This document shows positions 1-64,000 of a stretch of DNA of 64,000 nucleotides, in pieces. The position numbers were made by a program, and so were the translations under genes. Source of the DNA: the human T2T-CHM13v2.0 reference genome, Homo sapiens; assembly GCF_009914755.1 (NCBI RefSeq), contig NC_060932.1, one strand, 5' to 3'. Numbering within the stretch: the stretch's first letter is position 1; every line of letters starts with the position of its first letter. The notes beneath the pieces were generated by a model. That model did no database searches. It saw only the letters and a list, made by a program, of their open reading frames with translations, and was not told where the DNA came from.

Positions 1-1440
1 CAGATAATTTCCACTTTTCAAAATTCTCTAAGGACCTAATAAAGCACAAACAATACTTTGTACTCATTTGAGTTCTTGCTACTGAATTTCTCTATGTAAA
101 ATCAAAGTTACAAGAACAATATGAAAAAAGGTGCTTGTCACTCATTAGATAAAATGAATCAAGCACGCTTGTAATCTAACATCACCAGAGACTACTCTGT
201 AGTGCAAACACTAACTGAAACAGGCCAGAGTCATCCCTGTCCTCATGTGTGCTTGCTGGAAGGATAAACATCGATGACTGTAACCATTACACAGTGACCA
301 GCTTTAATGTGCAAGGGTGTCAGTGTGAATGATTTTATTCTACCCCACCCCCAAGAGCTGGAATAAATGGCTTTATGATGGTACTCTCCAGTACTGTACT
401 CAAAACTTGGAAATGTGTAGAGAACGGCAAACATCTGATTAACATCCCATTTGCTGTGGATTGTTGGGAATGTCAAAATGGGGATTGTGGACCACCTACG
501 TGCTAGGATTGTTAGGGGTACAGCAATACATGTATTTTGCTCCAAAATGAGTAGGCACAGAATTACAGAACCAAAATAAAGATCTTGGCTCTTCTGAATT
601 ATATCCTAAGTTCTTCCCATATATGTACCTCAAATGCTGCAGATACGAAGTTCTGTGAAATTCTGCCTACAACCAGGAAGCCCTATGGGAACTTAACGCC
701 TACTCTTTACATTTTTAAGCCTCCATTTTGCAAAAAAAAAAAAAAAAAAAAAAAAGTTTTTATGAGTTAGGCACTACCAAAGATCTTTGGTTAAGGGTTA
801 TTGTCAAGTGAAAACAAGTTTATGCTAGCAGGATGTTGTGGGTTTTTAAAAAAATAGTATCTGAGCAATAAAAGGATTTATTGACTTAGTAACTTATCTA
901 ACTTTGTGCTGTCACATTTTACTTTGCTAGTGAAATCTTTAATCTTCAGATTTATAAACTATCTTTGAAGAAATATTTCGTTTCACCTACAAAGAGTTCT
1001 TTAAAAAAAAAAAGCAGGAGACCTAAAAATCCACCTATTAGCTGCCATATCTGTTGTTCTTGATCTTTCTGTTTCTGTTCATGTATATATCCTCTTACCT
1101 CATGTTTTAACAGACCTGTTTATTGCCAGGAAATGATAATAACTTGTATTCAAAATGTTTTGTTAATTACTCTTCACGGAGCAGCCGAGTGTCAAACAAC
1201 ATAGCTAGCTCAGATTCTGGGATGTGCAAGGGCTGAGAAACATAGATGTGATCTTTTCCTCCCAACAAAAGGATTCATGTGCACAACTTGCACATCTTTG
1301 TTTATCTCATAAAATCTACAAATGTTTTACTTAGTCCAGTTTCTACTTTCTTAGATATTTGAAGAATTATGCGCTTGAAAATCAACATCTGTGATTCTCG
1401 TTTCTAATTTTAAAATGAAGAGTGCTTCAGTTAACAATTA

Positions 1441-1812
<372 letters not shown>

Positions 1813-1815
1813 TTA

Positions 1816-2134
<319 letters not shown>

Positions 2135-3039
2135 TTAATGACATGGAGGGACTATTTCAGGATAGGAAAAATCACCTTTTAAGTAACCAGAAACCCCACA
2201 GCAGCCATCTTGAATACAGAAACTTCACCAGCCCCTGCCAGCAAGAGCTATAAATGTAAAATTATCAGATCCCTGATAGGGGCTCCCTGAGGAAATTTGC
2301 TTGTGACAAGTTGTTTTCTATTCCCTAGGAATAGAAAGGGAATAGTTGTTTTCTATTCCCAAGTACTGTGTAGATTTTGAAGTGACCACAAGTTTTCCAT
2401 AAAGGAAATGTGTGCTGCCAGAGTAATACACAGCTGTATATTAACTCCATGCAGCAGTTAAGACAGCAAGTAAAAATGCCTCTGAGACCAAAGCCAGCAT
2501 TTAGGCTCAGAGGGTAAAATTCAATCTGATCATTTCGTTTAACAGATAAGCTTGGCCGGGCACGGTGGCTCATGCCTGTAATCCCAGCACTTTGGGAGGC
2601 CGAGGCGGGTGGATCACAAGGTCAGGAGTTTGAGACCAGACTGGCCAACATGGTGAAACCCCGTCTCTACTAAAAATACAAACAAAAAATTAGCTGGGTG
2701 TGGTGGCGGGCGCCTGTAATCCCAGCTACTCAAGAGGCGGAGGCAGGAGAATTGCTTGAACCCGGGAAGGCGGAGGTTGCAGTGAGCCGAGATCATGCCA
2801 CTGCACTCCAGCCTGGGCGACAGAGTGAGACTCCATCTCTAAAAAAAATATATTTTCCTGGCAACCAAGGTCCCAACAAGGTTTTCAATGGAACTTGACA
2901 TGCTGGTTTTAGAAAAGTGAAGAGACATGCCCTGTATCTAGCAAGACATGAAGTTGTAGTAGCTGAAATGTGTCTCATTGGTACAAGAATAGCTCACGGA
3001 TGATGGAACAGAAGAGAGACCTGCACACAGACCTCAGAA

Positions 3040-3205
3040 TGCATGGTGTCCTGGATCGTCCCCTTTTGTCTCTCATACCTTTTTTCCTTCGCTGTGCTCC
3101 TTATGTTCTAAGAAGACGAATCTGAGCAGGCTGCAACAACCTGGCTCCCTTGCCCTGTCGTTTCTGGTAGGGTTCAGGCAAGGGAGGGATCAGCAGGGGA
3201 CCTGA
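3040..3205 (-). mobile_element. LTR33-like ERVL LTR fragment
   Basis: ggctcccttgccctgtcgtttctggtagggttcaggcaagggagg resembles the recalled LTR33 consensus. Confidence 0.45.
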
Positions 3206-3219
3206 GCGTGGAACACTGC

Positions 3220-3660
3220 ATCACAGAAGTGGCTAACTATTTAGACAGCTGCTTAGGGATCTGGAAGATACAACTGGAGGCTGATGAGGAAGAGGAGAGA
3301 AACCCTATGTGGATGCACCCTAGGAGTGGGCATAGAAGGTGAAGAAATTCATATGTTGTGTATGCCCACCACATAGCATCCCTGCAGGGAGGTTCTCATT
3401 GCAGGAAAGGAAGTGGAAAGTCCTCTGATATCAGTCAGCCTCTTTCCCAGCCTTCCTGGTGCTGGCTCAGTGGGACCATGTGAAAAGGTGGACACAGCAA
3501 GGATGAAGCATGCAAGGGGCTCCACAACATGGGCCTCCTTCCGTCATGGCTGACCTGGCCACTGCTACTGCTGGCAGCCCAACTGGCCGATGGAGACTCA
3601 TGCTAAGCCCACAGTGTGGCACCGTTTCCCAGGAGGGAGGGAGGGAGTTTTGATTATATA
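3220..3660 (+). mobile_element. ERVL internal pol fragment (RNase H end / integrase N-terminus), decayed
   Basis: gatatcagtcagcctctttcccagcc, caacatggg, gctgacctggccactgctactgctg, tggcaccgtttccc and ttgattatat match recalled HERV-L pol landmarks in order. Confidence 0.65.
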
Positions 3661-3940
3661 TTTTAATTACTGAATGGTACTTAAGGAGATCATGGAACTC
3701 TTTTTTTTTTTAAGCAGAGTGACAAGAGTAATCAGTTTTTGTCCAGTGACAGGGGAAGAACTATCCCCAACAAATAAATGTAGAGAAAAAATAAACTTGT
3801 TTTATAAGCACATTTCCTGAGTTATGCTAATTGATGCCATGACTACACACACACACAGCTCATATTACCATATTATTTTGGGGTACACAGTTGGTCAAAT
3901 TTAAAAACATTTCTGGGAACAGGCCAGGCACAGTGGCTCA

Positions 3941-4355
<415 letters not shown>

Positions 4356-5653
4356 TTAGCCTGTAGTCCCAGCTACTCAGGACAGTGAAGCGGGAGGATC
4401 ACTTAAGCCCAGGAGGTCGAGGCTACAGTGGGCTGTGGTTGCACTCTGGCCTGGTGACAGAACGAGACCCTGTCTCTATTAAAAACAAAACAAAACAAAA
4501 CAAAAAACTATTCATAGGAACAATAAGCACCAAGTTGAAGATACTGGTTACATCTAGAGAGTAAGGAACAGGAATGAGGTCAGAAACAGGAGCACAACAG
4601 ACTTAGATTGAGTTTGTCGTGTTATATGGCTTCTTATCATTCATACGTTTTCAAATGCCTAAAAAGAACCAACAACTTGTACTTGTCAATATGGATTACC
4701 ATATCCTAAATATCAGGCACACCAGTTAACATCTTCAGTATTATGAATGGTTTTGATAATTTGGATGCAATAACCACCACCCCATGGGATCCCTTCAATT
4801 TCCTCAAAGCCTCCGGGCCTGTTCAGCTGATTGGTTCCATTGGTCATCAACAGAGACTAGCCTCTGAGCTCTGCCAGTTCTAATTATAACCCCCCCAAAA
4901 AGGTGGAAAATATGAAAAAAGTGGCTTTTTCATGCTTACAAGTATACGAGTAGAACTCTAAAATACATGAATTAAACTTCCAGCCTAGAAGCAGGTTATA
5001 GCCAAGGGTAAAGTTCAGGGTCAAGCTGAATTTTCACTGGAAGTAAACATGTCTAATACAAAGCAGAGAGGATGACTAGGAAAGCATGATCTTGCTTCAC
5101 AGAGAAAAGTCAAAGGTAACAGCAGCCCTTACAACTCCATGGGTCACATCCAAATCTTATTGATTCCAATGAGTTAGCAACTCATAGCATCACAGCTGTT
5201 CACAGCAAGACCAGCAATAATAGACCAAATGACCCAAGGCTTCTGGTTCTTATTTCAAAAAATATCAACAATTAACACAATTGCATGACCAGACTTCAGT
5301 ATTTTCAGTTGAAAGTATTTTCATAACTGAACTGAAATAAACTGAAAAATCTAATAATTTCTATCACTTTGGGATACTCTAAAGGTGGAATTATTTCACT
5401 ATCTGTTCTGAGCTAAGTCAGTAGTAAAATACTCAGATAATGGTATGTGGCATGGAACATAATCATCCTGTTCTCTAGCCTTCTGATAAATAGAGGGTGA
5501 ATGTCGAACTCAGCTAAGATATTAACTTTTACCAGTGAGAAACCTGGAAGTGTTTCAGTAAAGAAACCTATCGTAACCCAGAAGGTTTTAAGATGTCACA
5601 AATTTAAAATTTCACAATTTTCTCCTGTTAGGCCTCTTTTTTTTTTTGTTTGA

Positions 5654-5962
<309 letters not shown>

Positions 5963-6096
5963 TGACATCTTAAGAGATGTATAATTCATAGACACTACAT
6001 GTAGAGGGAAAATAATGACAACAATGGTAATTATAATTCCATCTTTGTAATTCTAATTAAAAAGCTTGGAACTTAGGAATAATTTTATTTATTTAA

Positions 6097-6418
<322 letters not shown>

Positions 6419-6465
6419 TGAATCTTACTGTATTTTATCAGCTCAAGAAAACCATGACTTATATA

Positions 6466-7625
<1,160 letters not shown>

Positions 7626-7703
7626 TATATAGATGAATGAATTTTATTCTAAGAGTTCTCCCACAGAAAACAATTATTTCAATAACTGTTAGCCTAAATT
7701 TCA

Positions 7704-8007
<304 letters not shown>

Positions 8008-8179
8008 TTAATTTAAAAAGTTATCAAAATGGTGCCCATGTCTATGATTCATTAACACAAAGAAAAGAAAGACATTAAAATTCAAGACAATAAATGAAAT
8101 TTTGATACGGGGCACATTCTTGAACAAGGCTACCTTTTACCCTTTACTTTGACTATAATCAGACCTTTTCCCATCACTA

Positions 8180-8551
<372 letters not shown>

Positions 8552-8783
8552 TTAGGACAAGTCCCTCAAGATCTCTCAGCTAAACTATATAGACTTTAAT
8601 AAATATGAAGCCTTAGGCTGGGCACAGTGGCTCATGCCTGTAATCCCAGCACTTTAGGAGGCTGAGGCAGGTGGATCACAAGGTCAGGAGTTCAAGTCCA
8701 GCCTGACCAAGAAACCCCATCTCTACTAAAAATATACAAGTTAGCGGGGCGCAGTGGCAGGCACCTGTAATCCCAGCTACTCA

Positions 8784-8885
<102 letters not shown>

Positions 8886-9418
8886 TCACAAATAAATAAA
8901 TAAATAAATAAGACTTGCCCAACACTTGGGCACATAAGCTTCTCATCAAAGATGCCCATGATATAAAGGCACATGAATTTCTTTATGGAAAGGTCACCTT
9001 TCTCTTTGCTTGACATATTCAGAAAAGCATTAGGAAAATAATCTTACTCAACCAGCTACATGCTATGTTGGCCACAGTGTTTCATAAGATATATTTAATT
9101 TTTAAAAATTTTTTATGATTATTGTATATTCTACAACAAGCAAAGGGGCAGATAGTTCTTATATCTCCTTACAGAGTTTCAGAGGACCTAGGGTCTGAGG
9201 AGAGCAAAGGAATTAGGAATATCATAAATTGCCCAGATTTTCCATTTGTAAGGGAGACCCAAGCCTTGCCCGGCTTCCTGAGTTCTCCAGCATCCTGGCC
9301 ATGCAGCTGGCATTGGGTGTTATCATTGGCCAGAAAAATACGTATAAGTTCACCAGCCAATAGCTTTCCTTATGAGCCTAAGAGAAAACAGCGTAAGCAC
9401 ACTTTTCTGCCTTCCTTA

Positions 9419-9903
<485 letters not shown>

Positions 9904-9992
9904 TTACTTGTATTCTGAAAGCATCTTTCTCCAGAAAGCTCACAATTCTGTATAGATATACAGTATTTACTGTTGTTTTTCCTTGGTGATTA

Positions 9993-10346
<354 letters not shown>

Positions 10347-10465
10347 TCACGCCTGTAATCCCAGCACTTTGGGAGGCCGAGGCGAGCGGATCACAAGGTC
10401 AGGAGATCCAGACCATCCTGGCTAACATGGTGAAACCCCGTCTCTACTAAAAATACAAAAAATTA

Positions 10466-10666
<201 letters not shown>

Positions 10667-11263
10667 CTATTTGCTGTGTCTATAATTTCCATTAACATCT
10701 TCACTGAGAATATCTGAATATTGCTGTGGCTTGTCACTTTCTTCAGTTGTATAGGATCCTATTTTCTGTATCTTCCTCTTCCACTTTGGGCAGTAGCTTT
10801 TTCCTTCTCTTTCGAGGTAACTTCATGTTTTACTTGTCTGAATTCATGTTAGTATGTTCATCTTGCAATTTAAATCATCTAAGCTTGCCTGCAAATTCTA
10901 TCCACAAACTTCATCCTCCTAATATAATAATCTATGTAATCACCTTTTATCTGTGATCATTTTAATGAATTGCATTCCATTTATATGGCTATCTTATTAT
11001 TTCTAAAACACTTCTTGACAGTGGGTGCACATCAACCAGGTGTTCCTGATTTTTCTCTTCATTCTATATAATGTAATTGAAGACCTCTTTTCTCCCACCT
11101 TCCTGAACTTTACAGTGCCAAACGATCAACACCAAAAGTTTGTGTGTTGCTTTGGCATTTCTTTTAATAACCCTTCTTTACACAGCAGAAATATTTTTCT
11201 GCCAACTCATTTCCTCTAAAAGTGTTTTTGTCTAATGAATATTAGTTGTAATCAAAGATCTTA

Positions 11264-11956
<693 letters not shown>

Positions 11957-12271
11957 TCATCTAACAACAACAGCAAAAAAGGTGGTGCAACTGAAATCCA
12001 AAGTGACTCGTTTAAGGTCACACCTCTATTAAGTAAGGAAGCAGAAGCTGGGCTCTAGCTCTCCAGTGGAGGAGCGGGGGAGATTGGAGAAGGTGGTTGG
12101 ACCCAGAGAAGGGAAGTTTTTAAATCAATAAACTACATAATCGGCACTTGTGTAGAGACGTTATCTATGCTTGGACTCAAATATGTAACAATTAAGGAAT
12201 ATTAATAAACATCATTGAAAAGCTATTTGGTAATGAGAATTATGGAAGAATGCGATTGTGCTCAAAGACCA

Positions 12272-13170
12272 CTGTTCCAGTCAGCTAATGCTACATAACA
12301 AACCACTCCAAAACTTAGGGCCTAAAACAACAACAATACTTATTTTGCTCACAAATCTGCGATTTGGGCAGGGCTCAGCAGAGAAGCTCATCTCTGCTCC
12401 CTTCATCTTAGCTGGGACGGTTTGAAGCCTCAGCACTAGAATCACCTGAAGGCTCATTCAACCCAGACATCTGGAGAATGGAACAACTGGGGTTCTGGGG
12501 TTCCTCCAGTAAGGCTCCCCATCTCTGCCTGGCATCTTCATATCGACTCTCTTGCACATCGACTGCAGGCTAGCCAGACTTCTTCCACGTCAGCCCACAG
12601 CTCTCAAGAGATGGGGCTCCAGAAAAAAGAGCCAAGTGGAAGCCACATTGCCTTTTATGACTTAGTCCCAGAAGCCAAGCAGCATCACTTCTGCCAAATT
12701 CTCTTGGTCAAAGCAGTTAAAAAACTCTTTCCTGATGTAAAAGGCAAGAACAGGGCCAGGCGCTGTGGCTCACACCTGTAATCCCAGCACTTTGGGAGGC
12801 TGAGGTGAGCAGATCACTTGAGCCCGAGTTCAAGACCAGCCTGAGCAACATGATGAAACCCCACCTCTACCAAAAATACAAAAAATTAGCCAGGCATGGT
12901 ACACACCTGTAGTCCCAGCTACTCATGGGGGCTGAAGTGGGAGGATCACCTGAGCCCAGGAAGGTCAAGGGTGCAATGAGCCGTGACCGCCCCACTGCAC
13001 TCCAGGCTGCGCGACAGAGTGAGGCCCTGTCTCTAAATAAATAAATAGAAGGTGAGAACATAGACCCCACCTCTTGATGGAGGAGTGTCAATGTCACATG
13101 GTAAGAAGGGTATGTGGGGTGAGATCCATATTAGAGCAGCTATGTTTGGGAAACACACTCTGCCACAACC
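12272..13170. mobile_element. MLT1 (MaLR) LTR interrupted by an Alu (~12753-13047)
   Basis: acataacaaaccactccaaaacttag, ctcacaaatctgcgatttgggcagggctcagc, ggaagccacattgccttttatgac. Confidence 0.7.
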
Positions 13171-13673
13171 AAAAACCACTGGATTACCAAACCGTTGAAA
13201 CAGACCTTGAAATAACCACCTATTTGCCACTCACAAAATTCATTTCATAAGACACAGCTCAAATGTCCCTTCCTTTTGGGAATCCCGTGCTGATATGCCC
13301 CAGCTTACACAGCGCTTTGTAAAGATGCCTACTCTCTCACTCGGCTTATTCTATTGTCATTTTCATAACAGGATTGTAATCAGGCAGGTACGATCATACT
13401 ATATTAGCCAATCATTTTACTAGTCAATCAATATGACATCATAGGGCAGCTTTGCAAAGAGCCCTCAGATTGATGGAGAAGAGATACTTTTAGGGAAGCC
13501 AGAAGCAACGCTTTGCACAGAAAACAAAGGACAGCAAAGAGAAAAGAATCAGCAACTCAGAGAAGAAAAACTGGATCACACAAAGATGGAAAAAATATAT
13601 ACATATACAGACATGGGTTTTTGTGCTTTTCCCCTCCAGAAGGTGAGTTGAAAGCATTGCCCCAAAGCAGTGA

Positions 13674-13990
<317 letters not shown>

Positions 13991-14291
13991 CCAAAGCAGT
14001 GATTCTCAAACCTCAGCTGTGTCAGGGTCACCGGGAGGGCCTGGGTCTGGTGAAATACCCCCAGTTTCTGATTCGGTGGGCCAGGGTGGGGCCTGAGAAC
14101 CTGCATTTTCACGGATTCCCAGGCGATGCTTCTGCTGGTCGTCCGATCCCAGGCTTCAAGAACCAGTACCCACTTTGTGAGGCCGAGGTGGGAGGATTGC
14201 TTGGATCCTTGAGTTCGAGACCAGCCTGGCCATCATAGGGAGAACCTCCCCACCCCCAACCCCGCCACAGTTCTTTTTTTTTTTTTTTTTA

Positions 14292-15250
<959 letters not shown>

Positions 15251-15893
15251 TCGCCGGCCCTTGTGGCTCTGGGAAATTAGCATTGATTAATCTTCCTAAC
15301 AATTTTTGTTTTTATAGAGACAGGATCTCCCTATGTTGCCCAGGCTGGTCTCGAACTCCTGGGCTCAAGGTATCTTCCTGCCTCGGCTTCCCAAAGTGCT
15401 GGGATTACAGGCGTGAGCCCGGCCAGCTCCTAATAATGTTAAGTGCTTGCTAGGAGTCAAGCGCTGTGCTGAGCGCAGGGGCTTCCCACGTCATTGCGTC
15501 CCCAGTGCTTAGTGCCAGGCACTGAGCAGAGGCGCGATTCGTATTTGAACTAAAACGAACCCCGTCCCTGAGGAACAAGACCTCTACTGGGAAGTCAAAG
15601 AAATGAATAGTGATTGTATGGTGTGATGGGTGCTCAGCTCTTGGTGGACAGAAGTAAGGGGGAGGCTTGTTTGAGAAACGGATACCTGACCTAAGCCTTG
15701 GAGGAAGAGGCAGACACTGGAAAACTAGAGTCCCTGCGTTCTCTCACCACTTGCTAAAGGGCCTCTACAACCCCAGGAAACCTCAATAAACCTTTCCTTT
15801 CTCCAGATAGATGTCTGTTCTTGCAGATAATTAGAAAACGCATTGCAGAGTATTGGTTCTTTCCCTCTCATTAGGTTCCTGGTTTCAGAGAAG

Positions 15894-15989
15894 ATGACCG
15901 AAGAAGTGGATTTCCTGGGACAGGACTCTGATGGGGGTAGTGAGGAAGTGGTCCTAACTCCTGCAGAGCTCATTGAAAGATTGGAGCAG
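15894..15989 (+). CDS. GINS4: GINS4/SLD5 (GINS complex subunit 4) coding exon, aa 1-32
   Basis: Acceptor TTAG ends 15874, ATG at 15894. Encodes MTEEVDFLGQDSDGGSEEVVLTPAELIERLEQ. Donor CAG|GTAAGC. Confidence 0.97.
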
Positions 15990-17799
15990 GTAAGCATCCC
16001 AGATCGAATCCCTTTGCTCCAGTCAGCCTTTTTATTTAGTTCAACTGTGAATATCAGGGATCACAAGATGAGGAAACGGAATTTGGGGCTTACTTTAGAA
16101 CAGGGACTGGATCTGACCATCTACATGGAAACGGGAAGCAAGAAGGACATCCTCTGTTAGAGACCTCATCATATCAAACACAGCATCCCCAAGTGGGGTC
16201 AGTAAGGGACAGCTTTGGGCACATTCAGTGAACAGTTCACAGAGCAAGGATCCACGTGATATTTTCAGGGACTGTAGAGGTCCCTGAACTTCTTTACCTT
16301 AGTCCCTTGAACATCTGCTGTTTCCCTGGAGAATGCCTGTTTAGCAAGAAAATGCTGAAATGCCTGTAAGGGAAAACTGGTCATATTTTTCCTTTTTCTC
16401 ACATGTTTTTTCTTGAGTCGTCTGCTCTCCATATGTCCACTGCTTATCTAAAATCCTTTCTGAAATATTTCTCCTTTAAGTTGTAATAGCTATGACTTAC
16501 TGCATATTTCCCATGTGCCAGTAACTGTGTTCTTTACACTTATATCTCATGATGCTCTGGTAACAGGAGTTCAGACTATCTGGATTTAAATCTGTCTGTG
16601 ACACTCCTCTGTTATGTGATCTTGAGCAAGTTAGGGAGTTTGTCTCAAGCCGTTGCTTGCCTATAAAATTGAGACAATAGGGCCGGGCACGGTGGCTCAA
16701 GCCTGTAATGCCAGCACTTTGGGAGGCTGAGGTGGGCGGATCACCTGAGGTCCAGGAGTTCGAGACCAGCCTTACCAACATGGTAAAATCCCGTCTCTAC
16801 TAAAAAACAAAAATTAGCCGGATGTGGTGGCGCATGCCTGTAATCCCAGCTACTCGGGAGGCTAAGGCCGGAGGATCACCTGAACCTGGGAGGCAGAGGT
16901 TGTGGTGAGCCAAGATCCTACCCACCATTGCACTCCAGCCTGGGCAACAAGAGTGAAACTCCGTCTCAAAAAAATAATAAAATAAAATTGAGATGATAAT
17001 AGTGTCTATGTCCTGGAGTTTTTGATTAAATGTGGTAATTGTGTAAAGCACTCAGCATGCTATCTGACACATGATAAGCACTCACTAGATGTGAGCTGTT
17101 CATAGTAAGTATCCTTATCCTCTTGCTCTAACTGCCCCTTTCCAGAGCTCTCTCATGTTTGCTACTTTAGTATTCTTCATTCTTCCCTGCCATACATGAT
17201 ATCACGAATGACAAAACGGAACTAAAATGATTTTTAAATTATACCTTACATGATAATCCTTACTATTTAGCAGTGATTCTTAATCTGTTTTTATATCACA
17301 GACCTTTTTGAGAAACTGGTAGAAACTGTGGTCTTTCATCCCACAATAACGCACACATGCACCCATGCAGAATTTTGCATATGACTTCCAGGGGATCAGA
17401 GATCCCCTGAAATCCACCCACAGACCTAGTTTGTGGAACAGCATTAAGAATTCCTGGTTCGTTAGGAAAGGGTTCATTAAACAAAAATCAAAAGGCACAT
17501 AGCATAAAGGAAAAAAGGGATACATTCCTGGAGTGCAGTGGTGTGATCTTGGTTCACTTGCAGCCTCCACCTCCCAGGTTCAAGCGATTCTCCTGCATCA
17601 GCCTCCTGAGTAGCTGGGCCTACAGGTGTGCACCACCACGCCTGGCTACTTTTTGTATTTTTAGTAGAGATGGGGTTTCACCATATTGGGTTTCGCTGTG
17701 TTGGCCAGGCTGGTCTTGAACTCCTGACCTTGTGATCTGCCTGCCTTAGCCTCCCAAAGTGCTGGGATTACAGGCATGAGCCTCTGTGCCCAGCCTGTT

Positions 17800-18950
<1,151 letters not shown>

Positions 18951-19404
18951 ATTGTTCAAGGCAGAGCCGCCACCCTTGGGTGATGTGGCACACTGCTATG
19001 CCACAGATGCCTCTGTGTGGACCCCTGCACCTTCCAGGACAGCTGGAGCCCCAGGCTGGTTACTTTTTCAAGTGAGCATCATCGGGGTCCTTGAAAGGCA
19101 GCTAGAGGATGGGGCGGCGGGGGTTCTGACAGCACAGCTGCAGCTTGCTGGTGGGTAAGCTGCAGTAACATCTCATGCCTGATGCTCTAGTGCAGTGCCC
19201 TGAGTGCAGCCAAGGAAGTGACCCGCCACCTGCACGGCTGCCACAGCCAGATCCTGTCTCTTATGCTGTGTGGCACAGCCAAAGGGACAGCCTGACAGGG
19301 CTGCCGATGAGAACAGCTCCAGGAGCATATATAGGATACCCTTTAATGCCTGTAAAAAGTGATTTAAAAGTTGTTACCTGTAGTGCAGATTTGCTCATTT
19401 TAGT

Positions 19405-19775
19405 GATTGTTTTAGTTTGCTAGGGCCACAGAGCGAAGTCCCAAAGACTGGGTGGCTTAAATAGAAATTTATTTTCTTAATTCTAGAGGCTGAGGTCAAA
19501 GTGCCAGCATAGTTGTCTTCTTCCGAGTCCTCTGTCTTGGGTTTGTAGGTGACCATATTCTCCCTGTGTCCTTGCATGGTCTTCCCTCTCGTGTGTGTCT
19601 GTGTTAAAATTACCCCTTATCAGGGCACCAGTCTTACTGGATTAGGGGCCATCCTAATGACCTCATTTTAACTTAATCACTTCTTTAAAGACCTCCATCT
19701 CCAAATACAGTCACGGTCTGAGGTCCTGGAAGTTAGGTAGATTTTTGAGGGGCGGACACGCTTCAGCCCGTAGCA
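19405..19775. mobile_element. MLT1A/B-type MaLR LTR
   Basis: agactgggtggcttaaatagaaatttattttc and ctaatgacctcattttaacttaatcac...ctccaaatacagtcac. Confidence 0.75.
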
Positions 19776-20597
19776 ATAATGAACAGATTGGCATTTAGAA
19801 TTTTGATCAGGGGCCAGGCACAGTGGTTCAAGCCTGTAATCCCAACACTTCTGGAGGCTAATGCAGGGGGATGTCGTGAGGCCAGGATTTCGAAGACCAC
19901 TGTAGGCAACATGGTAAAACCCCATCTTTATTAAAAAAAATTTAAAAATTAGCCAGGCTTTGTGGTATGTACCTTTAGTCCCAGCTACTCTGGAGGCTGA
20001 GGCAGGAGGATCACTTAAGCCTTGGAGGTCAAGAATGCAGTGAGCCATTATCATGCCACTGTGTGACCAGAAACCAGATGTAGCCATTTCAAGCATAAAA
20101 CCTGAGTTAAAAAAAAAAAAAAGATTGGATTTAGATACAAGTTTCTCAGTAAAAATTTTGGAAAGATTTATATGAAAGTTTTATACTAATATAAACTTCC
20201 ACCTAATGTTTTATACTTTATTGTCATAATTTCATAATGTAAATGAAGTGGTCCCCAATACTACCCCAGTGTACCAGACAAGCACTATCATTTTCTTTGA
20301 ATATCCTGTCATGAACAGGTTGAGAGGTGTTCTACAGAGATATGAACAAATGTAGTGAGACCATAAAGAAAATTCAACATGAAATTCAAGCTAATGATTA
20401 CCTCTGAGGAGGGAGGGACACACAGGGTCTTTTTTTTTTTTGAGATGGAGTCTTGCTCTGTTGCCCTGGCTGGAGGGCAGTGGTGCAATCTTGGCTCACT
20501 GCAACCTCTGCCTCCCAGGTTCAAGCAGTTCTGCCTCAGCCTCCCAAGTAGCTGGGACTACAGGCGTGCCACGCCCGGCTAATTTTTTGTATTTTTA

Positions 20598-20726
<129 letters not shown>

Positions 20727-20736
20727 TTAAAAATTA

Positions 20737-21054
<318 letters not shown>

Positions 21055-22050
21055 TTAATAAAAATCAATCAAAAAGAAATGCTGCTCCTAATAAGCCCTC
21101 CAGAAAATATGATGTTTTCCCATGCATTATGCAGGTTTTTTTTGTTTGTTTGTTTCAGTCTGCAGGACTGTTACAGATGCTCAGGCTCTGCACAAATGCC
21201 TATGACTGTAGCCATACCCAGCATTTGGTAATGTGTCTTGACGGTGATCATGGGGAGAAGCAGACACTCAAGGACGTCAGAAAAAAATAAGTTGAGCCTG
21301 GTCAGCATATAATTCTGAGCTATGCTAAAACTACATTTCCTGTAATTGAAAGATAAGTGTAGCTTTCCTCAGTCACTTAGGGATATTTCAGTTCTCTAAG
21401 CCTTGGAAGTCTCTAAAATGAACCAAACAGCTGGGCCTGAGTCATAAATTAGAGCTTTAACCTCTGGCTCCAAAACTCCATAATAGATGAGCGCCTGTTT
21501 CTATTATGATCCTGTATACTTTGGGGCCATTAGTAAATTACTCAATCTGTATTTTTTCAATCAGATGAGGATAACTATATCCATTTTCTCTGAGATATGA
21601 TGATGATGAATGAAAAATATTTGTGAAGTGCTCTGAGCTTCAGGAATGAAGAGCTGTGTGGATTGGTGGGTTATTGCTTTCTCTCTAAATAGACATGGGG
21701 TGGCGCTGCCTGGGGGAACAGTGTGCCCGGGCTGCCTGGCAAAGGCACTATTTGAACACCAGGTGGTGTCACTCTCAGCACCAAGCGTCACACTAACTGA
21801 AGTAAGCAAGGGTTTGTATGAGTGTCAGTTGAATAGAAGGTTGTGAACACAGCCTCCCAACTAAAACAAGACACGAGAAAGCAATCGCTAAACGTAGTTT
21901 GTCTTCAAAACACCTTCAATGTTTCCAGTTGGTGGGCAGACAGTTTTCTTGCCTGCGCCATCCCTGGTTTCCGTTGGACTTGGGCTGACTCACTGGGTTG
22001 TTTAGCTCTGTGGTGGGTGATGCTTGCTTTTTCTGGCATTTGTCTTTTAG

Positions 22051-22137
22051 GCCTGGATGAATGAAAAGTTTGCCCCTGAGCTGCTGGAGAGCAAGCCTGA
22101 GATTGTAGAATGTGTCATGGAACAGCTGGAGCACATG
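22051..22137 (+). CDS. GINS4: GINS4 coding exon, aa 33-61
   Basis: ttttag|GCC acceptor. Encodes AWMNEKFAPELLESKPEIVECVMEQLEHM. Donor ATG|GTAAGA. 87 nt, phase 0-0. Confidence 0.97.
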
Positions 22138-22870
22138 GTAAGAGTCGCTTGTCTTGGGTTGACAAAGGAGGAGAAAGGTAAAAGCATTTGGTCAGCACAC
22201 TGAGAGCTTGTGGTCTGGTAGCAAATCTGTTTTGTTTGGCTCCACTCACAGTCCAGTTCTTTAAAACAACATTGAATTAGTTATCTATGTTTATCAATCT
22301 TGAGAGTGCCTGTAAATATCTGGATATTGGCTTCCCATGAAAAGTCTAAAATCCTGCATTTCTGCATGAGAACAGTTGACCAGAGCAGTCCCATGAGAGC
22401 TGTCCATCCATGTACTCCCTGCTCCCCACAGCCCCTGACTACCCACCCTTCTCTTGTAGCCTCCCCACCTGGCCCCTGCAAACATTTGAGTTTGTGGTCC
22501 CTGGCCTAGATGATCTGAGCATAAATCATTGTCAACTTCAGAGAAGCTGTAAAATGTGGATATTTCAGTTTCTCAGCTGGTGTTTTAATACTGCTTTTTA
22601 GACCCAATGGAAGTTTCGTCTGTGTGCTGTACTATCTCCCTTACAATCAGATTGGAGTTCTTTTGGAAGCCTCTGGCTGAACAGATTCTATTCAAATGGT
22701 CATTTTCTAAAAGTAAATGACTATTGTTTGTACTTTATACAATGATAAAATGAAAACTCACATGATATTTTTGTTTTCCTTGGACTGAAACATAGTCTGG
22801 GTCCTCAACGTTGCCGGTGATGATGGTTGAACATCATGTTTTTTATAAACCTTAATTTCTCATTTAATAG

Positions 22871-22984
22871 GAAGAAAATCTCAGGAGAGCCAAAAGGGAG
22901 GACCTGAAGGTCAGCATCCACCAAATGGAGATGGAGAGGATCCGCTACGTCCTCAGCAGCTACTTGCGGTGTCGCCTCATGAAG
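22871..22984 (+). CDS. GINS4: GINS4 coding exon, aa 62-99
   Basis: aatag|GAA acceptor. Encodes EENLRRAKREDLKVSIHQMEMERIRYVLSSYLRCRLMK. Donor AAG|GTTTGA. 114 nt. Confidence 0.97.
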
Positions 22985-23492
22985 GTTTGACGTGGAGATA
23001 CCTGGAGGGATTGAGACAGCACAGTCTGTAATGCAGACTGAATGTCCTGGGGAAAACTTGGGCTGGGGCCCAGGAGGGTCCAGGACCTGAAGATGCTGCT
23101 AAGAGCCCAATATCCATGTAGCTAAACTGTAAGGAGAGCGAGAGATTGCTCCACAGAAGCACAGAGGAACGTGTGTGGCCCACTGCGGGGACACCGCACA
23201 CATTTTTAGTCTGTTCACCTGCCGAGTGAGTGGTTCCCCCTTGCGTTACAGCATGGCAGTGCTCAAGGGAGAGTTGTTGGCATTGGTCAATAGTGAATGC
23301 TGACTAGAGGAGAACTTGTTTCCAAAATTATTTTGTCTGTCAGATGGCCAACGTCAGTGTCAAATGAACCAGGATGACTTACATTCACCTACAGCTTTGT
23401 GGCTATCTAACTTACAAAAATGAAGTTGCAGGCCAGGCGTGGTGGCTCACACCTGTAATCCCAGCACTTTGGGAGGCTAGGCGGGTGGATCA

Positions 23493-23744
<252 letters not shown>

Positions 23745-23779
23745 CTAGTTTATAACTCTGAGAAATTCTTACTTCCTTG

Positions 23780-24370
23780 ACATTTCATTTGGTTCTATGT
23801 GTCTCTTTAGTTATTACAAATAAGATAAATTATCTCTTCTACATGAGAATGCTTCAGCTATCTGAAGACTGCCCACAGTCTCCTCGAAGTCTTCTCTCAG
23901 GCATACATTTTAGCCATTCAAACCATTTACTCTCCTGGTCTCTTCTCTAAAAGGGTTCTTGTTTGTCTCTATCCTTCTTAAGTTACACTATCTTAAACTA
24001 AACACAGTATCCCAGTTGTAGTTTGACCAAGTTTGTGAAAAACAGAATGATCATTTCTCTTATTCTGGTTATTAAGCTGGTAGTAATGCCAACCACATCA
24101 CATTAGCATATTTATCACATTAGCATATTGACAGGTACGCTGCCTGAGCTCATTCTTCACTCACGTGGACACTAACCCCTTTTAAGATGATAATTACCCC
24201 ATCCAGTCACTGTCCTCTACTTGTATGGCTTAGGTTTTGGCTCCTTAAGTGTAGGGCTTGATACTTATCTCTCTTAAGCTTTATCTTATTAAATTGGGCC
24301 ATTTCCCTTGTCTCTGGATGCTGATCTTGTCACCTAATGTATTAGCTGTCTCTTAATACTTTATGTCATC
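23780..24370 (-). mobile_element. L3/CR1 fragment
   Basis: cttaagtgtagggcttgatacttatctc and gatcttgtcacctaatgtattagctgtc...tgtcatc resemble recalled CR1 RT antisense. Confidence 0.55.
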
Positions 24371-24742
24371 AACCCCCTTGTTTTTTTATTTGTTTGGTTG
24401 TGTTTTTTTGTTTTTTTTGACAGAGTCTCACTCTGTTGCTCAGGCTGGAGTGCAGTGGCGCGATCTCAGCTCACTGCAACCTTCGCCCCCCAGGTTGACG
24501 TGATTCTGTTGCCTCAGCCTTCCAAGTAGCTGGGATTACATGCCCCTGCCACCAGGCCCAGCTGATTTTTAGAAGAGACAGGGTTTCACCATGTTGGCCA
24601 GGCTGATCTCGAACTCCTGACCTCAGGTGATCCACACCCACCTTGGCCTCCCAAAGTGCGGGGATTACAGGCATGAGCTACTGTGCCTGGCCCACATAAG
24701 GTTTTTGATGGCATGCTTACCAAAGCTGGTGATGACCAGTTA

Positions 24743-25132
<390 letters not shown>

Positions 25133-25373
25133 TCAGCCACTTAGGAGTCTCCCAATCCAAGCCGTCCCCTAGCCCCAGGTCCATAGCTTGCCTGCAAGGG
25201 TGTCTCAGAGACGTTGTCCTGTGTCTTATGGTGTGTCTCTCCACCCACCCTATCCCACCTCCAGGCCACATGTCCTTCCTCGGGAGGGTTGTGTAAACCC
25301 TCTTTATGTTAACCACATCCTTCTCTTTGACTTTTGCCAATGTTTTCATGAAGATTTTGCTTTATCCTCACAG

Positions 25374-25471
25374 ATAGAGAAGTTTTTCCCTCATGTCCTT
25401 GAGAAGGAAAAAACACGTCCTGAGGGGGAGCCTTCCAGCCTCTCGCCGGAAGAGTTGGCCTTTGCCAGAGA
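25374..25471 (+). CDS. GINS4: GINS4 coding exon
   Basis: cacag|ATA acceptor. Encodes IEKFFPHVLEKEKTRPEGEPSSLSPEELAFAR+GA. Donor AGA|GTGAGT. 98 nt. Confidence 0.97.
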
Positions 25472-25611
25472 GTGAGTGAGTGAGCCGTTGGCGTGGGGCA
25501 CCTGGCTGGTTCAGCATGAGGCCTGTCCTAGAGGCCTGTGCGCTGCTGCCTGCTAACCTTGGACGTCCATCAGCTGTGTACACCACAGCGATTTGAATCC
25601 ATGTCTTTCAG

Positions 25612-25700
25612 GTTCATGGCGAACACAGAGTCCTATCTGAAAAATGTCGCCTTGAAGCACATGCCCCCTAACTTACAGAAGGTGGACCTCTTTCGGGCAG
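25612..25700 (+). CDS. GINS4: GINS4 coding exon
   Basis: tttcag|G acceptor. Encodes (E)FMANTESYLKNVALKHMPPNLQKVDLFRA+G. Donor CAG|GTAAAC. 89 nt. Confidence 0.97.
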
Positions 25701-26529
25701 GTAAACAGGACGTTCTCCCTGCAGGTGGCCCACCCATCCTCAGGTGTCCCAGGGTAGGATCCTCTCTTCACTGTTTTTACCCAAATACAAAAAAGTAAGT
25801 ATGTAGATAAACAGAAAGAAGAGCAAGGATTCTAGCTAAAAACCAAAAAAATCACGGAAAGCAGATCCAATGGTAGGCATTTGAGCATTGCTTCCTTGTT
25901 CCCTGGGGTGGGCTGAGCCCCATGACTGCACTGGTGCTTGTAGACTCGGGCATGGAGCCGCGTTCGCCTTCAGTAGCCATCTGCTGAGCCTCTGTGAGGT
26001 GCTGGCAGCCCCGAGTACCAGCACTGCAGAGCCTACACCAACATTGCCCCTGCTCAGAGGGGCTGGCCATCTCTTCGTCACAGGTCCCAGAATGCACAGG
26101 GCTCGCCTAGCTGGAGGGGAGGGCTGAAACAGGAGGCTAGGGAGACCTCCAGTGAGTCCCTGTGGCCTCAGAAGAGGGAGCAGGTTGGAGGGTGTGGAGA
26201 GAGGAGGGAGGGGAGCCGGGGAAGGGGAGCTTGGCCGGAGCCCCTCCTCGGGCTTCTTCGCACCAGCCCCTGAGGGCTGCCGAGCAAGGAAAGGGAGGTA
26301 TAGGCAGAGCCCTTAACGTCGGATCAACCCACCGGGGGCCCTGGCTTACAGGATAAAGCCCATGTTCCTCAGTGTTTCACAGTGCGCCAGATCCAAGCAA
26401 GACCTCCTCAGGCAAAATTGCCATACCAAATCAAACGAGCTCCAGTACACCCGAGCCCTGGAAATTCATCTCTGCCCAGCCTGTGCTGGGGCTGGGGACC
26501 ACACAGCCACCCCTGCGGTGGTGGAACAG

Positions 26530-27245
26530 GGTCTTAGTCCCTTTGGGCTGCTCACAGTTATGGAGACTGGGAAGTCCAGGATCCAGGCCCCCACAGACTC
26601 AGTGTCTGCCAAGAGCCTGTTCCTCATAGATGGCGCCTTCCATATGTCCTCACAGAGAAGGGAAGGGGCAAGCAGACTCTCAGGCTACTTTTATAAGATC
26701 ACTAATCCTAGTCTCTGTGTGTCCTAGTCCCCTCCCTCCCCCCCACCTTTTGATTTTTGTTTTTTGTTTGCTTTTTATTTTTTGAGACAAGGTCTTGCTC
26801 AGTTGCCCCAGCTGGAGTAGATTGACGCTGTCATAGCTCACTGCAGCCTTGAACTCCTGGGCTCAAGCGATCCTCCCACCTCAGCTTCCCAAGTAGCTGG
26901 AACTACAGGCATGTGCCACCATGCTTGGCTATTATTTTTAAAATTTTTTTGTGGAGACAGAATCTTGCCATGTTGCGTAGGCTGGTGTCAAACTCCTGGC
27001 CTCAATTGATCCTCCAGCCTCAGCCTCTCAAAATGCTGAGATCACAGGCATAAGCCACTGTGCCTGGCCTATTCTCTTCTTATAAGACACCAGTCAGATT
27101 GGATTAGGGCCCACACTACTTGGCCTCGCTTTCACTTAATTGCCTCTTTAAAAGCCCTGTTTCCGAATACAATCCCACGCTGAAATACTGGGGGTTAGGG
27201 CTTCAGCGTATGAATTGTGCAGGGACACAGTGTAGCCCATAACAC
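26530..27245. mobile_element. MLT1-type LTR interrupted by an antisense AluJ
   Basis: ctcacagttatggagactgggaagtccaggatc, cttataagacaccagtcagattggattagggcccac, ggggttagggcttcagc. Confidence 0.7.
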
Positions 27246-27504
27246 CAGGAGCAAGTCAGACCCATACCAGACTTGTGGAACCCTGAATTGGTCATTTTGC
27301 TGAGGCTGCCTGAGGAAAACAAAAGGCCCAATGCGTGTCCAGTTTCCTCCCTGGTCAGCCACTCTGTCTGCATCTTTGAAGAGTAGGAATGGGCTGGGCT
27401 CCTATCTAAACCCTGAGTGTGCCATACCATTCTTCCCAGCAACTTTTACTTTGTTGACTTTGTTGGCCGAGGATTTCCTAATCACATTGTTGTTTTCCTG
27501 GCAG

Positions 27505-27595
27505 TTCCCAAACCAGATCTAGATTCTTACGTGTTTCTGAGAGTGAGAGAACGACAAGAAAACATACTGGTAGAACCAGACACAGATGAGCAGAG
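27505..27595 (+). CDS. GINS4: GINS4 coding exon
   Basis: ggcag|TT acceptor. Encodes (V)PKPDLDSYVFLRVRERQENILVEPDTDEQ+AG. Donor GAG|GTGAGT. 91 nt. Confidence 0.97.
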
Positions 27596-27686
27596 GTGAG
27601 TGGCGTGCATCTTTCACAGTGGGCACATTCCTCCCGATGGAGGGCCAGCCGAGCTCTGCAGGCAAATGTGTTTCCCTCTTTTTCAG

Positions 27687-27783
27687 GGACTACGTGATTG
27701 ACCTGGAGAAGGGCTCACAGCACTTGATCCGATACAAAACCATTGCACCTCTGGTTGCATCTGGAGCTGTCCAGCTAATTTAA
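27687..27783 (+). CDS. GINS4: GINS4 last coding exon, stop TAA 27781-27783
   Basis: tttcag|G acceptor. Encodes (R)[31 protein letters not shown]. Exon lengths 96+87+114+98+89+91+97=672 nt = 223 aa + stop, with consistent phases. Confidence 0.97.
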
Positions 27784-27797
27784 AACTAGGCATAAAC

Positions 27798-28459
<662 letters not shown>

Positions 28460-29399
28460 TCAGACATTCCTCAGCAGTGCTGTGGGTCACAGGCGTGAAG
28501 CGGAGCTCGAGGCAGGATTGCTTGTGTTGCTGCATGTCCTGTCTGCTGTTTTAGCCCGTGTCAGTAGATGGGGCCATTGTACTGTTTGTTCTGCACACTT
28601 GGCGGAGCAGCAGAGGCTCTCAGCACGCCTTTTCCCTTTGTAGTATTTTCTGAGCTAAGGAAAGTCAGGCAGAAGTAGTTCATAAGAAGGCATCACTGCC
28701 TGTGATCGGGGCTGCATTTAGCCCTGACCTGATAATGGTAGGAGAGTTCATTTAGCCTTTCTGCTGCGAAGATTGTAAATAGATTAAAGAAAACAGCTGT
28801 GGCCTTCTCCCGTCATACATCATTAGACTGTGTAAACTAACATTTTAGAACCTCTAATATTGGACTTAAAACCAATTTCTGTCGTGCTTAATTGAAAATC
28901 ACAACTAAACCAATAAACCATTATTAAATTTCCATTCTGCAGCAGAAGGCACCTCTGGACGGCTCCCGGCTTGTAGTTTAATGAAGTATGTGCTCCCTGC
29001 TGTTAACCCGCAGCCCTCCCCAACTCTCCAGCAGCTTTGCCAAGTCAGCCTCCGGGCCATCTGGCTGTCCTTGGCCAAGGCACTGTTAACAGAGTGACGT
29101 TAACCATCTTGTATTGTGACCTGTGGCCGCTTTTCTGGTTTAAGTCCTTCACTTTTTCAAGAGGAATGGATGACATTAATGTGCATGCAGAGTCTCACAG
29201 TGATGCCGGAAGGAAGGATGTATAGGCAGTGAATGAATGATCTTTCCTTGAAATGCTATAAAAAGCAACCTGCATTCCAGTCTTTTCTTCCTGGTTGAAG
29301 TTGGCAGATTTCCATTTGCAGGGTATGGGCTGCGAGAGTAATCAGGGTAACATTGCTGTCATTTCCAAGAGAAATCAGTAGGGGAAAGCAAGGGAGGTC

Positions 29400-29733
<334 letters not shown>

Positions 29734-30218
29734 TGATACTCGTGCAGTCCCTGGAGGGTCTCACTGGAGAGACAACATTTAGGCTGAGATCTGATTAACA
29801 GGAGGCAGCTGCAGTGCAGAGGTCAAAAGGGAGGGTGTTCCAGGCAGAGAAAACAGCCTGTGCAAAGGCCCTGAGGCAGAAACAAACTCTACTTGAGGTC
29901 AGCCTGGTTAGAAAGCCCAACTCAAAATAGAAAGTATTACATGATAAGGTCTGAGGCAGGCTGGACCCAGATCTTACAGGACCTTGTTAATAAGGATCCC
30001 ATTTGGTCCCCCACAGTCCTGAGAAGCAGGCAGGGCTGTGGGAAACAGCAGATATTTAGTGGTAAGCCTGAGATCAGAACCCAAGTCTGCACTTCCTAGT
30101 CACGTTCTCCCTGTAGTGCTAAGCCCAGAGACCTGAGCTGTTAACCTAGAACAGTGTGCTTCCTAAGCCTTAATGTGCATACCCATCGCCTGGAGCTCGC
30201 CTTAAGATGTAGGTTCTG

Positions 30219-30458
30219 CCTGAAGCCCAAGTTCATTTAGTATGTCATGGTTAATTCAGAGTAAAATCAAGAGTTAGTACTTGATTTATGCTTGTTATAT
30301 AAAGAAAGAGACAACTTCACTGTATGATCATTTTGTCACTTTTCAAAAGCATTTAATTCCCATTCAATTGAAAATGTTTCAAGAACAAACCTGTTTGGTC
30401 ATTTTATTGATATTGCACATTTGTATATGAATAAATTTTTGCAAATTAAAAAAAAAAA
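30219..30458 (+). mobile_element. Orphan retro-insert (5'-truncated polyadenylated RNA copy) inside a MER5A-like element
   Basis: Perfect 15-bp TSD AAGATGTAGGTTCTG (30204-30218 and 30457-30471), AATAAA 30430-30435, A-tract 30448-30458, L1-endonuclease-like site TT/AAGA. Confidence 0.8.
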
Positions 30459-30830
30459 GATGTAGGTTCTGAAACAGGGTGAGGTCCAGGATCCTGCCTT
30501 TCTAAGGAGCTCCCACGTTGTGCAGTTGCTGCTGGCCCGGGGACCACATTGAATGACGGCTCTACGTCCTCATGCCTCCAGCTGCTGCCCTGTACATGTC
30601 CAACTGCACGGAGCACTTTACATCCTCTAAAACCACAGTAAATTGCTCCATTTCCTAAATTACCTCTTCAAGAGAAGACTGGTTTTGATGTCATTTTTAA
30701 ATAAAGGAGAAGTTGAATTTCAAAACCAAGTGGAACAGGAAATGATGTGACTTGGTTGACATTGATTTTAACATTTGGTTCATGGTGAGTGTTTTGCTTT
30801 ATTGTTAAAAACTCGCCACTAAAAGCATGA

Positions 30831-31421
<591 letters not shown>

Positions 31422-31637
31422 TAGTGTTCTTTAATTTATCTTGGGAAGCCAAATATCCCATTTAGAATTCTGTAAGAACTGATTTTTCAAATGTATCTAA
31501 TCAACTAGCTATGAAAGCCCTCTCATTATATTGTCCAAAAAACCTTTGTTTTTTAAAAAAACAAAATCAGTATTCTGTACTTATTTAACAGATTTGGTTT
31601 CAAATAGCTTGGCTATTTCCAAAAAATCGGATATTCA

Positions 31638-32218
<581 letters not shown>

Positions 32219-32321
32219 TAGCCAAGATGGTCTTGATCTCCTGACCTCATGATCTGCCCACCTCGGCCTCCCAAGTGCTGGGATTACAGGTGTGAACCAC
32301 CACGCCTGGCCGTATATATAG

Positions 32322-32722
<401 letters not shown>

Positions 32723-32886
32723 TAACTTGTAAATCTCCACAACATACCTATGCAAGGAAAAATTTGAGATTTTGGAATGGGCAAAACATTACTGGCTATC
32801 CTTTCAATGTAATGCTTGATCCCTGTGTGCTGTGTGCCCATGTCTTTAAATTTTACAACTCTGTAGAGGTACAAGTTGATTTATAG

Positions 32887-33237
<351 letters not shown>

Positions 33238-34240
33238 TGAAGTGATCCATCTGCCTTGGCTCCCAAAGTGCTGGGATTACAGGCATGAGCCATGGCATCT
33301 GGTGAGCTTTGATACCAGACTCCTTTGCTGAAGGCCACATCACTTCTAAGTAGAGATGTGATCAAACCCCAGTGAGGCCAGGGCACCTGAGTCCATCCTT
33401 TTCATCTTACTGTAATCTTTCTTTCCACAAAAGAAAAGAAGATCCAAAAATGTTTTCAGCAACAATAGCTTCACTGGAATAAGTTCTCATATTCGAAAAA
33501 GACTCATTTGAGGGAATAACCACTGCCATTCACATTGCTTTAGAGGAGGTGGCATTTTTCTCAACATAGCTTTCTGTTTTAACCAGGTCATATTCTATGT
33601 AACACAATGCTGACAAATTCTGCCTAGCTTGTTAAGACAAAGAAAACCACTCGAAGTAAAGTCAGCACACAATTAACCTAAGTCTTGCTTCTTGTTCAGT
33701 TCTATTAGTTTCTATGGAAATAAGAATAAAAGTAAATGACTATTTTTGCTTCTAAGGAATTTACAATTAATCCTGAGAAGATGTCTTAAGTGTAAACCTA
33801 AAAGTATGGGATTTTTTGGCTCAAAAAAAAAATTTTCCTAACGGCCAGGCCTAGGGTTAAGAGGAAGTTATTTTCTTGGGTTCAGAGATTTGCATATGAA
33901 TGTTTTAAGCCTCTTAAAGTGACTTAAAACAACCTGGGACCCAAAGTTGTTGCCAGCTCAAATGTAAATGTTTTTAAACTTCAAATTGCTGCTTCTGTTA
34001 TCACTGAACCTATTAATTTTCCTTAAACAGAATTCTGACCATTTCATTGCCTCTTAAAAAGCTTCAGTGGGCCAGGCACAGTGGCTCACAGCTGTAATCT
34101 CAGCACTTTGGGAGGCAGAGGCGGAGGATTACCTGAGGTCAGGAGTTCAAGACCAGCCAAGCCAATATGGTAAAACCCCATCTCTACTAAAAATATGAAA
34201 ATTAGCTAGGCATGGTGTCAGGTGACTGTAATCCCAGCTA

Positions 34241-34363
<123 letters not shown>

Positions 34364-37271
34364 TCATTGGTTACTCATTGCCTACAGAAAAGGAAACAGT
34401 AAAGGAGATTAATATTTATCTGTGTCTTGGACAATAGGCAAATTGCTTTCCATGAATTATCTTATTTAATCCTCATAAGGACCCTACGAGATAAGCGCCA
34501 GCTCACCACGGTACCCCAGCTTCCTGGTCAAATTGTCCTCTTTCCCTAAATAGTTTATGACCTCTTTTTTAATATCTACAGTTTTACTATTTTATTAAAA
34601 TCCCACCAAATTCTTTGGGGAATTAAGTAAGGTGTACAAGTTTTCATATGAGAAACACTGGAGTGATTTGGGCACACATAGCTTTCTGGTCGGCCTGCAA
34701 TCTCACTTCCAGAATAGGTCATGAAAATAACAGTGAGAAATGGCCTCTCCCACACCCAGCTTCACGTGTTAAAGCGTGTGCTGTCCACTCCCACTTCTGT
34801 TTGCAGACGTGGCTGCCCTCAACCTCCGGACAAGTGATTTGGTCCTCAATCCAGGTGAGACTGTAGCAGGCCTCCTTTGTTTGTGTAGAAGATCATCAAC
34901 TTTGCCATCTTCTGGCATCTGAAGCTTTCTGATCTCCAGTCAACAACATAACATGTACCCTTTGGGTCCTCTTTAGTGAGCTCATGGGTAGGCTGCTGCC
35001 CACACTCTTGTCAACAGTTTAACAACTAACACGAGAGAGCCGAAGGGCTGTTTCTTCAGTCCATTTCTCTTGGTTCTCCAACTTTTTTTTTGAGACGGAG
35101 TCTCACTTTGTCGCCCAGGCTAGGGTGCAGTGGCGTGATCTTGGCTCACGGCAACATCTGCCTCCTGGAGTCCAAGCAATTCTCCTGACTCAGCCTCCAG
35201 AGTAGCTGGGACTACAGGCGCATACCACGGCGCCCAGCTAATTTTTGTATTTTTTGTAGATATGGATGGTGTCTCACCATGATGCCCACACTGATCTCGA
35301 ACTTCTGAGCTCAGGCAATCCACCCACCTCAGCCTCCCAAAGTGCTAGGATTATAGGCATGAGCCACCACTCCCAGCCATCCAACTTTTACTTCTGTATC
35401 AAACTGGATCCCATTAGTCAGTATTTCTGGATGAATGTTTTAGTTCTTTGCTTTTAGCAAAGAGACAGCCATGTGAAAAACATTTCCATGTTTTCTGAAA
35501 ATTAGAACTGAAGGCATTATCTATTACATATCCATTGTTTCTATATAAGAATCCCTGTAATAAATTTTTCTCAGAATTCAGTGCAAGTAAAAGTTTATAT
35601 TTTCAAACTTTATGGTTCATTTTATCAGACAAATGAGTCCTATCTGTTCCCCTTCCCGGCCTTCCTACCAGGAACTCAGAGCCACTTTGTGTGCCCCTGC
35701 CTCCCTCTGAGCTTCCTTGTGTCTTTCCTTAAATAGTTTCCGATCTCCTTATGATACCTACAGTTTCAATCTTCTATTTTGCCTTAATTTTAAAAGCTAC
35801 CCCAAATTTGGGGAAGAATTACATAAAAGATATATAAGTACATATTAGTAACTTGGATATATATTAGTTCCCACTTTTTAAAACATGTATGGGAATGAGT
35901 GATTTATAAGCCATTTGACAGCATATGAATTCCTAAGTAGGAAAATTCATAAGCAAAAGTGGTAATGAAGGCAGGAGGTGTAGTGTCCTCTCACTCCAGC
36001 ACTTGTTTAAAAAGAGTGGCCAGGTGAGGTAAGTGACCTAGTAACAACAGCAGGTGCCAGGTATAACTCCATTCACTTTAGTCAACAAACAGGTAGGCTG
36101 GCTGGGTGCGGTGCCTCACGCCTGTAATCCCAGCACTTTGAGAGGCCGAGGCAGGCAGATCACTTGAGATCAGGAGTTCAAGACCAGCCTGACCAACATG
36201 GTGAAACCCCCATCTCTACTAAAAATACAAAAAAAAAATTAGCCGGGCATGGTGGCGGGTGCCTGTAATTCCAGCTACTCGGGAGGCTGAGGCAGGAGAA
36301 TTGCTTGAACCCAGGAGGTGAAGGTTGCAGGTGAGCCGAGATGATGCCACTGCACTCCAGCCTGGATGACAGAGTGAGACTGCATCTCAAAAAAAAAAAA
36401 AAAAGGTGGGGTTAGACATTGTGGTATGTGCTGCACATTCAGAGAAGAAAGCCCCTGTCTTAAAGCAGCTTACAGTCTAGCGAGGGAGACCAACAAAAAC
36501 CAAATCACAGCATACTATGCTTGTATAAAGGTAGGAATGGGCAGGGCACAGTGGCACACTTCTGTAATCCCAGCACTTTGGGGGGCCAAGATGGAAAGAT
36601 TGTTTGAGCCCAGGAGTTCTAGATCAGCCTAGGCAACACAGCAAAACCTCACCTCTACCAAAAATACTAAAGCCAGGTGTGGTGGAATGTGCTTGTAGTC
36701 CCAGCTACTCAGGAGGCTGGGGTGGGAGGATGGTTTGTTTGAGCCCAACAGGAGGACATTGCAGTGAGCCAAGATGGCACTATTGCACTCCAGCCTGGGC
36801 AACAGAGCTAGACCATGCCTCAAAAAAAGAAAAAGAGAAAAGAAAAAATGAATGAACAGGGGGTATTATGAAAAAACACAGGAAGAACTCGAAAGACTGG
36901 AAGAGTCCTGAAGTCTTCCCAGAAGAGGTGGTACCCAAGCCAAGACTTGAAACACTGGAGAGCTAGCCAGGCTGAGGAAGGAAGAGAGGATGGCTACTGG
37001 AGGCAGAAAGGTCACATGCAAAGGCACAGAAGCCACAGGGTGGATCCAGTACTCTGGAAACTCCCAGGAGTTGGGCATGGCAGGTGCATCAGACAAGATT
37101 CGGGGATAGGAGGAGAGGCAGTTTCCCATCTTGGAGGAGTCTTATAGGAGTCTCATGGGAGACAGGTTTTCAGACAAAAGTCTTCAGGAGTCTGATTTGT
37201 CATGCTAAAATGTAAATGTATGAATTTTGCATGAAAACATTTAGAAGGCTCTGAAAGATTTTAATATTTGA

Positions 37272-37990
<719 letters not shown>

Positions 37991-38659
37991 TGACTGTGGA
38001 GAATGGAGGTCACACTGGAGGGTTAGGAGCCAGGGCTGTGTGGGCAAATCCAAGCCAGAAGGAATGAGGGTCTTGTAGTACATGCAGGAAGAGGTAACCT
38101 GGCAGTGTACTGGGCCTTCTGCTGCTGTAGTGGTGGACTAGGCCATATGGATCATTTTTAGTGAAGACAAACACTGGGTGAAACATAAAAAGCATTTTTC
38201 TAAAGCCATCAAGGAGCTAACAAGCTAGTGAGGAATTGTTGCACCAAGATCTAGAAGACCACAGTCAAAAGAGGTCAATACAGGCCGGGCGTGGTGGCTC
38301 ACATGTGTAATCCCAGCACTTTGGGAGGCCGAGGCAGGCGGATCACGAGGTCAGGAGACTGAGACCATTCTGGCAAACACTGTGAAACCCCGTCTCTACT
38401 AAAACTATAAAAAATTAGCCGGGCGTGGTGGTGGGCTCCTGTAGTTCCAGCTACTCAGGAGGCTGAGGCAGGAGAATGGCATGAACCCGAGGGGTGGAGC
38501 TTGCAGTGAGCTGAGATCACGCTACTGCACTCCAGCCTGGGCAACAGAGCGAGACTCCATCTCAAAAAAAAAAAAAAAAAAAAAAAAGCGGGGGTCAATA
38601 CAGCATTTGCCCAGGCCAAGTGGTAGCTGAGAGACAGCAGTGCTTCCAACAGCCTCAAG

Positions 38660-39755
38660 CAGCGATTTTAAATCTGGGTTTCATGGACCATGCAATTCAG
38701 AAGATTCATGAACTTGGCTAAGAAAAAAATGAAAAAAAAATACATTTTTTTTTGCACTAACCTCTAAATGAAGCTTAGATTTCCCTTCTATTATGAATCT
38801 AGGCAACAAGCCACAGTAATATATGTGTGTGTGTGTGTGTGTGTATATACATTTTTTGAGATGGAGTCTCGCTGTGTCACCCAGGCTGGAGTGCAGTGGC
38901 GCGATCTCAGCTCACTGCAACCATTGGCCAGGCTGGTCTCGAACTCCTGACCTCAGTGATCTGCCTGTCTTGGCCTCCCAAAGTGCTGAAATTACAGGTG
39001 TGAGCCACTGCGCCTAGCCAAGCCACAGTAATATTATCAATTGGTAACAAAGTCACAAGTACTGATAAGCCACAGTAATATTATCAGTACTTGTGACTTT
39101 GTCACCAACAGAAATCAGATATCTTCCTACCACATTTACAGTTGTTGCAGATATCTCAAAACGTCATTTACATTCCTATTTTAAAATTTCAGTCATCATT
39201 AGACCTGCTGCCAGAACATGTTATGTAATGCATTAATAAAGAAGCACATGTGCTACTGTTATTGCAAATTTGTTTTTTAATGTTTTGATCACTGTGTTTC
39301 AACATAATAGATTTCCTTTGACATTACATATTTTATTTATGCATTAAAAAAATATTGTTCTCACTTTGGGAGGTCAAGGTGGGAGGATCACTTGAGCCCA
39401 GGAGTTTGAGAGTAGCCTAGGCAACGTAGACCCCATCTCTACAAAAACTACAAAAGTTAGCTTGGCATGATGGCATGCACCTGTAATCCCAGCTATTCAG
39501 GAGACTAAATTGGGAGGATCACTTGAGGCCAGGAAGTTGAGGCTGCAGTGAGCCGTGATCATGCCTGGGTGACAGAATGAGACCCTGTCTCCAAATAAAC
39601 ACACACACACTGACACACACCTACATATGTACATATAAAATGTATATAATGTACATATATAAAATGTATATGTATAGGTACATAGTTCTGAGAAGGAGTC
39701 ATAGCTTCATCAGAATACCCACGGGGTCTGTGGAACAAAAATCATGAAGCACCAC
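38660..39755 (+). mobile_element. Charlie4a-like hAT DNA transposon interrupted by two Alus
   Basis: ctgggtttcatggacc, cactaacctctaaatgaa, cagttgttgcagatatctcaaaa, gcattaataaagaagcacat, gagaaggagtcatagcttcatcag. Confidence 0.65.
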
Positions 39756-39849
39756 CAACCCAGTGGGACTAAAGGGGCAATGCTAGAGTTTAGTGCCTAT
39801 GAATGCTGGGAGTTCTGGTAAACCACCTTGCAGAATTACTATGTATTGT

Positions 39850-39938
39850 AATACATAGTATTACATTGTATAAGTGTATAAATACATAGTATTACATTAT
39901 ATAAATGTATAAATAATACATAGTATTACATTGTATAA
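39850..39938. repeat. ~31-bp tandem repeat, ~3 copies
   Basis: AATACATAGTATTACATTGTATAAGTGTATA-like units. Confidence 0.85.
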
Positions 39939-40733
39939 TACAAACTAGGAGTAAAAGTGAATTAGAAGTCAACTGCCCCTCATACACACACAGATGTTAG
40001 TCCAGCTTTGAATCATGTAGATGGCCCTGAAAATCTCCAAATTATAAATTGAATTAAAGCTATCCAGATTGCTGGTGGCTTCAAGAAGTAAACTAAAATA
40101 ATCTCTGAGGACAGATAACATCTCACTTTGTCGCCCAGGCTGGAGTGCAGTGGCGTGATCTTGGCTCACAGCAACTCCACTAATTTTTGTATTTTTAGTA
40201 GAGACGAGGTTTCACCTGTGTTGGCCAGGCTGCTCTCAAACTCTTGACCTCATGTGATCCACCCGCCTTGGCCTCCCAAAGTGCTGAGATTACAGGCGTG
40301 AGCCACGATGCCTGGCCTCAAATGACTTCTATTAGTAATTTTTCAAATACAATGTCTAGCATAAAGATAACTAGGCACATATGGAGAAAAGATAGTATGA
40401 ATGAGAACCAATAGAAGCAACAGATAATACAAACAGGTACTCCAGACAGTAGAATTACTAGACAGTCTGGAAAACAACCATGCTTGTGGAGATAAAAGAT
40501 GAACTCAAGAATTTCAGCAGGGAACTAGTATCAATATAAAGTAACATTGCAGATTTGAAAAAAATGTTAGCAATAGGCATGTCTGAGAGGAGAGGACAAC
40601 CATTTAGATTGGAGGTGGGTGGGAAATTAAAGACAGAAGAGTCTAGAATGATATCTGAGTGAAAACAATAATTAATCAGTGCAGTGGCATATAAAAAAAG
40701 AAGACGCTATTAGTTGGAAGAGGAGTAAAGTGA

Positions 40734-41066
<333 letters not shown>

Positions 41067-42348
41067 TGATGCCCAGCCAAGCTAGATGCAGTCTCGTTGT
41101 CTGGATATACTATAATTTACTTAAACAATTCCCTGGAAATGATTAGATTGTTTCCAAACTTTTGCTACTACAACCACTGCTGCATTGAATACTCTTGTAT
41201 ATGTGTCATTTCATTCATGCCTAGGGATAAAGTGGAATTATTGTAATATACTTTATATATTGTGCATACTAATCCTGTGTTGTTGGTCACATGCACTGCA
41301 GATATTTATTTTCTGTGGTGTGTCATTCAGTTTTTTTGGAGACAGGGTCTCAGTCGCCCAGGGTGGAGTGCAGGGGCATGTGATTCTCCCACCTCAGCCT
41401 CCTGAGTGGCTACAGATGCGCACCACCTACACACGCACACCACGACACCCAGCTAATTTTTTGTATTTTTTGTAGAGACAGAGTTTTGCCATGTTGCCCA
41501 GGCTGGTCTCGAACTTCTGGGCTCAAGTGATCTGCCTGCCTTGGCCTCCCAAATTGCTGGGATTACAGGTGTGAGCCACCACGTCCGGCCTAGCTCTTCT
41601 TATTGTGCCTTTTATCCCACAGAAGTAGTCAACTGAATGGAGTCAATTTTCTTCATGGTCTTCGGTTATTATATATTACTTAAGGAGTCTTATCCCAAGG
41701 ACATAAATCGAGTTTCCAATATTTTCTTCCAAAACTTTAGTTTTGCTTTTTTACATTTAGGTATTTAATCCACCTAAAATTAATTTGGGGATGTGGTGTG
41801 ATGTAAGAATTGAACTTTTCTCCATATGATAGCTAATCATCCCATTTTATTCCCATTTTATATGTGTGTATATATATATATACACACACACACATACACA
41901 CATACATATATGTGTGTGTGTATATATACACATTTGTGTATAAAGGCAGGGGTCTCACTCTGTTGCCCAGGCAGAAGTGCAGCCCTGTCCTCCTGGCTCA
42001 AGCAATTCTCTCACCTCCACCTCCTGAATAGCTAGGACTACAGGCATGCACCACCACGTCCAGCTAATTTTTAAATTTTTTGTAGAGACAGACTCTCACT
42101 ATGTTGCCCAGTCTGGGTCTCAAACTCCTGGTCTCAACCCATCCTCCTGCCTTATCCTCCCAAAGTGCTGGGATTATGGGTGTGATCCACCATGCCTGAC
42201 CCATTCAGGTATGTTTTATTGAACAGTCCATTCTTTCTTCCTGACTTTTAATGCTATCATGTGTGTGTGTGTGTGTTTGGCTGTTCATTTCCATTAGTCT
42301 ATTAATTTGTTCTAGATCTAAAACCACAGTATTTGCTGTGGATTTTAG

Positions 42349-42579
<231 letters not shown>

Positions 42580-43170
42580 TGATCTGACCTTGTGATCTGC
42601 CTACCTCGGCCTCCCAAAGTGCTGGGATTACAGGTGTAAGCCACCATGCCTGGCCCTATAGCTTTTAGTTTTAACTTTAAATAACTATTTAAATTACTAA
42701 AATATATATGCCATTGTCAATAGTTTAGAAAAACTGAGAGAAGAAAACAAAAATCACGTAACATTTCACCATCCTAAAATAACCACCAATAAAATGTTAG
42801 TGTTTGTGCTTCCTTCTTGTTGGTGGTGTTAAATGACTGAGCAAAACAATAACATGTCTAGAAAATGGGCCTAGTGCAGAAAAGGCTTCTTTAGCCTAAG
42901 TAGGGGAGAACAGAAAAAAAAAATGTAAATATGTTCTTTAAATTTTTTTTTAATTTTTTTTTTTTTTTTTTTTTTGGAAATGTAGTCTCGTTGTCACCCA
43001 GGCTGGAGTGCAGTGGCACCGATCTCGGCTCACTGCAGCCTCCACCCCCTGGGTTCAAGTGATTCTCCTGCCTCAGCCTCCTGAGTGGCTGGGATTACAG
43101 GCAGGTGCCACCATGCCAGGCTAATTTTTTTGTATTTTAGTAGAGACGGGGTTTCACCATTGTGATTGTT

Positions 43171-43483
<313 letters not shown>

Positions 43484-43489
43484 CACCAT

Positions 43490-44520
43490 TGTGATTGTTA
43501 ATGGGTGTCAACTTGATTGGATCGAAGGATACAAAGTATTGATCCTGGGTGTATTTGTGAGGGTATTGCCAAAAGAGATGAACATTTGAGTCAGTGGGCT
43601 GGGGATGGCAGACCCACCCTTAATCTGGTTGGCACAATCTAATCAGCTGCCAGTGAATATAAGCAGGCAGAAAAACGTGAAAAGGAGAGACTGGCCTAGC
43701 CTCCCACCCTACATCTTTCTTCCATGCTGGATGCTTCCTACCCTGGAACATTGGACTCCAGGTTCTTCAGTTTTGGGACTCAGATTGGCTCTCCTTGCTC
43801 CTCAGCTTGCAGATGGCCTATTGTGGGACCTTGTGATTATATACATTAATACTTAATAAACTCATATATATATATGAGTTAATAATACTTAATAAACTCA
43901 TATATATGAGATCTATATATCTAAGATATATATATGAGATCTATATATCTAATATAAGATATATATATGAGATCTATATATCGCATATAAGATATATATG
44001 AGATCTATATATCTCATATAAGATATATATGAGATCTATATATCGCATATAAGATATATATGAGATCTATATATCTCATATAAGATATATATGAGATCTA
44101 TATATCTCATATAAGATATATATGAGATATATATATCTCATATAAGGTATATATATGAGATATATAGATCTCATATAAGATATATATGAGATATATAGAT
44201 CTCATATAAGATATATATATGAGATATATATATCTCATATAAGATATATATATATCTAATATAAGATATATAGGAGATATATATATCTAATATAAGATAT
44301 ATATATATCTAATATAAGATATATATATATCTAATATAAGATATATATCTAATATAAGATATATATATATCTAATATAAGATATATATATATCTAATATT
44401 AGATATATATATATCTAATATTAGATATATATATATCTAATATAAGATATATATATATCTAATATTAGATATATATATATATATCCTGTTAGTTCTATCC
44501 TTCTAAGGAACCATAATACA
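43490..44520 (+). mobile_element. MLT2A (HERV-L) solo LTR, MLT2A2-like
   Basis: TG...CA termini, 5-bp TSD ACCAT (43485-43489, 44521-44525), gtgtcaacttgattgg...gatcctgggt and aacatttgagtcagtgggctggg...cagacccacccttaatctgg. Confidence 0.88.
43860..44485. repeat. AT-rich palindromic minisatellite inside the MLT2A LTR
   Basis: ~30-bp units such as ATATATGAGATCTATATATCTCATATAAGAT, grading into ATATATATCTAATATAAGAT units. Confidence 0.92.
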
Positions 44521-44848
44521 ACCATGTTGGCCCGGCTGGTCTGGAACTCCTGACCTCAGGTGATCCACCTGCCTTGGCAGCCTCCCAAAGTGCTGGGACT
44601 ACTGGCGTGAGCCACTGTGCCCGGCCTGTTCTTTAAATTTGAAGAATTTTTAGAGGAATGCTAAACAGTTGTTCGTTTTTAAAAGGCCCAAAGAAGAATA
44701 AAACCACTTACGTCAAAAGAAGTGGTTCCCTGAACATGAAGCAAGCCCCTTCCCTCCTTCCTTCTTTCCTTCTTTCCTGACTTCCTCCCTTCCTTTCTTC
44801 CTTCCTTCCTTCCTTCCTTTTTTGAGACGGTCTCACTCTGTTGCCTAG

Positions 44849-45085
<237 letters not shown>

Positions 45086-45502
45086 TGAGCCACTGCACGT
45101 GGCCGAAGCAAGAGACTCTGAAGAAGATAAAACAGTGGACAGCCCAGTCAAAAGATTTAGACATCCATCCCCCCACCGCCGAGAGACTGTAAGAAAGAAG
45201 TTGCTCCATCCTCTATCGGGTAGGAACCTGGGCCTTCCTTACTGCTTGTCATTCACAGCCAGCCAAGACATCTTAGGCTACACTCCAGTGACCTTTAAAA
45301 TTAAACTGCTTAATTTTAGTGGATTAACCAGAACAGCCAGGAGTGGGTCATGATGACCTGGGAGGAGACCAGCAGTTTGCCTGTGGTCATAAACAAGATC
45401 TCATGATCCAATTTCATTCTGGCTTTTAGAAACAAATTAATTTTGTGGGATAAAAAAATTCAGGAGGAAAGGGTAAGAAAGGAAGAGGGAAGGAATTAAT
45501 CA

Positions 45503-45899
<397 letters not shown>

Positions 45900-46907
45900 T
45901 CACTTGAGCTCAGGAGTTTGAGATCAGCCAGGGCAACACAGTGAGACCCTATGTCTACACAAAATTAGCCTGTGGTCCCAGATACTCAGGAGTCTGAGGT
46001 GGGAGGATTGCTTGAGCCCAAGAGGTCAAGGCTGCAGTGAGCTGTGATTGTGCCACTGCACTCCAGCCTGGGTGACTAATAGGAAGAAAGCAATGGAAAA
46101 TAAACTGGGATTCTTATAAAAAGCAAGCTACTTTTCTAATCTAAGTCAGAATACCCAGAACATATACAAGGACAAATGAGTCAATAAAGTGACAAAGCCA
46201 AACCTAGAGCTATTTATGAAGAATAGAAAGGCCTATGCTGCGTCAGGAAGAAAAGGCAAACCCAGCGCTGGAATGGTCTACCAAACAAGGTTGTAAGAGC
46301 TATAGTCTTAGACACGACAGAAAAATTAATAGATATTCTTCTGTCCTGAAAGGTTTAAGCGTCTGCTCACCCAACATTTGCAAAGGGCGGTATCAGAAAG
46401 TCTCTAGAGTTTCCTTCCAGTTTCCAATCTGCCTGCATGCAGCAGTCTTCTGTAGATTTATGCATGGTTCCACACATCTCTTCCAGAATATTAATACTAA
46501 TTCCTCACATTGAGAGGCACTTTTTGTTTTTCAAAATATTTTCACAAGGAGCAGGATACAATGAAATGATCCTGTGACTTGGAGTCAGAAAATGAAGCTC
46601 AGGTCCAGAATCTACATTTTTATTAACTCAGCAGCTGTGGAGAAATTACTTCCTTATCTGTAAACTGGAGCTAATAGTAATACCAACATAAAAAGTTTGC
46701 TATAGGGAAAAAGTGAGATGAAGTATTAAAAGGTTTTTGGCTGGGTGCAGTGTCTCATGCCTGTAATCCCAGTATTTTGGGAGGCTGAGGAGGGAGAATA
46801 GCTTGAGGCCAGGAGTTCAAGATCAGCCTGGACAACATACCAAGACCCCATCTCTACAAAAAATTTTAAAAATTAGCCTGGTGTTGTGGCATGCACCTTT
46901 AGTCCTA

Positions 46908-47547
<640 letters not shown>

Positions 47548-48379
47548 TCACTTGACCCAGGAGGTGGCGGAGGTTGCAGTGAACCGAGATGGCACCACTG
47601 TGCGCCAGCCTGGTTGTCAGAGTGAGACCCTGTCTCAAAAACAAAAAAAGAGGTTTTGAGAGGTCAGAGTATCACACATATATAAGATGTATAAGATGTT
47701 GTCTTCATCTTCTTACAATACATTGACATAGACAGTTACCATTATCCCATTTTCAGATATAAAAGCTTCAGCGTTTCCGTAGTCACTGGTAGGCAGTATG
47801 GCCAAGCTTGCGATCTAGCACTTCTGACTCAGAAAATCAGTTACCTTTCCCTGACCCCACACTGTTTGTCCAGCAAAAATAAGTTCCGACCTTGACCTCT
47901 TCCCATGGCACCTACAGAGGCAATGCCTCCCCAACTGCCTGGTTTCCAACTATGTTGAGCAGTGAAATTGCTTAGATCATGGTAGATCATTTCCAGGTCT
48001 AACTTTGGTCCAATATGTTCTTCCAACTCAAGGTCTCTGTGGGTGAAAGGTTTTTAGGGTCTTTGAAACTTTTACATATGTTGTGTGTTTAGCCAGATTT
48101 GGGGGGTTTCAGTGTGCAAGATAAATGCACACAATCCTGACAAAAAGAGATCTAAATAACTGTCTAAACAACTGCTCTTTTAGCCTACATTTGCTTTGAT
48201 AGCAATGCCAGGATCACGCTGAGCTAAATACTTGGCATTAACCAGTGTAAATAGAGAAAAACAACTCTTATGCAATGAGAGTCAGTTGAAAACCTAGAGC
48301 TTATTGAAAGTACCAAGAACAAGAGAAAAAGAAATCTGGAAAAACAATCCAGCTACTTTCTCTTCCTTCAAAATAATCA

Positions 48380-51330
<2,951 letters not shown>

Positions 51331-51377
51331 AGATATGGGAAAAGGGCAACTTTTTTTTTTTTTTTTTTTTTTTTTGA

Positions 51378-51536
<159 letters not shown>

Positions 51537-52115
51537 TAGTAGAGACAGGGTTTCACTGTGCTGTCATGCTGGTCTCCAACTCCTGACCTCAAGTGATCCA
51601 CCTGCCTCGGCCTCCCAAAGTGCTGGGATTACAGGCATGAGCCACTGCTCCCGGCCAAAAGGGCAACTTTTCAAGGCTACTGGTGGAACTGGGCACGGTG
51701 GCTCATGCCTATAATCCCAGCCCTTTAGGAGGCCGATGTGGGAGTATCGCTTGAGCCCAGGATTTGAAGACCAGCCTGGGCAACAGGGAGACCAAGTCTC
51801 TATTAAAAGAAAAATAATTAAAGTAAATAAATACGACAAACAGGCTGGGCACGGTGGCTCACGACTGTAATCCTAGCTCTTTGGGAGGCCGAGGTGGATG
51901 GATTGCCTGAGCTCAGGAGTTCAGACCAGCCTGGGCAACACCGTGAAACCCCATCTCTACTAAAATACAAAAAACTAGCCGGGCGTGGTGGCACACGCCT
52001 GTAGTCCCAGCTACTAGGGAGGCTGAGGCAGGACCCACTAGAACCCGGGAGGCGGAGGTTGCAGTGAGCCGAGATCAGGCCACTGCACTCCAGCCTGGGC
52101 GACAGAGTGAGTCTC

Positions 52116-52163
<48 letters not shown>
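52116..52163 (+). repeat. (AAT)n microsatellite derived from an Alu tail
   Basis: Pure taataataa run directly after the Alu 3' end. Confidence 0.95.
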
Positions 52164-52164
<1 letters not shown>

Positions 52165-52519
52165 TACAACAGACAAACAAACACAAATCCCGTCTATTCC
52201 ACAGCTAAGAGGGTTTCCAGTTTCAACATTGTCCCTGTTGTCCCTCCTGTCCTGATCACAGACCCCCATCACTGGTGACCCCAGAGTGATCCCAAATGCT
52301 GCCCCAGGTGACGTGCTGGTGGCCTGAGGCAAAATGTCTGTGTCACACTTCTTCTCCTCCTTCTTCTTCTTTCTTCCTAGAGACGGGATCTCACCATCTT
52401 GCCCAGGCTGGTCTCCTAACTCCTGGGCTCAAGCGAGCCTCCCACCTTGGCCTCCCGAGTAGCTGGGACCTACTGAGTCACACTTGTAGTCACATCCTTT
52501 TCCTTTCTCCAACCCACTG

Positions 52520-53560
52520 GTTAATCATGAAAGGCTCTTCTGATTGGCTGCCTCCTGGCAGTAGTGCCTCAGCGCGACGGTTCGGGAGCAAATAAATAAT
52601 TCCCGCTGGGAAGCTGTTTCTCAGACAGGAGCAGCGACACCCCTGCCACGCCTGCCGCCTGGAGTTGAGTGGGGTAAGCACGCCGGCCTCCAGGAATCGA
52701 CGGTGCCACGTGGTTCTTCTTGCACTTCTCTTCTTCTCCAGTTTCAGGGGACACCGTGGGGTGTGCGAGCCCGGGGGAGCGCAGGGAAGGGCGGGTTGGG
52801 CTGCAGGTGGGAATGTGCGGTCCTTCTGCGCCCTCAACAGAGCTTCCTTCCTTTTTGCCAAGGTCCCCGTGCCGCCTTCAGCGCGCCTCCTTATGCACCT
52901 CTACCTCTGCTGCAGCGTACCTCTTCCGCAGCCCTAGCGGCCTCCCCGAGGGGCGCCGCGGCCTCGGCTGTCCCTCCCCTGCCTGGCACGACCACCTGAC
53001 CCCCAGCGACCCAAGAAGCAAGTTGTGTTTGCAGACGCAAAGGGGCTGTCGTTGGTATCGGTGCACTGGTTTGAAGCCACTGCGGGCACAGCCTGAAGAG
53101 GGCCGGTGTCCCGCGTGCAGCCTCCCCGGCCCGGCCTCCTCCTGCTGCAGAACCGCCCCCCACGCCCGGGCTGCTGCGCCCCAGGAGGGACTAGCGGGTA
53201 TTCAGGGATGCCCGCACTCTCGGGGGCGAGCCTGCAGCTGTGTGCCCTGTAGGGGCTTCCTGCGGGGCACCGTGAGCGCAGGTGGGGACAAGCGGGCGGT
53301 GCAGATGCGCACCCCCTGGATGCCTGGGGCTCCTTCCAACAAGAGCCCTGTGTTGGAATGCCGGGTCCCCGCCGAGGTGAGAGGGTCGGCTTCGCCTTCC
53401 AGGTGGTGTTGCCGCCGAGTACCCTGGCCCCGCGGGCCACCGTCCAGTTCTGCTTCTCTTTAGAGCGTGCTCAGCGGCCTTTCGGGGACAGTAATCAAAG
53501 GCAAAACTACAGCTGGGTGCCGGGTTCGCCGTCCTGCTCATCAGAATGAAGCCAGGCTCT
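52520..53560. promoter_or_regulatory. Intergenic CpG-rich island covering the PPP1R3-like relic and its candidate promoter
   Basis: Many CpGs and high GC. ATTGG 52543-52547, AT-rich AAATAAATAAT ~52590, donor GGG|GTAAGC at 52674, pyrimidine tract plus AAG acceptor ending 52862. Confidence 0.65.
52863..53549 (+). pseudogene. Decayed PPP1R3C/PPP1R3B-like gene (PP1 glycogen-targeting subunit; RVxF motif + CBM21 domain)
   Basis: Manual translation gives family motifs in the correct order: MHLYLCCS (52893), LPCLA, KKQVVFADAKGLSLVSVHWFE (53013-53075), PRRD*RVFR (53180-53206), SLQLCAL* (53229-53252), LRGTVSAGGDKRAVQMRT (53260-53313), and [68 protein letters not shown] (from 53316; stop 53547-53549). 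It has at least 4 internal stops and several frameshifts. Compared with recalled PPP1R3C/B sequences. Confidence 0.85.
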
Positions 53561-53845
53561 GTGAGGGCGCACAGACAGACAGGCTGAGGCCTCTGCGCCT
53601 GCCTTTTCCACCTGGGCAAAGCGTGATTTCTTGTCCAGGACGCGCGTGTTTCCCATGTCGGGGAACTTTGCTCAATCTGTTTTCTTGCTCCTGAATTCAT
53701 AATGGGGAAACAGGACTGATTCAACTCCTAGTCCCTGCAGAAGGCCTCGAATGCCTTGCATTCTTCTCTCACTTCCTGACTACAAGGGATGAGGTTTTGC
53801 TTTAGGAAGATTCTGGGAATGGAGTCGGGAAACCGAAGAAATGCA

Positions 53846-53851
53846 AATAAA
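53846..53851 (+). terminator. Candidate poly(A) signal of the PPP1R3-like relic
   Basis: AATAAA ~300 nt after the relic's stop codon, followed by a GT-rich tract at ~53902-53945. Confidence 0.45.
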
Positions 53852-54246
53852 GTATTTATATGTAATTATTGAAAGGGCTTAGCAGAGAGTGTCTAAGGAC
53901 CGTGGGTGGTGTGTGCGTGCGCATGTGTGTATGTTTGTGTGTGTATTGCAGAGGTTGGGGAGGGGTTCTTTACGTTAAAGATGGGAGAGAGAACTTTGCC
54001 CTTCTACTTTCCTCTCCATCTAGGAAGGGCTACTTTCCTGGTAACTTGAAATAGTCAGGCTTATTCCACTTTTGCCAAAAGGAATGTTCATTAAAGCATC
54101 TTCAACAGTTGATATAATAAACACTTTTTCTCCCTCTTCATCATATAAAAGTGTGGGGAGACTCTGTCTCTGTTCATTTCAAAATATGGGTACTTTTAAA
54201 AACACTTATTTTCAGTAGTTTAGTACACTTTAATTTTTAATTTTAA

Positions 54247-54624
<378 letters not shown>

Positions 54625-56045
54625 TGATCCTCCCACCTTGGCCTCCCAAAGTGCTGGGATTACAGGCGTGAGCCAACACACCCGGCTGCTACTACTTCTT
54701 TGAGTGCAATTTACCTAGACCCAGAAACCTGACCTTTGCCCCCACGGCCCCCATAGCTCCCCATTATGTATTGATGGTCCGGTATTGAAAGCATCCACTG
54801 AAGTGTTTGCCTCCCCCAGGATGGGAGAAAGTGAGGACAAGTTGGCCTTGGACACAGCCGGCCGCAGGCTGGCCACCCCCCTGGAGCTCAGAACATATGG
54901 ATTAGAATAATATATGTGAATGTGTGCCAAGTATGCCTCTAGCTTCAATTTACAGTGTTCTGAGAGCTTTAGATGTTGGAAGGCTTTAACCTCTTTTCAG
55001 GGACTCTTCATTCTTCGATTATTATTCATAGATGACAAATTTTAAATAAAAGATTTCTTTTTGTACACTTTTATCTCTTCTGATACTTGATTTCTTGGAC
55101 TACATTTTTTATGCCAATGGCAGGTATTGAGGTTGAACAAGCAACATTCACTTTATTTTTTCTTTCTTTCTTTCTTTTTTTTTTTTTTTTTGAGACAGAA
55201 TCTTGCTCTGTCACCCAGGCTGGAGCGCAATGGCACTATCCTGGCTCACTGCAACCTCTGCCTCACGGGTAAGCGATTCTCCTCCCTCAGCCTCCCGAGT
55301 AGCAGGGATTACAGGTGCCTGCCACCATGCCCAGCTAATTTTTGTATTTTTAGTAGAGACGGGGTTTCACCATGTTGGCCAGGCTGGTCATGAACTCCTG
55401 ACCTCAAGTGATCCACCCAACCTTGGCCTTCCAAAGTGCTGTGATTACAGGCATGAGTCACCCCAACCGGCCACTTCATTTTTTTCCCTAAAGGGCCTGC
55501 CCCACCTGACTCTCGAACAAAACAGCCAGGGTGCCCTGCCAGGTGGTTAACAGGGTAAAGGCAGAAGCAGCCAAACACACAGGCTTCCAGGAACAGTGTG
55601 GACAGAGCTGCAGCTTCCTCATCTGATAATGGGAGCTATTGCAATCGCTACTGTTTCCCTCTTGCCTTCTAGAAGGCCTGACTCCATTAAGGGTTGATCA
55701 TGAATAGGGCAGGTGGACTTATAGAGCATGCTGTCAGAGTTGGGGGTTGCTTTCAAATTCAAGCTAGTAAAAATCAACAGAAAAGATGAGTAGCCAGCTG
55801 TAGAAGTGACGTACTCCTAAGATGTGTGGTAATGTATTTCTAATGACATTAGAGTTTCTGAAATCCATCTCATCATCATGGCCTAGCACTAGAAAGGGGA
55901 AGTGCTGGGAGACCACGTGGACCAGGCGTCACATTTAGAGAGGGTCTGGGACCTAGACTTTTGATACTATCTCCAAATTAAGTTACACATACAACTACAG
56001 AGAGAACTAACAGGATTGAAAAAAGATGCTGCTCAGCTGGGCTCA

Positions 56046-56495
<450 letters not shown>

Positions 56496-56903
56496 TCACA
56501 TTTGCATCTCCTAGCTAGAGATGCATCTCATGTTGCCTGCTATGCGCTTTGAAATAATATTTGACATTTTTATAAAACTTTATCTTGTAAGTAGCACAAT
56601 TGTGTATACTGCCCCTTTTTCTGTTAAAATTGTCAATTTTGGAAATATACACATGTACCATATGCCACAGTTGTAATCTTGTAATTCTTTTTTTTTTTAA
56701 TGCAGGAATAATCTCAAAAAAATAAAAAGTGGTCAAGGGCTCCCTTGACCTCTGAAAGGTCCAGACGAAGATGAACTAGTCTAATTTATTACAACCTTTC
56801 CCATCTAGGTAATGTTAAAATTCAATAAGCTGGGCTGGGCACGGTGGCTCATGCCTATAATCCCAGAACTTTAGGAGGCTGAGGCGGGCAGATCACAAGG
56901 TCA

Positions 56904-57447
<544 letters not shown>

Positions 57448-59481
57448 TCATCTCAAAACAAAACAAAACAAAAAGAACACCTTCATTTTCTCACATACCC
57501 CAAGTATTGTCTATCAAACTTTGTGCATTAAGTAGTAGTTTAGTTTATAATTTTATTCATCAGATGTATGCATAATTTGTCTAGTTTCTGGTAGTCATCA
57601 CGTAGTTTTCACTCATCCAACAAACATTTATTGAGCAACTACTATATATGCCAATTGGTGATAGAAAGATGAATAAATCAAAATTTACGGTCTGGTTGGG
57701 GGACAGACATATGAATAAATAATGAAAGTAAACAATATTAGAGGCACCCAAAGAGAGAATGAGCTCCTGGGGGAATCAGAGAAAACTTTCTGTTGGGGTT
57801 GATCTTGAAGTGAGTCCCTAACATATGAGCGGATATCTGCAAAAAATTACATTTTAGTCTGTTTAAGTATCCTTATTTCAGGTAAATGTGTGAATTCTAC
57901 TAGACTTTTTGAATTCTTAAAATAATGTACAAGCTCCTGTTTTCTTTCCATGGGAACCCCAGGAAGGCAACTATAGTCTCACGGGAGGTGGTAATGGTAG
58001 GTGGGCGTGAATTTCAGAAAGTGGGGAGCTGGGCTAAGAGAAATAGTGTATCATGGTCATCCAAGAGGATGGTCGGCTCTGCCAACTTTTATCCACTGCT
58101 TGGCAGATGCAAGCAGAACTTTGCGAGTAGAGCCCATTGCCAGAGCCCTGGGAGCCACACATTTCCTCGTTTCTTTTTTAAAAACCTTATAGTAAACAAA
58201 CAATCAACTAATGTTGATTTGATTTTCCAAGTATGTAGACTTTCCTACTGCTGAAAGTATGAGCTGACCTACTAATTGTATCATTCCAGTTAATTTTGCG
58301 TTTTCAATCCTCCCAAAATAATAAATAAGCCTTTTTGTATCAGTGTCCCTTGTTGGTTTGAGTCTCTTAACCAACTTGTCACAATCAATTCATAATAAAT
58401 TGGCAAAATAGAGTGTGTCGCCCAGGCTGGAGAACAAAGGCGCCATCTTGGCTCACTCCAACCTCCGCCTCCCCAGTTCAAGCAATTCCCCTGCCTCACC
58501 CTCCCCAGTAGCAGGCATTACAGGCACCCACCACCACACCTGGCTAATTTTTGTATTTTTAGTAGAGATGGGGTTTCTCCATGTTGGCCAGGCCTTGGTC
58601 TTCAACTCCTGACCTCAGCTAATCCACCCGTCTTGGCCTCCCAAAGTGCTGGGATTACAGGCATGAGCCACTGTGCCTGGCAGAGTGTGTTTCTTTCAAA
58701 TTGAAGACTATGGTATAGATCTGGACTGAAACAACCTGTCTTCTTCACTGCTCTTAACTGCCAAGTCTCTCCTTAAGTCTGGGCTTTCTTGTATTCATCC
58801 GATCCAACATATGTACCATTCGTATTCTGATGACTCTCAAATTTATTTATTTTTAACTTTTTTTTTTTTTTTTTTGAGACGGAGTCTCGCTCTGTTGCCC
58901 AGGCTGGAGTGCAGTGGCGCAATCTCGGCTCACTGCAAGCTCCACCTCCTGGGTTCACGCCATTCTCCTGCCTCAGCCTCCTGAGTAGCTGGGACTACAG
59001 GTGCCTGCTACCACGCCTGGCTAATTTTTTGTATTTTTAGTAGAGACGGGGTTTCACCGTGTTAGCCAGGATGGTCTTGGTCTCCTGACCTCGTGATCCG
59101 CCTGCCTCGGCCTCCCAAAGTGCTGGGATTACAGGCATGAGTCACCGCGCCCGGCCTTTTTTTTTTTTTTTTTTTTTTTTGAGACATGGTTTCACTCCAG
59201 TAGTCCAGGCTGGAATGCAGTGAAGCAATCTCACTCACTGCATCCTCGACCTCCTGGACTCAAGTGATCCTCCCACCTCAGACTCCCAAGTAGCTGAGAC
59301 TACAGGCTCCTGCCACCATGGCTGGCTAATTTTTTTTTTTTTTTTTTTTAGAGAGAGGGTTTCACCATATTGCTCAGGCTGGTCTTGAACTCCTGGGTTC
59401 AAGCGATCTGCCTGCCTCGGCTTCCCAAAGTGTTGGAATTACAGGCATAAGCCACGATGCCCGGCCTGACTCTCAAATTTA

Positions 59482-60960
<1,479 letters not shown>

Positions 60961-61978
60961 ACATTTTTTAAAAATAATATTTATTTTACTTTCTTTGGCT
61001 TTTTATTTTGGTGCTTGGAAATGAGCATTGATGTTGCTGGTTGTGCAGTCGACAGTTAGGGATTCACCTCTTAATGAATGGCAAACTCTTTGTAGATGTT
61101 AAAGTTGACTTTGGAAGGAAGATAAGTTGTACGGCACAGGCATGGTACTCTCCTGGGGAAAGGGGTTCTTCCCAGGCTCACAGCACTGTGCACCATGTAC
61201 AGAGCACACATTTTGGGGAAATGCCCTCATACTATGAATGAATTCAAAGTTAGTATGGGGTAGGATCTAAATCTTGTGATCTCTTTCTTCTAAAGGACTA
61301 CCCTTCATCAGGTTTTAAAAATTACTCCTATAATTTCTGCAGTATGAGTTTTTTCATTCTAGAATGTGAAAATACTGCCAACAATAATCTAAAGACAGCC
61401 CATATTCACAGCGACAAGAAGTTCAGTGTTGGCTATAGCTCGGTCATGCTATGGGCAGGAGGCCTTCTCTAAAGATAAGTCTGCTTTGTGTCAAGCATTT
61501 CAAGCATGACTTGCTTGTTTCATCTGCCCATTTACATTCCTTGTACCTAGAAATGAATGTGATAAAAGTTTTGGTGCCTACAGGAACTATATTTACCTAG
61601 TTCATGTTGGCTTCCCACTCAGAGGGAAGTTTGATTGCCTTCCTGCACTTGAGAAGTTTAGAGAATGTGCCAGTGAATGTGCACACTCACAAGGTGTGTG
61701 TGTGTATCAGTGTTAATACCCAACAATTGAGCCTACTATTTGCTTGGGCAAAGAACACCATTTTCTCTTGAGCCTCTAATATGTGTGAAATATTTTAAGA
61801 TTTCAATATTATGTACAAAGAACTAGTAGATGGTAAGAATTGTGAGAAAATATAACCATGAGAACACAAAGAGAGTACAGCAGATGAGTGGGCTACTTCC
61901 AAGACTGGTTCTGGGGGCAGAAAAGGAGACCAGACGAAGGACTCCAAAGAGCAGTTGAGATCCTGGTGGCCACTTTAA

Positions 61979-62275
<297 letters not shown>

Positions 62276-62533
62276 TGACCTCGTGATTCCCCCGCCTCAG
62301 CCTCCCAAAGTGCTGGGATTACAGGGGTGAGCCACCGCGCCCGGTGGTTTCTTCTCTTATGGAATTTAATGTCGTTGACGATTAGACGTGGCCATGCATT
62401 ACTCAATCTTGAATTGGGATCCCCAAAAAAGCTGGGCGAGTAACAAGGGCTCAATGAATGGATAAGTGATTGAGTTAATAAATACGTGATCAGTTCCAAA
62501 TGGGTAACATTTAGTTATATTTGGTGGAGATAA

Positions 62534-62887
<354 letters not shown>

Positions 62888-63599
62888 TAATTTTCAAAAT
62901 TTTTGTAGAAGTGGGGGTCTCGTTACGTTGCCCCGGCTAGTCTCAAACTCCTGGCCTCAAGCGATCCTCCTGCTTTGGCCTCCCAAAACGCTGGGATTAC
63001 TGGCGTGAACTACCATACTCTGCCCTTTATTCTTACAGAGATTTTGAGGTCTAAGAATGTGGACTTTAAAGATTTCATTATCAGATTATGCATTTAGCAC
63101 GGAATGACAATCTGACAGCCGTGTACAGCGTAAACCGGCGGAGAGGGCTTGGCACTAAAGGCAAACTGTCTTTTAAGAACAGGAAAAAGAAAGGTAATAT
63201 ATATTTTAAGGAGGTCCCATTTTAGGGGAGATAATAAGCTTGGGTTAGGCGTCCGAAGTCAGAAGATATAGTAAGAAACACACACGCAAACTCCAGCAGC
63301 CACCAGCTAGACTTGAGTAGAGAGAGCAGGTCCAAGTGGAGGTGGAAGTTGGAAAGTTGCATCTGCCAGGCAGGGCGAAAGTGGCCTACACCCACTCCTG
63401 GAGCACCCTGCTTGACGAGCAAGGTAGACGAGGCTGAGGGATACTGCTGGTGATGACGGTGGTTGTGGTGATGGTGCTGGTAGCTAACAGATCTTGAGCG
63501 TACCAGGCCCTGAGCTGAGTCCTCTAACGGGCAGAATGTCGCTGCATACGGACAGCAGCCTCAAGAGGACAAGGTGATTTAGTGACTCTAGCCTCTTCC

Positions 63600-64000
63600 C
63601 GCGGTGCCAGCCTGATTTCACCCTCTCCGGAACACACATGCGAACCTCCGGGGAGGGAGCCAGTATCGGGTCCTAACGCAGGGAAGCGCTCCGCTTTCTG
63701 AGAGGGACGCGCCAGCGGAGGGACAGCCAGGGCCCGGCCTCTCCTGCTCCTGCCCCGCCCCGCCCCCGGCAGTGCCCCCTAGTCCGCCAGAGGGCGACTC
63801 CGCGGGTCGCCCAACCCGCGACCGGTCCACGCGGCACCCGCCTCTCCCTAGGCCCCCGCCCTGCCGGCCCGCGCGCGCCCGACGGGAGCGTGCGGGGCGG
63901 TGGGCGCAGGGTCACGTTGGGCGGCGCAGACAAAGGCGGGCGCGCGCACGTCCTGACGCAGCTTGGGCCCGCGGCGGCGGCAAGGGCGGGAGGGAGCGGT
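63600..64000. promoter_or_regulatory. CpG-island promoter at window end, probably GPAT4 (AGPAT6) by gene order
   Basis: Very high GC/CpG, with tandem GC boxes CCCCGCCCCGCCCC ~63753-63767. The gene identity rests only on recalled GOLGA7-GINS4-GPAT4 order; no coding exon is in the window. Confidence 0.75.

What the first reader, a model, noticed from the sequence alone, without database searches (positions are those of the whole stretch)
52863..53549. Hidden relic of a PPP1R3C-like PP1 glycogen-targeting gene (candidate unitary pseudogene)
Seen: translation across three frames gives an ordered motif series that no single ORF shows. Comparisons use recalled human PPP1R3C/B sequences. KKQVVFADAKGLSLVSVHWF vs PPP1R3C [20 protein letters not shown] (RVxF PP1-docking motif). 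PRRD*RVFR vs PSTDYLSFR. SLQLCAL* vs CLENCSLQ. LRGTV..DKRAVQMRT/LDAW vs [50 protein letters not shown] vs FSFAIDLPP..IEFCIS..FWDNNDGQNY (CBM21). Stops at 52935, 53094, 53192 and 53250, frameshifts, and W->G in the WDNN motif indicate loss of function. Inference: the divergence is too high for a recent retrocopy, and there is no poly(A) tail or TSD. This suggests an ancient paralog that died in place between GINS4 and the next gene. I recall a ppp1r3c2 paralog in fish/amphibians; that link is unverified.
Basis: partly seen in the sequence, partly recalled or inferred. Interest (0 to 1): 0.92.

Follow-up and report, generated by a model that had tools for sequence, protein, structure and literature searches.

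The report
Dead eighth PP1 glycogen-targeting gene
Between GINS4 and GPAT4 the human genome carries the decayed remains of an eighth glycogen-targeting subunit gene of protein phosphatase 1, an old sister of PPP1R3C that is still intact in marsupials, birds, reptiles, salamanders and sharks.

Summary
Window 52863-53564 (+) holds, in order and across three frames, the parts of a PPP1R3-type protein. These are an RVxF PP1-docking block, the DY(L)xFR and CLExC motifs, and a CBM21 glycogen-binding domain. My frameshift-aware alignment to human PPP1R3C scores 146, against 38.7 +/- 3.9 for 15 shuffles. The two largest in-frame pieces each hit PPP1R3C best in the PDB.

The reading as a unitary pseudogene is supported. 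The relic has no DNA match to any human paralogue. Its nearest relatives are intact 227-253 aa "PPP1R3C-like" proteins of 10 marsupial species (about 47% identity; score 245-315 against 141-146 for human PPP1R3C). In a tree it joins them with 100/100 support, inside a lineage found from sharks to birds that coexists with true PPP1R3C. AU tests reject placing it with mammalian PPP1R3C (p 0.018 and 0.011). No placental member turned up.

Synteny could not be tested directly. The only hint is a kiwi member that NCBI names as a GINS4 isoform.

The gene is disabled by at least six frameshifts, three premature stops and Trp-to-Gly in WDNN. The stretch is now CpG-island-like, the last exon of a predicted lncRNA, and overlaps an annotated enhancer. 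Interest is moderate.

The parts
52863..53564 (+). Whole recognisable relic of the PPP1R3C-like gene (N-terminal remnant to the region of the marsupial stop codon)
   Evidence: Three-frame alignments to human PPP1R3C and to five marsupial proteins. Whole-genome search with P0152 matches window 52950-53525 at E 2.7e-18.
52860..52934 (+). Possible N-terminal remnant (frame 0, KVPVPPSARLLMHLYLCCS...), weakly like MPVDxAMRLCL of relatives. Followed by TAG 52935-52937 inside an 11-codon insertion relative to marsupials.
   Evidence: The alignments differ between guide proteins, so this part is uncertain.
52998..53075 (+). PP1-docking block DPQRPKKQVVFADAKGLSLVSVHWFE (frame 0). The RVxF-type core KQVVF is at 53016-53030.
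   Evidence: Best PDB hit is the PPP1R3C RVxF peptide 7qfb, E 4.4e-4. tblastn gives 14 of 20 identical to human PPP1R3C. The koala protein P0153 also has KKQVVFAD.
53076..53179 (+). Proline-rich linker. It holds at least one net frameshift (frame 0 to frame 2) and TGA 53094-53096.
   Evidence: The path differs between guide proteins.
53180..53209 (+). PRRD*RVFR (frame 2), the conserved (Q)PxxDYxxFR motif. TAG 53192-53194 stands at the Tyr.
   Evidence: Aligned to PSTDYLSFR of human PPP1R3C and to PLDDYGRF of marsupials.
53229..53252 (+). SLQLCAL* (frame 0), the VCLExC motif. TAG 53250-53252 stands where marsupials have Gln or Arg.
53254..53313 (+). Start of the CBM21 domain, GFLRGTVSAGGDKRAVQMRT (frame 1), with a two-codon in-frame deletion.
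   Evidence: Aligned to LQGTVQVxNxGYEKxVQMRIT of marsupials and to [20 protein letters not shown] of PPP1R3C.
53316..53522 (+). Rest of the CBM21 domain (frame 0). PGPAG at 53423-53437 is readable only in frame 2, between two compensating frameshifts.
   Evidence: Pfam CBM_21 E 1.2e-4. PDB PPP1R3C CBM21 7qf7 E 8.1e-4. PGPAG matches the marsupial GPPGPAGTIQFCFSF.
53484..53486 (+). GGG (Gly) at the Trp of the conserved WDNN motif
   Evidence: W205, D206, N207 and N208 are invariant in 13 of 13 relatives aligned.
53547..53564 (+). TGA 53547-53549 and TGA 53562-53564, at about the place of the marsupial stop (SSE*SQAL* against ..SSESPL-stop)
   Evidence: Comparison by eye, uncertain.
50975..51074 (+). 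100-nt copy of the RVxF block (91% identical to 52976-53075), inserted 2 kb upstream
   Evidence: Family D14. It is the only other match in the genome. It translates to KKQVVFADAKGLLLASVHRF.
52863..55071 (+). Exon 3 of the predicted lncRNA LOC124901939, which starts exactly at the 5' edge of the relic and contains all of it
   Evidence: Annotation supplied with the finding. AG acceptor after a pyrimidine tract at 52842-52862.
52500..53700 (.). CpG-island-like stretch that coincides with the relic
   Evidence: For 52863-53564, GC is 0.67 and CpG observed/expected is 0.67. Among 181 windows of 700 nt the median is 0.27, and only the GINS4 promoter windows score higher.

Best explanation
This is the human unitary pseudogene of an eighth PP1 glycogen-targeting subunit.

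The ancestral gene was an old paralogue of PPP1R3C. NCBI names its living members 'PPP1R3C-like' or 'PPP1R3C-B-like'; I call the lineage clade II. Its protein would have docked PP1 through the RVxF block and bound glycogen through its CBM21 domain, as PPP1R3C and PPP1R3B do. That function is inferred from family membership and was not tested.

Clade II is intact in sharks, coelacanth, Polypterus, lungfish, salamanders, turtles, squamates, tuatara, birds and marsupials, alongside true PPP1R3C. In the human lineage the gene decayed where it stood, downstream of GINS4. It carries at least six frameshifts, three premature stops and Trp-to-Gly in WDNN, so it cannot make the protein.

The loss is probably old, at or near the base of placental mammals. 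This is inferred from the amount of decay and from the absence of any placental member in the searches.

The stretch survives as a CpG-island-like region. It is the last exon of a predicted lncRNA and overlaps an annotated enhancer.
For: Homology:
- Both large in-frame pieces hit PPP1R3C best in the PDB.
- One piece hits Pfam CBM_21 at E 1.2e-4.
- The three-frame alignment to PPP1R3C scores 146, against 29-43 for 15 shuffles.

Not a copy of a human paralogue:
- The genome-wide DNA search gives 2 matches, the locus itself and the 100-nt local copy.
- Codon-position identities to PPP1R3C are 50, 61 and 35 of 94.

Nearest relatives:
- 147 of the 150 best library proteins from a profile search were scored against the relic; the 3 longer than 700 aa were skipped. 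P0066 scores 315, the next best 230, and human PPP1R3C 141.
- P0066 is 'PPP1R3C-like' of Macrotis lagotis. A search with it gave 14 proteins at E <= 1e-10 among 745 candidates: 11 from 10 marsupial species (P0066 itself and 10 relatives 62-70% identical to it), 1 bird and 2 unnamed. None was placental.
- Identity of the relic to five marsupial proteins is 100/211, 102/208, 101/212, 91/198 and 86/196.

Tree (59 rows, 308 columns; the relic is represented only by 106 residues from in-frame blocks, placed through human PPP1R3C):
- Relic plus the 11 marsupial proteins form a clade with 100/100 support.
- True PPP1R3C forms its own group (91/88; in 98% of 200 bootstrap trees).
- Clade II follows the species tree. 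A quick tree of 83 rows agrees.

AU tests:
- Relic held with human, sea lion and platypus PPP1R3C: lnL 15.7 lower, p 0.0177.
- Relic and marsupials held with those three: lnL 22.2 lower, p 0.0109.
- Marsupials as one clade with the relic outside is not rejected (lnL 2.6 lower, p 0.26).

Both paralogues are listed for the same species: Ambystoma, Rhincodon, Heptranchias, Sphenodon, Carettochelys and Nothocercus.

Place:
- Clade II member P0202 of Apteryx rowi is named 'GINS protein SLD5 isoform X1', that is GINS4, yet holds no GINS4 residues. NCBI therefore put it in the GINS4 locus.
- GOLGA7 (chr8:41.77 Mb) has its paralogue at chr10:98.7 Mb. Dickkopf genes lie at chr8:42.6 Mb and chr10:53.2 Mb. 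PPP1R3C lies at chr10:92.5 Mb.
Against: - Synteny was not tested. The kiwi name is an indirect hint from one species.
- The root of the tree is unsure. The long PPP1R3A and PPP1R3D rows attach weakly (38/73) beside Callorhinchus, so monophyly of clade II rests on where the root lies.
- The branch leading to marsupials plus relic is long (1.19) and the relic's own branch is 1.63. Long-branch effects cannot be excluded.
- In the best tree the relic sits among the marsupials, with Macrotis outside (93/93). This cannot be literally true.
- The AU p values (0.011-0.018) are moderate.
- In the single-frame genome search, the marsupial protein P0152 matches intact human PPP1R3C (E 2.2e-36) and PPP1R3B (8.0e-34) better than the relic (2.7e-18).
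- Non-mammalian clade II proteins score no better against the relic (turtle 162, axolotl 161, kiwi 150, coelacanth 141) than human PPP1R3C (146). The clade II assignment therefore rests on the marsupial proteins.
- The absence of placental members rests on capped lists: 14 hits, 120 shown of 381, and 150 shown of 4182.
Confidence: 0.85

Rival explanations
1. Old processed retrocopy (or DNA copy) of mammalian PPP1R3C or PPP1R3B that decayed neutrally.
For: - PPP1R3C is the best-scoring human paralogue: 146, against 117 for R3D, 101 for R3A and 93 for R3B.
- Nearly the whole PPP1R3C coding sequence lies in one exon, so the lack of introns in the relic says nothing either way.
Against: - There is no DNA-level match to any paralogue.
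- Third codon positions are near saturation (35/94) while second positions keep 61/94.
- Marsupial proteins score twice as high as PPP1R3C.
- The AU test rejects the relic inside mammalian PPP1R3C (p 0.0177).
- No A-run or flanking direct repeats are visible around 52800-53900.
Confidence: 0.03
2. A duplicate of PPP1R3C that arose only in early mammals, diverged fast, was kept in marsupials and died in placentals. The attachment to the shark-to-bird lineage would then be a long-branch artefact.
For: - The branch leading to marsupials plus relic is very long (1.19).
- Non-mammalian clade II proteins are no closer to the relic than PPP1R3C is.
- No monotreme clade II protein was listed.
Against: - The AU test rejects marsupials plus relic held with mammalian PPP1R3C (lnL 22.2 lower, p 0.0109).
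- The marsupial clade sits where mammals belong within clade II.
- The kiwi clade II gene is named as part of GINS4, the neighbour of the human relic.
- Neighbouring gene families have chr8/chr10 paralogue pairs.
Confidence: 0.07
3. A transposed or retroposed copy of the clade II gene, whose original locus lay elsewhere and was deleted.
For: Synteny was not tested directly. A 100-nt piece of this very sequence did get copied 2 kb upstream, so local copying has happened here.
Against: - Only one locus exists in the genome.
- The relic lies on the same strand as GINS4 and downstream of it. That arrangement would explain the kiwi gene model.
- There is no poly(A) tract after the relic.
Confidence: 0.04
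4. Chance resemblance in GC-rich DNA.
For: - The Pfam hit is below the curated cut-off (22.7 against 28.9 bits).
- The whole-genome Pfam scan missed the locus.
Against: - Five motif blocks lie in the right order with the right spacing.
- Score 146 against at most 43 in 15 shuffles.
- E 2.7e-18 with a marsupial protein.
- 100/100 support in the tree.
Confidence: 0.01

Closest known systems
[quoted passage not shown]
   Same: Same block order and many shared derived residues, for example VQMR, EPCV, FQVxLP, PGPAG and QFCFS. Identity is about 44-49% in frame-aware alignment. They form a clade with the relic at 100/100. The C-terminus is short, and the relic's stops at 53547 and 53562 lie near the marsupial stop.
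   Different: The marsupial genes are open and carry Pfam CBM_21. The human sequence is broken by frameshifts and stops and has Gly for the WDNN Trp. Gene position in marsupials was not seen.
Human PPP1R3C (PTG), chr10
   Same: RVxF block with 14 of 20 residues identical, the DYLxFR and CLENC motifs, and a CBM21 domain. It is the best human paralogue by score. PPP1R3C gives the best PDB hits.
   Different: Only 83 of 318 alignment columns are identical. There is no DNA similarity. It belongs to a separate lineage in the tree, and AU tests reject union with it. PPP1R3C has a long C-terminal tail (GSPR...FPEWQSW) that marsupial clade II proteins lack.
'PPP1R3C-B-like' / 'PR3CB' proteins of birds, turtles, squamates, tuatara and salamanders, and '3C-like' proteins of coelacanth and sharks
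   Same: They belong to the same lineage in the tree as marsupials plus relic and coexist with true PPP1R3C in the same species.
   Different: They keep the C-terminal ...W...PYW tail. Their raw similarity to the relic is no higher than that of PPP1R3C.
Zebrafish ppp1r3c2a
   Same: The symbol exists and is described as a PPP1R3C-type gene (passage of PMC12819173). Four unnamed library proteins group with Polypterus in clade II and may be of this kind.
   Different: I obtained no sequence under that name, so the link is untested.

Membership tests
PPP1R3 family (PP1 glycogen-targeting subunits) | RVxF-type PP1-docking motif N-terminal to the carbohydrate-binding domain | tested here: met
   KKQVVFAD at 53013-53036. 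Best PDB hit is the PPP1R3C RVxF peptide, E 4.4e-4. The koala protein P0153 has the same KKQVVFAD.
PPP1R3 family (PP1 glycogen-targeting subunits) | CBM21 carbohydrate-binding domain (Pfam PF03370) | tested here: inconclusive
   The single ORF piece gives E 1.2e-4 but 22.7 bits, below the cut-off of 28.9, and covers profile positions 42-111 of 113. The first strands lie in another frame. The frame-aware alignment is far above shuffles. As a remnant the domain is present. As a domain call it is below threshold.
PPP1R3 family (PP1 glycogen-targeting subunits) | Conserved Trp of the WDNN motif | tested here: not met
   GGG (Gly) at 53484-53486. The Trp is invariant in 13 of 13 aligned relatives. 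This counts as one of the lesions.
PPP1R3 family (PP1 glycogen-targeting subunits) | Open reading frame that encodes the whole protein | tested here: not met
   At least six frame changes and three in-frame stops. It is a relic of a family member, not a working member.
Unitary pseudogene | Disabling mutations in a sequence with no functional copy of the same gene in the genome | tested here: met
   Lesions are listed under parts. The genome-wide DNA search finds only this locus and a 100-nt fragment. The seven intact paralogues belong to other lineages.
Unitary pseudogene | Intact orthologue in other species | tested here: met
   11 open marsupial proteins form a clade with the relic at 100/100. 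Orthology is shown by phylogeny only.
Unitary pseudogene | Same genomic neighbourhood as the intact orthologue | tested here: inconclusive
   The only hint is the kiwi clade II protein P0202, named as a GINS4 isoform while holding no GINS4 residues. No vertebrate assembly other than the human one can be read with these tools.
Processed (retroposed) pseudogene | Poly(A) tract and target-site duplication; nesting within the parent gene's clade | tested here: not met
   No A-run follows the relic. The AU test rejects nesting in mammalian PPP1R3C. Loss of introns cannot be judged, because relatives have almost the whole coding sequence in one exon.
Clade II ('PPP1R3C-like / 3C-B-like') as an ancient paralogue of PPP1R3C | Both paralogues present in the same species across jawed vertebrates | tested here: met
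   Pairs are listed for Ambystoma, Rhincodon, Heptranchias, Sphenodon, Carettochelys and Nothocercus. The two groups are separate in the tree, but the root is unsure.

The most novel reading that the evidence does not exclude
The dead coding exon may have been kept for a new, non-coding job.

Its body is still a CpG-island-like stretch (CpG observed/expected 0.67, against a window median of 0.27). This is unexpected for DNA that decayed neutrally and methylated for about 100 million years. It is also the last exon of a predicted lncRNA and overlaps a RefSeq enhancer (annotation supplied with the finding).

The 100-nt copy that landed in AT-rich DNA differs from the relic at 9 places. At 3 of them the copy has TpG where the relic has CpG, and the relic keeps all 5 of its CpGs (read by eye).

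On this reading the relic is an exapted orphan CpG island or enhancer, acting on GINS4, GPAT4 or GOLGA7. Separately, loss of the eighth glycogen-targeting subunit at the base of placentals could mark a real change in how glycogen synthesis is controlled.
Probability: 0.25. Interest if true: 0.6.

Novelty: new member of a known kind. Interest (0 to 1): 0.45.

Why it matters
Humans are described as having seven PPP1R3 glycogen-targeting subunits (A-G). This relic shows that the ancestor had an eighth. It is a sister of PPP1R3C that is kept from sharks to marsupials and was lost on the way to humans, probably in early placental mammals.

That gives a dated, testable gene loss in glycogen regulation. 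It explains the origin of the 'uncharacterized' lncRNA LOC124901939. It also flags the marsupial and sauropsid 'PPP1R3C-like' genes as a distinct, unstudied family member rather than a variant of PPP1R3C.

My six full-text searches aimed at this relic or lineage found nothing in print. I could not consult the GENCODE or HGNC pseudogene tables, so it may already be catalogued there.

Tried and rejected
- Word-indexed protein search with the 98-aa piece, longer proteins: 0 of 187 candidates at E <= 0.001. The piece is too decayed for that index.
- Whole-genome Pfam CBM_21 scan: it found the seven paralogues but not the relic.
- I first read GSPSCSSE*SQAL*GR (53523-53570) as the remnant of the GSPR...FPEWQSWGR tail of PPP1R3B and PPP1R3C. 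I dropped this after seeing that marsupial proteins end shortly after the CBM21 domain. A weak match of TWAKRD (53610-53627) to turtle TWRRSE is left as a remark only.
- Search for an upstream coding exon (MSC...-type N-terminus) in 52301-52860 with turtle, kiwi, axolotl and coelacanth proteins: no alignment reached upstream of 52877.
- Literature:
  - 'ppp1r3c2' gave 2 zebrafish hypoxia papers.
  - 'PPP1R3' with 'unitary pseudogene' gave 0.
  - PPP1R3 with paralogs, synteny and glycogen-targeting gave 10 papers, 9 listed. I looked at passages of two. PMC3603308 places PPP1R3C beside TNKS2 and HECTD2. PMC4797157 concerns PPP1R35. Neither bears on the relic.
  - 'PPP1R3C-like', 'ppp1r3cb' and similar gave 8 papers. 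None was about this lineage's history, judged from titles and abstract starts only.
  - GINS4 with GOLGA7 and PPP1R3C gave 3 gene-list papers.
  - LOC124901939 gave 0 papers and GPAT4-AS1 gave 2 unrelated ones.
  - PPP1R3 with pseudogene and marsupial gave 2 unrelated papers.
- Dating the loss from tree branch lengths was rejected, because the model inflates the length of a decayed row.
Full report
**What is there**

The window is human chr8:41788001-41852000 (T2T). At 52863-53564 on the + strand the three forward frames together carry, in the right order, the parts of a PP1 glycogen-targeting subunit.
- Frame 0: ...RPRLSLPCLARPPDPQRPKKQVVFADAKGLSLVSVHWFE (52938-53075).
- A proline-rich linker follows.
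- Frame 2: PRRD*RVFR (53180-53209).
- Frame 0: SLQLCAL* (53229-53252).
- Frame 1: GFLRGTVSAGGDKRAVQMRT (53254-53313).
- Frame 0: [14 protein letters not shown]...FAFQVVLPP...VQFCFS...[14 protein letters not shown] (53316-53522).

**More than chance**

- Pfam scan of six ORF pieces: one hit CBM_21 (E 1.2e-4, 22.7 bits, below the curated 28.9). One gave a meaningless row at E 6, and four gave nothing.
- PDB sequence search with the 98-aa piece: four sequences, all PPP1R3 CBM21 domains, PPP1R3C first (E 8.1e-4).
- PDB search with the 52-aa piece: three sequences, all PPP1R3 RVxF peptides, PPP1R3C first (E 4.4e-4).
- A three-frame dynamic-programming alignment that I wrote gives human PPP1R3C a score of 146 on 52701-53700. 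The reversed protein scores 38, the other strand 38, and 15 shuffles give 29-43.
- A whole-genome scan with the Pfam model alone found the seven known paralogues (7 matches among 11 candidates) and not the relic. The homology therefore only shows once frames are bridged or a closer relative is used.

**Not a copy of a living human gene**

- A DNA search of the whole genome with 52800-53620 found two places: the locus itself and a 100-nt fragment 2 kb upstream.
- Over 94 aligned codons, identity to PPP1R3C is 50, 61 and 35 at codon positions 1, 2 and 3. The PPP1R3C-PPP1R3B pair gives 0.57/0.68/0.29. That pattern fits long divergence under protein-level selection. It does not fit neutral decay of a copy, although alignments chosen on protein similarity favour positions 1 and 2 somewhat.

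**The nearest relatives are marsupial**

- A profile built from PPP1R3C, PPP1R3B and three in-frame relic pieces (alignment A2) found 4182 proteins at E <= 0.001 among 1.84 billion representatives. 150 were listed.
- I scored 147 of those 150 against the relic with the three-frame aligner; the three longer than 700 aa were left out. P0066 scored 315, the next ones 230, 218 and 202, and human PPP1R3C 141.
- A search with P0066 gave 14 proteins at E <= 1e-10 among 745 candidates. [quoted passage not shown] They are 227-253 aa long. The rest are one bird protein and two unnamed ones. None is placental.
- Frame-aware identity of the relic to five of the marsupial proteins is 100/211, 102/208, 101/212, 91/198 and 86/196. 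To human PPP1R3C it is 83 of 318 alignment columns.
- These alignments also uncovered a compensating pair of frameshifts near 53425 and 53441. Between them, frame 2 reads PGPAG, which matches the marsupial GPPGPAGTIQFCFSF.

**Results that pull the other way**

- In a single-frame six-frame search of the human genome, the marsupial protein P0152 matches intact PPP1R3C (E 2.2e-36) and PPP1R3B (8.0e-34) better than the relic (2.7e-18, two stops inside). I attribute this to the relic's decay.
- Non-mammalian members of the same lineage score no better against the relic (turtle 162, axolotl 161, kiwi 150, coelacanth 141) than PPP1R3C does.
- The assignment of the relic therefore runs through the marsupial proteins.

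**Phylogeny**

- A last name-giving search with an alignment of 13 relatives found 381 proteins at E <= 1e-20 among 5316 candidates, and 120 were listed.
  - The lineage is called '3C-B-like', 'PR3CB' or '3C-like' in dozens of birds, turtles, squamates, tuatara, salamanders, coelacanth, Polypterus and sharks.
  - True 'PPP1R3C' is listed for the same species in six cases: Ambystoma, Rhincodon, Heptranchias, Sphenodon, Carettochelys and Nothocercus.
  - No placental or monotreme member of the lineage was among the 120.
- I built a 59-row tree (308 columns; IQ-TREE, LG+C20+F+G4). The relic was represented only by 106 residues from in-frame blocks that do not depend on the guide, placed through its alignment to human PPP1R3C so as not to favour marsupials.
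  - Relic plus the 11 marsupial proteins form a clade with 100/100 support.
  - True PPP1R3C forms its own group (91/88; 98% of 200 bootstrap trees), ordered sharks, ray-finned fishes, amphibians, then mammals and sauropsids.
  - The other lineage also follows the species tree: chimaera and sharks, coelacanth, Polypterus with four unnamed rows, lungfish, then salamanders, sauropsids and the marsupial-relic clade.
  - An earlier quick tree of 83 rows gave the same placement.
- AU tests:
  - Relic held with human, sea lion and platypus PPP1R3C: lnL 15.7 lower, p 0.0177.
  - Relic and marsupials held with those three: lnL 22.2 lower, p 0.0109.
  - Marsupials held as one clade with the relic outside: lnL 2.6 lower, p 0.26, not rejected. 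This matters because the best tree nests the relic among marsupials (93/93), which must be an artefact.
- Weak points: the long PPP1R3A and PPP1R3D outgroup rows attach with 38/73 support next to Callorhinchus, so the root is unsure. The stem of the marsupial-relic clade (1.19) and the relic's tip (1.63) are long.

**Position**

- I could not read any other vertebrate assembly, so synteny is untested.
- One indirect hint exists. A kiwi protein of this lineage (P0202, 307 aa) is named by NCBI 'DNA replication complex GINS protein SLD5 isoform X1', which is GINS4. Its sequence holds no GINS4 residues and is an ordinary member of the lineage. The simplest reading is that the annotation pipeline merged it into the neighbouring GINS4 gene on the same strand. 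That is where the human relic lies, 22 kb past the end of GINS4 on the + strand.
- The wider region fits an old duplication shared with PPP1R3C's chromosome.
  - The Erf4 family (GOLGA7) hits chr8:41.77 Mb, just upstream of the window, and chr10:98.7 Mb, plus a stop-bearing retrocopy on chr7.
  - Dickkopf genes lie at chr8:42.6 Mb, chr10:53.2 Mb and chr4.
  - PPP1R3C lies at chr10:92.5 Mb.
  - That these pairs date from the vertebrate genome duplications is my inference from general knowledge.

**How it is broken, and when**

Relative to the marsupial proteins the relic shows:
- a stop (TAG 52935) inside an 11-codon insertion;
- at least one net frameshift in the linker;
- TAG 53192 at the Tyr of the DY motif;
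- a shift between 53210 and 53225;
- TAG 53250 at a Gln or Arg position;
- shifts at about 53253 and 53314-53321;
- a two-codon deletion in the first CBM21 strands;
- the pair of shifts at 53425 and 53441;
- GGG for the Trp of WDNN (53484-53486).

The RVxF-type core reads KQVVF, as in the koala protein, so it is not itself a lesion.

Six or more frameshifts in 700 nt and about 47% residual identity to marsupials are what I would roughly expect after some 100-160 million years of neutral change. That estimate uses recalled rates, not a calculation from data. Together with the lack of any placental member, I infer a loss at or near the base of placental mammals. I hold this part at about 0.6.

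**What it is now**

- According to the annotation supplied with the finding, the relic is wholly inside exon 3 (52863-55071) of the predicted lncRNA LOC124901939. The exon's acceptor sits at the relic's 5' edge. A RefSeq enhancer covers 53208-53970.
- The relic is also CpG-island-like. GC is 0.67 and CpG observed/expected is 0.67 over 52863-53564. Among 181 overlapping 700-nt windows of the 64 kb the median is 0.27, and only the GINS4 promoter windows are higher. This is unexpected for long-dead, methylated DNA. It is the basis of the bolder reading that the exon was kept as a regulatory element. I did not test that.

**Verdict**

This is a unitary pseudogene of an eighth, PPP1R3C-like PP1 glycogen-targeting subunit. 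It is a new member of a known kind. My six full-text searches aimed at the relic or its lineage found nothing in print, and the broader search brought nothing either. I could not consult pseudogene catalogues. No supplementary files were opened.

Noticed in passing
window 50975-51074 (flanks 50964-51095): A 100-nt copy of the RVxF block (91% identical to 52976-53075, exactly 2001 nt upstream) sits in AT-rich DNA. By eye it is flanked on both sides by ATATCATTAA, like a small insertion with a target-site duplication but without a poly(A) tail. It is the only other copy in the genome. A T-to-A change in it makes the CAG|GT at 51067/51068 that the predicted lncRNA uses as the donor of exon 1.
   Followed up: partly
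window 52976-53075 against 50975-51074: Of the 9 differences between the two copies, 3 are CpG in the relic against TpG in the upstream copy. The relic keeps all 5 of its CpGs. This fits the relic being unmethylated in the germline and the copy methylated. Read by eye; the numbers are small.
   Followed up: no
window 53565-53627: Past the marsupial-like stop, frame 0 reads GRTDRQAEASAPAFSTWAKRD. The aligner put this against the turtle tail ...SKAAALVLSHMQTWRRSE. It may be a trace of the C-terminal tail that non-mammalian relatives keep and marsupials lack. The match is weak and was not tested against shuffles.
   Followed up: no
P0202 (Apteryx rowi): A PPP1R3C-B-like protein is named by NCBI as 'DNA replication complex GINS protein SLD5 isoform X1'. 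This is probably a merged gene model with the neighbouring GINS4.
   Followed up: partly
P0155 and P0156 (Trichosurus vulpecula): The brushtail possum has two proteins of this lineage. They are sisters in the tree (100/95), so there was a recent duplication in that species.
   Followed up: no
human chr7:67293034-67293372 (-): A full-length, one-piece Erf4 (GOLGA7-type) match with one TAA inside. It looks like a processed pseudogene of GOLGA7 or GOLGA7B.
   Followed up: no
window 53840-53850: An AATAAA signal lies about 290 nt after the relic's stop region, with no A-run in the DNA behind it. It could be the ancestral polyadenylation signal. The predicted lncRNA runs on to 55071.
   Followed up: no

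What the first reader, a model, noticed from the sequence alone, without database searches (positions are those of the whole stretch)
52863..53549. Hidden relic of a PPP1R3C-like PP1 glycogen-targeting gene (candidate unitary pseudogene)
Seen: translation across three frames gives an ordered motif series that no single ORF shows. Comparisons use recalled human PPP1R3C/B sequences. KKQVVFADAKGLSLVSVHWF vs PPP1R3C [20 protein letters not shown] (RVxF PP1-docking motif). PRRD*RVFR vs PSTDYLSFR. SLQLCAL* vs CLENCSLQ. LRGTV..DKRAVQMRT/LDAW vs [50 protein letters not shown] vs FSFAIDLPP..IEFCIS..FWDNNDGQNY (CBM21). Stops at 52935, 53094, 53192 and 53250, frameshifts, and W->G in the WDNN motif indicate loss of function. 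Inference: the divergence is too high for a recent retrocopy, and there is no poly(A) tail or TSD. This suggests an ancient paralog that died in place between GINS4 and the next gene. I recall a ppp1r3c2 paralog in fish/amphibians; that link is unverified.
Basis: partly seen in the sequence, partly recalled or inferred. Interest (0 to 1): 0.92.

Follow-up and report, generated by a model that had tools for sequence, protein, structure and literature searches.

The report
Dead eighth PP1 glycogen-targeting gene
Between GINS4 and GPAT4 the human genome carries the broken remains of an eighth glycogen-targeting subunit gene of protein phosphatase 1, a gene that is still intact from sharks to marsupials, so textbook "seven PPP1R3 genes" describes what humans kept, not what vertebrates had.

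Summary
Window 52863-53549 (+) contains, in order and spread over three frames, an RVxF PP1-docking motif and a CBM21 glycogen-binding domain, both matching PPP1R3C best among solved structures. A frameshift-aware alignment scores 284 against a marsupial protein, against a maximum of 54 in 100 shuffles.

The relic is not a decayed copy of PPP1R3C. Its nearest relatives are intact ~230-aa "PPP1R3C-like" proteins found in 10 marsupial species (45% identity). Together they sit inside a vertebrate-wide sister family of PPP1R3C, annotated "3C-B-like", at the place where mammals belong. Forcing the relic into the 3C clade is rejected (AU p 0.017).

A kiwi member of that family is filed by NCBI as an isoform of GINS4 (SLD5). 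This indicates the same neighbourhood in a bird.

The human copy has at least two in-frame stops, at least five frameshifts and a lost Trp in WDNN. It is single-copy.

Verdict: a unitary pseudogene, apparently undescribed. It survives as a CpG island inside a predicted lncRNA exon. Direct synteny in other genomes could not be tested.

The parts
52863..52977 (+). N-terminal segment of the relic, read in frame 1 (..LCTSTSAAAYLFRSPSGLP..). It corresponds to the family's (M)PVDxAxRLCLSHSPP motif. The segment starts at the acceptor used by lncRNA exon 3.
   Evidence: Frameshift-aware alignments to P0123 (from 52891) and to P0122 (52921-52977, LFRSPSGLP against RLCRSPSAPP). The exon start 52863 comes from the hub's RefSeq table. 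A frameshift between 52944 and 52977 leads into frame 3.
52978..53072 (+). PP1-docking region in frame 3: PCLARPPDPQRPKKQVVFADAKGLSLVSVHWF. The RVxF core KQVVF lies at 53016-53030.
   Evidence: ORF; best PDB hit is the PPP1R3C peptide 7qfb_B, E 4.4e-4; tblastn with human 3C gives 70% over 20 aa, E 5.2e-4. Koala P0127 also reads KKQVVFAD.
53073..53182 (+). Decayed proline-rich linker. It holds a TGA at 53094-53096 in frame 3 and at least one frameshift, placed at 53072, 53084 or 53123 depending on the guide protein.
   Evidence: three guide proteins give three different placements. One search shows the stop.
53183..53215 (+). Frame-2 piece PRRD*RVFRDAR, the family's QP(S/L)xDYxxFR block. TAG at 53192-53194 replaces the conserved Tyr.
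   Evidence: stop aligned to Y of P0123; stop aligned to Y of kiwi P0161..
53223..53255 (+). Frame-3 piece GASLQLCAL*G, the VCLExC block. TAG at 53250-53252, then a frameshift after 53255.
53256..53319 (+). Frame-1 piece GFLRGTVSAGGDKRAVQMRTPW, the first strands of CBM21 (LxGTVxVxNxxYEKxVxxRITF). It carries a 2-codon deletion and is followed by a frameshift after 53319.
   Evidence: the same placement is found with all three marsupial guides. (P0122).
53316..53549 (+). Frame-3 piece [44 protein letters not shown]..CSSE, ending in TGA. This is the C-terminal two thirds of CBM21. Trp of WDNN has become Gly. At 53414-53437 the sequence reads PGPAG in another frame, as in marsupials; the unnamed P0122 instead shares the frame-3 reading APR.
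   Evidence: CBM_21 positions 42-111 of 113. PPP1R3C 7qf7; best library hits P0122 and P0123, E 6e-9 and 7e-9..
52674..52862 (+). Intron of the predicted lncRNA LOC124901939 (donor GGG|GTAAGC, acceptor TTTTTGCCAAG|G). It may be the ancestral intron 1 of the dead gene, because it lies just upstream of the N-terminal motif, where PPP1R3C has its phase-2 intron after MSCT. Unproven.
   Evidence: Hub RefSeq table and (splice sites). (human 3C exon 1-intron-exon 2 structure). Nucleotide similarity to 3C at both junctions is not significant (905 of 2000 and 149 of 2000 shuffles reach the observed score).
52550..53600 (.). CpG island covering the relic and about 300 bases upstream: GC 0.657, CpG observed/expected 0.66 over 1051 bases. 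It overlaps the RefSeq 'enhancer' at 53208-53970.
   Evidence: The enhancer comes from the hub table.
50975..51074 (+). 100-base secondary copy of 52976-53075 (the RVxF segment), 91% identical. It is flanked by ATATCATTAA on both sides (the right-hand copy after 8 extra bases). The last exon-1 base of the lncRNA (51067) and its GT donor lie inside it.
   Evidence: 91 of 100 identical; the only other match in the whole genome. (flanks). CpG o/e 0.26 against 0.57 in the source.

Best explanation
This is a unitary pseudogene. It is the human remnant of an eighth PP1 glycogen-targeting subunit gene. That gene is the sister paralogue of PPP1R3C, annotated in other vertebrates as 'PPP1R3C-B-like' or 'PPP1R3C-like', and possibly the gene called ppp1r3c2 in fish.

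The intact protein has the family's usual layout. An N-terminal RVxF motif docks the PP1 catalytic subunit, and a CBM21 domain binds glycogen. By homology this brings PP1 to glycogen synthase and phosphorylase.

The paralogue arose before sharks and bony vertebrates split. It persists in cartilaginous and ray-finned fish, lungfish, a salamander, reptiles, birds and marsupials. In therian mammals it evolved fast and became short (about 230 aa). On the lineage to humans it was inactivated where it lay, downstream of GINS4 on the same strand.

In human it can make no functional subunit. Its sequence survives as a CpG island that is spliced into a predicted lncRNA and overlaps an annotated enhancer.

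Shown here: the homology, the order of motifs, the lesions, the single-copy status and the phylogenetic position. Inferred: descent in place (synteny), the time of death, and any present regulatory role.
For: 1. Homology and order. RVxF and CBM21 pieces lie in the right order on one strand. The frameshift-aware score is 284 against Gracilinanus P0128, with reversed-protein controls of 32-47 and shuffle mean 36.5, max 54, n=100.

2. Nearest relatives are not 3C.
- The exhaustive search of 1.84 billion representatives with the 98-aa ORF gave 3 hits: P0122, P0123 and P0124.
- P0123 is 'PPP1R3C-like [Macrotis lagotis]'. Its family has 11 intact marsupial proteins from 10 species among the 14 hits.
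- Alignment scores of the relic: 7 of these 11 marsupial proteins scored, 218-284; true 3C 105-145; non-mammalian 3C-B-like 95-143.
- Identity to P0123 is 95 of 209.

3. Phylogeny.
- Careful ML tree, 64 rows: relic + P0122 + 11 marsupial rows form a clade at 100/99. It sits inside the tetrapod 3C-B-like set at 98/86. The 3C-B-like family follows the species tree from sharks upward and is separate from 3C at 96/97.
- An unguided raw frame-3 translation is placed the same way.
- With intact rows only, marsupials fall inside the tetrapod 3C-B-like set at 96/88.
- AU test: relic held with 3C, p 0.017. All 13 therian rows held with 3C, p 0.037.
- Ten species carry both genes.

4. Neighbourhood. The kiwi family member P0161 is named 'DNA replication complex GINS protein SLD5 isoform X1'. 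It contains only CBM_21 and CBM53 and no SLD5 domain. The likely reason is that its gene model was merged with the adjacent same-strand GINS4.

5. Unitary status. The whole-genome searches find no other copy.

6. Lesions. TAG at the conserved Tyr (53192), TAG at 53250, TGA at 53094, frameshifts near 52944-52977, 53072-53123, 53191-53218, 53255 and 53319, and W to G in WDNN.
Against: - Gene order around the marsupial, bird or fish genes was not read. No vertebrate genome other than the human one was available, so synteny rests on one record's name.
- The AU test for the whole therian clade is only marginal (p 0.037), and the therian stem branch is long (0.59).
- A count of columns that separate tetrapod 3C from tetrapod 3C-B-like does not favour the relic's membership. 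At threshold 0.9 there are 10 columns: 1 3C-B-like state, 4 3C states, 3 other, 2 gap. At 0.75 there are 31 columns: 2, 6, 13 and 10. The marsupial consensus gives 4 against 2 and 8 against 4 in favour of 3C-B-like. Many '3C states' are ancestral (the fish 3C-B-like consensus shows 13 3C states and 8 3C-B-like states), so the count has little power.
- The single-frame Pfam hit is below the curated cut-off.
- The relic row has an odd composition and a terminal branch of 1.54.
Confidence: 0.8

Rival explanations
1. An old retrocopy or other duplicate of PPP1R3C (or of the 3C-B-like gene) landed between GINS4 and GPAT4 in a therian ancestor. It evolved fast, stayed alive in marsupials and died in the human lineage. 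On this view it is a processed pseudogene, not the in-place orthologue of the sauropsid gene.
For: - Among human genes, PPP1R3C is the best match.
- Marsupial proteins are short and lack the C-terminal tail.
- The therian stem branch is long.
- The AU test on the therian clade is only p 0.037.
- The relic keeps several 3C-like or ancestral states, such as His in ..VHxF.
- Retention of an intron is not demonstrated.
Against: - ML trees place the clade inside tetrapod 3C-B-like, at the position expected for mammals (98/86; 96/88).
- The relic held with 3C is rejected at p 0.017.
- A real degenerate 3C copy (P0113) nests within marsupial 3C.
- No poly(A) run follows the AATAAA at 53846-53851. Age would erase such a run anyway.
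- The kiwi record ties the family to GINS4, which makes a chance landing at the same spot unlikely.
Confidence: 0.12
2. The region is still coding. The open 98-codon frame (53253-53549) or the open 261-codon frame 1 (52678-53463) would encode a short CBM21-like or novel protein from the lncRNA.
For: Both frames are open. The region is transcribed according to the predicted RefSeq model (hub table). CpG island status is retained.
Against: - The 98-aa ORF covers only positions 42-111 of CBM_21 and has lost the WDNN Trp.
- The frame-1 ORF has no Pfam match. It is homologous to the family only in two short stretches.
- GC-rich DNA gives long open frames by chance. Two 178-codon frames on the minus strand are also open and match nothing.
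- The orthologous locus of another organism (P0124) differs from human by nine frame changes.
Confidence: 0.03
3. The match is a chance resemblance in GC-rich DNA and no gene was ever here.
For: Individual single-frame hits are weak (E about 1e-4).
Against: - Two independent motifs lie in the correct order.
- The score of 284 compares with a maximum of 54 in 100 shuffles.
- Identity to a marsupial protein is 45% over 209 residues.
- Clade support is 100/99.
Confidence: 0.01

Closest known systems
[quoted passage not shown] Macrotis lagotis P0123, Gracilinanus agilis P0128; 227-253 aa)
   Same: Nearest intact relatives. Identity is 95 of 209 in a frameshift-aware alignment. Shared blocks include PCLxRxPxxxxxKKxVVFAD, FLxGTV, FxFQVxLP, (T)xQFCFS and NNQGxNY. 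They form a 100/99 clade with the relic.
   Different: They are intact, with a full CBM_21 (87 bits for P0123). The human copy has stops and frameshifts. Their chromosomal position was not checked.
Vertebrate 'PPP1R3C-B-like / PR3CB' family (birds, turtles, tuatara, squamates, Pleurodeles, lungfish, bichir, gar, sharks and rays, teleosts)
   Same: The family that contains the therian clade in the trees. Same architecture of RVxF plus CBM21. The kiwi member is filed under the GINS4 gene.
   Different: Longer (about 285-345 aa), with a C-terminal ..LSHLQTWRxxExxAPYW tail that marsupials and the relic lack. Only 30-33% identical to the relic's reading (64 of 196 for kiwi P0161).
Human PPP1R3C (PTG), chr10
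   Same: Best human paralogue and best solved-structure match for both the RVxF and the CBM21 pieces. Same order of motifs.
   Different: A separate clade since before the shark-bony vertebrate split. Alignment score 105 against 284 for marsupial 3C-like. 3C is intact and has a long C-terminal tail.
Loss of PPP1R3E in the common vampire bat (PMC8956264; passages read)
   Same: A lineage-specific inactivation of a PP1 glycogen-targeting subunit in a mammal. That paper states that PP1's glycogen-targeting subunit is encoded by seven genes, PPP1R3A to PPP1R3G.
   Different: That loss is recent, species-specific and tied to diet. This one is old, affects a family member outside the seven, and has no known phenotype.
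Zebrafish ppp1r3c2a (named in PMC12819173; passage read)
   Different: I obtained no sequence under that name, so whether it belongs to the 3C-B-like clade is untested.

Membership tests
PPP1R3 PP1 glycogen-targeting subunits | RVxF-type PP1-docking motif N-terminal to the carbohydrate-binding domain | tested here: met
   KKQVVFAD at 53013-53036. The best PDB match is the PPP1R3C docking peptide 7qfb_B, E 4.4e-4. It lies about 280 bases upstream of the CBM21 pieces.
PPP1R3 PP1 glycogen-targeting subunits | CBM21 domain (Pfam PF03370) | tested here: inconclusive
   The single-frame ORF matches profile positions 42-111 of 113 at 22.7 bits, below the curated 28.9. Read across frames, the whole domain aligns to marsupial proteins. 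The stitched reading could not be sent to Pfam.
PPP1R3 PP1 glycogen-targeting subunits | Conserved WDNNxGxNY block at the end of CBM21 (its role as a substrate or glycogen contact is recalled, not tested) | tested here: not met
   The relic reads [10 protein letters not shown], with Trp replaced by Gly and Gly replaced by Arg.
PPP1R3 PP1 glycogen-targeting subunits | Uninterrupted reading frame (a working gene) | tested here: not met
   TAG at 53192, TAG at 53250, TGA at 53094, and at least five frame changes.
Vertebrate PPP1R3C-B-like (3C-like) orthologue group | Falls inside the group in a phylogeny, apart from PPP1R3C | tested here: met
   100/99 with marsupials, 98/86 within the tetrapod set; an unguided reading is placed the same way. 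AU p 0.017 against 3C; marsupials alone at 96/88. Caveats: p 0.037; the column count has low power and does not favour the relic.
Vertebrate PPP1R3C-B-like (3C-like) orthologue group | Same chromosomal neighbourhood (next to GINS4) | tested here: inconclusive
   The only evidence is the NCBI/UniRef name of kiwi P0161, 'GINS protein SLD5 isoform X1'. That protein carries CBM_21 and no SLD5 domain. No non-human genome could be read.
Unitary pseudogene | No functional copy of the same gene elsewhere in the genome, and a functional orthologue in other species | tested here: met
   The PF03370 search of the human genome finds the 7 other family genes plus this locus. The DNA search finds only this locus and its 100-base fragment. 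Intact marsupial proteins carry a full CBM_21. Their function is assumed from intactness.
Processed pseudogene (retrocopy) | Nests within the parent gene's recent clade; poly(A) tract and target-site duplications; no introns | tested here: not met
   It does not nest in mammalian 3C. No A-run follows AATAAA at 53846-53851. Intron retention is undecided. Age could have erased the poly(A) tract and duplications, so only the phylogenetic criterion carries weight.

The most novel reading that the evidence does not exclude
The gene did not simply decay.

First, its CpG island has stayed unmethylated in the germline for tens of millions of years after the coding function was lost. CpG o/e is 0.66 over 1 kb, whereas the 100-base copy 1.9 kb upstream has fallen to 0.26, and 3 of the 9 differences between the copies are CpG to TpG. 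On this reading the island was taken over as a promoter or enhancer and as a spliced lncRNA exon acting on the GINS4-GPAT4 neighbourhood.

Second, the loss may not date to the eutherian stem. An unnamed uninterrupted 179-codon relative (P0122) groups with the human relic rather than with marsupials (94/87). Some lineages closer to humans than marsupials may therefore still make this eighth subunit, and its loss could track metabolic differences among mammals.
Probability: 0.25. Interest if true: 0.65.

Novelty: new member of a known kind. Interest (0 to 1): 0.5.

Why it matters
Reviews and comparative studies count seven PP1 glycogen-targeting subunits, PPP1R3A to PPP1R3G (for example PMC8956264, passage read).

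The evidence here points to an eighth, ancient member. It is the sister of PPP1R3C/PTG and is intact from sharks to marsupials. The human genome keeps only its wreck, and the RefSeq table supplied with the finding shows it as a lncRNA, not as a pseudogene.

This matters in three modest ways.
- It corrects the family's evolutionary history and the set of genes to consider when glycogen regulation is compared between mammals, birds and fish.
- It offers a datable gene loss on the human lineage in a pathway linked to Lafora disease and to insulin action (recalled).
- It explains an orphan CpG island, lncRNA exon and enhancer between GINS4 and GPAT4.

It does not reveal a new mechanism.

Tried and rejected
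- Literature. These searches found no account of this locus or of the family's eighth member:
  - 'PPP1R3' + pseudogene + paralog
  - 'ppp1r3c2'
  - five terms, 'PPP1R3', 'glycogen targeting', phylogenetic, vertebrates, 'gene loss', at least four required
  - 'unitary pseudogene' + PPP1R3, 0 papers
  - the fish gene names
  - gene extinction in early mammals
  - GINS4 + GPAT4 + synteny, 0 papers
  - PPP1R3C + ohnolog, 0 papers
  - five terms, 'PPP1R3', CBM21, evolution, vertebrate, subfamily, at least four required
- PMC4797157 mentions only PPP1R35. PMC3603308 mentions only the TNKS2-PPP1R3C-HECTD2 neighbourhood.
- The main text of PMC3296468 (gene losses on the eutherian stem) has no PPP1R3, 'phosphatase 1', glycogen or GINS4.
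- Nucleotide similarity between the relic's putative exon-1 end or acceptor and those of human PPP1R3C is not significant (905 of 2000 and 149 of 2000 shuffles reach the observed score). I therefore do not claim a conserved intron.
- N-terminal extensions of long bird and turtle models (P0156, P0157, P0191) matched the GC-rich GINS4 and GPAT4 promoter regions of the window (best E 8.6e-7). These are low-complexity, composition-driven matches obtained with composition correction switched off. I rejected them as synteny evidence.
- The diagnostic-column count had too few columns and mostly ancestral states to decide.
- The protein-atlas search on P0122 gave only the family level (CBM_21, Chordata) and no finer origin.
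- Minus-strand ORFs over the relic have no Pfam match. There is no Rfam family in 50500-55200.
- The list omitted the marsupial rows used in the query profile, because only 8000 candidates were scored. The absence of eutherian names from that list is therefore weak evidence. One search scored all 745 candidates and also shows none.
Full report
WHAT IS IN THE SEQUENCE

The stretch 52863-53549 on the + strand is GC-rich and is not listed among the masked repeats in the hub table.

Four consecutive ORFs lie in one frame (frame 3) and are separated only by stops at 52935, 53094 and 53250. These ORFs are 52596-52937, 52938-53096, 53097-53252 and 53253-53549. Two further pieces lie in frame 2 (PRRD*RVFR, with TAG at 53192) and in frame 1 (FLRGTV..DKRAVQMRT).

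- The RVxF piece matches the PPP1R3C docking peptide in the PDB (7qfb_B, E 4.4e-4; 3 hits in all, the others being PPP1R3C 7qm2 and PPP1R3B 5zt0).
- The last ORF matches PPP1R3C 7qf7_A (E 8.1e-4; 4 hits in all, the others being PPP1R3C 7qm2_B, PPP1R3A and PPP1R3B).
- The last ORF also matches Pfam CBM_21 positions 42-111 of 113 (E 1.2e-4, 22.7 bits, under the curated 28.9). The other 5 of 6 pieces gave no real family.
- A search of the whole human assembly with PF03370 gives 8 matches. Seven are stop-free and above the cut-off. I label these PPP1R3B, C, A, D, G, F and E from their translations. Only the 3C label is confirmed by named hits; the others are recalled. The eighth match is this locus.

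SIGNIFICANCE

I wrote a local protein-to-DNA alignment that allows frameshifts.
- Window 52700-53650 scores 105 against human PPP1R3C. The reversed protein and the reverse-complement DNA each score 32.
- In 100 dinucleotide-preserving shuffles the mean is 34.9, sd 4.3, max 49.

THE NEAREST RELATIVES ARE NOT PPP1R3C

- An exhaustive HMMER search of 1.84 billion cluster representatives with the 98-aa ORF returned three proteins: P0122 (179 aa, E 6e-9), P0123 (227 aa, E 7e-9) and P0124 (188 aa, E 8e-4).
[quoted passage not shown] A search with it gave 14 proteins: 11 intact marsupial proteins of 227-253 aa from 10 species, one bird '3C-B-like' protein (P0135) and two unnamed ones.
- Frameshift-aware scores of the relic are as follows:
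  - 7 of the 11 marsupial proteins scored: 218-284
  - P0122: 214
  - P0124: 192
  - true 3C from six vertebrates: 105-145
  - non-mammalian 3C-B-like proteins: 95-143
  - reversed-protein controls: 32-47
- For P0128 the score is 284, against shuffle mean 36.5, sd 4.6 and max 54.
- The alignment to P0123 covers window 52891-53546 and protein residues 8-225 of 227, with 95 of 209 positions identical.

A VERTEBRATE-WIDE SISTER FAMILY OF PPP1R3C

- A profile search returned 122 proteins at E up to 0.001, of which 120 are listed. Only 8000 candidates were scored. The named rows are a family called 'PPP1R3C-B-like', '3C-like' or 'PR3CB'. It occurs in many birds, turtles, tuatara, squamates, Pleurodeles, lungfish, bichir, gar, sharks, rays and teleosts.
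- True PPP1R3C orthologues from mammals to sharks came (478 hits, the best 120 listed).
- Ten species have both genes: Sceloporus, Anolis, Sphenodon, Carettochelys, gar, Pristis, Hemitrygon, lungfish, Sminthopsis and Gracilinanus.

TREES

The careful ML tree has 64 rows and 315 columns, under LG+C20+F+G4.
- The relic groups with P0122 (94/87).
- These two plus the 11 marsupial proteins form a clade (100/99).
- That clade lies within the tetrapod 3C-B-like rows (26 rows, 98/86).
- The 3C-B-like family runs sharks, then ray-fins, then lungfish, then tetrapods, as the species tree does.
- PPP1R3C is a separate clade (96/97).

Further checks:
- The relic row was stitched along the P0123 alignment, which could bias it. 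An unguided raw frame-3 translation gave the same 13-row clade (SH-aLRT 99, quick tree).
- With the two degenerate or unnamed rows removed, the marsupial clade (100/100) lies in the tetrapod 3C-B-like set (24 rows, 96/88). It then lies within sarcopterygians (95/84), bony vertebrates (99/94) and the whole family (97/94).
- AU tests: the relic held with the 22 '3C' rows costs 23.9 log-likelihood units, p 0.017. All 13 therian rows held with 3C cost 15.8 units, p 0.037, which is marginal.
- P0113 serves as a positive control. It is a degenerate Gracilinanus '3C-like' protein, 70% identical to human 3C. It nests inside marsupial 3C, which is what a copy of 3C looks like.

Against my reading:
- The count of columns that separate tetrapod 3C from tetrapod 3C-B-like is small. 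It does not favour the relic (1 against 4 of 10 columns; 2 against 6 of 31). It does favour the marsupial consensus (4 against 2; 8 against 4).
- Many '3C' states are ancestral, so I give this count little weight.
- treekit warns of the relic's long branch (1.54) and odd composition.

NEIGHBOURHOOD

No non-human vertebrate genome could be read. One indirect piece of evidence exists.
- Family member P0161 of the kiwi Apteryx rowi is 307 aa and 81% identical to P0135.
- NCBI and UniRef name it 'DNA replication complex GINS protein SLD5 isoform X1'. SLD5 is GINS4.
- The protein contains CBM_21 and CBM53 and no SLD5 domain.
- The simplest reason for the name is that the annotation pipeline merged two adjacent genes on the same strand. 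This is my inference.
- In human the relic lies 22 kb downstream of GINS4 on the same strand (hub table).

From memory only: 8p11 (ANK1, NKX6-3) and 10q (ANK3, NKX6-2, PPP1R3C) are paralogous regions from the early vertebrate genome duplications. That would fit a 3C / 3C-B-like pair of that age. One search shows only that TNKS2-PPP1R3C-HECTD2 is an old neighbourhood.

LESIONS

- A frameshift between 52944 and 52977 takes the reading from frame 1 to frame 3.
- TGA at 53094 and at least one frameshift lie in the poorly conserved linker. The placement varies with the guide protein (53072, 53084 or 53123).
- TAG at 53192-53194 stands exactly where the family has the Tyr of QPxxDY.
- A frameshift lies between 53191 and 53218.
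- TAG at 53250-53252.
- Frameshifts after 53255 and 53319.
- A two-codon deletion lies in the first CBM21 strands.
- Trp to Gly in WDNN.
- At 53414-53437 the marsupial PGPAG appears in another frame. P0122 reads APR as the human frame 3 does, so this pair of shifts may predate the death of the gene.
- With this many indels in about 650 bases, inactivation is probably tens of millions of years old. This is a rough inference from typical neutral indel rates, not a computed date.

OTHER ORGANISMS

- P0124 is an unnamed ORF on a 2461-base contig with no Pfam match. It aligns to window 53150-53652, which runs 100 bases beyond the relic's stop. 77 of 164 positions are identical, there are nine relative frame changes, and it shares the derived FCFSLERA. 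I read it as an ORF call over the same dead locus in another animal.
- P0122 is an uninterrupted 179-codon frame with a full CBM_21 (93.9 bits), an internal deletion after RVVFAD, and the family's C-terminal ..GPYW. Its origin is unnamed, and an atlas look-up gave only 'Chordata, CBM_21'.

WHAT THE LOCUS IS NOW

- The relic is single-copy in the genome, apart from a 100-base copy of 52976-53075 at 50975-51074 (91 of 100 identical).
- The stretch 52550-53600 meets the usual CpG-island criteria: GC 0.657 and CpG o/e 0.66 over 1051 bases.
- The 100-base copy has o/e 0.26, and 3 of its 9 differences are CpG to TpG. This suggests that the relic, unlike its copy, has stayed unmethylated in the germline (inference).
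- According to the hub's RefSeq table the relic is the start of the last exon of the predicted lncRNA LOC124901939. The relic also overlaps an 'enhancer' feature at 53208-53970.
- The lncRNA intron 52674-52862 lies just upstream of the N-terminal motif. That is roughly where PPP1R3C has its phase-2 intron after MSCT.
- Nucleotide similarity at the two junctions is not significant, so an inherited intron remains a possibility only.
- No Rfam family and no minus-strand protein family are present.

KNOWN OR NEW

Nine literature searches found no description of this locus or of an eighth family member lost in humans.
- PMC8956264 (passages) speaks of seven genes, PPP1R3A to PPP1R3G, and reports a PPP1R3E loss in the vampire bat.
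- PMC12819173 (passage) names zebrafish ppp1r3c2a.
- The supplementary gene list of PMC3296468 could not be opened and might contain the gene.
- GENCODE and Ensembl could not be consulted.

VERDICT

Synteny rests on a single annotation clue.

This is a new member of a known kind, a unitary pseudogene. It is of moderate interest because it adds an eighth ancestral PP1 glycogen-targeting subunit to the human family history.

Noticed in passing
window 50975-51074: A 100-base copy of the relic's RVxF segment (52976-53075), 91% identical, still reading KKQVVFADAKGLLLASVHRF. It is flanked by ATATCATTAA on the left and, after 8 extra bases, on the right, like a small templated insertion. The predicted lncRNA's exon 1 ends inside it (51067, donor CAG|GT), and a T-to-A difference from the source creates the CAG.
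   Followed up: partly
window 52540-52599: A CCAAT-box-like CTGATTGGCT (52540-52549) lies 40 bases upstream of an AAATAAATAA (52590-52599), about 300 bases upstream of the relic's N-terminal segment. This could be the dead gene's core promoter. Bird and turtle N-terminally extended models also read ..RALIG.. (an ATTGG in frame), but that is too short a motif to count as homology.
   Followed up: partly
P0161 (Apteryx rowi): A public record named as GINS4/SLD5 'isoform X1' is in fact a complete PPP1R3C-B-like protein (CBM_21 and CBM53, no SLD5 domain). It looks like a merged gene model in the kiwi annotation.
   Followed up: partly
P0113 (Gracilinanus agilis '3C-like', 236 aa): A second, degenerate-looking copy of true PPP1R3C in a mouse opossum. 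The RVxF region reads KKKVVLAVSKSLSF and the end is truncated. It sits on a contig of the same length as the one holding that species' other 3C-like gene. It nests in marsupial 3C, so it is probably a young duplicate or retrocopy.
   Followed up: no
window 52381-52470: The 5' part of lncRNA exon 2 looks by eye like an Alu-derived fragment (..GGCTGGTCTCCTAACTCCTGGGCTCAAGCGAGCCTCCCACCTTGGCCTCCCGAGTAGCTGGGA..). The predicted transcript therefore seems to be stitched from an Alu piece, unique sequence and the dead gene. The Alu identification is recalled, not tested.
   Followed up: no
marsupial proteins P0129 and P0130 (Trichosurus vulpecula): The brushtail possum has two distinct intact 3C-like proteins on contigs of different length (445 Mb and 569 Mb). 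They are sisters in the tree (100/95), which suggests a recent duplication of this gene in that lineage.
   Followed up: no
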